Positions 1-64,000 of a DNA stretch of 64,000 bases are shown piece after piece. Position numbers and translations under genes: made by a program. Under the pieces are notes generated by a model. It was not told the origin of the DNA. It did no database searches and saw only the letters and a list, made by a program, of their open reading frames with translations. How positions within the stretch are numbered: position 1 is the stretch's first letter; each line of letters opens with the position of its first letter. This stretch comes from Podarcis bocagei (taxonomy: Eukaryota): assembly GCA_964188305.1 (NCBI GenBank), contig OZ076896.1; one strand, written 5' to 3'.

Positions 1-113
1 ATGCCTAATCTGGGTGCTCCTTTGTATGCAATCCATTTTTAAAGGATTAATTAAAAGATCTCCTGAAGCTCTTTGCTACATACCATGTTTATCAATGGTG
101 TGCTGTTCAACTA

Positions 114-321
114 CAGCCATACATTGGGTTACGAACGCTGCAGGTTGCGCGTTTTCGGGTTGCGGACCAAGCCGAACCCGGAAGTACCAGAACGGGTTAC
201 TTCCGGGTTTCGGCGCATGCGCAGAAGCGCAAGATGATGTCACACACATGCGCAGAAGCGGCGCTGCGGGTTGCGAACATGCCTCCCGCACGGATTACAT
301 TCGCAACCCAAGGTATGACTG
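114..321. mobile_element. Tc1/mariner (Tigger/pogo-like) MITE
   Basis: Imperfect TIRs CAGCCATACATTGGGTTACGAA / TTCGCAACCCAAGGTATGACTG, flanked by TA on both sides. Confidence 0.75.
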
Positions 322-1732
322 TACAAAAAGGGGAAACTTTTCAAGAATGGTGCCCCAAATCTGGAACCCCCTTCCCAGACAGACATTGCATCCTTTTGGG
401 CACCAGGAAAAAGCATTTTTAGTTCCCCAGGCATTATTACTGCTTTCTAAAGTATTTAGATGTTCTACATGTTGGTTTTTTTGTTGTTGTTTTAAAAAAG
501 CATTTTAAGTAAGTTTTTATTTTGCTGTAAATTGTATCATATTAACATTTTGATGTTTGCTGCCCTGGGCGCCTTTGGGAAGAAAGGCAGGATACAAATG
601 TAACAGTAAATAAACAAGCACTGACATTTTAACCTGCTGCAATCCTAGCCTGCCTTTAAGGGTTTTAATGTTCTTGGTTGTTTGTTGTTTTTATTGTGAA
701 GATCTGTTTTATAATATGTTGTTGTTTGCAGCGCCCTGGAATCCAACGAAGGGCAGCACAGGAAAGTTTTGATCCGTAAATAGAGAAATAATTAAAGTCA
801 ACTCCCCTGGGCTTAAAACATGGCACAAAATCCAGGCAAAGTTTGATCACTTCTTTCTGCTGGTTTGCTGTGCAGCTCCCAAAGTGGCTCCAGTGAGCAG
901 GTTGACATTCCTGCCGCCTCCTCCAAGGACAAGGGTATTGACTTAGCTCTGAGTTCTCTTCTGACCTCTGCAAAATCAGCCTCCCTGGTGACAATTTTCT
1001 CACCAGAAGCCATGTTAGGCTATTGCAGCAGAACGTAGAAGAACCCTGTCATAAATTTGTTAGGCTTTTCAGGTAGAAAAAAACTGTTTGTTATTTCCCA
1101 GGACCTTCCCCAAGAGTTTTCCTCCTGCTAGTTCCCCCCTCCCCCAGTTCTGGGTTAGCTAAGGAGTTTTCTTCCATTTTTATTTTTCTTCGTGCGGTGA
1201 TGCCGTTGTATTTTGCTGCTACAAAATAGTTCCCCCTCTCTTTCCTGCTGGTGTGCTTATGGCAACACTCAAAAAGTACAGTGGATCTGGCATTGACAGT
1301 CAGAGAACAACATACAGTGTTGTGTTCATAGTGAAAAATGTACTAGGCAGACCTGGCTATATTGTTCAGCTTGACTTTTTACCACCCTCTGGAAACAATG
1401 CGTAACATTAGCTTTTTTTCCGCCGTGACTTCTGTGTGTGGATTGGCTAAGTCTTCTAAGGTTTCACGATCTTCTGCCACAGTCTCCACACATTCCATAG
1501 CTTCTGACTCTGGTACGTCTTCATTTCACTAAAGTTCAGTGTCGGACTTAAGCATGCTTCCTGAAGCAGGCAGCTAACATTTTCTATTGGCTAATCAAAA
1601 TTTTGTGACAAGACGGACGGTTTTCCTAAGCTTCTGATTCCACAGGCTCTGATGAACCAAAAGAGAAAAAAGAAGAGTTCACTAGTGTTGGGCTGCCTGT
1701 CTCAATCTCTAGCCTCAATTTCTAATAATGTA

Positions 1733-1947
1733 CAGTGGTACCTCGGGTTACATACACTTCAGGTTACAGACTCCGCTAACACAGAAATACTACCTCAGGT
1801 TAAGAACTTTGCTTCAGGATGAGTACAGAAATCATGTGGCGGCAGCAGGAGGCCCCATTAGCTAAAGTGGTGCTTCAGGTTAAGAACAGTTTCAGGTTAA
1901 GAACGGACCTCCGGAACAAATTAAGTACGTAACCAGAGGTACCACTG
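1733..1947 (+). mobile_element. Tc1/mariner MITE, CAGTGGTACCTC-TIR family (type A)
   Basis: TA|CAGTGGTACCTC...GAGGTACCACTG|TA; near-identical to 17078-17319 (inverted) and 56559-56800. Confidence 0.85.
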
Positions 1948-4900
1948 TACTTTCAGTCCCAGATTGAATTTAGCACTACTAAGGGCCCCAGGGTCTATTT
2001 ACTGTGTTCAGAATAGGTGGATCTGAGTCTTTACTTCACAACCTTGCAAAATTCATACACAGTAATATCATGTATCACCTCATTGGATATTGAAATCATT
2101 GTTTGAAGGGGAAATGGATTATTTACTTTACCCTTTGCTAAGCTCTGCAGAGAAGGTTGACTTGGTCCCAAACCTTCTACGTTTTTTAGTTACTGTGCTC
2201 TAAACCAGAGGTGAGAAATCTTTGGCTTTCCAGATGTTGCTTGCTGGGGATGATGGGAGTTGTAGATGTAGTTGTAGCAATGTCTGGAAGGCTGAAGTTT
2301 CCCCATCCCTGCCGTAAATATTGAAGCTCCTTTGAAAGCGGTGTTAGGAAGAGCTGTTCCTTGGCACCAACCTCTCAAGTTTTTCCACTGTTTAGTGACT
2401 CACTTGTGGAAGGGTGTCTTTGACACATTGCCAGCTGCACAAAAGTAACTGACTGGAAAGGGGCTTAGCACTCGTATGAGCAAGCTCAGAAAGGGCAAAT
2501 CTTTCTGGTAAAACTCTGGAAATGGCCACTTGGAGAATACGTATTCTGGTAAGCAACCGGACTTATTGTTTGCAGGAGGAAAGTTAAGCACGCTTTCCTA
2601 CTGCACAAGAAAACTAAACCTTTCTGCTGTCACCAATGGGACTTTACTTTAAAGTGCTCAAGTTTCACAAGATCATGTCATACTTTGTAATTTAGTCAAG
2701 ATGTGTTTGAGTGACAATGCAAGCACACATTTCTGTTGACAAGTAGAGCCTCAGTACTGATCCCTGAATTGGCTCAAATGTCTATTTTCCTGTGGCACAA
2801 ATGAAGTCAAATAACTTTGTTGCTGCATTTTGTTCAGCATTATTTGGGATTAGTTTATACTAAGCCTGTTGATTGGTTTATTGGGTACAGTCTACAAAAT
2901 CTGGTTCTTCTTGCAAACAATGGTTTGTATCCAGACTTAGGAATACATAGTATAGACTCATTGAAATCAATGGGACATATTAGTCATAACTTTTCCTTAA
3001 TTTGATTTGAATGGGTCTGTTCTATAATTTCGGAGCCAATCTTCTGTTATTTATATCCGTTTGGACCTTACAGACTGCATTTTGAGAATTTTTGAAACTG
3101 AATTCAAACCAAAAACAAAATAGCTTTTTAATAAACAGTTTATGCATTTCCCTGGTGCTTTGTCCTTGTCCCTTTTCTTAAACAATATCCCAATTCCAGC
3201 ATTAGATGGGGGGGGGGGCGGTTCCCAGACATTTCTGATTTATGCCACCCTTTGTATCCAAGTTTCTTAGCTCGATGTAACACAGCTTAGAAAGCAAAGG
3301 GCTGCTAGTGATGCAAATAGAAAAGATTGGGGGTGGGGGAGGCGAGAGCTTATTTTAGTAGCCCAGCCAGCTGAATATTGACCAGCTGTCTTCCTAAGAG
3401 AGAAATAAATGGTGGTGAATAAGCTAGAGTCTAGTTTTCCAAGAAGCTCAATGATTTTCCCAAATCAATACAACTCATCAGGCCTCAGAACAAAGGCTGC
3501 AAGGGATGTGACAGTGATGGAAGTGGCCATGTGTTCTTTTGAGTATTAAAGCACAACAGCCCATGGGGAAACAGACCCTTTTCAGTTATGGTGTTCATTC
3601 CTCCTTCAGTTTTCTTTGGAAGAAATCGCCAGATTTTTTAATGTATATATTTTCTTCTTTTTTAAAAAAAGAAAGAAAGGATAAAAAGACTGTCTTCTTG
3701 ATGGCTAGACACAATAGGTTCAGGAAATAAATCTTTTTTTATGTGCAAATGCTGCTTTTTTTCTATCAGCAGATTAGTAACTGCATCATGTCCTACAGAT
3801 TCTCCTTGTGCGTGGGTTTGCTCCATATTATACTTGGCTCGGAAAGCCTTTTTCTATTATGATTAATCTGTACCAAATCACGCAGGTTATAGGGCTTATT
3901 ATTTTGCACGAGGCAAGCAGTTTGTCTAGGACATCTGTCAAGAGATAAATGTAATTTTTAAAGCCTCGGTGTATAAATTGTGTGGAAATAGGATCAGGAG
4001 TCTTAGGATGAGCAATTAGCAAAAACAAACCCCCGCCAACTTTGCTGAAACGGTCAGCGACGCACCGCTACCTACCAGCTATTTTTGTCCTTCAGCCCTT
4101 TTAATCTTTAAACTCACTGTGTTTTTCAGGATTAACACCACAGCAGCACGTCTGAGAGGTTTACGGTTGTAGCAAGAGTGCACCAGGGCATAAAGTGTGC
4201 CATTACACTGCTTGTCACTAATGCAGCCCTATCTCTTTGGTTCGACTGCCATACATTATTCGCTGAAGATAAAATTCAGGGTGACTAATCACAGTTCTGT
4301 TCCAGATGGTTTGATTACAGGATGTGCTTAAAGGGAGATACTTTCAAATGTATAGCATAGCAGTAGATCTCTTTAAAATAATAATAAATATACTGTACAC
4401 CCCTCCTCCTCTCTTACATATAGCATATGGTATTTTCAGATATTTCCATTACTAGCAGTTGCTACATACACATCTGAAAGGCCAACAGTCCAGTCCTTAA
4501 ATGAGGGATGATATAGCGTACAGTAATTCAGTTTACATTAATTTACAGAATGATTGTATTGTTTGGGGTGGGGAAAATAGAGATTACATAGTGCAGCTAC
4601 CAACACCATTTTCTGAGCCCTGCTGCCTCAAGGCAGGAGGTGGGGAAGATTTTAAGTCTTTTTTATATTTATAAAGTTACCAAGTGCAAAAGATTGGAAG
4701 CTGCGTAAACTAAAAGGAATAAAAACAGTTCTACAGTTATTTTTTAATTGTATGAAATGGCTGGATCACACTAAAGGTAAAGCCTTCTTAATCAAAAATG
4801 TATTCAAGAGCCACCTAAATATCAAAATGCTAGGCACTTGTCTGATTTCAGCTGGTAACTTATTCTATCAGGCTGTATCTGCAACCCTAAAAGCCCAGTT

Positions 4901-5765
4901 TCTAGTGCATTCTAAGCACACCTCTGGGGCATTTTCTTCTCTCCCTCCTCCCACTGCCCTCTTTCTCTTCTTTTTTTACCATCAAGATTCTAGTTACCTA
5001 AAATCAACTGCAGTGCAATGGCATTGGAAAATAGGGCTTCTGACGTTGTATTGGAGACTTCTCCCAAGGATCGTAAGGGAATAAAATTTTGCAACTAATA
5101 AACAGTTACTTTGAAATACCACGAAACAGTGAGAATGGCATGTAAAAATTGTGGGAGCTAATTCCTATAAGAAGACCCCCTGTAATTTTAAGTCAGATTT
5201 CTGTGTGAATACTATCATCAGATATGCATGTTTTATACTACAGTGAAGTGTGATCATTAGGAGCGGTGAAGTAGGATGGGCAGATCATGGCTCACATTCG
5301 TACTCAGACATGAAGTTTACTGGGTGATCTTGGGTCAGTAACCCTACCTGGAAGGGTTGTTGTGATGATAAAATGCAGGGAAAGGATCATATATGAGACC
5401 TGGGGAATTAAGGTGGAATATACATGTGGTAAATGGAGAATAATAATTAACATGTAAAGGCTTTGTCTCAGATAAGTGAAGCAGTTTTTCCCAAGTGGAG
5501 TCATGCTCTCATGATAATGGGGTTATACTTCACATCCCCATCATATTTCTGCCATGGGTGATTGGGTGTGAAGCTTTTCACAAGTACAGCTAATCCCTTT
5601 ATATAGTATGGGGAATGAGCCCGTGGCAATAGGTTATCCATATGCTGTGTTGAACATATTTTTTATTTTACAAATGTGTTTGTGTAATTAGGAGCATCTG
5701 GGAGATACATTGAGTTCAGATCTTAAACCACCTCCCCCTCTGCTAGCACTATCAATGCTCTTGTG

Positions 5766-5797
5766 TAATAGTAATAATAGTAATAATAGTAATAATA

Positions 5798-5858
<61 letters not shown>
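5766..5858. repeat. (AAT)n microsatellite abutting a short L2 3'-end remnant
   Basis: About 30 AAT/AGT units followed by tttataccccacccatctggctggg, the L2 tail also seen at 34927 and 41122. Confidence 0.9.
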
Positions 5859-5859
<1 letters not shown>

Positions 5860-6110
5860 TTATTATTTATACCCCACCCATCTGGCTGGGTTTCTTTGCT
5901 ATCTGGCTGTCATGATCACCTATTTGGTAGTGCCAGTGACATCATCACAGTTGCTTGGTAGCCAACTCATGCCCATTTAGTTTTTTATATGTTATGAAAA
6001 GGTTTTGACGTGCCCACAGAAAAGATGCCCACAGAAGAAGCTACAGTCAAGCAATGTAGTTAGGATCATGGAATTGTAGCATTGAAAGGAACCGCGAGGA
6101 TCGTCTATTC

Positions 6111-6312
6111 CAGGCACGTTCAACACGTCTACTGAACAATCGTTGGGCGTCTGTGGTCAACCCCCCCCCAAAAAAAAACACCTCAACAGCTTTGGTGAAG
6201 GCCCCCCCCCAAAAAAAAAGCTCAACAACTCTGGTCAATCCATTGGGTAGATCACTGTCAGCTTTTTTAATGTGGGAGCAGATTGCAGTCTCTTGGGAGT
6301 TGGACATGCCTG
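6111..6312. mobile_element. hAT MITE with 8-bp TSD
   Basis: GTCTATTC|CAGGCACGTTCAAC...GTTGGACATGCCTG|GTCTATTC; related copy inverted at 62945-63330. Confidence 0.85.
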
Positions 6313-6406
6313 GTCTATTCCAATTCCCTGGCGAATAGACATTCTGTTGTGGCGACCGCAACTCAGGTTTAAGGTGCCATTTAGCACCTGGGTTATATAT
6401 CTGTGG

Positions 6407-6761
6407 GGGACACGGGTGGCGCTGTGGGTTAAACCACAGAGCCTAGGACTTGCCGATCAGAAGGTCGGCAGCTCAAATCCCCGTGACGGGGTGAGCTCCC
6501 ATTGCTCAGTCCCTGCTCCTGCCCACCTAGCAGGTCAAAAGCACGTCAAAGTGCAAGTAGATAAATAGGTACCACTCCGGTGGGAAGGTAAATGGCGTTT
6601 CCGTGCACTGCTCTGGTTCGCCAGAAGCGGCTTAGTCATGCTGGCCACATGCCTCAGAAGCTGTACACCGGCTACCTCGGCCAATAAAGCGAGATGAGCG
6701 CTGCAACCCCAGAGTCGGTCACGACTGGACCTAATGGTCAGGGGTTCCTTTACCTTTACCT
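6407..6761 (+). mobile_element. Sauria SINE, full length
   Basis: GGGACACGGGTGGCGCTGTGG tRNA-like head, conserved body, (ACCTTT)n tail. Confidence 0.92.
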
Positions 6762-8598
6762 ATATATCTGACTTTCTAACACTGATGTGTATGTGCTTGG
6801 GCTGCCCAGTGTCAGGAGGAATGATAGTAAGGCTCCCACTGGAGAATTGTCTCCCAAGTGCTTTGCTTTATATCCCACTTAGGACTAGTTTTTCACATTA
6901 TGCGAGAGAAAGCAAGTGGGTGCCCTTTGGGAGACTGGGGTGTAGGAGCTCAATAACCCACTATCTGGGCTAAGACTGTTCCCCCAGATTGTAATCCATT
7001 TACTTTGTCCCATAGAGTTCATTGGGAGTCATTGAGAGCAGAGTTCACATGCATGTTGCCACCTCCCAATTTCTGTTTCTGGAGCGTGGCGGAATTTGAG
7101 GGCTTTTCAATCATGGTACAGGGCTGAAAACCAGCCACGAGAAAGAAAGATTGATGTCAAGGACAAGCATCTATCCTCTGAGCCTCATAAACTCTTGCAA
7201 CTCCTTAAAATGAGGAAGGAAATGTTAACGCCACCAGTATATGAGAGCTTTTGCTTTGAGGGACAAGTGCTTCCTTTCTCAAGAACTACAGCACCCATCT
7301 CTCGTGTTTGTTTTACTATAAAGGGGGTGGGTGTCCCATCTTTTCATTGATCTCCACACTTGATCAGTCGTCTTCTGTTTCCAGGGTCTGATTTTGATAA
7401 CGGTGACAGGGAAGTTCTTTACTCCCATGTTAAGCTATCAGTAAACAAGACCCCAAAATTTCTTAAGCCAGAGAGCGTATAAGGCAGAAGGGAACCAAGA
7501 CTGTGTTTTCATTATATCCATTTCCATCTACCGCTGTTGTCTTTCCAGTTGCATGCTTCCTGGTGAAGCCGTTTATTCGCTTGACCCATTTCTTTGGTGG
7601 GTTTGCTGAATTAAACACTCTGACTTCATTGCTTGCTCTCAGAAAACATTCCTATGACTGAAGAGGGGAAAGCAGATGTGGATAAGGCAATGAATCAATC
7701 CTCCTCCAGTTTTCTTCCAAAGCAGAAGGAAAATATCCATCAACTTTGTCTTTGTTCCCCCCTATCGAGTACTTCTATGATTTTAGTGTTTTTTTTATGT
7801 AACGAAAGAACGAATGTGTCTCTTACAGATGCAATTTTCCTGAAATAAAACCTGGATAGGGTTTTTTTAATCAATCATAAGGGGGGGGGGGCGGAATGGT
7901 ACTTGAAAAATAATTGCTCCCCGTGCCTTTAAAGCACCAAAAACAAGTGGAAGTGAACTTTGAAGATCAAAATCTGGTGTTGATTGAAATTTTTCTCTCA
8001 AATATGAAACTACTTTTCCTGTTCCTGGAGAGTATTTCAGATATATTTAGCTACTTTAAGAGACACTGTTCATTGTAGCAGCAAACAACAGAAAAACATA
8101 GGGTCTGTTTACACCAGCACTTCTGTTATTAATGCCTCCTACTAAATGTTGTTGTTGTTGTTCCTGCTTTGTAGTAATGTACTTATTTACATTCACTTCA
8201 AAATGTTTCTCCTTGTGATTAGTGGGGGAACAATTTAACTTTTGGGGATACACTAAGCTTTTTGAAAAAAATTCAAATATCTATCAAGACAACCATACCA
8301 AGCCCTATAATGAAGTCTAGCTTCAATGCTTACAAGGCAAAAGGTGGTGGTGGTGGACTTTGAGGCTTTGAGGCTTGTGCTGGGGAATTGTGCATAGTCG
8401 GACAATTGATCACCTAGAGATGATATACAATACCTGTAGTGGACTAGTGGTCATAAAAACCCTCACCACTCATACTAGGTAATGTTTTCCACGGACATTA
8501 AACACATATAAGTCACATCCACAACATACATTTAAAGCACATTTAACTCATTTAAAGCACACAGCTCCCCCCCCCCCAGAATCCTGATAACTCTAGTA

Positions 8599-8821
8599 CA
8601 GTGGTACCTCGGTTTAAGAACATTCCGGTTTAAGAATGATTTGGTTTACAAACTCCACAAAACAGGAAATAGTGTCTTGGTTTGAGAACTTTCCCTCAGT
8701 CTAAGAGCGGAATCTGACGGTGGAAGGGCACCGGCGGCAGGAGGCCTCATTAGAGAAAGCACGGCTCAGTTTAAGAACGGACTTCCGGAACGGATTAAGT
8801 TCGTAAACCAAGGCACCACTG
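8599..8821. mobile_element. Tc1/mariner MITE (CAGTGGTACCTC TIR)
   Basis: TA|CAGTGGTACCTCGG...CCAAGGCACCACTG|TA. Confidence 0.8.
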
Positions 8822-9173
8822 TATGTTGAGGTTTCTGGAAATTGTAGCTTTTTGAGGTATAAAGTACTCTTTCTGGGATTCTTTGTGGGAAAGCAATGTT
8901 CTTTAAATATATTGTGTGGAGGTGGATATGGTCGTGCATCTATAGCTCCAGTTTGTGTAGTTTCCTCCTCCTCCTCCTCCTCCTTCTTCTTTAAGATGAA
9001 GTATTGTGGACTATGTACTTAGTGTTTATGTCACATATCGCCTTGTTACATGAAAGCCACATGTCCTATTTTCCACCAGACATATTACATTTCTGGATTG
9101 TGTAAACTGGCCTTGAGAATGTAAATACTATATAGAAGCAACTCTGTTTTGAGAGCAGACATGGAGGGGAATC

Positions 9174-10226
9174 TCTTTCTTTCTTTGTATAATTTTTATT
9201 AAATTTTCTGTTTTACAGTTTAGAATACTCATTTTACATCCTTAAGATATCAATGACTTCCCGTCTTCTCTTTCCATGGTTCATTTTACATATAATAAAT
9301 CCCTGCATATTTTGCAAAAACTATACCATTCAGTATTCCATTAATACATCCATCAAAACTTTTTTACACTGTTGAATTTATCTTAATGCCGCCAGCGTTT
9401 TCAGCTGTACATAATTTCCTCCCATATAGCCAATAAACGTTTTCCAGTCTTCTTTAAACATATGTTCTTCTCGTTCTCTTATTCTATAAGTTAAGTCTTC
9501 GAGTTGTGTATATTCTGTCAACTTAAGTTGTCATTCTTCTTTAGTTGGGACCTTGCTCATTTTCCATTTGGGGGCTAACAAAACATGGGCCACAATAGTA
9601 GCATACATAAATAACATTTTCTGACGCCTGGGAATTTCAGTCTGAATTATCCCCAACAGAAAGAATTCTGTTGGGGGGGGGAGTATTTTTAAACATTTTC
9701 GCCCTAATTCATTATGGATCATTTCCCAGTAGTCTTTTACCCTTTTACAAGTCTACCACATGTGAAAGAATGTTCACTCCACCTCTTTGCATCTCCAGCA
9801 CTTACCTGATTCAGACTTATACATCTTAGCAAGCCTAGGTAAAGGTAAAGGGATCCCTGACCACTAGGTCCAGTCGTGGCCGACTCTGGGGTTGCAGCGC
9901 TCATCTCGCTTTACTGGCCGAGGGAACCAGCGTACAGCTTCCGGGTCATGTGTCCAGCATGACTAAGCCGCTTCTGGCGAACCAGAGCAGCGCACGGAAA
10001 CGCCGTTTACCTTCCCGCTGGAGCGGTACCTATTTATCTACTTGCATTTTGACGTGCTTTCGAACTGCTAGGTTGGCAGGAGCAGGGACCGAGCAACGGG
10101 AGCTCACCCTGTCGCAGGGATTTGAACCGCCGGCCTTCTGATCGGCAAGTCCTAGGCTCTGTGGTTTAACCCACAGCGCCACCCGCGTCCCTTCTTAGCA
10201 AGCCTAATCAGAGTTAAATACCATCT
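9174..10226 (-). mobile_element. L1 LINE 3' fragment (ORF2 C-terminus plus 3'UTR), interrupted by a Sauria SINE
   Basis: Minus-strand translation RWYLT...KCWRCKE...FFHMW*TC...YWEMIHNEL...FLLGII...KWK...KEE resembles the L1 ORF2 CCHC knuckle region; has stops and frameshifts; T-rich tail near 9174. Confidence 0.85.
9838..10191 (-). mobile_element. Sauria SINE, full length, 14-bp TSD
   Basis: TSD TCTTAGCAAGCCTA at 9824-9837 and 10193-10206; reverse complement of Sauria consensus. Confidence 0.93.
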
Positions 10227-11009
10227 TTCAGTCCCGGGGAATGAAAGATTCCCCTAGCATGCATAAAACCACCCTGAAACATTTCACACTAACTACATGG
10301 AGTTACACCCCACAGCTGTGGTTCCTGGCATCAACTGTGCTGCCCATTCTGCACTTCTGAGCAAAGGCTCCTTGCCAGAGTGCAGTTCTGAGCATTGAGC
10401 CTCGACTTACCCAGTTAAGGGCACTAAATAAGCCTGGAGGGACTGCAGAGAGCTGCTGCCATATCACATTTGCAGTAGAGGGCTAGATCGTTCCTTGACC
10501 CATCTCCATGTTAGGTGGTGTTCCACATCCACAAAACCGTTCATTAACCGTTACGGTCAGCGTAATATCTGTTTCCTTGGTGAAGCTGCACATATTCAGG
10601 GTGTAAAATTACCCGGCCTTTGCTAACTGTGTCCAGAAATAGCTGCCATAGATTTGAATAACTCGCTGATTTCAGACTTGGCTTTCGTTTAACCGCCGTT
10701 GACCAGGCTGTTCCCTGCTTTGCGCTGTTATAAGAATTTAAGGTCCCAAATATACAAATTAAATGTTCATAGATTTACAAGGCAAACACATACATAAGTT
10801 TGTAAACCAAGTGTCTATAATAGCACAGGAGAACAGTCCTGAAACCATTTTGACTCTCCCAAATTGACTTCAAATGTTTTCTGCAAGGAGGAAGGAAATG
10901 GGAAAGCCTCTCCATTTATCTTTTCCTTAGCTGTCTTTAGGGCAGTGTTTCCCAACCGGTGTTCCGCGGCACACTAGTGTGCCGCGAGACGTTGCCTGGT
11001 GTGCCGTGG

Positions 11010-11780
11010 GAGGGAGGCGGGCGAGGCGCGAGGCGAGAGGATCGGGCGCGGCGGAGGCCAGCCCCGCGCTTGGAGAGGACGCAGCAGCCGTCGCCAAACC
11101 CGATCCTCCTCCTCCTGCTCCGCCGCCGTCCTCTGGCTCTCGGCCGGGAGGAGCCTGCGGCGACGGGGCGGGCGCCGAAGTTAGCAGAAGTTGGCGCGCC
11201 TCCTCGGCAGCGCCTTCGTCCTCCTCCTCCTGCCTCTGCTCTCCTCCGGCGGCGGGGGCGCGCCGCCGCCGGATCCGCGCGCAGCCTCTCGCCTCTGCCC
11301 CTCGCCGCGCCGGCCCAGCCAGTCAGCCAGCCGAGGACGGGCGCGCTCTCGCTCCTCGCTCGCTCTTTCCGTGTCGCGAGGGGCGGAGCCCAGGGGAAAG
11401 GACCGCCCAGCAGGCGCGGCTGAGGCGCGCATGCGTGGCTGGGGGGGGTGCGCGCCCTCTGCTCTCTGCCTCTCTCCCCCTCCCCCCTCTGGACCCCGCG
11501 CGCGAGGCTCTCCGGGGGCGGGAAAAGGGTTTCCCTCAGGCGGAAGGCCCCGTGGGAGCCGGGAGGGGGGCAGCCGCTGCTCTGGCTCCCCCCCGCCCCG
11601 AACCGGCTCTTCCTTTCGGTTCTGGCGGGGAGCGCGCTCTCCCCCCCCCTTGCGCTCCGCTTTCCCCTCAGAAGAGCCCCCTGCTCCCCGTAATCGAGGG
11701 TGATCGTGCCCAGGGGCTCGCCAGATCCCCCTCCGGCCGTCTCTTAGTCCCCACACGATCCCAGGAGCGCGACGTGGAAG
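11010..11780. other. CpG-island-like cargo block 1 (captured promoter/exon fragments)
   Basis: Very GC- and CpG-rich against an AT-rich intron; GC box GGGGCGGAGC 11380-11389; NRF1-like GCGCATGCGT 11427-11436; 129 bp shared with block 2. Confidence 0.75.
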
Positions 11781-12610
11781 TGTGTGGACACCCGCAAAGG
11801 TCAGGGATGCTTCTCAAACCGCCAAGAGGCAAAGCCAACGTCCCTCTCACCTGGCCCAGGAGTCCCAGATGCGCCAGTTCTCAACAACAAATGCATCGAA
11901 CAGGGTGTGCAACCCAAGTGAATCACTATTTTAAGCCATTCGGGGGGGGGGGGAGATGCAACCCATTCTTAAATCTTTCCTACTGAAAATGACCTAAAAG
12001 TGTTACATTTGGACGGATCACCCCCATAACTAATGTTGCATCATCTCACTATTTGCAGCAAGCATATACATTCTTTTCCACGGTTAACTTTTGTATACCT
12101 CAGAGCACCAAAGTTTATTTCCTAATTGCTTACTGATCTGCTGGTGAAGCAAGTTTTCTCTTGACTCCCCTTTGAACCATCAACATATCCTTTAACATCC
12201 TTTTGACACTAATCAATAAGTTACATTTTTTAATCTTTTTTATTTAGCTATAAATGCCAGGCCATCTCTTTTCTCTGCCTGGAGAGGAACAGATAGCTCT
12301 TGCCAGAGGTCAGATGTGATGGACTTGAGAGGATTCCCTGCTTTCCACCATTCTGTCTGTCTTGACTGCCCCCCCCCCCTGTTTCTTTTTCAACTTTCTC
12401 TCCAGACTTCCCCTATCAGCATAAAATTAGGCAGAAGAAGCTTGGTTCCCTACCCCTGATCCAGTGCAGGGGGGGGGGGGACGACAAGCAGTTGTAGACA
12501 ACCTTATTTTAAAAGTTCTCTTCATGTAACTTTAGTACAATTACATCCTCTGTATATCATTTATACCAGAAGTGGGGAGATGATAAATTATGCTGTACCA
12601 TGCAGCACTA

Positions 12611-12840
12611 GGGACGCGGGTGGCGCTGTGGGTAAAACCTCAGCACCTAGGGGTTGCCGATCGCATGGTTGGCGGTTCGAATCCCCGCGGCGGGGCAAGC
12701 TCCAGTCGTTCAGTCCCAGCTTCTGCCAACCTAGCAGTTCGAAAGCACCCTTATGTGCAAGTAGATAAATAGGGACCGTTTCCGTGTGCTGCGCTGCTGC
12801 TGGCTCACCAGAGCAGCTTCGTCACGCTGGCCACGTGACT
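12611..12840 (+). mobile_element. 3'-truncated divergent Sauria SINE inside the hAT cargo
   Basis: GGGACGCGGGTGGCGCTGTGG head; breaks off at GCCACGTGACT and joins GC-rich cargo. Confidence 0.85.
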
Positions 12841-13260
12841 CGGCCGGGAGGAGCCTGCGGCGACGGGGCGGGCGCAGAAGTTGGCGCGCCTCCTCGGCAG
12901 CGCCTTCGTCCTCCTCCTCCTGCCTCTGCTCTCCTCCGGCGGCGGGGGCGCGCCGCCCTCCCCGGCCGGGGGGCTCGGCGGGGCCCGCGGGGAAGGAGGC
13001 CATGTTCGCGGCGCGCGGGAAAGCGGCCCCCCTCGCCCGCCTCCGGCCCGCTCCCCTCCCCCTGCGCGCTGCCCTAGCCGTGCCGGTCTCCTCCCCCTGC
13101 GCCGCCGTCCCCTTTCCCCATCCTAGGAGCCGCGGTCCGCCTACCGCCCCCGGGCCGCGGCGCGGCTCCCAGCCCGGGCTGGCCTCCGCCTCCTGGGACG
13201 CGCGCCCACCCCCGCGGCCCCCCAAACTTCGGAGCAACTCTCCAGACGCTTCTCCCCCGC
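12839..13260 (-). pseudogene. Captured 5' end (5'UTR, ATG and start of CDS) of an unidentified CpG-island gene
   Basis: Minus strand GCGAACATGGCC (ATG 13003-13001, strong Kozak, YY1-type AAnATGGC) encoding MASFPAGPAEPPGRGGRRAPAAGGEQRQEEEDEGAAEEARQLL. Confidence 0.55.
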
Positions 13261-16200
13261 CTCAGTCTCCCTCCTTTCCACTTCTCTTCCCCCCTTCCTT
13301 CCCTCTTTCTTTCTCTTTCTCTCCCACCCGCCTTTCCTTCTATTAACTTTCCTTTCCCCTCCCTTCGTCCTTCCTACTTTTACTCCTGGGCTCCTCCCCC
13401 CTTTGCGCAGCCACAAATCAATCTCTCTCTCTTTTTTCCCCTCTCTCTCTTCTTTGCTCAGACGCAAAAAAGCGCCGCTTTTTGGAAATCCGGACTGCTG
13501 TCCCCGCTGAAACGATACTTTAAAAAAGGAAGAACCCACTGGCTCTTATTTCTGTTTAAAGCAGTAGATCCCGAACTCTTTTGGCCCACTGCCCCCTTGG
13601 TTCCACATCCCCCAGTGTCCCCTATGCTTACTCTATAGAAAGCATTACAGGGGTTAACGCGGCTCGCTAAGGAAGATATTAATAGAATTCTGCATTTGGG
13701 GGGAGACCCTAACAGTCATCTACCATTACCTTCTATGCTGTTACTATTTTTTTTTTTTTTTTACATAAGTAAAAAGTGACCTTTCCCCATCTGGCATGGT
13801 GGTGTGCCTTGAGATTTTTTTCATGAAACAAGTGTGCCTTTGCCCAAAAAAGGTTGGGAAACACTGCTTTAGGGCACCTTTGTGTATGAATAGGGTGAGC
13901 CTGTGACCTGGATTCAGGAGTTAAAGTGTTTACCATACAAAAGAATGGCTGGGCTGTCCAAGTAAGCAATCACTGGCCATTGTCAGGTGTCCTGGCAGAC
14001 AGGATTTCTGCTGTAGACCGCCTACTTCTGTGATGTATGTATGATGTTTTTGGGGCTGGTCTTGAGCTACAGAGTGGGCAATTTCCAAAGTCTATATAAG
14101 GGCTTGCACACCTTATGTGCAAACCACACTGTGGTTCTGGGTCCCTCCTCCCTCCTGCGTGTGGTGAGTGAGGACCCTGTTGCAACCGTTGAATAAAGAT
14201 CAGGCCTCCTAGTTGCTTTGCTTCTCAATATTCTCTGATTGGTCTATGTTATTTTCTCCTATCGATAGGGAGCCCACTTAAGGACTCTCTACGGGTTTTT
14301 GCATACCCCATAAGGGAAAAGGAGCAGGTTTTGTTTACATCAGCTTAATGTCTCCTTGCTCCATTTTGCAAGCGCCCTTATTTTTGGCTTTCTCCTTGTG
14401 TGATTTGAAGAGCAGCTTGCATGCTCTCTTCATTTGCTTGTGTATATGGACGCAGAGCAGTTAAGCAGGCAGCAACCTTTCATCATGTTGACAAGCCTAG
14501 TTAGAGCAAACAAACCAGAGCATGAGTACAGAAGCAGGAATCAAAGCCGCTCAGCTTATCCCTGGCTCTCTCTCTCTCTCCCTTTCCTTCCCATTCCCCT
14601 CGCCCTGCTGCTCCTTGCAAGGACTCTCGTGTTACATCACTATTTCCCTTTGAATCTCGCCTTTTTTGTGGCCTGTGCTGCAGTGCTCAGCCCAGCCAAT
14701 CAGGCGGCAGCGTTCCCAGTGCTGGCCGGCCAATCCAGAGCCGGCGTTTGCTGGAAATATGAAGCCCTTAGGGGAAGGCAATAACAAAAGCCTTTCACTG
14801 CAGACAAATGTTAAGTGTCTGTGCAGACTTTTCCTGTTTTTAATTTTATTACTCCAAGAATGGAGGGCTTGTTGTTTCTTTCATGTTTCCCTTTCAAGCA
14901 ATTTTAATTATACATTTGTGCTACATCAGAGACTTCGGGAACAAAGTGATTCAGCCTATTGCATCTGAAGCTGAAAAAGCGCTAACCTTCTGGCAATACA
15001 AATATATTCCAGTGCTGTAAATATAGATGACATGCTGGAGAATTTTAAGCAGTTGGAAAGGTCTCTGACACCCCACGCGGTGCCCTAGAGAGCAAATGAT
15101 GAGAAAAACAGACCACTTTTTTCTCATAGTTTTATCGGGTGCTTTAAAAAAAGGGGGGTAGGGATGAAATGTGTTTTCCCAGCTGTGAAATTTGCTAAAA
15201 GCACAAAAAGAAAAAAACCCTCAAAGCACAGAAACACATTTAATTTTAATTGCTGTTAGTCATACCTTAGCAAAGGATTTTATCTTATGTATCTGGAGTT
15301 AGGCTTTTTCTATTTTTTTAAATAGACTGAAGTCAGAATTTGTACACTCTGCCGTCGTTTAACAATAACAAGCTAAAACCATGCAGGGAACCATCCTTTC
15401 CCCCCTCCTTGATACGCTGTTGGAAATACTTAAAGGAAATCCCTTCTTCCCTAGTACTTTAGCTAATAGCATTTCAAAATACTTTCCTGCTGTTAAAAGG
15501 GCCCTGAGGAAATAAGTTGCAGGTTACATGTTTTCTTTACATTGGTGTAGGAGTCTGGGGAAAGGTTGAATGCAAAATTAGAAATCGCACTGGTGACGTA
15601 AAGTGAGCCGACAAGCTGGAAACACAAGGCACAGTTTCATTATTTATTTATTTACTTTATTATTTCACCAGTGAAAAAAAGCCGGAATTGGAGCTAGGAG
15701 ACACAAAGGTGTATTGTGAGGGGGGTTAAAAAAGCTCATTCAGACTTGGCAATTGGTGTTAAATATTTAGAAAGAATTTCTTTGCAGCTAAATGGTATCG
15801 TTGCTTCAGGCTTTTTTGATCACGGGTTTTAATGCTCTGAAAACAGAAATGACTGTTATGTGTACGTCTGTACCATATCTAATGAATTAATGGTGTCATC
15901 GTTCACTATCACAGTTCTTCTAAATCGTCTTTATTTGTGTGATCGGTGCTGGAGAAAAACCCAATCCCTCCCCCTTTTCTGCTTAATGACTGCAGAAGAG
16001 GATTTATTAGCCCTCAGATTTTCAGTTTGTGTCTTTTCCCTATAAAAAGAACATATGAAGCTTTAGAAAGGCACAACGTTTAAAAACACACACCCATATG
16101 TTCTTATTTTGGGGGGTTTAGGCTGTGGTTAAGATGAATGAAGGGCGCCCAATATCGGCTTCTAAATAATACATAGAGCTTGTCTGTATTTAATGCTACA

Positions 16201-16665
16201 TTGTAGTGTGTTATTTCAAATAAATAAAGTCAACGTATTTTTTGAAGACAAAGCAGATTCTTCACCAGCCACCTCCTGCTCCAAGCACTAGCTACTGGCG
16301 CTCCATTTATGCAAGCTGAAAGCCAAACAAAAGCAATTATGTGCAATAATAGCAAAATTAAGAGGTGACTGTGGCCTTTTTACAGCGGGACGTAGCAAAA
16401 ACCATTTCCTCCTCACAGCTGTATCTTGATTATTCTCTTTCTGAGCCTTTTGCACGCACATGCACACACAGAGACACTCCTGTGGGTTTTAATTGGAGGT
16501 CACTGAAATAAATAAAAAAAAGAGGAATCTTGTAAACCGCAGCCTTTCAAATCAAATAAGAAATGCTGCTCCCTGCCCACCCCACCCCTTTCCCCATTTT
16601 TAAGCAAGGTTCAAAAAGATGTTGTTCTGACTGTGATCATTTTTGTTTCCCTCTCTCGTCCGCAG

Positions 16666-16753
16666 GTGTCCTAGTAGTAAATGTTACATGGAGGAATAAA
16701 ACATACGTTGGAACGCTGCTTGATTGCACAAAACACGACTGGGCTCCTCCTAG
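16666..16753 (+). CDS. ZNF608: Zinc finger protein 608, internal coding exon (88 bp)
   Basis: cgcag|GT GTC...CCT AG|gtaag; encodes [30 protein letters not shown], the conserved brakeless/ZNF608/ZNF609 domain. Confidence 0.97.
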
Positions 16754-17077
16754 GTAAGGAGACACGCTGAGTCTGGTTTTTGTCTGCTTTCCCCTCCAAT
16801 ATCTGGCATGAAAACTGGGCAGAGATTAATTAAAAAACAATTCCGTGTAACTGAAACCATACACAAGAAACACAATTTCTCTGTTAGGCAGCAGAATGTA
16901 GGTATTGAGGGGAAACTTATTCTGGCATCGAATCAAGGATAATACTAAAGGACTTCCTCTTGCACCTTAAGCACTGTAGGACAGGACCTGGTGTAGGTAC
17001 CCTACCTTCTGGGATGTCTTGGGTGGCAACCAGCAAGAGGGCCTTCTCCAAGGCCTTGCTTGCTGTTCAGAGAGTTA

Positions 17078-17319
17078 CAGTGGTACCTCTGGTTACGTAC
17101 TTAATTCGTTCCAGAGGTGTGTTCTTAACCTGAAACTGTTCCTATCCTGAAGCACCACTTTAGCTAATGGGTTCTCCTGCTGCCGCCGCGCCGCTGGAGC
17201 ACGATTTCTGTTCTCATCCTGAAGCAAAATTCTTAACCCGAGGTACTATTTCTGGGTTAGCAGAGTCTGTAACCTGAAGTGTATGTAACCTGAAGCGTAT
17301 GTAACCCGAGGTACCACTG
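17078..17319 (-). mobile_element. Tc1/mariner MITE type A
   Basis: TA-flanked CAGTGGTACCTC TIRs; inverted copy of 1733-1947. Confidence 0.85.
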
Positions 17320-17546
17320 TATATGGTTAGGAGGGATTGCAAGGGTATTCTAGGACAACCCCCTGCAATGCACACGCCCCTTAGGACCCCTAACTTTTAT
17401 TAGGGCTGACTTTTTATGCTCCATTACATTGTTCTGACTGGTTATTTGTTTCTTGATTTCATTATGCTTTTTGCATTTTAGTCTTGTTTTATTGTTAATG
17501 GGGCTTTCTCTTTTTCTGGCCAAGAAGCAGAGTATAAATGTACATA

Positions 17547-17715
17547 CTGTATTTTTTGCACCATAACACTCACTTTTTTCCTCCTAAAAAGTAAGGGGAA
17601 ATGTCTGTGCGTGTTATGGAGGGTATGCCTACAGGTGGCATGCCTACGGATTTTCCTCCTCTAAAAACTATGTGCGTGTTATGGTCGGGTGCGTGTTATA
17701 GAGCGAAAAATACGG
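17547..17715. mobile_element. Tc1/mariner (Tc2-like) MITE
   Basis: TA|CTGTATTTTTTGC...GCGAAAAATACGG|TA; internal TGCGTGTTAT repeats. Confidence 0.75.
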
Positions 17716-17942
17716 TAATTAAAATCACCCCCCAGACGTGCACAGCTTGTTCCTTTACCTTTCTTTTAAAGACAGTCTCGCTAAGATTTCTTTTCTTTCT
17801 AAGGACTACTAAGGGTGGGGTTTTTTGGCCTGCATGCTGATTTGATATGCGCTTAGTAGTCCATTGTTTACGATGATCTGAGTCTGTTTTGCCCTTCCCT
17901 CTTATGCCCACTCAATTCTGACATCTCGTTTTATTTACGCAG

Positions 17943-20370
17943 GTTTTGTGAATCGCCAACAAGCGACCTGGAAATGCGAGGAGGACGGGGACGGGGGAAG
18001 CGAGCGCGGTCCGCCGCCGCGGCGACTGCGCCGGGGGCGGATGTTAGCTTCACAGAGTCCAGGGGACTGCAGGGCAAGAACAGAGGTGGTGCCAATGGAA
18101 AAGGAAGGAGGGGCAGCCTTAATTCGAGTGGCCGCAGGACACCCCCAAATTGTGCCATAGAGGATGTTAAAGTCAGCCCCTTGTCCACCAATAAAAGGAA
18201 AAATAAGCCACCCATGGAGCTGGATTTGAACTCCAGCTCAGAGGACAATAAATCTGGGAAGCGTGTCCGTACCAATTCTAGAAGCACTCCCACCACTCCC
18301 CAGGGCAAGCCAGAGACTGCTTTTTTGGACCAAGGCTGCTCTTCTCCGGTTTTGATTGATTGCCCCCATCCCAACTGCAACAAAAAATACAAGCACATAA
18401 ATGGGTTGAGGTACCACCAGGCTCATGCACACTTGGACCCGGAAAACAAACTGGAATTTGAGCCTGACAGCGAAGACAAAATCTCCGACTGCGAGGAGGC
18501 GCTCAGCAACGTGGCACTGGAATGCAACGAGCCAAGCACAAGTTTCTCTCATTTTGATCAGCTGAAAGCACCCGCGTCTCCCTGCCCCCTCAGCACCCCC
18601 GGGACGCCCAAGGGGAAAAGGGAGCAGGCGAGCAACGGCAAGAACTCTGGCAAAAAGAGGGGCTTGAACAGCGAACTCAACAGCCTGCCAGTCATTTCCA
18701 ACATGACCGTGACGTTGGAGAACTGCTCGGTGGCAGACGGCAGTTTGGTGGCCGAGATGCCCAAACTGGAGGCTGAAGGGCTAATAGACAAGAAGAATGG
18801 GGGAGAGAAAGAAAAAGGCAAGAAAGGCAGCAACTGCAAAGTCGAGAAGAACCTGTCGAAGCTGAAAACTGCCCGGCCCATTGCCCCAGCTCCAGCTCCA
18901 ACCCCGCCTCAGTTAATAGCTATACCAACGGCAGCCTTTACAACCACCACTACCGGCACGATGCCAGGATTGCCCTCGCTGACGACGACTGTTGTGCAGG
19001 CGACACCAAAGAGCCCTCCGCTGAAACCTATTCAACCAAAGCCCACCATCATGGGGGAGCCGAGCACCGTCAACCCGGCCCTCACGTTACTCAAGGACAA
19101 GAAGAAGAAAGAGAAGAGGAAGCTGAAGGACAAAGAGAGCAAAGAGAGCCTGAGCCCCAAAATGGAGCTGAAGCTGGGGAAGTTGGAGGACGCCAAGGGG
19201 CCCGGGAAAGAGATCGCAGGGCATTTTTTAAAGGAGCATCTCAGCAAGAATGAGGTGCTGGCGAACGGGCTGTCGGAGTCCCAAGAGAGCAGGATGGCAA
19301 GCATTAAAGCCGAAGCGGATAAGGTTTACACCTTCACAGACAACGCCCCCAGCCCTTCGATAGGCAGTGCCTCCAGGATGGAATGCAGCACTTTGGTGAA
19401 CGGACAGTCTTCCATCGCGCCGCTGCATGTGCTGACGCAGAATGGGGCAGAGGGCGCCGCTGCTAAAACCAACAGCCCGGCTTACTCCGATATCTCGGAC
19501 GCGGCCGATGATGGCGGTTCTGACAGCCGGTCGGAGGGGATGAGGTCCAAGGCCAGCTCCCCTTCGGATATTATTTCTAACAAGGACAGCGTTGTCAAAG
19601 GGCATTCCTCCGCCCCGGTGCAGCCGCCCCAAGTGAAAGAGCCCCATTCTCCCTATTACCACGGTTATGATCCGTACTATTCTCCAAGTTACATGCACTC
19701 CGGGCAGGTCGGGGCCCCTGCGGCTGGGAACGGCAATAACGCACCGGGAATGAAGATCAAAAAGGAGGCGGAGGAAGAGGCTGAGAAGAAAGAGAAGGCC
19801 GAGCCGGCTGAGTGCAAGAAAAGCGAAGCCAGTCCCACTAATTTACAACCTCAGCACCAGTCGGTCATAACTCAGAGGCATCCTGCACTTGCCCAGTCAC
19901 TTTACTACGGCCAGTATGCCTATGGGCTGTACATGGACCAAAAGTCCTTGATGGCTTCGAACCCAGCTTACAGGCAGCAGTACGAGAAATATTACGAGGA
20001 CCAGAGACTGGCGGAGCAGAAAATGGCGCAAACTGCTGGGAGAGAGTGTGAAAGGAAAAACGAACTCCCCCTAAAAGACCTGGGGAAAGATGATAAGCTG
20101 AAAAACATCCCCTCCGCTACTATCTCCAAAGCGCCGCCGACTCCCGAGGCCAGTAAAAATAACTCTAAAATAGGGTCATTGGTCCCTAATAAAACGGAGG
20201 AGACAAGCAAATCGCAGCTTCTTCCCAATCATCAGCAACAGATTCAGTCAGATAGCTTCAAAGCAAAGCAAATGGAAAATCACCAGCTTATAAAGGAGGC
20301 GGTGGAAATGAAATCTGTTATGGATTCTATGAAACAGACTGGAGTAGATCCCACTACAAGGTTTAAACAG
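17943..20370 (+). CDS. ZNF608: ZNF608 large exon (2428 bp) containing the single C2H2 zinc finger
   Basis: tacgcag|G TTT TGT ([20 protein letters not shown]...) to TTRFKQ|gtgagc; finger [24 protein letters not shown] at 18361-18432; matches ZNF608 rather than ZNF609 as recalled. Confidence 0.98.
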
Positions 20371-21024
20371 GTGAGCCTTTTTGAAATGCCTAGACCGTTA
20401 ATAATTGGTGGTGAAAAGGGTTTTGGCATCAGTTTAGGCCGCAGCCCTGTGCATGCTTACCTGGAGGGGGCCAGTTGCCATCGTGGGTCTTCCTTCTTGC
20501 TTTGCATGTATTTTAGGGGGGGCGGGGCGAAGGGACCTCTGTCCCTAGGAGTTGGCTCCTATTGGAGTTGTAGTCCAGAACGTCTGGAAGACACCAGGTT
20601 AGCAAAGGTAATGACGAAATACTGTTGGAAGATAAATGAGCATCCAAATGTATCGTTGCTCCTTAATTGCATTACAGTATAAGGATGTTTTCGCAGCCTT
20701 TTCTCTCTCTAAAAAAAGAGAGTTCAGGAGGGTTACCATGAAGCAAGAGCGGTGGCTGTTATGCGAAAAGCAAAAGCTTTAAAGCCTTCTTGGGTGTGCA
20801 GAACCAGTCATACAGATCTTTGACTCCCAGCCAGTCTTTCTAAGCCCGGCAAATAAAACCTTGTATTTACTTCAGGGTCGACTCTTTCTATTTTAAACTT
20901 TCTATTCCCAACTGGCAGAAACTGAGACTTACTGTGGAAGCGCATTTGTGTAAATGTTGTCTTCCTTCTTTAAAAATAAAAATAAAAGAATATGTTCACT
21001 TATCCTTAAGGGCATCCTTGTCTT

Positions 21025-21393
21025 GGGGACGCGGGTGGCGCTGTGGTCTAAACCACAGAGCCTCTCAGGCTTGCCAATCAGAAGGTCGGCAGTTCGAATC
21101 CCCGCGACAGGGTGAGCTCCCGTTGCTCGGTCCCAGCTCCTGCCCAGCTAGCAGTTCGAAAGCACGTCAAAGTGCAAGTAGATAAATAGGTACCACTCTG
21201 GCGGGAAGGTAAACGGTGTTTCCGTGCGCTGCTCTGCTTTGCCAGAAGCGGCTTAGTCATGCTGGCCACATGACCCGGAAGCTGTCTGTGGACAAACGCC
21301 GACTCCCTCGGCCTGTAGAGCGAGATGAGAGTGCAACCCCAGAGTCGTCCGCAACTGGACCAAACGGTCAGGGGTACCTTTACCTTTACCTTT
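21025..21393 (+). mobile_element. Sauria SINE, full length
   Basis: TSD ATCCTTGTCTT (21014-21024, 21394-21404); (ACCTTT)n tail. Confidence 0.92.
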
Positions 21394-21541
21394 ATCCTTG
21401 TCTTATGTAGGGAGCAGTGGCTTGCAGCTCAGTCTCTAACATGGGGTATCTTTGCAAGTATTGCTTGGATCAAATTATATTATATTAATGAATGTCTTAA
21501 AAATACCAAACTATACAGTTGTATCTGCCAAGTACCATATA

Positions 21542-21752
21542 CAGTGGTACCTTGGTACTCAAACGGCTTGGATCCCAGACAAATCAGCTCCCGAACACCG
21601 CAAACCTGGAAGTGAGTGTTCCAGTTCGTGAACATTTTTCAGAAGCCGAATGTCCGACGTGGCTACCACTTGAGTGCAGGAAGCTCCTGCAGCCAATCGG
21701 AAGCCGCGCCTTGGTTTTCGGGAATCGAACAGATTAATTTTGAGAACCACTG
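21542..21752. mobile_element. Tc1/mariner MITE
   Basis: TA|CAGTGGTACCTTGG...GAACCACTG|TA; related to 55772-56013. Confidence 0.72.
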
Positions 21753-22136
21753 TAATGCATTTCAAGTGTTACAGCAGTGTTTGATTTATTGTTGAATATA
21801 TTTCAGTTTTTTTCTATATTTCCCCCTGTTAGCTTCAAAAATTCTCAAAATGTTTTATCGCTACAGTAGGTAGGACTTTGGATTCTCAAAAAGTGCTGCC
21901 CTGCACTGCACAACAAACTGCTTTTGTGACTTACGGGGATCTCAAAAGCAGTAAGTGACATGGTTGAGGGTCTGCTGTTCAGGGAAATAAAGGCCTAAAG
22001 CAGCTCTCTGGGTTGTGGCCAGTTTCCCATTTTCTCTGTTGCTGTTGCCCCCCATTTTGTAGATTAATGTGGCTGTGAAGATTCCTCTTTAACAATATAA
22101 ATGGTGAACATTTTTTTTCTTCCCTGCCCGTATCAG

Positions 22137-22554
22137 GACCCAGACACGAGAACATGGCACCATTATGTATATCAGCCAAAATATCTTGATCAGCAGAAAG
22201 CGGAGGAGCTGGAACGTGAAAAAAAGTTAAAGGAAGATAGCCCCAGAAAAACACCTAACAAGGAAGCCCCCTTCTCCAGCATTCCTGTCTCATTAAACAG
22301 CATTAAAGAGGAGCCTAAGGAGATCAAGCGTTCCGATTCCCAATCACTGGAGGAGAACAAGATCAAAAATGATGATCGAAAGACTCCTGTGAATTGGAAG
22401 GAATCCCGGGGCGCCAGAGTGGCGGTTTCCTCTCCAATGACTCAGCACCAGTCGTACATACAGTACTTGCACGCTTACCCTTACCCCCAGATGTATGATC
22501 CAAATCACCCTGCGTACCGCGCTGTGTCTCCTGTTCTCATGCACAGCTACCCAG
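22137..22554 (+). CDS. ZNF608: ZNF608 coding exon
   Basis: tatcag|GAC CCA ([16 protein letters not shown]...VLMHSYP) G|gtgtgt. Confidence 0.96.
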
Positions 22555-23061
22555 GTGTGTACTGAATGCTTCTAGACAGACATTAACTGGGCCGTAGCTT
22601 TATCTATTTTGACAGTGCCTGTTAGCAGCGAAGGAGAATTAGAAGCTTCACAGATGACATTTGTTTTGCAAAGTTCTAGGAGCGAAATAGATTTAACACA
22701 AGCTGTTACTTTTTTATGAACTGTCAACATTCCCAGATAACAGTTTCCACATCCCGTGTCATTCGGCTGCGGCCATTACACTGACAGATAGTTTATTGCC
22801 TATAAAAATATCCTAAGCACTTACTGTCAGAATCATTATAGTTCCTATTCCTTTCACTTAAGAGGGACCCATAAATGTTTGAAATGGCTCTAAGCTCAGC
22901 CCTCTTTATAACCTCCTGTTCATTAGGTTGAATTAGCTGGGGCGGGGCGGGAGATCAAAGCGCATGGGTGCAACTTTGGTAATTTGAATTGGATGCATTT
23001 GGAGTGGCCCGCCCCCAAATGTAAACAGTAATGTGATACGACATTTATTATTTATCTGCAG

Positions 23062-23234
23062 GGGCCTATCTGTCGCCGGGATTTCATTATCCTGTTTATG
23101 GAAAGATGTCCGGAAGAGAAGAGGTGGAAAAAGTCAATACCAGCCCTACTATCGGTGTAAAATCTACCACTGAATCGAAAGCACTGGATTTGCTTCAGCA
23201 ACACGCCAACCAGTATCGCAGCAAGTCTCCTGCT
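23062..23234 (+). CDS. ZNF608: ZNF608 coding exon
   Basis: ctgcag|GG GCC TAT ([21 protein letters not shown]...[11 protein letters not shown])|gtaaga. Confidence 0.96.
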
Positions 23235-23882
23235 GTAAGACATCTCTTGTTATGATTTGTACACCTTGGGGATGGTCAGGATTTGGGGATAAGAGAGGAC
23301 ACACCAGTGGTATACTTCTGAAACAGGACTGGGATTTCAGCAGGGTTCTATATGTACTAATTCCAATTTGTTAAGCCCACCGGGTCTTCCTATATGATCC
23401 CCAAAAGCCTGCCCCTTCAGAACCCCTGCTAGAAACATCACTGAAGCCCATGGTTCCCAGTATGCATGCACAGTATCATAAAATAAAGTGCATGAGACAA
23501 TGTCCATGGATGTTGGATGCCTCCTTGACTGGTCAATTATACCGTAGCCATGCAAACGGGAAACCATTTTTTATTTTATTTTATTTAGTTATAAAATATG
23601 CTTCTAAGCCACTTCCTGCTATAAATAAAAAAATCACGAATATGGATCATCTGGTTTTCTGCAAAGCGTCTTTATAGCCCAAAATGCACTGATTTGGGTA
23701 GAAATTCAGATGTACTAATAGTTGGCTCCAGGGCCCAGTTTGCACATTGTTAAAAGCAAACTATAACAAGCCTGGAGAGCACAGTTGGTTGGAATGTGGT
23801 GCCGATAACGCCAAGGTTGCAGGTTCGACCTCCATATGGGACAGCTGCATATTTCTGCATTGCTGGGGATAGGACTAGAATT

Positions 23883-24133
23883 CGGGGGTCAGCAAACTTT
23901 TTCAGCAGGGGGCCAGTCCACTGTCCCTCAGACCTTGTGGGGGGCTGGACTATATTTTGGAGGGGGGAAATGAACAGATTCCTATGCCCCACAAATAACC
24001 CAGAGATGCATTTAAAATAAAAGGACACATTCTACTCATGTAAAAACATGCTGATTCCCGAACCATCCACGGGCCGGATTTAGAAGGCGATTGGGCCGGA
24101 TCCGGCCCCCGGGCCTTAGTTTGCCTACCCATG
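23883..24133. mobile_element. hAT MITE inserted into an older tRNA-derived SINE (~23772-24175)
   Basis: Ends CGGGGGTCAGCAAAC / GTTTGCCTACCCATG; GACTAGA repeated on the flanks; second copy at 29469-29704. Confidence 0.75.
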
Positions 24134-25002
24134 GACTAGATGATCCTCAGGGTCTCTTCCAACTCTATAATTCTATGCTGGTGTACCCTGCTGAAAAGTC
24201 CTTGCTGTGTTCCTCCCTCACCTCTGCTGTTGCTACACCACCAAGAAAAAAAGCCAGAATCTGCCTTGTCACCACAGTCAAACCCGAGGTTAAGAGTAGC
24301 TTCCTCCAATAAGCTAAGACAGCTGGTTTGTTCAGAGAGAAACAAATCCTGATTCAGCCAGCACCACAGGCCAGAGTGAGTCTTATTACCTATTGGCATG
24401 TCAGGAACGGGGAAGGAGCACAACAATAACTTTATCAGCAACGTGCACCGAAGCACATTCAAATTAAACCATAGTTTGTTTTTTAACTCTGGGGTTGATG
24501 TGCAGCCCAGACCCTATGTGTTGCATTTTAACAGTAACTTCTTATTTTGCAACTAATAATAAGATAAAGTTAAGGAGGCAGGGAGGTTAATTTTAAATTT
24601 TATATTGTTTCTCTATGAACTGGGTAATTATTTTACTTACCCTTCCCAAGGTACAGCATAGACTTTAAGCTAACTAGAACATACACACGCATACCAGAAG
24701 GGATTCTCTTCCAAACATTTTTTTTCAGTTTCCCTATCCAAGCGTAAAACAATTGTGTGTTTTTAAATAAGTCAGGCCGCATTGTAATTGCGGAAACAAA
24801 AGCCACTTACCCTAACCTTCAATTAAAGCAGTTTTTTAAAAGTCTCCCAGACCAAGGGAGGCAGCAGCGTGCCTAGCGAGAAATGAAATCTGCTGAAATG
24901 TAGATACAGGCTGAGTCAGAGAGAATCCCGCAAACCATCAGAATGTGATCTTCTGCATCCACAAGCGAAGCGCTTATTGTTTGGGTACCTTTTTGTTTCT
25001 AG

Positions 25003-25156
25003 CCTGTAGAGAAATCTACATCTGATCGCGAAAGGGAAGCGGAGAGGGAGCGAGATCGACATTCCCCTTTTAGTCAACGGCATCTTCATACCCATCACCA
25101 CACCCATGTCGGAATGGGCTACCCACTAATTCCTGGTCAATACGACCCGTTTCAAG
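25003..25156 (+). CDS. ZNF608: ZNF608 coding exon with RE-rich and His-rich (HLHTHHHTH) motifs
   Basis: ttctag|CCT GTA GAG...GQYDPFQ G|gtgagc. Confidence 0.96.
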
Positions 25157-25404
25157 GTGAGCTGCGTCTTCCTGTTTGGAATCATTAAAGTGGCTGAACT
25201 TGACTGACTTGGATCGCACGTAGCACTGAACCACAGTGTAGTATTATGGCAACAATCCACACTCCAGCCCCTTTCCTACTGTGCACTGCAAGGAGATCAG
25301 AAGATGAAAGTCCCCTTCTCCACCTCCAGTGTAACTGCAAGGAGGAGATTAAGAAGCTTCCATTCTAAAGATTATGTCTGAGTCTTAAAATGTGGTTCAT
25401 CTAC

Positions 25405-25540
25405 CAGGGTTTTCCAAACTTTGGTCTCCAGCTGGTTTTGAACTACAATTCCCATCACCCCTGAACACTGGTCCTGATAGCTAAGGATGATGGGAGTTGT
25501 AGTCCCAAAGCTGCTGAAGACCCAAATTTAGGAAGCCCTG
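25405..25540. mobile_element. Short hAT-type MITE (internal hairpin, GGGAGTTGTAGT family)
   Basis: CAGGGTTTTCCAAACTT...AATTTAGGAAGCCCTG; internal inverted ACTACAATTCCCATCA/TGATGGGAGTTGTAGT; relics also near 2200-2310 and 20530-20600. Confidence 0.65.
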
Positions 25541-25852
25541 ATCTAGACTGATTAATGAGTCTAGCTTCAGTCCCCCGTGGTGTGCAAGTTGGATTGTTTC
25601 CATTGATTATAGTTAAATCTGACTACAGTTTGTCCAGGTTTAGATATATGGAGAAACAGCAACTGGACTAAAATGGAAGAGAAAGGTTTCTGAATGCCTC
25701 CCCAAACCTGAACCAAGGGGAGGAGGGGGCAATACGCAACACTTAAGACTCTCTGGCACTTGGCCTCATAACAGTAAACCATGGTTTAGCAATACATGCA
25801 AGTGCAACATTTTCCCATGCTTTTAATATAAGACATGCCTATGGAGAGGGAT

Positions 25853-26214
25853 GGACGCGGGTAGCGCTGTGGCCTAAACCACAGAGCCTAGGGCTTGCCG
25901 ATCAGGAGGTTGGCGGTTTGAATCCCCGCAACGGGGTGAACTCCCATTGTTGAGTCCCAACTCTTGCCCACCTAGCAGTTCGAAAGCACATCAACTGCAG
26001 GTAGATAAATAGGTACCACTGTGGCGGGAAGGTGTTTCAGTGCACTGCTCTGGTTTGCCAGAAGCGGCTTAGTCATGCTGGCCACATGACCCAGAAGCTG
26101 TCTGCCTGGTAGACAAACACCGGCTCCCTCGGCCTATAGAGCAAGATGAGCACCGCAACCCCAGAGTCGTCCACGACTGGACCTAATGGTCAGGGGTATC
26201 TTTACCTTTACCTT
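25853..26214 (+). mobile_element. Sauria SINE, full length
   Basis: TSD TATGGAGAGGGAT on both sides. Confidence 0.92.
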
Positions 26215-27330
26215 TATGGAGAGGGATATAATCTTGCAAATTAAGTTTCCTTATTTTTTAATTTTTTTGCATGACTATTTGAAAAAAAAAATATGTCACT
26301 TTCCTTGATGTACGAGGTTACATTATGGGTACTTCAGATTTCAGCATGAACTTACATTAAACTAAGAAGAGACAGTCAAAGGATGTTTTGCTTTGCTTGG
26401 GGAGGGGGGCATTTACTGCCAATTACCTTGTGCAAGCGATATAAAGAGTGTGATACAGAGTGAAGATTTTTAATGCACATAGAGATCTCAAAGATTGAAC
26501 CTAGGAGCTTCTGCATACAAAGCAAATACTGTACCACTGAAGTATGCTTTTGGAATGCTTGCGCATTAGAAAAGGACATAGCAGTCTTAACATTCTCCCA
26601 GCTCCCAAATTAGGACAGTGTTTATTTAGAGAAGTCCTCGACTCCCTGTTAATGGAGCCGCAGATGGGTTCACAGTAAGCTACACAAGCGAGCTTTTTTT
26701 CCCCCCTGCTGCCCCTGTCGTCTAGCAATATTAAAAGGAGATTCTTCCCCTATGCAGAAAAGAGCCACTGTCGTGTTTGCAGCACAAATGGCATTAATTC
26801 ATTATGTTCACTTGGCGCCTTCGCAGTTCCTTTCTTTCTTGGAAGTCCTGACTGTTTCAAAATGCAATTCAATGGCTCCGTACGCCTTATGGGATACATT
26901 ATGTGCATTCAAAAGGAAAAACGTTAAAATGATAGCTATTATGAAAGTATTATGTTCTGAGTAGCTACCACGCCGTCGCCGCAACTCACTGTGACTTTTG
27001 ATTCTTGTTGTTTCCCGGTGCCTATTATTTCTACTGAGCTTCCTATTCAGGAATTCATACAAGCCATTTAGCACCATGCAGTGCAGCACTTGGAAAAGAA
27101 TACAATAAGGTGGAATGCCTTCTTCCCCTTACAAAATGCCTATTAGGTGGAATCGGAAGAAGGCATGCTGGCTAAAGGAGGCAGGCAGCTTTTCCTCCTT
27201 CTGCCTGCCTGCAATTATTATGTATGCTTTCTGCACAGAGTACGGCGGGGCTGTTGTGATTTCATGTCTTGTTAAAACCAGTGGAGGAGATCCATCCATT
27301 GAGATACACTGTTTTCACCTTTTCCTCCAG

Positions 27331-27412
27331 GGCTGACCTCTGCTGCCCTTGTCGCCACTCAGCAGGTCGCGGCTCAAGCTTCTGCATCTGGTATGTTTCC
27401 TGCACAACGGAG
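27331..27412 (+). CDS. ZNF608: ZNF608 penultimate coding exon
   Basis: ctccag|GG CTG ACC ([27 protein letters not shown]) AG|gtaaat. Confidence 0.95.
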
Positions 27413-28415
27413 GTAAATATCCTGTAAACCTCGAAATTATACGCGTAACAGGCATCTTACTAGGGAGGAGGGGAAGCGAACCACAGTCTTTTGAGGGTGG
27501 AGAGGTCTACATAGACTTCTGAATGGGCAGGTGCTTTCTTTGGTTAATAGCAGCGTTACTCTACTCACGATAACGTTTTACGTGGAGCTGATTCCGTCGC
27601 GTAGATAATTGATCGCTGAACCAGACTGTTCCCTTGAAATATGTGTACATACCGCATTGGCCCGAATACAAGCCGCACTTTCCCCCCCAAATTCCGACCG
27701 TGGAAAGTTAAAAGTGTGGCTTAAATTCGCGACCTTACACAAATGGGCTTTTACGGTATCGCTGCTGGAACAGACATACGGCAAAATGGAACAAAAAAAA
27801 AAGTTCTATTGCTGATTTGGAATTGTAGCAATTGAATAGCGATTTGCGATTGTACGGTAACTTTTGCGGGCTTGCAAGATCAAAGGCTTAAATTGGCTCA
27901 GAGTTACAATTCTACCAACCACAGCAATTTTCAGTCTGTAACCCAATTTTAAGGGATCAGCTTATATTCAGACCAATATGGTATATTGCCCATCATGTCA
28001 AAGCAAGTCATTTAGAATTTGCAGACTATTTGTGTGTGTGTGTGTGTGCGCGTGCGCGTGCACCCTCTTTAAACCAAATGTGCATCTCTTTCTGATGTCT
28101 TCTGATATTTGTAAGAAGCTATGTGTTAGTAGAAAACTAGGAGCAGCACTTTCTCATAGCATGTGACGTGCATTTCTTTGTAAATTATTTATCTGCTTTT
28201 AAATAGGATTACTTTTCAACCTTTCAAAGGAAATGGAAACCTTATATATAATTAAATGCAAGTTAATTTGGTGCAGCTTTTAATGACCCAGACTTTCCAG
28301 TGCTGCTATAGCATAATTCGCGGCCCTCCCCCACTCTCGTTTACTGAGGTTGTTGACATAAATTAATGAGACTGCATTGTTCTGAAATAATCCCTGCCTT
28401 TCTTTTCTTTTTCAG

Positions 28416-28422
28416 AGAATGA
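28416..28422 (+). CDS. ZNF608: ZNF608 terminal exon coding part (R-E-stop)
   Basis: Polypyrimidine tract then ttcag|A GAA TGA, completing ...QRRE*. Confidence 0.9.
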
Positions 28423-28641
28423 TAATTTTGGAAATGTGCATCGTCATGTGACTGGATCACATGAAGAAGAAAAANNNNNNNNNNNNNNNNNNNNNNNNNN
28501 NNNNNNNNNNNNNNNNNNNNNNNNNNNNNNNNNNNNNNNNNNNNNNNNNNNNNNNNNNNNNNNNNNNNNNNNNNNNNNNNNNNNNNNNNNNNNNNNNNNN
28601 NNNNNNNTGTTTTTTATATATATATGCTTATATAAATATAA

Positions 28642-28672
<31 letters not shown>

Positions 28673-29200
28673 AATATATTCTTTACTTTTTGTATCGGTA
28701 ATCAGGCTCACACAGAGAGCCTGCTGCTAAGTTGTAAACCACAAAGTAAATGAAAAGAAGTGTGTTGTCTTGTTTGGAAAACGTTAACCACAAAAAGGTT
28801 GTTTGTTTCTTCTTTTCCTTCCTTTGGCTTTTTTAATTGTAAATAACTAACGTTGCGTATCTGTGTGCCTGAACCTTGCATACCCTTCTACTATTGCCCA
28901 CAACCCTCAATAGAGGTTAACTGTGACGACGACGACGACACTTTGGTACAATTTAGATGTCTATTTGGTATCTCCTATTAAGATGCATCAGTGTAAAATG
29001 TTACTGTATTAACTGTCTCATTGTAATTGTGTATTGTGAAGAATATACATTCGGAAGGCATGGGGTTGCCAGTACCACAAAAACTGTGTTGTACATAATG
29101 TACAGGATTTTAAATGGGGAAATAATGAGCACCTGTGAATAATGAAATGTCCTTTTTATAATCTTGAATGGCAAATAACCCAATAGCCTGCATACCAGAA
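28423..29200 (+). other. ZNF608: ZNF608 3'UTR (3' end approximate)
   Basis: AU-rich sequence after the stop; Pumilio-type TGTAAATA 28838-28845 and TGTACATA 29090-29097; no clear AATAAA seen. Confidence 0.65.
28475..28607. other. Assembly gap (N run)
   Basis: 133 N. Confidence 1.
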
Positions 29201-29277
29201 GACGTCTGTGATTGTTCTATTACTTGAATAGTCCTGCAGTCTTTTTTTTAATGTTTACAATTATCCCGTTTTAGAAG

Positions 29278-29416
29278 NNNNNNNNNNNNNNNNNNNNNNN
29301 NNNNNNNNNNNNNNNNNNNNNNNNNNNNNNNNNNNNNNNNNNNNNNNNNNNNNNNNNNNNNNNNNNNNNNNNNNNNNNNNNNNNNNNNNNNNNNNNNNNN
29401 NNNNNNNNNNNNNNNN
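29278..29416. other. Assembly gap (N run)
   Basis: 139 N. Confidence 1.
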
Positions 29417-29468
29417 TTTTGTACTTTCTGGTGTCGCACCGTTGATTTACAGATCCTTGGGCTTAAGG

Positions 29469-29704
29469 CAGGGGGGGCAGTCCACTGTCCCTCAGACATT
29501 GTGGTGGGCCGGACTATATTTGTGGGGGGGGGGAAGGGGAATGAACAAATTCCTATACCCCACAAATAACCCAGAGATGCATTTTAACTAAAAGGACACA
29601 TTCTACTCATATATAAACACGCTGATTCCCAAACTGTCTGTGGGCTAGATTGAGAAGGTGATTGGGCCAGATCCGGCCCCCAGGCCTTAGTTTGCCTACC
29701 CATG
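29469..29704. mobile_element. hAT MITE (same family as 23883-24133)
   Basis: Shared body; degenerate TSD GCTTAAGG/GCTTAAAC. Confidence 0.75.
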
Positions 29705-31141
29705 GCTTAAACGCTCCTTCTAATGTTCACATATTGAACTCTTAACTGAGATTTGAGGAAGGGCATTTCAAGTGCACTCTTTCTAGAAAAAGGGGTGCCA
29801 GAACTCACCATGAAAGCCTCCCTTGTCCTCTTACAATGAGAATGGTGCCCATCTGAGATGTGCCAGAACTGGGTTCAGGCTGAAAAAAGCCCTGGGTGAG
29901 GGAGGGGAGCTGGCCCCCACTGGCCTGACTATCACCACTTGGCTCCTTAGCTTAGAGCTTGGGAGCAGTAATTCTGGAGGGGAGCTAAGAGCTACTAGGA
30001 TTCTTTGAAAACTAGCACCACACTAATGTCAGACGGGTAGTCTCTCCCCCCCCCCCAATTTAGAACCGGATTAGTCTACCCAAAAATAAGGTGGTGGTTT
30101 CTACAAAAATGTGTATCAGCTATATGTACCCTGAGATGATTGGGGGTGATCCTCAGTGTCCTGAATTGGATCACATAATGAAGCTTGTTGAATCAGATCA
30201 GGGCATCCCCAATCTTCCACGTAGCTCTGTTGCCTTATTTCCACAAAAAGATACCAAACAGATAGAATCATAGAAGGGAAAGGACCCCAAAAGTCATCTA
30301 GTCCAGTGCCTCCATGACATGGCCATATCCCTCTGTTTTTTCCTTTAAGGATGGTACTCCAGGAAGGGGGGCGGATTTTTTTCCACTTTTAAAATTCACC
30401 TGACGTGATAGCTCCTGGATCAACTTGCCTGAGCTTTGACAGATTTCTTACTCAGGCACACCTTCTTCATGTCCACAGTTTTCAAACAGATTGCCCCCTC
30501 CCCTCCCCCAAAGGAGGAAAAAAACTGGAGGGGAAGAGGTGTTATTTCTGTTTTTCCACCCCAAAATACCTTGCGAGGAGAACTGCTGCACCTCATCGTC
30601 TGAACTTTTTCCGGTTTCATCCCCTCAGAAGGTCTCTTGCCTGCAATATGTATCTGGCAGAAGATAAAAAGCAGAGACTTTATAACAAACATGCACATTA
30701 AAAGTTCCTTGCGTGGAAACCCCTGAATGGATCTGCCTTGAACTTGACTGGGATAATCCACTTACAGGACGGGTCTTCTGCCTCCAGATTTCATTCACTT
30801 ATGTGACTCGGGGGAGGGGGGCGGATACAGCTAATATTAGTTTCCCTCATTCTGCCATTTGTTTACTTAAGCCTGTTCAATACCTCTCATTCCCCCACTC
30901 CCAGAAGGACTAATAGCTGCTGGGGAGGCAAAATTTTGCTTTAAAAATGGTATGGGGGAAAAGATGAGTTAAATAATTGCACCAGCGATACCGTTCTGAT
31001 CCAATCCCACCTGCTGCTTTGTTTCCAAAACAAAGAGGAGGAGATCCAATTGTTGATCTTCCATCTGGGGAAGAGCAATGAGTTTTCATCTGTGAAAACA
31101 ACCACCAACTATATCTGGTCAGTCCCCACACTCTCCCAGTA

Positions 31142-31382
31142 CAGTGGGACCTCAGTTTTCGAGTGTCTCAGAAGCCAAAGGTTTGGGAAGCCAAACGCCA
31201 AAAACCCGGACATAATTGCTTCCATTTTTGAATGCGCCTCAGAAGTCAAATGGCTTCCACTGCGTGTTTTTTAATTTTCTCAATGGATTTTGCCAACCGC
31301 CCATTGCTCCTTGATTTTCGAACGTTTCGGAAGTCGAATGGTCTTCCAGAATGGATTACGTTTGAAAACCGAGGCTCCATTG
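31142..31382. mobile_element. Tc1/mariner MITE
   Basis: TA|CAGTGGGACCTCAGTTTTC...GAAAACCGAGGCTCCATTG|TA; related to 38719-38877. Confidence 0.78.
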
Positions 31383-33533
31383 TACTGATAAAAATGGCAG
31401 GTAACAGTCCAACTTTGCAGCGGCAGCCATACCCAACTGAGTGGAGTTACTGAGCCTGCCCCTGGTTGCATAAGCCAACCAAGTAGCATCAGCTGAAGTA
31501 CATAATGCATGCAGCGAACCAAAGACCTTTGTCACTGCTTTTGCGTATCCCAAGGGGACTTTGGGTGTTGAATCTCTCAAGCAGCCTTTCCCCATGCAAA
31601 GTAGTTCTGCACTGTCAAAACAAAGGGGACTTTCAAAAGGAATTGCTATGGTTTGCTGGCCCGTTGTTCAAGGAGGAGGCCATTGCTTGTGTTCCAAACC
31701 TTGGTCATGCCTAAAGCATCAAGCCAGGTGTTTGCAACTTGCTATTCAGTTACCTGGAATGCTTTTAAATTTCAGCACATATCCCCAAAAGTTGCGTTGA
31801 CACTTTGAGAAGCAGCTTTTATTGCTGGGCAATGAACCATTTGACGCAGAACCGGTACAGGCAGTTTTCTTTCAGTGGATTCCTATGAACTTCTTTCAGC
31901 ATCGCTCCAAAGGCCTTTTGAATTTCTATAGCATTCTCCCTTAATTATATGATTGCTGTTCTTTGAGCTTTTGGTTAGTATAGTAGAGCTTATTTATTAC
32001 ATGGAATATAATGCTACAGAATTTGTCCGCGAAAAGATAATGGAGCAGCAATTTCAGCTGAAATGTATCTATGAAGAAAGCAAAGTGAATAAGGATACCA
32101 GAAAAAGACTTGAGGGAGGGGGAACATGGCCGTGTGTAGCTGTCAGTTATTTCCTTTCTTCAGTGTTGCATCAGTGGCATGTGAATGTATTGCCCCATGA
32201 AAAGCAACTGCAAGGAGGCCATTTTGGATCAAAACCATAGAGTTGAAGGAGGTTAACCAGTGTCCGGGCTGAATGATGGGGGTGGAGACGCTCCTTCAGG
32301 TTTACAGGACCTCCAACATTTCTCCAGTGAGAATAGGGATGTCCTACCATACCCTCTAACACTTCTCTGATGAAAATAGGGAAGTCCTAAGGAAAAGTGG
32401 GACGGCTTCTGTCAATCCGGCACTGTCCCTGGGATATTGGGACACTTGGAGGGTCTGCCTTTAATATCTCGACCTAGGAGCAAGAGATATGTCCTTTTTT
32501 CAGCAGCATGATGTTCTCCAAGACCCTGACTATTTATGATCCTGTTGCATGTGGGAGGGGATGGATTTGTGCCCCAGATGTGTTTCAGTTCATTAGAGTT
32601 TATGTTCTGTTCAAATGTTTTATTGTTCTGATGGGTTAGCACTCCATCCCTGCCACCAAGATGCAGACATCTGGTTGCTGAACTTTAATGGCAACGCTTG
32701 TTATGTTATCTTGTTGAAGGATCAGGTCTGGCTCTCTCATAAAGGCAAGATACTGCACACCCTGCGCTTTTCCAGTGCGTTGCTATTGAAAAATCGGCTT
32801 GTGCAACATCCTGCTTTGTAAATTGGCTTTTTCCGGACAGCGCGTCTGCTCACTTTAGTGCTTAGTACACCAGATCAGAGCCAGCCTCTGCACAGCAGTC
32901 TCTATACTGCAATATGCATTTGTGAAATTTGCATTTTTTTTGTGTGCCAGTTGTGTTTGCCATTGAAGTGAATGGAATGCATGCAACTTTCAAAACTGGC
33001 CCATGGGAAAGTGTGCAAGAAAAGCGCACAATGAACAAAAAACTGAAATCTCCAGTAAATGCAGAATACATGGCAATAATGTGCAACATTTTAGGCACAA
33101 CACATACATTATTTTGTAGTGTTATTGCAACTGCAGAGTTCTGTACAAAATTGCCTAGATAGGTGCCTTTGTGACAAGCATATATTTGCATACCTCACTC
33201 TTTCATTTGCTGTGTCCCTCTTTGAGCTCTGTATAGCATAAAACATGCTCTGGTTGCATTGTCTCGCAGACAATGAGCTTTCTTTTGTACTTAATGTTGC
33301 ATTTAACTTGAGCGCTCCCAGTAACACTCATAAAGGGAGAAGCAGAGAGAGACAGGATCACTCTGATTCTCAGTGTGCATGAGCTGGCAGTTCTTCTGGT
33401 GCAGTGGGTCCCAAAATTTCCCCACGTCCCATGGACCACTTGAAAATTGCTGAGGGTCCTGGCAAACCACTTAATGTTTTTTCTACCTCCTGTAGCAATA
33501 GTGATATACACACAGTGCTAGATGTTGTGCTGT

Positions 33534-33883
33534 GGGGATGCGGGTGGTGCTGTCGTCTAAACCACAGAGCCTAAGGCTTGCTGATCAGAAGGTCAGCGGT
33601 TCAAACCCCCGCCATGAGGTGAGCTCCCATTGCTGGGTCCCAGCTCCTGCCAACCTAGCAGTTCAAAAGCACGTCAAAGTCAAGTAGATAAATTGGTACC
33701 GCTCCAGCGGGAAGGTAAACAGCGTTTCGTGCGCTGCTCTGGTTCCCCAGAAGTGGCTTAGTCATGCTGGCCACATGACCTGGAAGCTGTACGCCGGCTC
33801 CCTCGGCCAGTAAAGCAAGATGAGCGCCACAACTCAGAGTCATCCACAACTGGGCCTTACGGTCAGGGGACCCTTTACCTTTA
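33534..33883 (+). mobile_element. Sauria SINE with ~43-bp flanking duplication
   Basis: Full SINE; flanks 33487-33529 and 33884-33926 match with 4 mismatches. Confidence 0.9.
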
Positions 33884-34844
33884 CTCTTGTAGCAATAGTG
33901 ATGTACACACTGTGCTAGATGCTGTGTGGTTTTACTTCTATGTTTATGGCTTCCTTTGTTTCTCATAGATTGTGTTTTATTGCATTATAATCTGAATTGA
34001 ATTCAAATTGTAGGTGCTCTTTACAGATGCAAAGCAAGCCACCTGAATGAAGCTCGTGGCATTTGCTTAGTGGTCCGTAGGCCACTTTTTCTGAGCACTT
34101 TTCCAAAGGAATTGTTTTTGTGATAAATGTGCAGTCATTCATTTGTTTTGGGGGACCCAGATATATTCCCCTCAGGTAGAATTTCTGTGGCTGTTATACA
34201 GGTATGATGATGTCCCATACTTATCTGAAGGAGGTTTTAAAAATGATACAACACATATCGCAACCATTCAAAATTGACACAACACAAATAGACAACATAC
34301 CATTATGTGTGCAGACGAGGAAATAAACGATATATTTTCAGCCAACCTGAATGTAACAAATATCTGTAAAAGCTTTTCTAAATAAAAGGACACTGCACTT
34401 TACTCACACTCAAACTACAATGTCTGCTAACTGGGGAAATGCAGTTTTTAAGTAAAAAGGCTCAACCTTTTTTGTATTTATAGAAAAAAATCTTCATATA
34501 CTACAAAATGGAAGATATGCTCCTTTAAACAAGGCTTTCCACAACAAAAGGAACTGACCTGTGAAATGATTCATAATACTTCCCATTTCCACCCTGGAAC
34601 TGTCCTTTCCACTCTTCATGAAGCTCCCCACAGCCATTTGGAAATGTGCCATGACCTGCTTCCCAGTGCTATATAATTAAGGTTTTTGCTGGTTTTTGCA
34701 GATCCTATTTAGTTTATTTATGGTGGGTTGGATCAAGAGACTCTATGTGTAGAATTCTGCTCACAGAACACAGAGGAGATTTTTCTTATTGCTCCTCCCC
34801 CTGCAACTCCATGTGTCCCCTCAAAATGCTCTATAGGTTGGATG

Positions 34845-34851
34845 TAATAAT

Positions 34852-34911
<60 letters not shown>

Positions 34912-34925
34912 AATAATAATAATAA
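34845..34925. repeat. (AAC)n/(AAT)n microsatellite
   Basis: Direct reading; forms the tail of the adjacent L2. Confidence 0.9.
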
Positions 34926-34926
34926 A

Positions 34927-35319
34927 TTACTTATACTCTGCCCATCTGGCCGGGTCTCCTAGCCACTCTGGGCAGCTCCCAATAGAATATTAAAGCCATG
35001 ATAAAACATCAAACATTAAAAACTTCCTGATACAGAGTTGCCTTCAGATGTCTTCTAAAAGTCAGATAGTTGTTTATTTCCTTGACATCTGATGGGAGGG
35101 CGTTCCACAGGTGGGCACCACTACCGAGAAGGCCCTCTGCCTGGTTCCCTGCAACCTCACTTCTCGCAATGAGGGAACCGCCAGAAGGCCCTCGGAGCTG
35201 GACCTCAGTGGCTGGGCTGAACGATGGGAGTGGAGATGCTCCTTCTGGTATACTGGGCCAAGGCCGTTTAGGGCTTTAAAGATCAGCATCAGCACTTTGA
35301 ATTGTGCTCAGAAACATAC
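34927..35319 (-). mobile_element. L2 LINE 3' fragment
   Basis: Minus-strand peptide FKALNGLGPVY...LRSSSEGLLAVP...GTRQRAFSVV is typical of the L2 ORF2 C-terminus. Confidence 0.82.
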
Positions 35320-35347
35320 CCCCTTATATAACAAAGAATTAATAAAT

Positions 35348-35502
35348 ATTGATGCTTTTGAATTATGGTGCTGCAGGAGACTCTTGAGAGTCCCATGGAC
35401 TGCAAGAAGACCAAACTGCAGGAGGCAGTGGAAGACAGGAGTGTCTGGTCCATGGGGTCACGAAGAGTTGGACATGACTAAATGACTAAACAACAACAAC
35501 AA
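35348..35502 (+). mobile_element. Bov-B (RTE) 3' fragment, internally deleted
   Basis: IDAFELWC.RRLLRVPWTARR joined directly to the 3' end; (CAA)n tail. Confidence 0.85.
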
Positions 35503-35664
35503 TCACACAACAGATACAACTTTGTATATTAGATATGTCTTACACTCAAGAACAAAGTAAAGACCCAAGTAGATTGATGCATGTATTACATCCCTGGTAT
35601 CCTACCAGTTGGCTGGGGCTGGCATGGGTTGTAGTCCAAAACCATCCAGAGGGAGCCACATGGA

Positions 35665-35859
35665 TAGGGTTGCCATACGTCTGCAATTTCCAGAACATGT
35701 CTGGGTTTCCAATGATGGAATTAGTGTCCAGGGGGGATTTTGGGAAAGCAGCCAAGTTTCTGGGTTTTTGAAACTTCCCCAAAGCTCAACAACTATCTTT
35801 GGGTGATTTCCAAACTTCTTTATGTCCAGATTTTTACTTCTTGAAATATGGCAACCCTA
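35665..35859. mobile_element. hAT MITE (TAGGGTTGCCATA TIR)
   Basis: 13-bp TIRs TAGGGTTGCCATA / TATGGCAACCCTA; degenerate TSD CACATGGA/CACATTGG. Confidence 0.75.
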
Positions 35860-37683
35860 CACATTGGGAAAGTCTGCTTTAGAGCAATCTCTCACCTCCC
35901 CAAGCAGTATGTGGAGCCATATCTCACAACTATCACTTGCAGCACAATTGTGCAATAGATAAAACCCAATTGAGTGTGCACAGATTAATCACCCTGAAAA
36001 GTCCTCGCCCATACAAGGTAGAACCTGATTTTCTGGATGTTGTGCTTGTGCTTATAAGCTTCAGGCAGACAGAATGAATTTGCCCTTTGCTGAACAACCC
36101 CTCTATAAGAAGGGGGGGAAACACTGCAGTTACAACACAATGGTTTCAGGAAAGCCATCCTCTCTTCTCTCATGCGTTGGGTAGACAAGGACGCTTTTCC
36201 ATTGGGGGCAAGGAGTGGGAGAATTGATACTGTACTCACACTAATGTTTGCTTGCATGAAATATTGACCGCAGTCACGCTGCCGGTTTTACATGAAGAAT
36301 TAAAAGCAATTTCAATTGTTTGAAAGGTTCTAATTGTTCTCTCTCCCTCCCCCCTCCCCGAAAGAATAATAACAGGACAAACTGAAATCCGGGCTCTCCG
36401 GTTATTTTATAACTGGCACTAACAAATCTCACCAATTACAGAGTCTATTCTATAAGCAATGAAAGTGTGGCTCCCAATTAATCTCGTGTACCTCCAGGCA
36501 AGGTCTAAATCAGCTGGATACAGCTAAAGCAATTTGCACCCAGCTAAAAGCAAATTGGAAAATAAGTGTTCCCTGCTCCCACCTATCTTCCCAAGCCAAA
36601 TGCACCATCAGTATTCTGGCGCAGGCCCTTGGTCATGTTATTTGCAGCTATCAATTTTAATTATAACAATTATTGATTAGTTGGGAAAGTGAATAATCTA
36701 ATGTTCCAATGAACTCCAGGGAGGCTCCCGGGGTCTCTTTTCTTCCATCATGCAACGCAAGTCCACTATTCTTTTTTCGTGTGCTGGGGAAAAAACAAAA
36801 CAATCAGCCGGAGTCCATGCTTATACTCCCCAAGGCTGTGTTTTACAAAGCTGTAGTTAAGGCTTCACTTGTGTGAACTTTCCACCCAACCTGCATTTTA
36901 AAGCTTTCAAAGCTCCCGCTGTAACAACACGTTGAGAACTGAATGACAGCAAAGCGCGGCTAAGTCCAGAAACTGAAGCCAGCGTTACAGGGGAGATTGT
37001 CAAAGGCATAAATGGGAATTAGGCAGCCAATTCCTACTGACATACAAGATTGCTCACCTCTGTGCCATTTCTGCCTCTCAGAAGGCGCTCTCCAGCCATC
37101 TCCAGTAATTCCCCCGCTGTCATCTTCCAGGACTTAAATGAGCGGCCTGCTTATAGAGGTACTGAGCAGCAAGCACTCCCAGAAACTGAATCAGGATATA
37201 TCATGTCAACTCCTGCCAGATACGGCTCTGTGTGTGTGTGTGTGTGTGTGTGTGTTGGTGGGAACTGCAAGTCATTGATGAAGGTTTGTGTTATTGTTTT
37301 GTTGATCCTTTCCTCCCCAAATACCAGGCGTGCTCATTAAATTTATTGCTGTTCCATAATAAAAACACGGATTACATAACCTCCAATATTTCTGTGATGA
37401 AAATAGGGACATCCTATTCCAGAATAATAATATAATAATAATTTTATTATTTATACCCAGCCCATCTGACTGAGTTGCCCCAGCCACTCTGGGTGGCTTC
37501 CAACATATATAAAAACATAATAAAACATTAAACATTTAAAAAAAAAACCTTCCCTATACAGAGCTGCATTCAGATGTCTTCTAAAGGTGGTATAATTATT
37601 TATCACCTTGGCTCGGGGTTCGCATGATTCCATATCCTCCAACATTTCTCCAATGAAAATAGGGACATCCTACCATACCCTCC

Positions 37684-38033
37684 GGGGCACGGGTGGCGTT
37701 GTGAGTTAAACCACAGAGCCTAGGACTTGCCGATCAGAAGGTTGGCGGTTCGAATCCCTGCGACGGGGTGAGCTCCCGTTGCTCGGTCCCTGCTCCTGCC
37801 AACCTTGCAGTTCGAAAGCACGTCAAAGTGCAAGTAGATAAATAGGTACCACTCCGGCGGGAAGGCAAACGGCCTTTCCATGCACTGCTCTGGTTCGCCA
37901 GAAGCGGCTTAGTCATGCTGGCCACATGACCCGGAAGCCGTACGCCGGCTCCCATGGCCAATAAAGTGAGATGAGCGCCGCAACCCCAGAGTCAGTCACG
38001 TCTAGACCTAATGGTCAGGGATCCCTTTACCTT
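37684..38033 (+). mobile_element. Sauria SINE nested in a repeat-unit element (37378-38146)
   Basis: TSD TACCATACCCTCC; host family (CTCCAACATTTCTCCGATGAAAATAGGG units, end TTGGAGGGTCTG) also at 32310-32457 and 44772-44930. Confidence 0.9.
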
Positions 38034-38718
38034 TACCATACCCTCCAACCTTTCTCTGATGAAAATAGGGGTGTCCTAAGGAAAAGCAGGATGGCTTCTG
38101 TAAATCTGGCACTGTCCCTGGAAAATAGGGATACTTGGAGGGTCTGGGATCAGAGCAGGATCAATTCAGACAAAGGTTCTGTTTCCAGTGGCAGCCAGCA
38201 CTGGATGCCTGGAGCTTTGTGAGATGTGCATCAGTGTGTTAAAAAATGGTTCAGTTTTACATTACCCAGGGAACCCGGATTACCAAGTAATAATACAGCA
38301 AAATAACTAAATCTATTTTATACATCTTTAGGACCATGTCTGCTGCTTCCAGTTCTCTTGGCGATGTCCTTCTTATGTGAAAGGACTTACTCTGACTGCT
38401 CTGGGTAACCTATGGGCTTCACCCGTGCTGATAACGCCATAGGTTTGATTCCTGTACGGAACAGCTGTATATTCCTGATGGGGGCTGGCCCACAGGGTCC
38501 CTTCCAAGTTTGCGAATCTATGGTTCCCACTTGCCTATTTGTTTAGATCTTCAGAGAATGTCCTATTTATTATGCCATGGCCTGCAGAGGCCCCTTTTTG
38601 TCAAACTGGAGGAGGGCCTTTTCCATGGTATCCTCTACACGGATCGATCCACCAACATTCAGCTGGCACCTACTGTGAGGAACTCCCACCATCTCTGATA
38701 TCATTCCTGGTTACTGTA

Positions 38719-38877
38719 CAGTGGAACCTCGGTTTTCGAACGCGCCTCAGAAGTCGGAAGGCTTCCGCTGTGCGTTTTTCCATTTTCTCAATGGAAATTG
38801 CTGACAGACCTCTGCGCCTCGGTTGTCCAACGTTTCGGAAGTCGAACAGATTGCATTCCACAACCGAGGTTCCACTG
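38719..38877. mobile_element. Tc1/mariner MITE
   Basis: TA|CAGTGGAACCTCGGTT...AACCGAGGTTCCACTG|TA, 16-bp perfect TIR. Confidence 0.82.
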
Positions 38878-39814
38878 TAATTGTCATAGGTGGTGTTTAT
38901 CATATTGTTTTAAACGTACAGTCAATTGTTTTTTAATTCTTCTTTCACACTGAATTATTTTCTTGTACATCACCTTGATATTATTTTAATGAGGAGTAGT
39001 ATATAAATATTTAAAATAAATAAATAAGTGGTCTTATTCCTTTTATTCCTCGGTGTCTATTCCTTGATAATAATAATCATCGTAATAATGCCCAGGTACA
39101 TTTAAATGAGGACTAATCAAATGGCCTCTCTCCCCACCCCTTTCTTTTTTTTTAAAGTGTCTTTGAGTCTCTTTAATCAATTAAAGCTTTAGTTGATTAA
39201 TCTGCCAAATGAACTAATTAGAGCATGAAGCTCTAAAGATAATACAGTATAATTAGTATATGTGACAAAACACAATTTTAGATTTGATGCACTGCATCTC
39301 AAGCTATCTGGGATGTGTTATCAGAGAAGGAAAGTCATTTCCTTCCAGAATATCATTTCAAAGATAGTTCCAGTTATTTAGCTCTTTCTGCTGATTAAGA
39401 TTCAGGACTGTTCAGCTTTTTTAAAAAAAAAATCTGCTTTTGAAATTATAAGAGAATATGTACTTGAATTAGGAAAAGAGCCATAGCTCAATGACAGAGC
39501 ACATGATTTGCATGCAAAATATCCCACATTTAATCCAAGGTATCTCTAGAGAGGGTTGGGAAAGACCTTGTCTGAAACCTTAGACAGCTGAGCCGTGGTG
39601 CCTGTCAGTTAGACAATACTGAACCTGACTTGTAAGGTGGACTATGGATCTGACTTGGTAAAAACCAATTTTCTATCTTCTCATTTTTCGACGCAGCTGA
39701 AAACCTTCAAGAGAGGGAGCTGTGCTTCTAGCCTCTGACCTGTTACATGAGAAATATAAAAGGAGAGTAATTGCACATCAAAATCCAGAAACTATCTGTA
39801 CACAATACATGATA

Positions 39815-40400
39815 AATTGTTTGTTAATGCTATATCCTGCCTTTCTACCAAATGGTGCTCAAGGTGGCAATAAAAGAAAAATAACAAAGCATAAAAACCG
39901 GAAGGCAAAATTTCAGTAAAACCGATAAGAACAACAGCTGATTGACCAAACTACAACATTTTCAGTGGCCATAATTGTCAGCATATGAAACGAAAGGCCT
40001 GTATGAATGAAAAACTCCTTTGCCTGTTGGTGGAATGTATTCAGAAGAGGAGTTAGGTAGGTCCTGGTTGGCAAGGAGTTCCAGAGTCTGGGAGCAGCCA
40101 TGAAGAAGGCCCTGTTTTGAGTTCCCAAGAAAGAAAGACTTCATCTGAGGGTCTAAAAACCCAAGTGTGCTTGTAGACTATGGACTTTCTGGTAACTCTG
40201 CCTCAAGTTATGTAGAGCAATTTGACTTTAGCCCAGAACAAACCAGTAGCCTGTGAAGGTGTTGTAAGAGGGGAGTCACACAATCCATTCAGCCATTCCT
40301 GGTCAATAGTCTGACTGGTGCCCTCAGCCGGATGAAGTTTCCAAACCATCTACAAAGGCCATCTCATGCAGAGCATATTACAGCAGCCTAGATGAGAGAG
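39815..40400 (-). mobile_element. Old L2 LINE fragment
   Basis: Minus-strand peptide GTQNRAFFMAAPRLWNSLP. Confidence 0.7.
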
Positions 40401-41121
40401 AACTAAGGCCTGTGACCCTGAGGAGAGATCTGACCTGAGCGTGCCGGAGTTCTTTGCTACACTGCCACACATACTCTCAACAGCAAAAAATAATTTGCAA
40501 CAGTATAGGGCTGGACTATGAGACAAGAAGACACTGGTTTCTGATGTGGGGAGTATTTTGGGACTCACAGTTCATGCCATGAGTGTCCCACTTCTGTGGC
40601 ACAGCCAGAGGAGAAGAGAAGAGGTGTTTGTAGGTTTCCATAGGTGTCTGGATGGTCACTGTGAAGACAGGAGTCTGGCTTAGATGAGCCTATGGTTTCT
40701 TATGAACTTTTGTGGTCTGGAAGCAGTTCCTCCAAGGCCACTGGTAAATAACTTTGGAGAAATGTCTTGTGATGTTTAGCATTGCTTTCACAAGATTTGG
40801 AATGAGAAACAGGAAGTGGGTCTGCAGATCCAGCTGTCCTTCCATCAAAGTGATGAGCAACCTAGGTTTCTCTGGGCTTCATGGAGGCCAGGAAGGATTT
40901 TTAGAGATGCGCTTTTTTCTAATTAGGTATTTTTGCCTTCTCTAAGGTGTAGGCCCAGTTTTCAGTTATTTGGGATATTGGTCTAATATTGCTGTTCCTT
41001 TGCAGGAGACCAAGAATCAAGTGGGAGGTGTCCTTTCATTGATGAAGAAGAAGGGGCTTCTGAAATATGTTTAATGAGGGGTAGGAAGGACTTCTGAAAG
41101 TACGGTAATAATATCAATAAT

Positions 41122-41515
41122 AATTTATTATTTATACCCCGCCCATCTGGCTGGGCTTCCCCAGCCACTCTGGGCGGCTCCTTACAGAATATTAAAAACA
41201 CGATAAAACATCAAACATTAAAAACTTCCCTTAACAGGGCTGCCTTCAAATGTCTTCTAAAAGTCAGATAGTTGTTTATTTCCTTGACATCTGATGGGAG
41301 GGCATTCCACAGGTTCACTGTAACCTCACTTCATGCAGTAAGGGAAGCACCAGAAGGCCCTCGGAGCTGGACCTCAGCGTCCGGGCTGAACGATGGGGGT
41401 GGAGACGCTCCTTCAGCTCTACTGGGTCGAGGCTGTTTAGGACTTTAAAGGTCAGCACCAACACTTTGAATTGTGCTTGGAAACGTACTGGGAGCCAACG
41501 TAGGTCTTTCAGGAC
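41122..41515 (-). mobile_element. L2 LINE 3' fragment
   Basis: Closely similar to 34927-35319. Confidence 0.82.
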
Positions 41516-44500
41516 CGTGTTCTGCAGCGTTCTTTTAGCACAAAAGGTGTGTTGGACTTCTCACAGTAGTGCTGAGCAGCTTCTGGGTGGGGAGCACTAT
41601 ATGGCAGGAGTAGCCAACGTGATGACCTTCAGGCATTTTTGGATTCCCAACTCTGATCAATCTCAACCAGCATAGCCAATGATGGGAGTCCTGCTCCAAT
41701 AGCATCTGGAGGGCATTATGTTGGCTACCTCACTCTGCTGGCAGACAATGCCTTAGGACTGAGCGGTGGTGCTGGGGGGGGGAGGCTAGTACAGTGGGAC
41801 AGTCAGGCTGATTCCTCTGAGTCTGGGATTAGGACTCCCTCCCACCCCATTCCTAGTTTCCTAACAGTTGCGATGCCTGAGAGTTAAATAAAGTTGTGGC
41901 CTGTTTCAATTCAAGTTACGACGTCTGTCTCTCATTTACCATCTGCAAGCAATATAATGTGACAAGGCAAGCTCAGCATAAATATGTACCTGATTTTCGT
42001 CAGAAATATGTCGACCCTCTTTTAATCAACCATACTCAGAATGGTGTTTAGGAGCACTGATAATAGGGGGTGTTCAAGGGAACTCCCACCCATCCGCTCA
42101 ATAAACATGTGAAATGCAAGTGAGAATGCAACTGCTGGCTGCATCCCTCCATGCCAATGTGGACATACATTGGATCTTGGTGAGAAAGGGGCTTCACACA
42201 AGTACAGTGGTATGGGCAAGGGGCTCGTCCACCCCATTGGACACCCAGACACTCCAAGTGTCCCTATTTTCCAGGGACAGTCCTGGTTTCTGAGGACACC
42301 TTGAGCTGTCCAGATGTTCTACAACAGCCATCATTTCTGACCATTGGCCCTGCTGGCCGGGGACTGATGAAACCAGAGTCCGAGAAAATCTGGAGGACCA
42401 CAGCATCTGGAGGGCCAATCCCTGTTGCAACTCTTTCTGTCTTGCTTGAATTGGTAACTATGTTTGAAACAGGATTTACAGTCGGTGCTCCAATTCTGCA
42501 GTGCCAACAAGTCAGTGGGAAGCAAGTAAAAAGAAATGGAGAAAGGGGGAATCTATGGATTAAAACCGCCACCATTCCTAAAAGAAACGAGAAATAAACA
42601 TTGCTGTAAACCCTCTTCTCGCTGAAGTGAGATGGAACGCTCTTAAAAGCATGAGAAAATCCCCATTAAAATTTAGTGGGCTATCAAGGAGGCCAGAACA
42701 CACACGATTTGGTTTCTTAAGCTTTCAAGAGGTAGCCTGCTTTAAAATCAAGCCCACTTAGACTCTGTTTGCTCTCTAACACTTTAGTTGCCAAGATTCT
42801 TTGCTGTTAAGATTTCGCAGGGAGCACAAAAGGTGCTTCTGTGAATACCAGCCCCTCGGACTGTCATTGGACAGCGGGGAAACAGAGTCTTCTTGAGTCA
42901 CATACTTCAGACCTGAGTCACAATGCAGTCACCACGGGTTCGGAAATATTATACAATGCAGCACTGAACCCTGGTGCACAGCTGACCTGCTTTAATTCAA
43001 AGGAAGAATGGTCACATTAGCATGTGAGCAAAGGAAGTCAAAATGATCTCATTCAAAGAGTCCCCTTCCATGGCCGCAAACGGAGCTGGCCTTTACAAAA
43101 CAGCACGTCTTTCTCTCGGCCTCACAGGGTTGTCTGCTTAATTTTCTTCACTCTTAACCCTGGATCAAAGTGGGAGACAAAGCGAAGACTTGGAATCCTT
43201 TTCTTCCTATCTGGGCCGCAACAACAGAAGAATTGTAGAATGAAAAGTGTTTTCATGTCAACAGAATGTTCTGAAAGTATGAACTGAGAAGGGGTATTGT
43301 GATCAAGCTGAGATTCATGGAAAACATAGATACTGTTGCTGCTTTGATTTGTTTTTTATTCTTACATACCAGCACTGACATTGTTTGAAATGTAATTCCA
43401 CTTAGTCCTTGCAAAAATAAAGGTTCTTAACAATGAAATTCAAAGATCTTTGAGTTGGAATTTTGATGCACCTGAGACCTGCAGGGCCTAATATACGCTG
43501 ACCCTGCATGGCATTTTTCTCTGGGTTCTTCCACATTCACAGAAAGGCAACAATCCAACATGGATTTAGATGAGCTTCTTCCATGGCAATCACTGGTGTG
43601 GCTTGTGACCATGCTGTATACATTATTAGTTAATTGATGATCCCCCATTGCTGGGAAAGCCAATCACCCCAGTGTAACCCAAGACAATGAACATCAGGAA
43701 GCATGATTTCCAGAGTTAAATGAGCACTCAGAGCTACATGTGCAATTCCTGACAATGGGCCACTACCCCAAAACACATGCATGGAGTGCTCAACGAAAGG
43801 TTGGTTTGTCAGCTGTGACAGCGCCAGTTATCTGGTGCTGGTATGATGACAGGGCTGACCAGGGGTTATAGTCAATGAGGTCCTCCCATTCACAGAAGGC
43901 TCTTTTATATGATCCAGCAGAAGCTCCATGAATGCAAGAGGGAGGGATGCGATGTTTGCAAATCCCCCTTTTGTCCTGCAGCCCTTCAAGCCACCTCCTG
44001 TGCTCTTCTGGAGGGCCTCAGACTGGAAAGTGGGGAGAGAAAGGCAAAATGGAAAAAATCACTTTTCTTATCCTGTATGCAGAAGCTGGATCAAAGAGAC
44101 ATCCATGAATGGAAGTATAGCATTGGTTATCAACAGGAACATAGTTTTCTGCTGCTCAGAAGAATCTCTGGACTGGGTCTATTTTTTCTTTTTTTGGGGG
44201 GGGGAAGGAATTGAGTAAATACCTGCAAAAGACATTGAGAAAGTGGAACGATTTGTGTGCATGTCGTATTTCTCTGTTAAGAAGCAAAGCCCACCTTAGC
44301 CTCCCTCTTTCTTTCATGAAAGGTGTTTTCGCCGATGGCTTACCAAACTGCATTTCAGAACCACTGACCTATTTTGAATTAATTCCTTATGACTCCAAAA
44401 ATGCACTATTCATAGCATCATAGTCATTGTTCCTATGCCACACAGATTTTGTTTTCAGATGAACGCAATTTAAACTCCCATTCATTGCGAAGATCAATTT

Positions 44501-47500
44501 CACTAATCTTCTGCACTAATAAAAAAAGGTGCCTTTTGTAAAACCAGCTTTTGTCAGAACCAGTGTCAAAGGCTTCTGTGCTTGTTAAGAAGTGGGGAAA
44601 CGTACTATGCTAAAAACCAACACCTTCTAGATCTCGATCGCTGAAAGTTCATGTTGATTGACACAATCTACTATATCAATGTGTCTGGTTACTGTATTCG
44701 CCAGATTCTGAAACATGGAACATATTAATGTAAATCAGGTTTTTTAAATACCTTTATTTTTATTTAACAGACCATTTTCCCTAAGGAAGGTCAGACCCTC
44801 CAAGTGACCCCATTTTCCAGGGACAGTCCTGGATTTACAGACGCTGTCCTGGTTTCTGATTTGACCCTGGAATGTCCTGCTTTTCCTTAGGACGTCCCTA
44901 TTTTCATCGGAGAAATGTTGGAGGGTATGGAAGGGAGCTTCCCATAAGTGAAACATCCATTGGGTTGTATTCAACTAATGTTTACTCAGAATACACCTAT
45001 TGAAATTAATGTTCATGACCAAATTAGGGGTATTAATTTCGGTGGGCCTACTCTGAGTGAAAGCTCATTGAAAATACCCCATTGTTTTGAGCCACCTCTG
45101 GAATAAGTATAAGACAAACTGTTATTTTATACGTTATGGTACTTTGCTTTATGGATCAAGCTGGTAGGCTATGTGGAACATACCAACTATTTATTCTGCC
45201 CTGGGCAAAATTGCATCACATCACCAGAAGCATCACAATTCTCCAAAGCTCTATTCCTTTCAAACAAAATTCACCCTATAAGGCCTAGACAGCACACTGG
45301 TCAGGGAAATGGGAACAATATCAACTGACTTCATGCTATCTTTTCAAGAACCAGACAACACATTTCTTTTCTCTCCCTACACGCCATAGCATGTGTGAGA
45401 GAGGTGAGCATTAGTGATGGGCATTTTATAAGAAATTCAATAGAGAGAATATAATGGAACAGAGAAAGGACAGGCTGGATAGATACATCTTATTCTCAGT
45501 GCCGCGTTGTTTTCTTTGACTGCCCTTATAAAGGCACACTTTTACCCTGCATCAGTTGTCAGGGAGTGCCTTTACCCTCAAGGCATCCCCAAGGAACCTA
45601 GTAAAATGCTCTTGCAATGAACAAAGACAACAGAAAGTAATCAAGAACCATGTTTACTCATAACAGTGTCTCCCTGTCCCCCAATCATTTTCTAGGGAGG
45701 GATAAATTCACCTAACCCAGTCACTTTAAGAACAGAGATGGGATCATACAGGCCTCCTTGTTAGCAATTGCTGGTACTTATGTGGGGTTTTATTGTTGCT
45801 GAGTAGTTCTCGGGAAACCAGCCTCCAAGACCTCAATCCCTTTCTATCATCCCTCTATTTTATTCATTTCCCTGCTCATCATGTCTTGTCTGCTTCGTCT
45901 TATCTGATGCTCCATTAAGTTTCTATTTTGGCTAGAAAAGAGGATCATCCATTGTCAGATATTTTGATTATCTGCATAACATCACAACTATTCTCATAAA
46001 TCGAGGGATCTAAAAACAAACTTAATTCATTTTTAGCTACCCTTGGGATGATTCATGACTAACTCTGACATAAGCTGCAAATACTCCACAATGATTTCTT
46101 CAGGTCAATGTACACTGAAGAAATCTGTTAATCCTATGACGGTTCAACTTTTAGTAACTTCTGGATTCTCCCTGGAATCTAATCTATAACCTGTTTCCTG
46201 GGGTGTAATCCTTCAGCTTTACAGTACAATGTGGCTTTTGCATTGAGTAGATTGTACAACTAGCCTTTTTTGAGGTTTGAAAATGAGGTGAAGAAATCTA
46301 AAGCAGATCTGTGAGTGTTTTTACTATCTTTTAAGTGGTAGAGCATATGTCTTGTCTGCAAGTTCAACTGCCGGCAGCATCTGTGCTTAAAAGTACCTCA
46401 AGCCCAGGGAGCAGGTGAGGGGAGAGGTCTCTGCCATAGGTTGGTGGGACAAGAGACCATTCTGGGCCAGATGGAGAGACAAACTTACCTGGTGAAAGGC
46501 AGCTTCCTTTGGTCATACTTCACAGACCACTTATTCCTTTGGCTTTTCGCAACAAATGCTTAAAAGTGTATTCTGTGTGTGTACCTAAAATCAGTGCTGG
46601 TTTTTTGTGGCTTTTTAAGAAAAAGAGGTACCGGAACTCACCATGAACACCTACCTCATTCTCTTAGAATGGCAATGGCACCCACCTGAGAGATGCCAGA
46701 ACTCAGTTCTGGCAGGTTCCGGCTGAAAAAGCCCCACCTAAAATACATGCCCTATCATCAAAGTTTTTGTTTTACAACGAAGATTAAGAAGATAAACACC
46801 ATAGCATCCACCCAAACTTGCAAGATTCTATGGGGACTTAAGGGGCCAACATAAAGATAAAACCATTTGTTTAAAATAAATCCAATGCAATATAGCATAG
46901 GACCTTACAAGTCAACATCGCTCCTCTTAGGAAATTGTGCGTGGGATCCTGAATACAAAGGCATGCAGGGAATGATTTCATTTTTAAAGGATTCCTAGCT
47001 CTTGTCTGTGGAGGCTGAGGGCTGTGCATACACACATTATTGCACCAGTCTAGTTAGGAGCTAGACAGACATGTATGGTGGGACTATCAGGGCAGGACTT
47101 GGAGTAGAGGTGTGGAGAAAAGAGAAGAAGCCTACCACCCAATGCAGCTGGGCTGGCTTATTTTGAAGTCAAAATAGCAGTGTTCCCTTATGGCCATTAA
47201 GATGAGAGTTCAGGGTTGGTCCAAGACATTTCACCTGAGGAAAAAGGCATGTTTGTGCCTCACTTTCAACTCCACGGACCAGCTAAACTAGTAGTTCAAC
47301 CTTATTTACACCCACATGATGGGATGGTATCTGCCACAGCACCTGAGGGCAGTAGGCTAGCTCAGGGAGTACAGGACAGGCCTCAGGGCATTTATAGTTC
47401 TATCATCTAGCACCTCACTGCTGTCCTCAACATCTGCTGCCTGAAGCAGTTGCCTCATTCCCCCTAATGGCTGAGCCGGCCCTCCAAGGGTCCTAAAATT

Positions 47501-49718
47501 ACCTAACTGCACCACTGTATGTATGGGGGGGGAGGGAGGAAAAAGAACCCCCTTGACTCTTTTGAATTGTTCCCCATGAGTTACAGCTATTCACTCCTTT
47601 CCCCGTTACAAAGCTGTTTTCCTCCTACAAAGGTACTTCTCAAAGGACGGCTCGCCTCACCAGCAGCAGGCTGCCTCCATCTGCCATTGTGGGTTTGCCT
47701 TTGCTACAGCCAGCGCAAGAAAACAAAACCACCTAATAGGTTTCGATTCCTTCCCCGGTCCCTTTCCTGTGAACATAAAGCAGAATGATTAAAAAGGCAC
47801 GTATTCTCTTAGTTGGAACATTTAAACAAGGAAGGGTGTGTTTGTTTGAAAGAACGGGCAAATGGTTATCTGGAGGGATTAGGCTTTTTATTTTTATTGT
47901 TAAGTAAAGAAAAGGCACAGCCCAACATGATAACCACCGCTGAAGCACAGATGTCCAGCTTTGCCATTCGGCTATGTTGTTTTTCTAAAGGTCTTCCAAA
48001 CGAAACCCGCTGGTGTGTTTGCACCTCAACTCGGCTCGACACTCATCTGAGGAATGTGATTAAGAGCTAGTGCCTGGCCTGTCTCTTTGGGCAAATGCTC
48101 ACAGGTCTGAAATTTTCAAAGCCTGCTTAACGGTGCCCTAATTAAACAAGTAGAATGCAAGAGGAATTTCTCTGAAAGGTTTAAAGACCATGCCAAAAAG
48201 GGGGGGGGGGATATTGTGTTTATGTTTCAGCAAAGCCAGTCAGAGGCTATTAAGGCTCGCTGGTTCGACGTTCACCCAGTGGCATGAGAGACCCTGCTTC
48301 AGCGAAACCACCAGAGACAGGGCCTTTTCAATAGTGGCACCTCAGTTATGAGGCAGCCTTCCCAGGGAGGCTCGCGTGGTGCTCTCTTTGTGGTCTGCTC
48401 ACCCCGGCCTTTAAAAAAACTTCAGCAATTTGACCTATATATTTTTTAACCTGTTTTTAATTTTGGGAGAGCACCGAATTCTGTTTGTTGTATTTATGTA
48501 TGCCCTTTCTCCTTTAGTGGTCTTATGTTTTACTTGACATTTCAATTGTGGGTTTTATTACTTTTTTATTGTAAGTCACCCACAGAACTTTGTTTTATGG
48601 GGAGGCTCACAAATAAATGACTAAATGGAACTGGAGCAGCTCTGAACAATTGTCGGTTCTTTGTTTTGGGGCGCCGGGCACAACACTGTCAGTGTAAGCC
48701 CTCACCCTCAATGGCCTCTTCTTCATCCTTACTGCCACTACTGCCAACTGAGGAACTGGCAGTCAGGCATCAGCCGCTACTGTTATTTTTGATCCTTGCT
48801 GGCTCATGACTTGCTTACTCCGTCTCTGTTTGTGTAAACAGGCAGCAATAGTGAAAAGGAGAAGCAGCAAGCTTCTGGATCTTAGCTGATGCACAACCAG
48901 CCTGACGCTACATCCCTCAACTGCACTGAACAAATTGGGACATCCCATTTTTGGGCACCGCAGCCCCAAAAGATGTTCAGTGTGCAATCTTGTGCAGGTC
49001 ACATGACTCACACAGGCATGCATCCCAGAAGACCCAGTTTTCCACGGCGACATGTTGGAGGGTGTTTGACACATGAACTGAACTTGCTCCAGACCTTCCC
49101 ACCAGTAAGAGTGTTGTGGAGAAATGGGAGGAGTCTATGCTGTGCCGTAATGCCTGCTGCTGTGAGGTCACAGAATCCTGGCAAATCAAGGCAGAAGCAT
49201 AGAATGCTGGAAAAGGGGAAGGCAGAAGGGGGAATGTCAGCTGGTAACAACTAGAAGGGAAACGAGCGCTGAATAAAGGAGGCAAAGACAGAGCGAAGAA
49301 AACAGCTAGATACAGCCTCAGGAAAGAGGGGAAAGTGGACCAACAACCCAGATTTATGGTACCAAAATAACTGTACAAATCTTGCCACTCAACTAGAAAA
49401 TTATTTATTTTTTAAAGTATATCTTACCTTTCTTGTAAAACAGCTCCAGGTGGATAACATTTCATCAGAACAACAACACATCTATCAATCAAAATAAGGT
49501 ACAAAAGTAGGGCTGCCGTTTCAAACAGCGATGTATTTGAGCAATTTTTATGGAAAAATGGCAAAAACGACACTGCCAACACGGGTTGTCTTATGTCTGG
49601 ATTTCCCCAGACATGTTGCCATTTTCCACCTGGACACTGCTGCCAACTGCAGTTTTCCGGATATGTCCAGGAAATTCAGGACGTATAGCAACCTTAACAG
49701 AAAGAAAAACCAACAAGG

Positions 49719-49721
<3 letters not shown>

Positions 49722-49766
<45 letters not shown>
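49722..49766. repeat. (GT)n microsatellite
   Basis: About 22 units. Confidence 0.95.
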
Positions 49767-49770
<4 letters not shown>

Positions 49771-50146
49771 CCAAAGAGATATGTGCTCTGGTACAATATG
49801 CAAAGCTCGTAGCTTTATGTACTTTTTACATTTCTGAAGCACTCCATATTCCCAGAGAACCAGCAGTTGGTATTTTTTTGACAGCACAAATATTTAGCAA
49901 AGGTAATTAGGGACTGGGGAAATCCTCTTTCATTCCTTCCTTGCAAAGGCCAAGTGCCCAAGCCATTCATCATGCATTTGCAGAAACCTTAACCAAGAAC
50001 AAAGCAGTAAGAACTGCCGTTGTTTGTCTTTTCTTAACCACCAGCGGCAAAACAAGGTTAATGATATGTTTGTAACAACTACAGTTATTCCTCACAGACA
50101 TTCTTCTGAATTAGAGAAGTCTTATTTTATGATTGGTGACCTATAT

Positions 50147-50150
50147 GAGA

Positions 50151-50219
<69 letters not shown>
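50147..50219. repeat. (AG)n microsatellite
   Basis: About 35 units, interrupted. Confidence 0.95.
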
Positions 50220-50222
<3 letters not shown>

Positions 50223-51176
50223 CAATACTAGCTATCAGCTTTTTGATGACAATTCCACATACACCCCCCTCTTCATTTGAGATTAGAGCACACATCTAAC
50301 TGGTCACATTTTGCAACACAGAGAATAATACATTCCCAGGGAAACTGGGGATATAACCTTGGGGGAAAGATGTGGCTTGATTGAGCAGATAACTATCTAC
50401 ACACATCTTTAGGTAAATGGTGAAATATCAAAGGAAACTTTTTTAAAAAAATTAAAAGGACCAATGTCCCTACAGGAAAGTATCAATAGAGATTTTCACA
50501 TCTGAGCTCAAAGCGTTGTAGCATGTCTTTGATGATGGGACTTTTACCCAGAGACTTCTTTATGAGAACAAATATGCTGTTCAAATTGTCATCAGAATGA
50601 CAATGAATTAACCAAGCCCTATTCAAATGGACTTCTGGCATGACATCAATCAGCTACTCTTTTCACGATGCATCTAGGTTAATATAAAAGAAATGCAGTA
50701 CAATATCATTTATTTCATTTAACAGCCTTCAAAGAGTAGATCATAAAATTCTTTATTGGGCATCACTTCAAGACAAGATCTGAAGAGGGGAAGGCACTCA
50801 CAAGACTCAAAGGAAAGGAAGAGTTTCAGAGACACAAATCCCACCTCAGGGCCCCAAAGAAAGCATTTTTCAAACAGGTAAAGAAAAAAAAGAAGTGAAA
50901 GAAACAGTACGAGATCATCATTTCCTATTTCTGTGCCATAGTCCAGGGGTTGCAATTCTGTTTAAAATTGTCATGGGTATGTTTCAACATGTAACAAGTG
51001 ACTTATGTCTGCACTTGATTTCTTTTTGTTCCTGAGATAGGATTTTAGAAACATTGCAGCAAACAATGACCTTGACGTCTGGCTCCAGATGATATCCAGC
51101 AACTTCCACAATCCAAGGCCTATGTGGACATTCTTTTCTTACACTATTAGCATCCTGGAATGGGTGGTGGTGGCAG

Positions 51177-51885
51177 CAGGGCTGTGCAATATATGAATAT
51201 ATCGTTCAAAACCGGTTTGAAGTCCATATTGAGATATCGGTTTCATAATTTTTGACCTGGCAATATATGTCATGGGGTGGTTTTTTGTGTGCTATGCAAA
51301 AATCACAATGTGTGTGTGTGTGTGGGGGGGAAACTGTGATGCCAGTCAATGTCTCTACATGTTGTTGTTTACTCGTTTAGTCATGTCCGAGTCTTCGGAC
51401 GCCAGGCACTTCTGTCTTCCACTGCCTCCTGCAGTTTGGTCAAACTCATGCTGCTAGCTTCCAGAACACCACCCAACCATCTCGTCCTCTGTCGTCCCCT
51501 TCTCCTTGTGCCCTCCATATTTCCCAACATCAGGGTCTTTTCCAGGGAGTCTTCTCTTCTCATGAAGTGGCCAAAGTATTGGAGCCTCGGCTTCACAATC
51601 TGTCCTTCCAGTGAGCACTCAGGGCTGATTTCCTTAAGAATGGATAGGTTTGATCTTCTTGCAGTCCATGGGACTCTCAAGTCTCCTCCAGCACCATAAT
51701 TCAAAAGCATCAATTCTTCGGCGATCAGCCTTCTTTATGGTCCAGCTCTAACTTCCATACATCACTACATAGCTCCATCCTTATTTCACACATTGTGATA
51801 TGTTACGATGTTTAGCTGGTGATATGTTGCGATGGTTAGCTGGTGATATATCACAATGATGAAAACCAGATATCGCCCAACCCTA
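51177..51885. mobile_element. Old non-autonomous DNA transposon (hAT-like) hosting a Bov-B insertion
   Basis: Ends CAGGGCTGTGCAATAT / ATATCGCCCAACCCTA are degenerate TIRs; subterminal GATAT repeats. Confidence 0.55.
51361..51768 (-). mobile_element. Bov-B (RTE) LINE 3' fragment
   Basis: Minus-strand RVPWTARRSNLSILKEISPECSLEGQI..RLQYFGH.MRREDSLEKTLMLG; (TTG)n tail. Confidence 0.92.
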
Positions 51886-54876
51886 AATAGCAGTCATTGC
51901 CACTCTGCCCCCAATCAGTTGACTGTCAATTGACACACAATGTCAGCTGACTCTCTCCTGTCCATGAGTTGGAGAGAAGATTAGAAGGGGGAACCTACTC
52001 TACCTGCAGTGCTTAGGCTCCTCCTCTGACACAGAACCCTTTTAATTGTTCCAAGGAATACTACCCTAATAGGGCTGATGCAAATAATGTCTCAGAGCTT
52101 CCAGAACGAGGGAAGTCAATGGGAAACAGCATCAAATGCTGAAGCCAACCAACCAGGGAGCTCAGTCATTGTGGTCAGTAGTCTTCCTAACCTAGGGTCT
52201 TGCATCACTTTTTTTAATTCAGTCAAAATAACCAGAAAGGCTAAATGGTGCACTTTCTACACATAGGAAGAATGCCTCTCTCTATCTCTCCTTCCCTCCC
52301 TACTTAAGGAGGCATGGGCCTTTTCACAGAAGGGTTACGAGTCAACCCAGATAGCATGTTGCCACAGTTCATTTCCACTTTAAATGTGCAAATATTATTC
52401 CATTACTAATTACAGATAAAATTGTGAATGCTGGCTGGTCAAGACAGGGTTCAGTTGTTCTCAGAAACAATATCATTGTTTCCGATATTGGTGGAATGAT
52501 GGCACCAATATAAAGAAAGTCAGCAGCAATTGACACAGGAAAATCTGCTCCCTCTCCTACCATTACTAGAATTGTCTTTTAGATTTTTCTTTTTTCTAGT
52601 TTTAATGTATGTGCATGTTTGCTTAAAATATAGCAAGTAGCTTTGAGTTACGTTGGTAATAAAGCAAGCAGTACATTTAATAAATACTACTAATAATATA
52701 AGCATTGCCCCTTTTGCTTCTAGGTGTCTATAATATACTCAGAGATAGCCAGTGTCTATTTTCTTTTCTTTATTCCTTGTATTTATATACAAGAGCCAAA
52801 GCCATCACCAAGCAACTCAAGTAACAAGTATTATAGTGGCCCCAAACCGCGGCATCGAATACAAAATGTGCTCCAAATACACATATGGTCCTTATCTGAA
52901 AGATAGACAACTTGTATTCTCTATCATTAATTAGTGTTTCTCTTGACAAATTTTAAAAGTGCAGCTTGTGTGCCTAAAAAAGAGAAGGAAATAAGGACAT
53001 GTGTGAAAAATCCTTAAACCGCTGCCATGTTGTAAGCATGTTGTCCTTTTCATTGGCTAACTGACAGCAGGAGGTCCTTCGCTGGAAAACGACACCTTCA
53101 GCTTTCCAGATTTAATTTTTCTTGCACACATTGGAGGGGGAAAAAATATTTAAGCCCGTCCAATACTTCCTTCAGTGACCTGGTGCACCAATCACTAGAG
53201 ATGCTTAACTGGCTCAGACAGTGAATATTTCACTGCATTGTCTTGAAAGTGCAACAGGTTTAAGACCCAGTGGGCCTGCTGTAGTCTTAATGAAGCAGTT
53301 AATGATGTGTGAATTATAGAGCCTGACAACCCCCCTCCCCAATAAAACCAACAGGGATGCTTTCAGAGTCTTCCATGGCAGTTAAGTAATGACAATGCTG
53401 TCTGCATAACTTAACAAAGCACCATTAAGTAAAACGCCATGTCTACCTGGCCTCACTGAGCATGCCCATACACACAAGCAAACATTGATGTGGAAGAACT
53501 AGTCATACTATACTTTCTTTCTAGACAGTTGGCAAGAGAAATTCGCCAGCCATGGGAGGCCGGGGAGGGGGGCTTTGCAACTCAGCACCCTGTAAAACAA
53601 CGTGTTATTCACAGTTATTGCAATTTGGCTTTTCTGGGAGAATCCTCCTTTAGAGAAACACATGCAGAGGATTTCAATCAGCCAATTGTTTCCCCACATG
53701 AATGAGGGGAGTTCTGAATGTGCTGCGAACACTGCGCTTCGCTCGCTCGCACAAAAGGCAGCTCTTTGTGCCTAGATGGAGGATTTGCACATCCCGTGCA
53801 CAAGATTAAGCAAGCCAGTGTAAATTAAACTGGTGTCAAGTTGCACCAGGTCCACGCCCCATTCAGCAGCGGGGCCTGGCAGAGGGAAAACAAGCCTGTA
53901 AAACAGTGTTCTGTGTTGGGTTGCCAGGTCATGTGACTTAGGATCCAGCCTAAGTCCCTGCCCTGCAACACCCCTGGGAGGCCCTTTTCTTGTGGCATAC
54001 ATTGGCCTCAGCTCAGCCAGCTTCGGGACTTAAGCTGACCCTTGAACCAGTCATTGGAGATCCATTGCATCCTAAATTGCTCATCCGGGCCAAACTTCCC
54101 ATAGGATTACTCCCTGTGTCCGTTAAGAAAAATAGGTTCGGAGTGAATAAAAACCTGCTTTGCATCTCTTTTGATAGGGCGTTTCAGGGTCACTTAATGA
54201 TTCAGGCTAAAATCCACGGAGAATTTTGCCTGTGCAGCGCATGCCCTATTAATTGCATTAGTGATTGCATAGGAGAAGTTCCTGCGTACTTGGGCTCAGA
54301 GCAAGCAAGAGTGGGAGAGAAAAGGAGGGGGGAGAAGAAGAGGGGGGAAATGGAGTGAATGCATATATAAATTATCTAGATAATCTCGCTCTGAAGAGGA
54401 AAAGTTCACACAGAGAGAGTGGAATGCTCTATCTGAAATGTTGATAGAATGCTTTGTCTAAATTGTCCCTTCATATATTTTTTTGCCTTTTCATTTGCCT
54501 GTGTTGTAAGATTGGGGGGGTGGTGGTGGATGATGCTTGTGGGTTCCAGCCATGCCTGTGATTTAGCGAGTTGAGGTTGGAATCTAGCAAAGAGACTGCG
54601 GAACTGGTCAAGCCAGATTCTTTGTTAGCTTGCTTACAGGGCCATTCGCCTGTCCCTATGGCTGAAGAAATGGGTGAATAACAGATGTGTTGCCATAGAG
54701 ACAACTAGGTAGGCCTTTCCCACCCATCCCCCTCTACTGGCTGAAGGCCACATCTTCTTGTAGGTGGGAGCACATTAGGCCAGGGAGAGGGCCAGGGGCG
54801 CCGACTTATAAAAAATATTGGGGGGGGGCCATACCGGGGTCCTGCCCCGGGAAGTTTTCTAAATTTTAGATGAAAA

Positions 54877-54999
54877 TTAGTGAGTTTTAAAGTTTTTTAA
54901 AAGTATTTTAGAGTCAATTGATGACACAATTATTGTCGGAGGTTGACTTGCAGTATCATCAACTTCCAAGCGCGCCTTTTTGGTAACAAATTTATCCAT
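54877..54999 (-). pseudogene. Truncated transposase-like N-terminus (40 aa)
   Basis: MDKFVTKKARLEVDDTASQPPTIIVSSIDSKILLKNFKTH*; MDKF-basic start is typical of hAT transposases; good Kozak GCAATGG. Confidence 0.55.
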
Positions 55000-55131
55000 T
55001 GCAAACTTAATTCACAATACACTAAGAGACTAAAGTAAACTAATAAAATATAGTCATATAAAAGAGTCCACTAAACACTAAAGTCAGAACGCTAAACACG
55101 TCTGCAGCATGCACTGAACGAAACTATCCAC

Positions 55132-55296
55132 ACTGAATGACTGCGCCAGCAGGGTGGGCTTTATATAGCCGCGGCGTCGTAATGTCTCGAAGCGTCAAGG
55201 CGACGCGAGGTGGAGGATTCCAGGCGCTTCTGCTCCAGTCCTTTTGATGTCGCCGCGGCCGCAGCGCTGGCCCGCCAGACTTTACACGAAGGTTCG
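55132..55296 (-). promoter_or_regulatory. TATA + Inr core promoter with HSE-like repeats
   Basis: CTATATAAAG (55168-55159); TCATTC/TCAGT about 29 nt downstream; CGAAGGTTCG at 55287-55296 plus degenerate nGAAn arrays. Confidence 0.55.
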
Positions 55297-55771
55297 CGCA
55301 CCGGGACAAATTCTAAGTGTGCCCGCAGCACCGTAACACTATCATGATTCACACCACTCTTTTCAGTTAACCTGCTTACTACCGTAATAATTATTTGTTT
55401 TAACTCATTACTGAATGTATTTTAAAAGGTAACTATCGTCAAACAAGGAAAATAAAAAATATCAACATAATTTTGTGATTTTACAAAGCATAATATAACT
55501 AATAATTTTCTTAAATTATTGGGGGGCGGAGCCCCCCAAACGAATTTTTGAGGGGGCTCGGGCCCCCTCAGGCCCCATGGAGTCGGCGCCTATGGAGAGG
55601 GCTGGTCTTTGTGCTACGTCTGGGCTGAAGCTAGAGAGACGCAGAGACTTGACTTGCTCTGTGTGATGAATCCAAAACCATGGCTTTGGTAACCCCCCTA
55701 AAAACGAGGAAGCGAGAACTTGCTGGAGTGTTAATGCTCTGAGCCCTTCTGTCTTACACTCAAGCTGCATA

Positions 55772-56013
55772 CAGTGGTACCTTGGTTCTCGAACTTAATC
55801 CATTCCGGGAGTCCGTTCGACTCCCGAAACCATTCAAAAACCAAGGCGCGGCTTCCAATTGGCTGCAGGAGTGGAAGCCGTGTCGGACGTCCAGCTTCCA
55901 AAAAATGTTCACAAACCGGAACACTTACTTCTGGAACACTTACTTCTGGGTTTGCGATGTTCAGGAGCCGATTTGTTCAACAACTAAGCCATTCGAGAAC
56001 CAAGGTACCACTG
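55772..56013. mobile_element. Tc1/mariner MITE
   Basis: TA|CAGTGGTACCTTGGTTCTCGAA...TTCGAGAACCAAGGTACCACTG, 22-bp perfect TIR. Confidence 0.85.
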
Positions 56014-56558
56014 CATATGTGTAAAGAAAACCATATACCCCGAAGCATCACAGTTTCTATGGACCTACATTCCAAGGAAACCAAACCTTGGCTAACCGCT
56101 GGAACCCCAGGAATCTCTTTGCCACTCAGAGAGTGGGGTGTACACAGCAGTCTGCATTTTCTAACTCTAATACTGAAACCGGCAACATGGGCATAGCCAG
56201 AATTCAGGTTGGGGAACCCGGACACTCAACTGTTATCATCCTCTGCCTGGCTCTGTCTAGCAGATTTGGAATGAAACAATAACAGTTGTTATAAATTACT
56301 TTCCTTTGACCCCAGGTGCTCAGAAAATTCTGTCAAAATCTTTCTACTTTTAGTGAAGTATTTTTATCTATTTATTTGATGTAGGAGGGGGGGCAGCTGC
56401 TTCCTGTGCTCCCCGGCTGTGCCCATGACTGGGAACAGAAAACTGCCCATGCAAAGTCTTGTGAATGTAATCTGTATATACAACGTAGGCAGGATTTCTT
56501 CATTGTTCAAAGGTCATGTGTAAGGCAGGAAATATCTTGGAAACAATCTTCCTGAATA

Positions 56559-56800
56559 CAGTGGTACCTCGGGTTACATACACTTCAGGTTACATACGCT
56601 TCAGGTTACAGACTCCGCTAACCCAGAAATAGTGCTTCAGGTTAAGAACTTTGCTTCAGGATGAGAACAGAAATTGTGCTGGGGCGGCGTGGCAGCAGCG
56701 GGAGGCCCCATTAGCTAAAGTGGTGCTTCAGGTTAAGAACATATTCAGGTTAAGTATGGACCTCTGGAACGAATTAAGTACTTAACCCGAGGTACCACTG
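56559..56800 (+). mobile_element. Tc1/mariner MITE type A
   Basis: TA|CAGTGGTACCTCGGGTTA...TAACCCGAGGTACCACTG|TA. Confidence 0.88.
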
Positions 56801-57542
56801 TACATGACCCACTACTCGAACTGGTCTTTCTCCACACATACCTCATGAGTACATAGGTGTCATTCCCCGAAAGCTCACTACTCCAGCAGCTAAACTACGT
56901 TTCTAAGCTCAGTCCCATCCTGGCACTGGATGTCATTTAGGAAAATAGGAAGCTGCCTTATAATGAATCCAACCACTCGTCCATTTAGTTCCATATTGTC
57001 TACAAGGACTAGCAGTGACTCTCCAGTATTTCAGAATGAATCTCTCCCAGCTTGACCTGGAGAAGCAGGAGATTGAACCATGAACCTACTGCGTACAAAG
57101 CAAACACTCTTCTATCACCACTGAGCTAACACCTGGTGTCTTTTTAACCATCACTTTTGTACTGTCATGACATGACTCCACGTGTTAAACTGTTAAAAGT
57201 TACCAAATTCCAAGAAGTAATCCTCTGAGCCTCATGGCCCTGTTCCACGTGGACACCACAACTTTCTGTTAGTGATTTACTAATGTTGGCCAACACCAAG
57301 CTCTCTTTCCCTCTCTTCCTCCCTCTCTGTGGCAACTGTTTGGGTTGAGCTTAGTTATGATTTCTCTGAACATCTCTGATGAATGTTGAGATGGATTTTG
57401 ATTTAAAGGAGGTATATACTTGAGGGTTAGAGAGGATCCAGACTCTGAAGGAAATGGTGAAGGGTTGAAGATGGTGAGAAAGAGAGAGAGAGAAATGTCA
57501 GTAGGAGAGATTGCCAAATGGACCAGGTAGCTGGATGAACGC

Positions 57543-57638
57543 GGGACGCGGGTGGCACTGTCGGTTAAACCACAGAGCCTAGGACTTGCCGTTCAGAAGG
57601 TCGGCGGTTCGAATCCCTGCAACGGGGTGAGCTCCCAT
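57543..57638 (+). mobile_element. Sauria SINE 5' head only, with 12-bp TSD
   Basis: TSD TAGCTGGATGAA at 57528-57539 and 57639-57650. Confidence 0.85.
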
Positions 57639-60138
57639 TAGCTGGATGAAAGGCTCATGCCGTGGTTATTGACACTAGCCAATATGTATCTGTGGCACTG
57701 CTGCTTCACCCCCAACAAAGATATGCTTGCTGGGGTCAAGAATAGTAATTTAAAAGTGACTTGGACTAGAATTCCAAGTGTTGTAATCAGTTATTCTCCC
57801 CACCCTCCACCATGACAAGAATGCCTGTTGGGGAGATCTCACCTCATTGTTTTGGTCCCAGCTGGTCACAATTTCCCCCCTGTGGCAAAAGCCTAAGAAA
57901 AGCAATGGAAAGAAATCACTTCCATGGGAGAAATGTAGAGCCCAGTTTGGAAAGGTAATATTTGTGGATTTTGCAGTAGCTCAAAGCCGTCCCCCAAGTG
58001 CTTAGCACTGTAGAGAATTTGTCTTCAGTTTAGACTAGTGCATGCAACAGAGCAATAAAAGACTCACATTTGCTCTTGTTGTTATTTAGAGCCCGGCGAA
58101 ATGGTGGCTTTCAGCTTGAAGCAATCAATAAATCAACGATGAGATCACAAGCCACAAGGCATTCCCTTTGGACATGGGCTTCATTTTTGTTCCGACCATG
58201 TCAGGGAGTTCTTTGTCTTTGCCGTGGAATTGCTTTTATACCTCCTCATCAAGCCAAACTGTCCGATAAAGCAAACTCAATTCATGTCCTATAATGACAA
58301 GGTCGTGCACCACACAGAACAGCTTTTAGATTTGCTTTGAGCTGGGGGGGGGGGGAGAGCTCATATCAAAATAAAGGTGTGTGGCCGGGTTGCGGGGGAG
58401 ACATTGAAGGATTTGGATGAGCCACACTTAGCTTCACCTGAGAATAGGAGTAGATAAAAAGACGAGAGCTTTGATCCAAGGGCTTGTGAGTAGACTGTAT
58501 TTTTACAAATGACTTCTTTACATTATTGAATACAATGGGAACTTTAAGGCCGTCTGCAATAACACTTTCTCATAAAAAATTAACAAAGAATTTATGGAAA
58601 TGTAGCGAAAGTCCCAAAGCAATTAGCTTAGATTTCTCTGGAGCCTGAGAAAAGCCTGGATAATTGCAGGCAGAAACTACATAAAGTGGCTATTTTCATT
58701 ATCACAGGATACAGAACGTCCATTTTCATCACAATGGGACATAATGATGTTAAAGGGAACACAAAGATATATTTTAAAAGGTTGTGACATAGTTTACAAA
58801 ATGGTTTGATTTAAGCGACTTTGGGGATCCATATTAGAGATTATTTTTCAAAAAGACTTCTCCCTGATATTGTCAAAGGCTGCTAAGATGCTGGAAGAGG
58901 GGGGGGGGTGGGCGGGTGGGGAGAGAAGGGGAAGCCGCCCAAACTGGTGTTCAGAAAGCTAATGGTACATTACATTACCAGTGGGATGCACAAGAATGAA
59001 TTTAATTTGTCCTTGAATTTAAAGAGCTGACTTGCTGCACAAATTGTCACATTAATATACATTTGAGGAAGCCCTTTGTATATACTTACCGATGTGGTTA
59101 TCATTTTAGTAATGCGCTCTGAATAACTGACTGTGGAACAAAGCCATTTTAGCATAAAGTGAAAGAGCTACAAGAAACATAAACCATGAAGACGCTTTTG
59201 GATCCATCTCTGTATCCATGTTCAGTTGCTCTGATGTCTCCCGCTGAATGCTCACTAAGTATTCTTCCTGCACTGAACTGGTTTCCTTTATTTCTTTTTT
59301 TGATATAATGCATAACGCAAGCCAGAGTCACCCTTGCAATGTCGCACACAGTTTGTGCTACAACTCCATTCAAGGCCTGAATAAAGAGCTGTACAAAACA
59401 ACCTTTATCTGTAGCATTGCACCATCATAAAATAGATTTCTGATATCCGGCTCCAGGGTAATCTGCTACTGAATTTCTAAAGGTGAAGACAGTCTTTGTG
59501 TTTTCTCAGTTGTCATAATGGAGTAGTCACCCATAGCATTAACCTGGGTTCACGACTGGTAGTGTAAACATATACCAGCAAGTGAAACATTGGCTCAGTA
59601 AGAGAGTGGAGTGCTGAGTATAGCTTCTCCCCTTGTGCAGCAATCAGACTTAAAAATATATATTTAATTTATTTGCTTTAGATAGGCACATGCCAATCTA
59701 CCTACTACCTCCTCACCCACCTATCTACATTTCTTCTACACTTTTACCGAATGTATCTCCACCCTTGTGCCAAAGTTTGGGGAGAGGTGTACTGGCGATG
59801 TTATGGGAGCTAGCCAATACGTGCTCATGACAGCCTTAACACTATCAGCATCAACAGAAGAACTGGCTTTAACCTGGTTCAGCCTCAACATCTAATAAAA
59901 ATTTGATGAAAGCCACCATCCCATAGCACGTTCAAGGATGAATATTTTTGTGCGCGCCTTAAGAGCAGTGAAAACGCTGTCCTGCTGCTTCTGTCACAGT
60001 GCACTATGCTCATATTCACTCGTGTTCACTTAAAAGAAACCCTAGTGTGTTTCCTAGAGGAACAAAACCATAACAGCTTACTTATTTTCCTATCTGAAAA
60101 AAACAACCTCTTCGGCCTTAATACTCAGACTACATTCT

Positions 60139-60663
60139 ATGAGAAAAGCAACGACAAACCTAGACAGCATCTTAAAAAGTAGAGACATCACCTTGCCAAC
60201 AAAGGTCCGTATACTAAAAGCTATGGTTTTCCCAGTAGTGATGTATGGAAGTGAGAGCTGGACCATAAAGAAGGCTGATTGCCAAAGAATTGAGGCTTTT
60301 GAATTATGGTGCTGGAGGAGACTCTTGAGAGTCCCATGGACTGCAAGAAGATCAAACCTATCCATTCTGAAGGAAATCAGCCCTGAGTGCTCACTGGAAG
60401 GACAGATCCTGAAGCTGAGACTCCAATACTTTGGCCACCTCATGAGAAAAGAAGACTCCCTGGAAAAGACCCTGAAGTTGGGAAAGATGGAGGGCACAAG
60501 GAGAAGGAGACGACAGAGGACGAGATGGTTGGACAGTGTTCTCGAAGCTAGCAGCATGAGTTTGACCAAACTGCGGGAGGCAGTGGAAGACAGGAGTGCC
60601 TGGTGTGCTCTGGTCCATGGGGTCACGAAGAGTCGGACACAACTAAACGACTAAACAACAACA
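60139..60663 (+). mobile_element. Bov-B (RTE) LINE 3' fragment with open RT C-terminal frame
   Basis: 171-aa ORF NLDSILKSRDITLPTKVR...VFPVVMYGSESWTIKKA...AFELWCWRRLLRVPWTARRSN; (CAA)n tail. Confidence 0.95.
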
Positions 60664-61170
60664 TTTTTATCTATGAGCCGCCTTGACTCCCTGTCAGGGA
60701 AAATGGTGGGGTACAAATAAATATGTAATAACATTAACAACAACAAGAAGACTATAGGAAACTGCCTTAACTTGAGTCAGATCACTGCTCCATCTTTTCT
60801 GTATTTTCAAGACTGTCTAGCAGCGGGTCTCTCCCAAATCTAGCTAGGGATTGAATCTGGGAACATTTGCATGTAAAACAAGCCCCCACCACTGAACTTT
60901 GGTCTTCCCCCAGAGCGTGTCTGGTATCTGTTTCTTATAGCAATGCTGTAGCTATGGGAAGGGAGTGGGGCTAGCTGAGTTTTTTGTCCCGGGTGAAGCC
61001 TCAATGGCATCCCTCTGGAGGCCACACACCTCTTGGATCGGAATGCAGTTATCCTTCAGATTTCACACTTTTCCTAGTTTGGGGGGTTTCAACTCAAAAA
61101 AACGTACCAGTATGGTATGTTTACTTTAAAGTAAAAATACATTTATATTTGCTTATCTTGAGATGAAAAA

Positions 61171-61317
61171 AGATGGTTGGATAGTGTTCTCGAAGCTACC
61201 AGCATGAGTTTGACCAAACTGCGGGAGGCAGTGGAAGACAGAAGTGCCTGGTGTGCCCTGGTCCATGGGGTCATGAAGAGTCGGACACGACTAAACGACT
61301 AAACAACAACAAAAACA
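61171..61317 (+). mobile_element. Bov-B extreme 3' fragment
   Basis: Matches ~60522-60663; (CAA)n tail. Confidence 0.88.
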
Positions 61318-61765
61318 AATTCTATCAAATTAATCCTGTTCAAGGTACGCTGAACATTGTATACATCCTCTGTGCAGCTGGAAAGGGGCAGTGTGGGGCA
61401 GTGTTTAGGATGTTGTTCTTCATCCTGGGTTCAATAGCATATATATACATACAGTGCTCTCTTACTAACTTCAGGATACATGACAGTAGATTCCTCATTA
61501 CTTTGTACAGTGGAAAAGGACTATAACAGGATGGGGAATCTGTGACCTGCTAGGTGTTAGTGGCCTTCAGCTACCATCAATCCCAACCAGCATTGCCAAT
61601 GGGAAGGGGACACGGCAGCTTCTGTCCAACAATATCTTGAAGACCACAGGTCCTCCATCCTATCTGCGAGAATGATGAATAACTATAACATAAGTGCTCC
61701 TCTGCTATAAAACTATTCTGGAGCAATTAGTGGCTGGAGAAACCCAACCAGACCAGATGAGTGGG

Positions 61766-61766
<1 letters not shown>

Positions 61767-61812
<46 letters not shown>
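61767..61812. repeat. (ATT)n microsatellite
   Basis: About 15 units. Confidence 0.95.
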
Positions 61813-61813
<1 letters not shown>

Positions 61814-62540
61814 TAAATTGCCCACCAACTGGAATTGTGCTGGAAATTCAACATTCTCTTCCCAAGTGACATTTTTTTGAATTTTGCCTAGAAATCTCAA
61901 ATCACAATTTGTATTGATTAGTGTTCAAACTTTGAGGAAGACTAAGTGTTAGTTTGTTGATTTCAGCACTTGTGCGCTTTGGCCCTGATTTAGCCAAACT
62001 TAAATCCTGTTGCTTTCCATCAGATTGCATCTTGAATCTCTACATGCTTAAGTCTGTCCGCCACAGATAACTCTGTCTGAATTGGAACCTGTCAGGAATG
62101 CTGCCCAGACTGGGCACACATCGTGTTTATTTGTTCAGAAGTAGATTGCTGTCATTCCTCTCTGTACCCTCAGACTGAATACCCAGGAGAACCTCATGAA
62201 GCTTTCTAAGTTTGGTGGCCCCTGTGGGGCTCTCATGCATTGTGTTCCCCTTGCTCATATGAGGCTGCCGTGGGAGACCCTTTCTGGTCTGGGGCCCACA
62301 AAGGCCAGTTTCTTCATATTCACAGATCCATCTAGGCAAGCAAGAAGTTTGATTAGAGTTCAGCCAGAAACACTCAGGGAGAGGGCAAAGCAGACCTGCT
62401 GAGGAGCATGGCTTGAGAGGCTGCATGGGCCCCACACTGTGTTGCCTGGGGAGAGACCCAAGGGCCAGATAGAAGTGTATGGGGGCGTCTCATGCATTGG
62501 TGTAGCCAGGGGACACGGATGCAGCTGCCCCCCAAACCAA

Positions 62541-62805
62541 GAGGAAGAAGAAGAAGAGGAGGAGGAGGAGGAGTTTGGATTTGATATCCTGCTTTATCAC
62601 TACCCAAAAGAGTCTCAAAGCGGCTAACCATCTCCTTTCCCTTCCTCCCCCACAACAAACACTCTGTGAGGTGAGTGGGGCTGAGAGACTTCAAAGAAGT
62701 GGGACTAGCCCAAGGTCACCCAGCAGCTGCATGTGGAGGAGCGGAGACGCGAACCCAGTTCACCAAATTACGAGTCCACCGCTCTTAACCACTACACCAC
62801 ACTGG
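62541..62805 (-). mobile_element. CORE/MIR-like squamate SINE (Squam3-like)
   Basis: Minus strand CCAGTGTGGTGTAGTGGTTAAGAGC (A box)...GGTTCGCGTCT (B box)...GTGACCTTGGGCTAGTC (CORE); (TCC/TTC)n tail. Confidence 0.75.
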
Positions 62806-62944
62806 TGGTTAAAGATTTTTAACCAAAAGTAGAAATAGCCAGAATATCTGAAATTGAAATGATGATTTTTCTAAGCACTTGGGGTCAAAAGAAAGTAATT
62901 CAAAACAACTGTTGTTGAGACATTTCATTCTGAATTGGCTAATC

Positions 62945-63330
62945 CAGGCGCGTCCAATTCCCAAGAGACTACGATCTACTCCCAGTATGAAACAACTGGC
63001 AGTGACCTACCCATTGAGTTACTGAGCTTTTTTTGGAGGGGGGGAACCAGAGTTCTTTGGAGAGGGGGACACAGTTGTTGAGCTTTTTTTGGGGGGGGCA
63101 GAGTGGCTTAGGTTCATTTTTTGAGGGAAAATGTAGCTCTATAGCTGCCTTTAAATCGCTAAACAACAGCTTACGCCAAACGAACAACAAACAGACGCGA
63201 CGGAGTGACAGAGTGGGGGGGGCAGAGACATTCATTCCCGTTTTCTTAAAGTTGCATGAGTGGTCAGGAACCCGCAATTGACCACAGGTCAGGAACCCAT
63301 CAATCACGGTGGACCGGTTGGACATCTCTG
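62945..63330. mobile_element. hAT MITE (family of 6111-6312)
   Basis: CAGGCGCGTCCAATTCCCAAGAGAC...GTTGGACATCTCTG; reverse-complement similarity to 6111-6312. Confidence 0.7.
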
Positions 63331-64000
63331 AGCTATACAGAGCCAGACAGAGGATGGTGACAGGGGGTGTCCTGGCCCCACAACATAAATCCTGGCTATG
63401 CTCACGGTCTCACAGGCCACATTTGGCCCCTAGGCCTGAGGTTATCTATCTCTGATACCAGTGTCCATATGAAACCATCCAGACTGGGGGTATCAGTTGT
63501 ACATGTACTGGGCGCCTCAGAGCAAAGCAATAAAGAAAATTTTACTGTCCTGAGAGGGAGGGGTGGGAAATGAACAGTGGTTCTCCTTGGCTAGGCAGAT
63601 TTAGCACTGTTGACCTTGTTTTATGTGCTCAGGAAAAAGACTGTTTTTAGATCACAGATGAAGAAGGGGTAACATAAGGGGTTCTTAAAGACACAAACCC
63701 AGGGTGGATAGGTATCCCTCCATAAGGGCAATGTTTCATTCTCAATTTCCTGTAGAAATTCAATTAAGGTAATATAAATTTGAATTTTGCAGACAACTTC
63801 ATGATAGGATTTTGTGGATCATGATTGACAGGGCTGCAAATTCCATTAAGCCCCATCCCAGTTTTAACAGCAAGTGCATGGATATTAAATATCCTCATTC
63901 TGAAACTTCTGGATGCTTTAGATACTCAGAATAAAGTTATTGCTCAAGGGCTAATTTAAAACTACATGCAACACATTTTGATTTATGGATTATCAATCCA

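Follow-up and report, generated by a model that had tools for sequence, protein, structure and literature searches.

We find that a 2,924-bp element in Podarcis bocagei contig OZ076896.1, bounded by perfect terminal inverted repeats (TIRs) and a target-site duplication (TSD), is very probably a transposed 'Pack-hAT', one member of a non-autonomous, multicopy hAT group with a fragment of a host gene inside. As judged from protein homology, its cargo is host DNA and comprises the upstream region of SIX5, the start codon and about 91 codons. The element lies within a stretch of 64 kb that was analysed as a whole and is referred to here as the window.

The original prediction described perfect 15-bp TIRs and a perfect 8-bp TSD that bound 2,924 bp without a transposase, and a repeat search and Pfam scan bore this out. 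The features that delimit the element are as follows.

10935-10942, no strand: left TSD, CTTTAGGG
10943-10957 (plus strand) and 13852-13866: TIRs, CAGTGTTTCCCAACC and its exact reverse complement (15/15)
10943-11040, plus strand: family-wide left end, 98 bp; other copies diverge after 11040
13562-13795, plus strand: subfamily-specific right part, starting with a degenerate left terminus of hAT type, CAGTAGATCCCGAAC...
13796-13866, minus strand: family-wide right end, 71 bp; other copies depart from it before 13796 and are GC-rich there
13867-13874, no strand: right TSD, CTTTAGGG, a perfect 8 bp

These two ends are the only 0-mismatch TIR matches in the 64 kb, and CTTTAGGG occurs twice in the whole window, each time abutting a TIR. 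The 8-bp TSD and short TIRs (about 10-25 bp in hAT elements) starting with CAG or TAG place the element in the hAT superfamily; against the target consensus nTnnnnAn, CTTTAGGG has T at position 2 and G at position 7, a comparison of a single site with a weak consensus. Subterminal GTGTGCC/GGCACAC motifs lie in the left end at 10968, 10977 and 10999, and GTGTGCC motifs in the right end at 13802 and 13832. A second hAT-like end, previously proposed at about 13562-13620, was likewise recovered: the alignment of 13562-13603, beginning at its first base, with the reverse complement of the right end scores 16, where 500 shuffles gave 8.1 +/- 1.3 (maximum 13). The search for a transposase in the element returned no Pfam family match for 8 ORFs of 78-335 aa, which are most of the 15 ORFs of at least 60 aa that overlap it, and no further copies of its ends were found in the 64-kb window. 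MITEs are short (under about 800 bp), homogeneous and high-copy, and the 2,924-bp copy falls outside this class; short family forms do exist, with 63 reads joining 11006 to 13844 plus 9 nt. Helitron-type capture, characterized by 5'-TC..CTRR-3' ends and A/T insertion with neither TIRs nor TSD, was ruled out by the TIRs and the 8-bp TSD.

The element interrupts an LTR-like host repeat, of which no other copy was found in the window.

10723-10942, no strand: left half of the LTR-like repeat, at a depth of 165-240 reads versus 1.3
13875-14388, no strand: right half of that repeat; a TATA-like box and AATAAA occur in it

Paralogous copies of this flank repeat carry a single CTTTAGGG and represent empty sites. 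Reads and contigs from them join 10916 (32 reads in run X24 and 2 contigs in X13) or 10905 (in X1) to 13867 with one CTTTAGGG, which independently supports a true insertion; the letters inserted at these joints are homologous to the left flank. A CpG island had been predicted to have been placed in a ZNF608 intron. A ZNF608/609-type exon does have CpG-island-like DNA about 4 kb upstream, but this DNA lies within the LTR-like repeat and not in unique intron DNA. No domain is encoded by the cargo, so a host effect, if any, would be regulatory and would consist of a putative CpG-island promoter antisense to the ZNF608-type gene.

The SIX5-derived cargo occupies two coding pieces and an upstream region.

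11038-11267, minus strand: SIX5 piece A, exon-1 coding sequence spanning roughly codons 16 to 91 (...APAAGGEQRQEEEDEGAAEEARQLLLTSAPAPSPQ...AAPDP)
12839-13003, minus strand: SIX5 piece B, codons 1-43, beginning with the start codon at 13003-13001 (MASFPAGPAEPPGRGG...ARQLL)
13004-13561, minus strand: SIX5 5'UTR and upstream region, GC-rich, then CT-rich

A profile built from the two window ORF pieces matched a single protein among 1.84 billion, a predicted protein of Podarcis muralis (P0001; UniRef A0A670I980), at E=1.2e-33. Tblastn of its residues 131-204 aligned piece A, which is cut off ahead of the SD domain; its residues 1-104 are collinear with the upstream region up to 13339; and piece B runs out of frame beyond codon 43 as the result of a 10-bp deletion. 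P0001 itself continues into a SIX1_SD domain (Pfam, residues 210-282, E=2e-11) that is 82-86% identical to Varanus and sea-krait SIX homeobox proteins, grouped with SIX5-named hits, and its match to a turtle SIX5-like protein (P0004), at 8e-25, starts at 'ARQLLPT' and extends across the SD domain. MASFPA stands at residue 1 of the window ORF and of the turtle protein alike. At its own, different locus P0001 terminates in this hAT end as well: its C-terminus is the translated left end, PLAARLARLPPTAHQATSRGILVCRGTPVGKH, versus PLASRLARLPPTAHQATSRGTLVCRGTPVGKH in the window, with a different flank beyond. The claim that a non-autonomous hAT here carries a host promoter and first exon is supported by these matches, which identify the gene as SIX5. 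The element has the make-up of a Pack-TIR, in which TIRs and a TSD enclose host gene sequence that is not of TE origin and no transposase of its own is encoded. Protein searches returned no bona fide lacertid SIX5 protein; a parental locus must nonetheless exist, because SIX5 is conserved in vertebrates and neither the SD nor the homeobox domain is present in the fragment. P0001 might conceivably be a damaged SIX5 donor locus instead of a transposed copy.

The SIX5 piece is split by a second cargo, here termed Y, and 129 bp are duplicated around it.

11041-11780: GC/CpG block 1, GC 0.74-0.75, CpG o/e 0.82-1.0
11139-11267, no strand: direct repeat copy 1, 129 bp, equal to 12839-12957 except for one 10-bp indel
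11268-12838, no strand: second cargo Y, 1.57 kb
11268-11780: CpG-island-like part of Y
11781-12610: AT-rich part of Y
12611-12838/43, plus strand: 5' 228 bp of a SINE, part of Y
12839-13260: GC/CpG block 2, GC 0.80, CpG o/e 0.92

The GC and CpG values of both blocks (whole-window GC, 0.42) confirm the two CpG-island-like blocks of the original prediction. Their separateness was not borne out: they are not independent, because the same 129 bp recur in both, and they represent one SIX5 exon region split by Y. The AT-rich spacer between them was seen as part of Y, and the broken Sauria SINE was confirmed at 12611-12843 by comparison with 7 other window copies (71-81%), which continue where it stops. 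This SINE is tRNA-derived, and Y ends inside it at a junction with SIX5 that shows 3-5 bp of microhomology (CTCGG). No Pfam match was found in Y. The form without Y is the majority form, because a contig in X1 joins 11183 to 12874, uninterrupted, at a depth of 1,157.

Copy numbers were taken from read and k-mer depth at >=90% likeness in GC-rich sequence, plus one predicted protein. Depth places the family ends at about 1,000 copies, the SIX5 cargo at about 40-100 and the Y sub-lineage at about 5-10 (organisms D and A); in organism F, Y is present at about 1-2 copies with 3.7% divergence. The raw WGS reads of X24 cover single-copy flanks at about 1.3 reads, the ends at about 700-2,700 (about 700 at 11029 and about 2,700 at 13810), the SIX5 cargo at 81-126 and Y at 3-33. 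Both the right part at 13562-13795 (about 100 reads) and the 5'UTR/upstream piece at 13004-13561 have the same depth as the SIX5 coding part. Among the X1 contigs, where single-copy depth is 18, SIX5 pieces reach 698-1,157 (39-64x) and Y reaches 93 (5x). Judged by these depths, a subfamily of about 40-100 copies has the SIX5 cargo as its constant interior, and the window copy itself very probably captured nothing. The earlier claim that this element had itself captured and shuffled host DNA is accordingly not supported, with P0001 providing a second locus at which the same end and cargo adjoin a different flank. It had also been reasoned that cargo amounting to the family's constant interior would speak against capture; the cargo is indeed constant within the subfamily, yet it is of host origin. 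Substitutions at 11183, 13021, 13022, 13084, 13118 and 13264 are private to the window copy against nearly all reads, and it is plausible, given the perfect ends and so few private substitutions, that the element is young, although the insertion is undated.

Several other readings bear on how this arrangement arose. Macrotransposition at the founding of the subfamily is possible though rather unlikely: a fractured left end in SIX5 exon 1 would have served jointly with an intact related MITE upstream (now 13562-13866) as the termini, and the DNA between them would have moved as a unit. Maize offers an established case of alternative transposition, by paired Ac/Ds termini, and the degenerate hAT left terminus, with its significant alignment score, falls exactly at the cargo/right-part boundary; because it starts at 13562, the right part looks like a complete 305-bp MITE. 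Against this, no internal right end adjoins the 98-bp left end, and Y, with its 129-bp re-copy and microhomology, bears a template-switch signature, which indicates that the lineage does take up DNA in that way. This reading concerns origin only and agrees with the Pack-hAT interpretation on what the window copy is. It is very improbable that a plain MITE resident at this site received host DNA by double-strand-break gap filling without transposition, or, in a related version, that the element made the capture itself. Single-copy animal Pack-TIRs mostly originate by such gap filling (Tan et al., 2021; PMC8277862), and the flanks here are repetitive, but the multicopy cargo and Y, and the recurrence of the end-plus-cargo arrangement in P0001, argue against it, and private substitutions and deletions relative to the majority would be expected in a descendant, not a founder.

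The internal arrangement at the locus is taken from the assembly, and an artefact in which Y and the 129-bp repeat reflect two joined family copies is improbable. The region is multicopy and very GC-rich, with an exact 129-bp repeat, and no read or contig in the X-run depth output bridges the Y junctions (11267/8 and 12838/9). However, the depth of Y itself, about 5x in X1 and about 3-26x in X24, is not what a host locus in single copy would show; a 1,434-nt X1 contig covers 11371-12632 with 2 substitutions; and the microhomology at the SINE/SIX5 junction is clean and the outer TIRs and TSD perfect. Hardly credible is an ordinary TE interior that merely resembles SIX5. Taken alone, the 43-aa piece of the window has a weak match to turtle SIX5 (E about 0.05), and the sequence is of low complexity, yet in P0001 the same sequence runs on into the SD domain, with the lizard, snake and turtle matches given above, and the start codon, MASFPA and ARQLL(P)T are conserved in position.

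The interpretation of the element as a transposed Pack-hAT copy suggests the following history. An ancestor of the subfamily would have acquired the SIX5 5' end (upstream region, 5'UTR, start codon and part of exon 1), placed between the 98-bp left end and a right part finishing in the 71-bp right end. A transposase acting in trans, absent from the window, presumably cut and pasted this unit to tens of loci. A later sub-lineage would then have taken up the 1.57-kb host segment Y, likely by template switching in repair or replication: synthesis may have left the SIX5 template, copied Y to mid-SINE and re-entered SIX5 129 bp back at the 3-5 bp of microhomology. The lineage of the window copy probably lost roughly 380 bp encoding the SD domain and one 10-bp repeat unit, before this copy entered the LTR-like repeat upstream of the ZNF608-type exon and generated the CTTTAGGG duplication.

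This arrangement resembles several known systems. The Pack-MULEs of rice and maize, reportedly described by Jiang and colleagues in 2004, are likewise TIR elements without transposase that form mosaics of host gene fragments with a bias to GC-rich 5' ends and depend for amplification on a trans-acting transposase. They differ in belonging to the Mutator superfamily of plants, with long TIRs and 9-10 bp TSDs, whereas the present element is a vertebrate hAT with 15-bp TIRs and an 8-bp TSD. The Helibat Helitrons of vespertilionid bats are said to have amplified promoters and first exons (work attributed to Pritham and Feschotte in 2007 and Thomas and colleagues in 2014), and similarly represent a vertebrate DNA transposon that scatters host promoter and 5'-exon fragments to many loci. 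Helibat is a rolling-circle element that captures by read-through and has neither TIRs nor TSDs, in contrast to the element described here.

A close animal parallel in structure is found among Pack-TIRs, of which a survey of 100 animals identified 370, only four of them multicopy and none in the single lizard genome screened, anoCar2 (Tan et al., 2021; PMC8277862). Pack-hAT-N8_XT of Xenopus tropicalis, which carries the CAPSL 5'UTR, is also a non-autonomous hAT with TIRs, 8-bp TSDs and a host 5' gene fragment, and its several copies with different flanks likewise imply transposition after capture (PMC8277862). It is known from three loci, whereas depth here indicates about 40-100 copies, with a cargo that takes in the promoter region, ATG and about 91 codons and with a second, nested acquisition. 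In the hAT transduplication of Pyrenophora (PMC3538342; PMC6710886), a hAT-superfamily element amplifies a host gene, there in a fungus and with whole genes carried, unlike the 5' fragment alone seen here. The TIR CAGTGTTTCCCAAC is identical (14/14) to the Manduca form of hAT2_NA, an insect MITE family of Manduca, Bombyx, Rhodnius and Heliconius (PMC3845634); this comparison covers only the TIR. The hAT2_NA TSD is also 8 bp, and no cargo is reported for that family (PMC3845634), in contrast to the SIX5 cargo of the lizard element. Because of this TIR identity, horizontal arrival of the family can be considered.

In plants, cut-and-paste transposons that capture gene fragments are a major source of new gene structures; the animal cases so far are mostly single-copy repair products. 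About 40-100 SIX5-bearing copies in these lizard genomes are unusually many for an animal. With the promoter and start codon of a developmental gene present in tens of copies of a hAT subfamily, and a further acquisition nested within it, our results suggest transposition-dependent capture and amplification at scale in a vertebrate. A broader reading, which we offer tentatively, is that these lacertid genomes host a Pack-MULE-like hAT system of about 1,000 copies, with repeated uptake of CpG-island promoters and first exons, serial stacking, amplification to tens and orphan CpG-island promoters scattered through genes, in a family perhaps acquired by horizontal transfer. Copies are already annotated as genes, if the UniProt SIX1 SD-domain entry P0001 is read as a transposon copy, the damaged donor being the alternative that could in principle apply. 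The family would offer a natural system for asking how elements pick up GC-rich 5' ends, whether dispersed CpG-island promoters are unmethylated and whether they drive new or antisense transcripts.

The 2,924-bp element is bounded by a 15-bp TIR, CAGTGTTTCCCAACC (10943-10957), and its exact reverse complement (13852-13866), which are the only perfect matches to the TIR in the 64-kb window. Only two copies of the octamer CTTTAGGG are present in the window (10935-10942 and 13867-13874), each adjoining a TIR, and the perfect TIRs and 8-bp TSD of the original prediction are thus confirmed. Both ends additionally share a motif beyond the TIRs (GTGTGCC or its complement at 10968, 10977, 10999, 13802 and 13832), and these five account for 5 of the 14 occurrences of such motifs in the window. 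Eight ORFs of 78-335 aa within the element matched no Pfam family, and the element thus encodes no transposase. A second hAT-like end had been proposed inside the element and was recovered at 13562: from its first base onward it aligns to the reverse complement of the right end with a score of 16, compared to 8.1 ± 1.3 (maximum 13) in 500 shuffles. A search for Rfam families across 10000-15000 at gathering thresholds returned none. Apart from SINE relatives, the window contains no further copies of the element's ends or cargo; the CT-rich cargo sequence matches a dinucleotide (CT/GA-type) microsatellite at 50148-50219 in many short stretches.

Two GC-rich blocks make up much of the interior (11041-11780 and 12839-13260), with a GC content of 0.74-0.80 and a CpG observed/expected ratio of 0.82-1.0 (whole-window GC, 0.42). 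Their proposed CpG-island-like character is borne out by this composition, but they are not two independent blocks: 11139-11267 (copy A) and 12839-12957 (copy B) are the same 129 bp apart from one 10-bp indel, and the blocks therefore overlap in content.

We compared positions 10300-14500 to raw genomic reads from organism D (X24, ~1.27x as sampled) and to Logan contigs from organisms A (X1) and F (X13). The outer flanks (10300-10722 and 14389-14500) are single copy, with an X24 depth of 0.9-1.9 reads per position. The sequences adjoining the element (10723-10942 and 13875-14388) are covered by 66-400 reads, so the element lies within a repeat present in roughly 50-300 copies. This repeat has no second copy in the window and looks like an LTR, with a TATA-like box and an AATAAA signal. 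Its paralogous copies serve as empty sites: 10916 or 10905 is joined directly to 13867 with a single CTTTAGGG, the letters between being homologous to the left flank (32 reads in X24, two contigs in X13 and one in X1). The single octamer at these sites confirms duplication of the 8 bp on insertion.

The wider surroundings include the following features.

17974-20682, plus strand: large coding exon of ZNF608/609 type (902-aa ORF with a C2H2 finger)
22101-22565, plus strand: likely following exon

The 902-aa ORF scores slightly higher to ZNF608 clusters (0.95 and 0.94) than to ZNF609 (0.93). The element lies ~4 kb upstream of this ORF, with its SIX5 fragment antisense to it, and an intronic position is plausible. 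The proposed location in a ZNF608 intron is to this extent retained, though the immediate flanks are LTR-like repeat rather than single-copy sequence. Elsewhere in the window, a 171-aa ORF (60139-60654, plus strand) resembles the C-terminal portion of the reverse-transcriptase ORF2 of a LINE, and runs of N occupy 28475-28607 (133 bases) and 29278-29416 (139 bases).

Several lines of evidence bear on the identity of the cargo. On the minus strand, MASFPAGPAEPPGRGGRRAPAAGGEQRQEEEDEGAAEEARQLL starts from an ATG at 13003 that lies in good context, and the same frame is carried on in the other repeat copy (..LTSAPAPSPQAPPGREPEDGGG..AAPDP) down to 11038. A profile of these two ORF pieces (alignment A1) matched one of 1.84 billion proteins, P0001 (UniRef A0A670I980; E=1.2e-33), a predicted Podarcis muralis protein that is named as a SIX1 SD-domain protein and contains Pfam SIX1_SD at residues 210-282 (E=2e-11). 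The best relatives of P0001 are SIX-type homeobox proteins of a monitor lizard, a sea krait and turtles and the SIX5 of wallaby; it aligns to the turtle SIX5-like protein P0004 (8e-25) over a stretch that starts at ARQLLPT and takes in the SD domain. Turtle and wallaby SIX5 have MASFPA at residue 1 and ARQLL.T in common with the window ORF. The profile match, the SD domain, the SIX5 relatives and these shared motifs identify the cargo as the SIX5 upstream region, 5'UTR, start codon and ~91 codons on the minus strand. A protein homologue search with the 168-aa cargo ORF gave no match. We rejected a signal peptide (LARLLGSAFVLLLLPLL) read from the plus strand of the repeat, as that reading has no ATG and is the antisense of the acidic SIX5 stretch.

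The structure of P0001 provides a view of the same cargo at another locus. By tblastn against the window, residues 1-104 match 13339-13028 almost exactly and residues 131-204 match 11277-11038, whereas residues 205-331 (the SD domain and beyond) have no counterpart. Residues 332-362 are a translated hAT left end (PLAARLARLPPTAHQATSRGILVCRGTPVGKH, compared to PLASRLARLPPTAHQATSRGTLVCRGTPVGKH in the window), and the flank beyond the terminal CACTG differs (WSKEQ.. in P0001, CPKD in the window). At this second site, then, left end and cargo are joined in the orientation seen in the window. With a start in SIX5 upstream DNA, a truncated SD domain and a translated hAT terminus plus flank at its end, P0001 reads as a gene prediction across another Pack-hAT copy. 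The window copy is a derivative from which ~380 bp, including the SD-domain codons, have been lost. A homologue search with the translated left end (P0001 325-366) returned only P0001 itself, the 23-nt left terminus had no exact match in metagenome contigs, and no contigs on record were found to encode P0001, the 90-aa SIX5/SINE-junction ORF or the 902-aa ZNF608-type ORF.

Read and contig depths reveal that different parts of the element are amplified to very different extents.

Depth of element parts in genomic reads (X24, single copy ~1.3 reads) and contigs (X1, single copy 18-20)
X24, left end, 11029: 710 reads
X24, right end, 13810: 2,723 reads
X24, SIX5 cargo, 13021-13264: 81-126 reads
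X24, Y (second cargo), 11337-12566: 3-33 reads
X24, SINE in element: thousands of reads
X1, contig 13162-13360: 848
X1, contig 13454-13734: 698
X1, contig 13007..12874 joined to 11183..11069: 1,157
X1, 1,434-nt contig over 11371-12632 (Y): 93

From these depths we estimate that the family ends number about 1,000 (roughly 500-2,000), that about 40-100 copies bear SIX5 and that Y is present in about 5-10. Family members part from the window copy after 11040 and before 13796, which defines family-wide ends of 98 and 71 bp. Loose ends of X1 contigs inside the 71-bp right end continue into GC-rich sequence with a CRE-like site (TGACGTCA), which hints at different CpG-island-like cargos occupying the same slot. 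In a short form of the family, only 9 nt separate 11006 from 13844 (63 reads). At 11183, 13021, 13022, 13084, 13118 and 13264 the window copy has differences that set it apart from nearly all reads, as expected of a decaying descendant.

The X1 contig at depth 1,157 contains uninterrupted SIX5 without Y and includes the 10 bp missing from copy B. Since the 10 bp are present in this majority form and P0001 has LLPTSAPAPS, the frame of copy A after ARQLL is ancestral. Nearly all reads have G at 11183, which encodes Pro, as in P0001 and turtle, and yields a perfect 9-bp tandem repeat of which copy B lost one unit.

Y (11268-12838) lies between the two copies of 129 bp of SIX5 and has no recognisable coding content in a Pfam scan of its ORFs. 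Its right border falls midway through a SINE, and CTCGG (at least CGG) is common to the SINE and SIX5 at this border. The SINE fragment (12611-12843) is cut short, as had been proposed, since thousands of reads from normal copies continue past 12843 with AAGTGTCTCCGG... The window contains seven relatives of this fragment.

Copies of the tRNA-derived SINE in the window
6407-6655
9941-10192
21026-21278
25853-26090
33535-33779
37684-37934
57543-57635

These are 71-81% alike to the element's fragment, contain a B box (GGTTCGAATCC) and, judging by read depth, belong to a family of thousands of copies; ARAGORN identified no tRNA in the SINE head. With a long re-copied stretch and a microhomology junction at its borders, the insertion bears the signature of template switching during repair or replication rather than that of an inserted transposon or SINE, and we infer that Y was acquired in this way. 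In organism F, where 19 of 455 nt in the flank differ (4.2% divergence), 11037-11127 is present and identical at ~8x, and sequence like the AT-rich part of Y is found at ~1.5x with 3.7% divergence. The latter may represent the donor of Y, or an orthologue of that donor.

An RNA-labelled run (X25) contains contigs over the whole interior and none over the single-copy flanks. Depths in this run scale roughly with genomic copy number and the contigs show other copies' variants, and we therefore do not count them as evidence for transcription.

A comparison to known systems identified a possible connection to insects. The TIR CAGTGTTTCCCAAC (10943-10956 / 13853-13866) is identical at 14 of 14 positions to the Manduca sexta form of the MITE hAT2_NA, the TIR alone being compared (PMC3845634). 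In Bombyx, Rhodnius and Heliconius the hAT2_NA TIR begins CGGTG.., and the TSD is 8 bp (PMC3845634). As a lead only, the identity may reflect relatedness or horizontal transfer.

A search of the available literature for Pack-hATs, or for capture of genes by hATs, in lacertids (Podarcis included) found no paper. Among 100 surveyed animal genomes, 370 Pack-TIRs were identified, 208 of them hATs; the majority were single-copy and had arisen by gap filling, multicopy cases numbered only four, and anoCar2, the one lizard genome screened, contributed none (Tan et al., 2021; PMC8277862). The proposed Pack-hAT capture is upheld insofar as the element is of Pack type and carries SIX5 5' DNA; it is not, however, a site of fresh capture but a transposed member of a multicopy subfamily. 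The window element thus fits the transposition-dependent class of Tan et al., 2021 (PMC8277862) and, unlike the Pack-TIRs of that survey, is far more amplified and contains a nested second capture.
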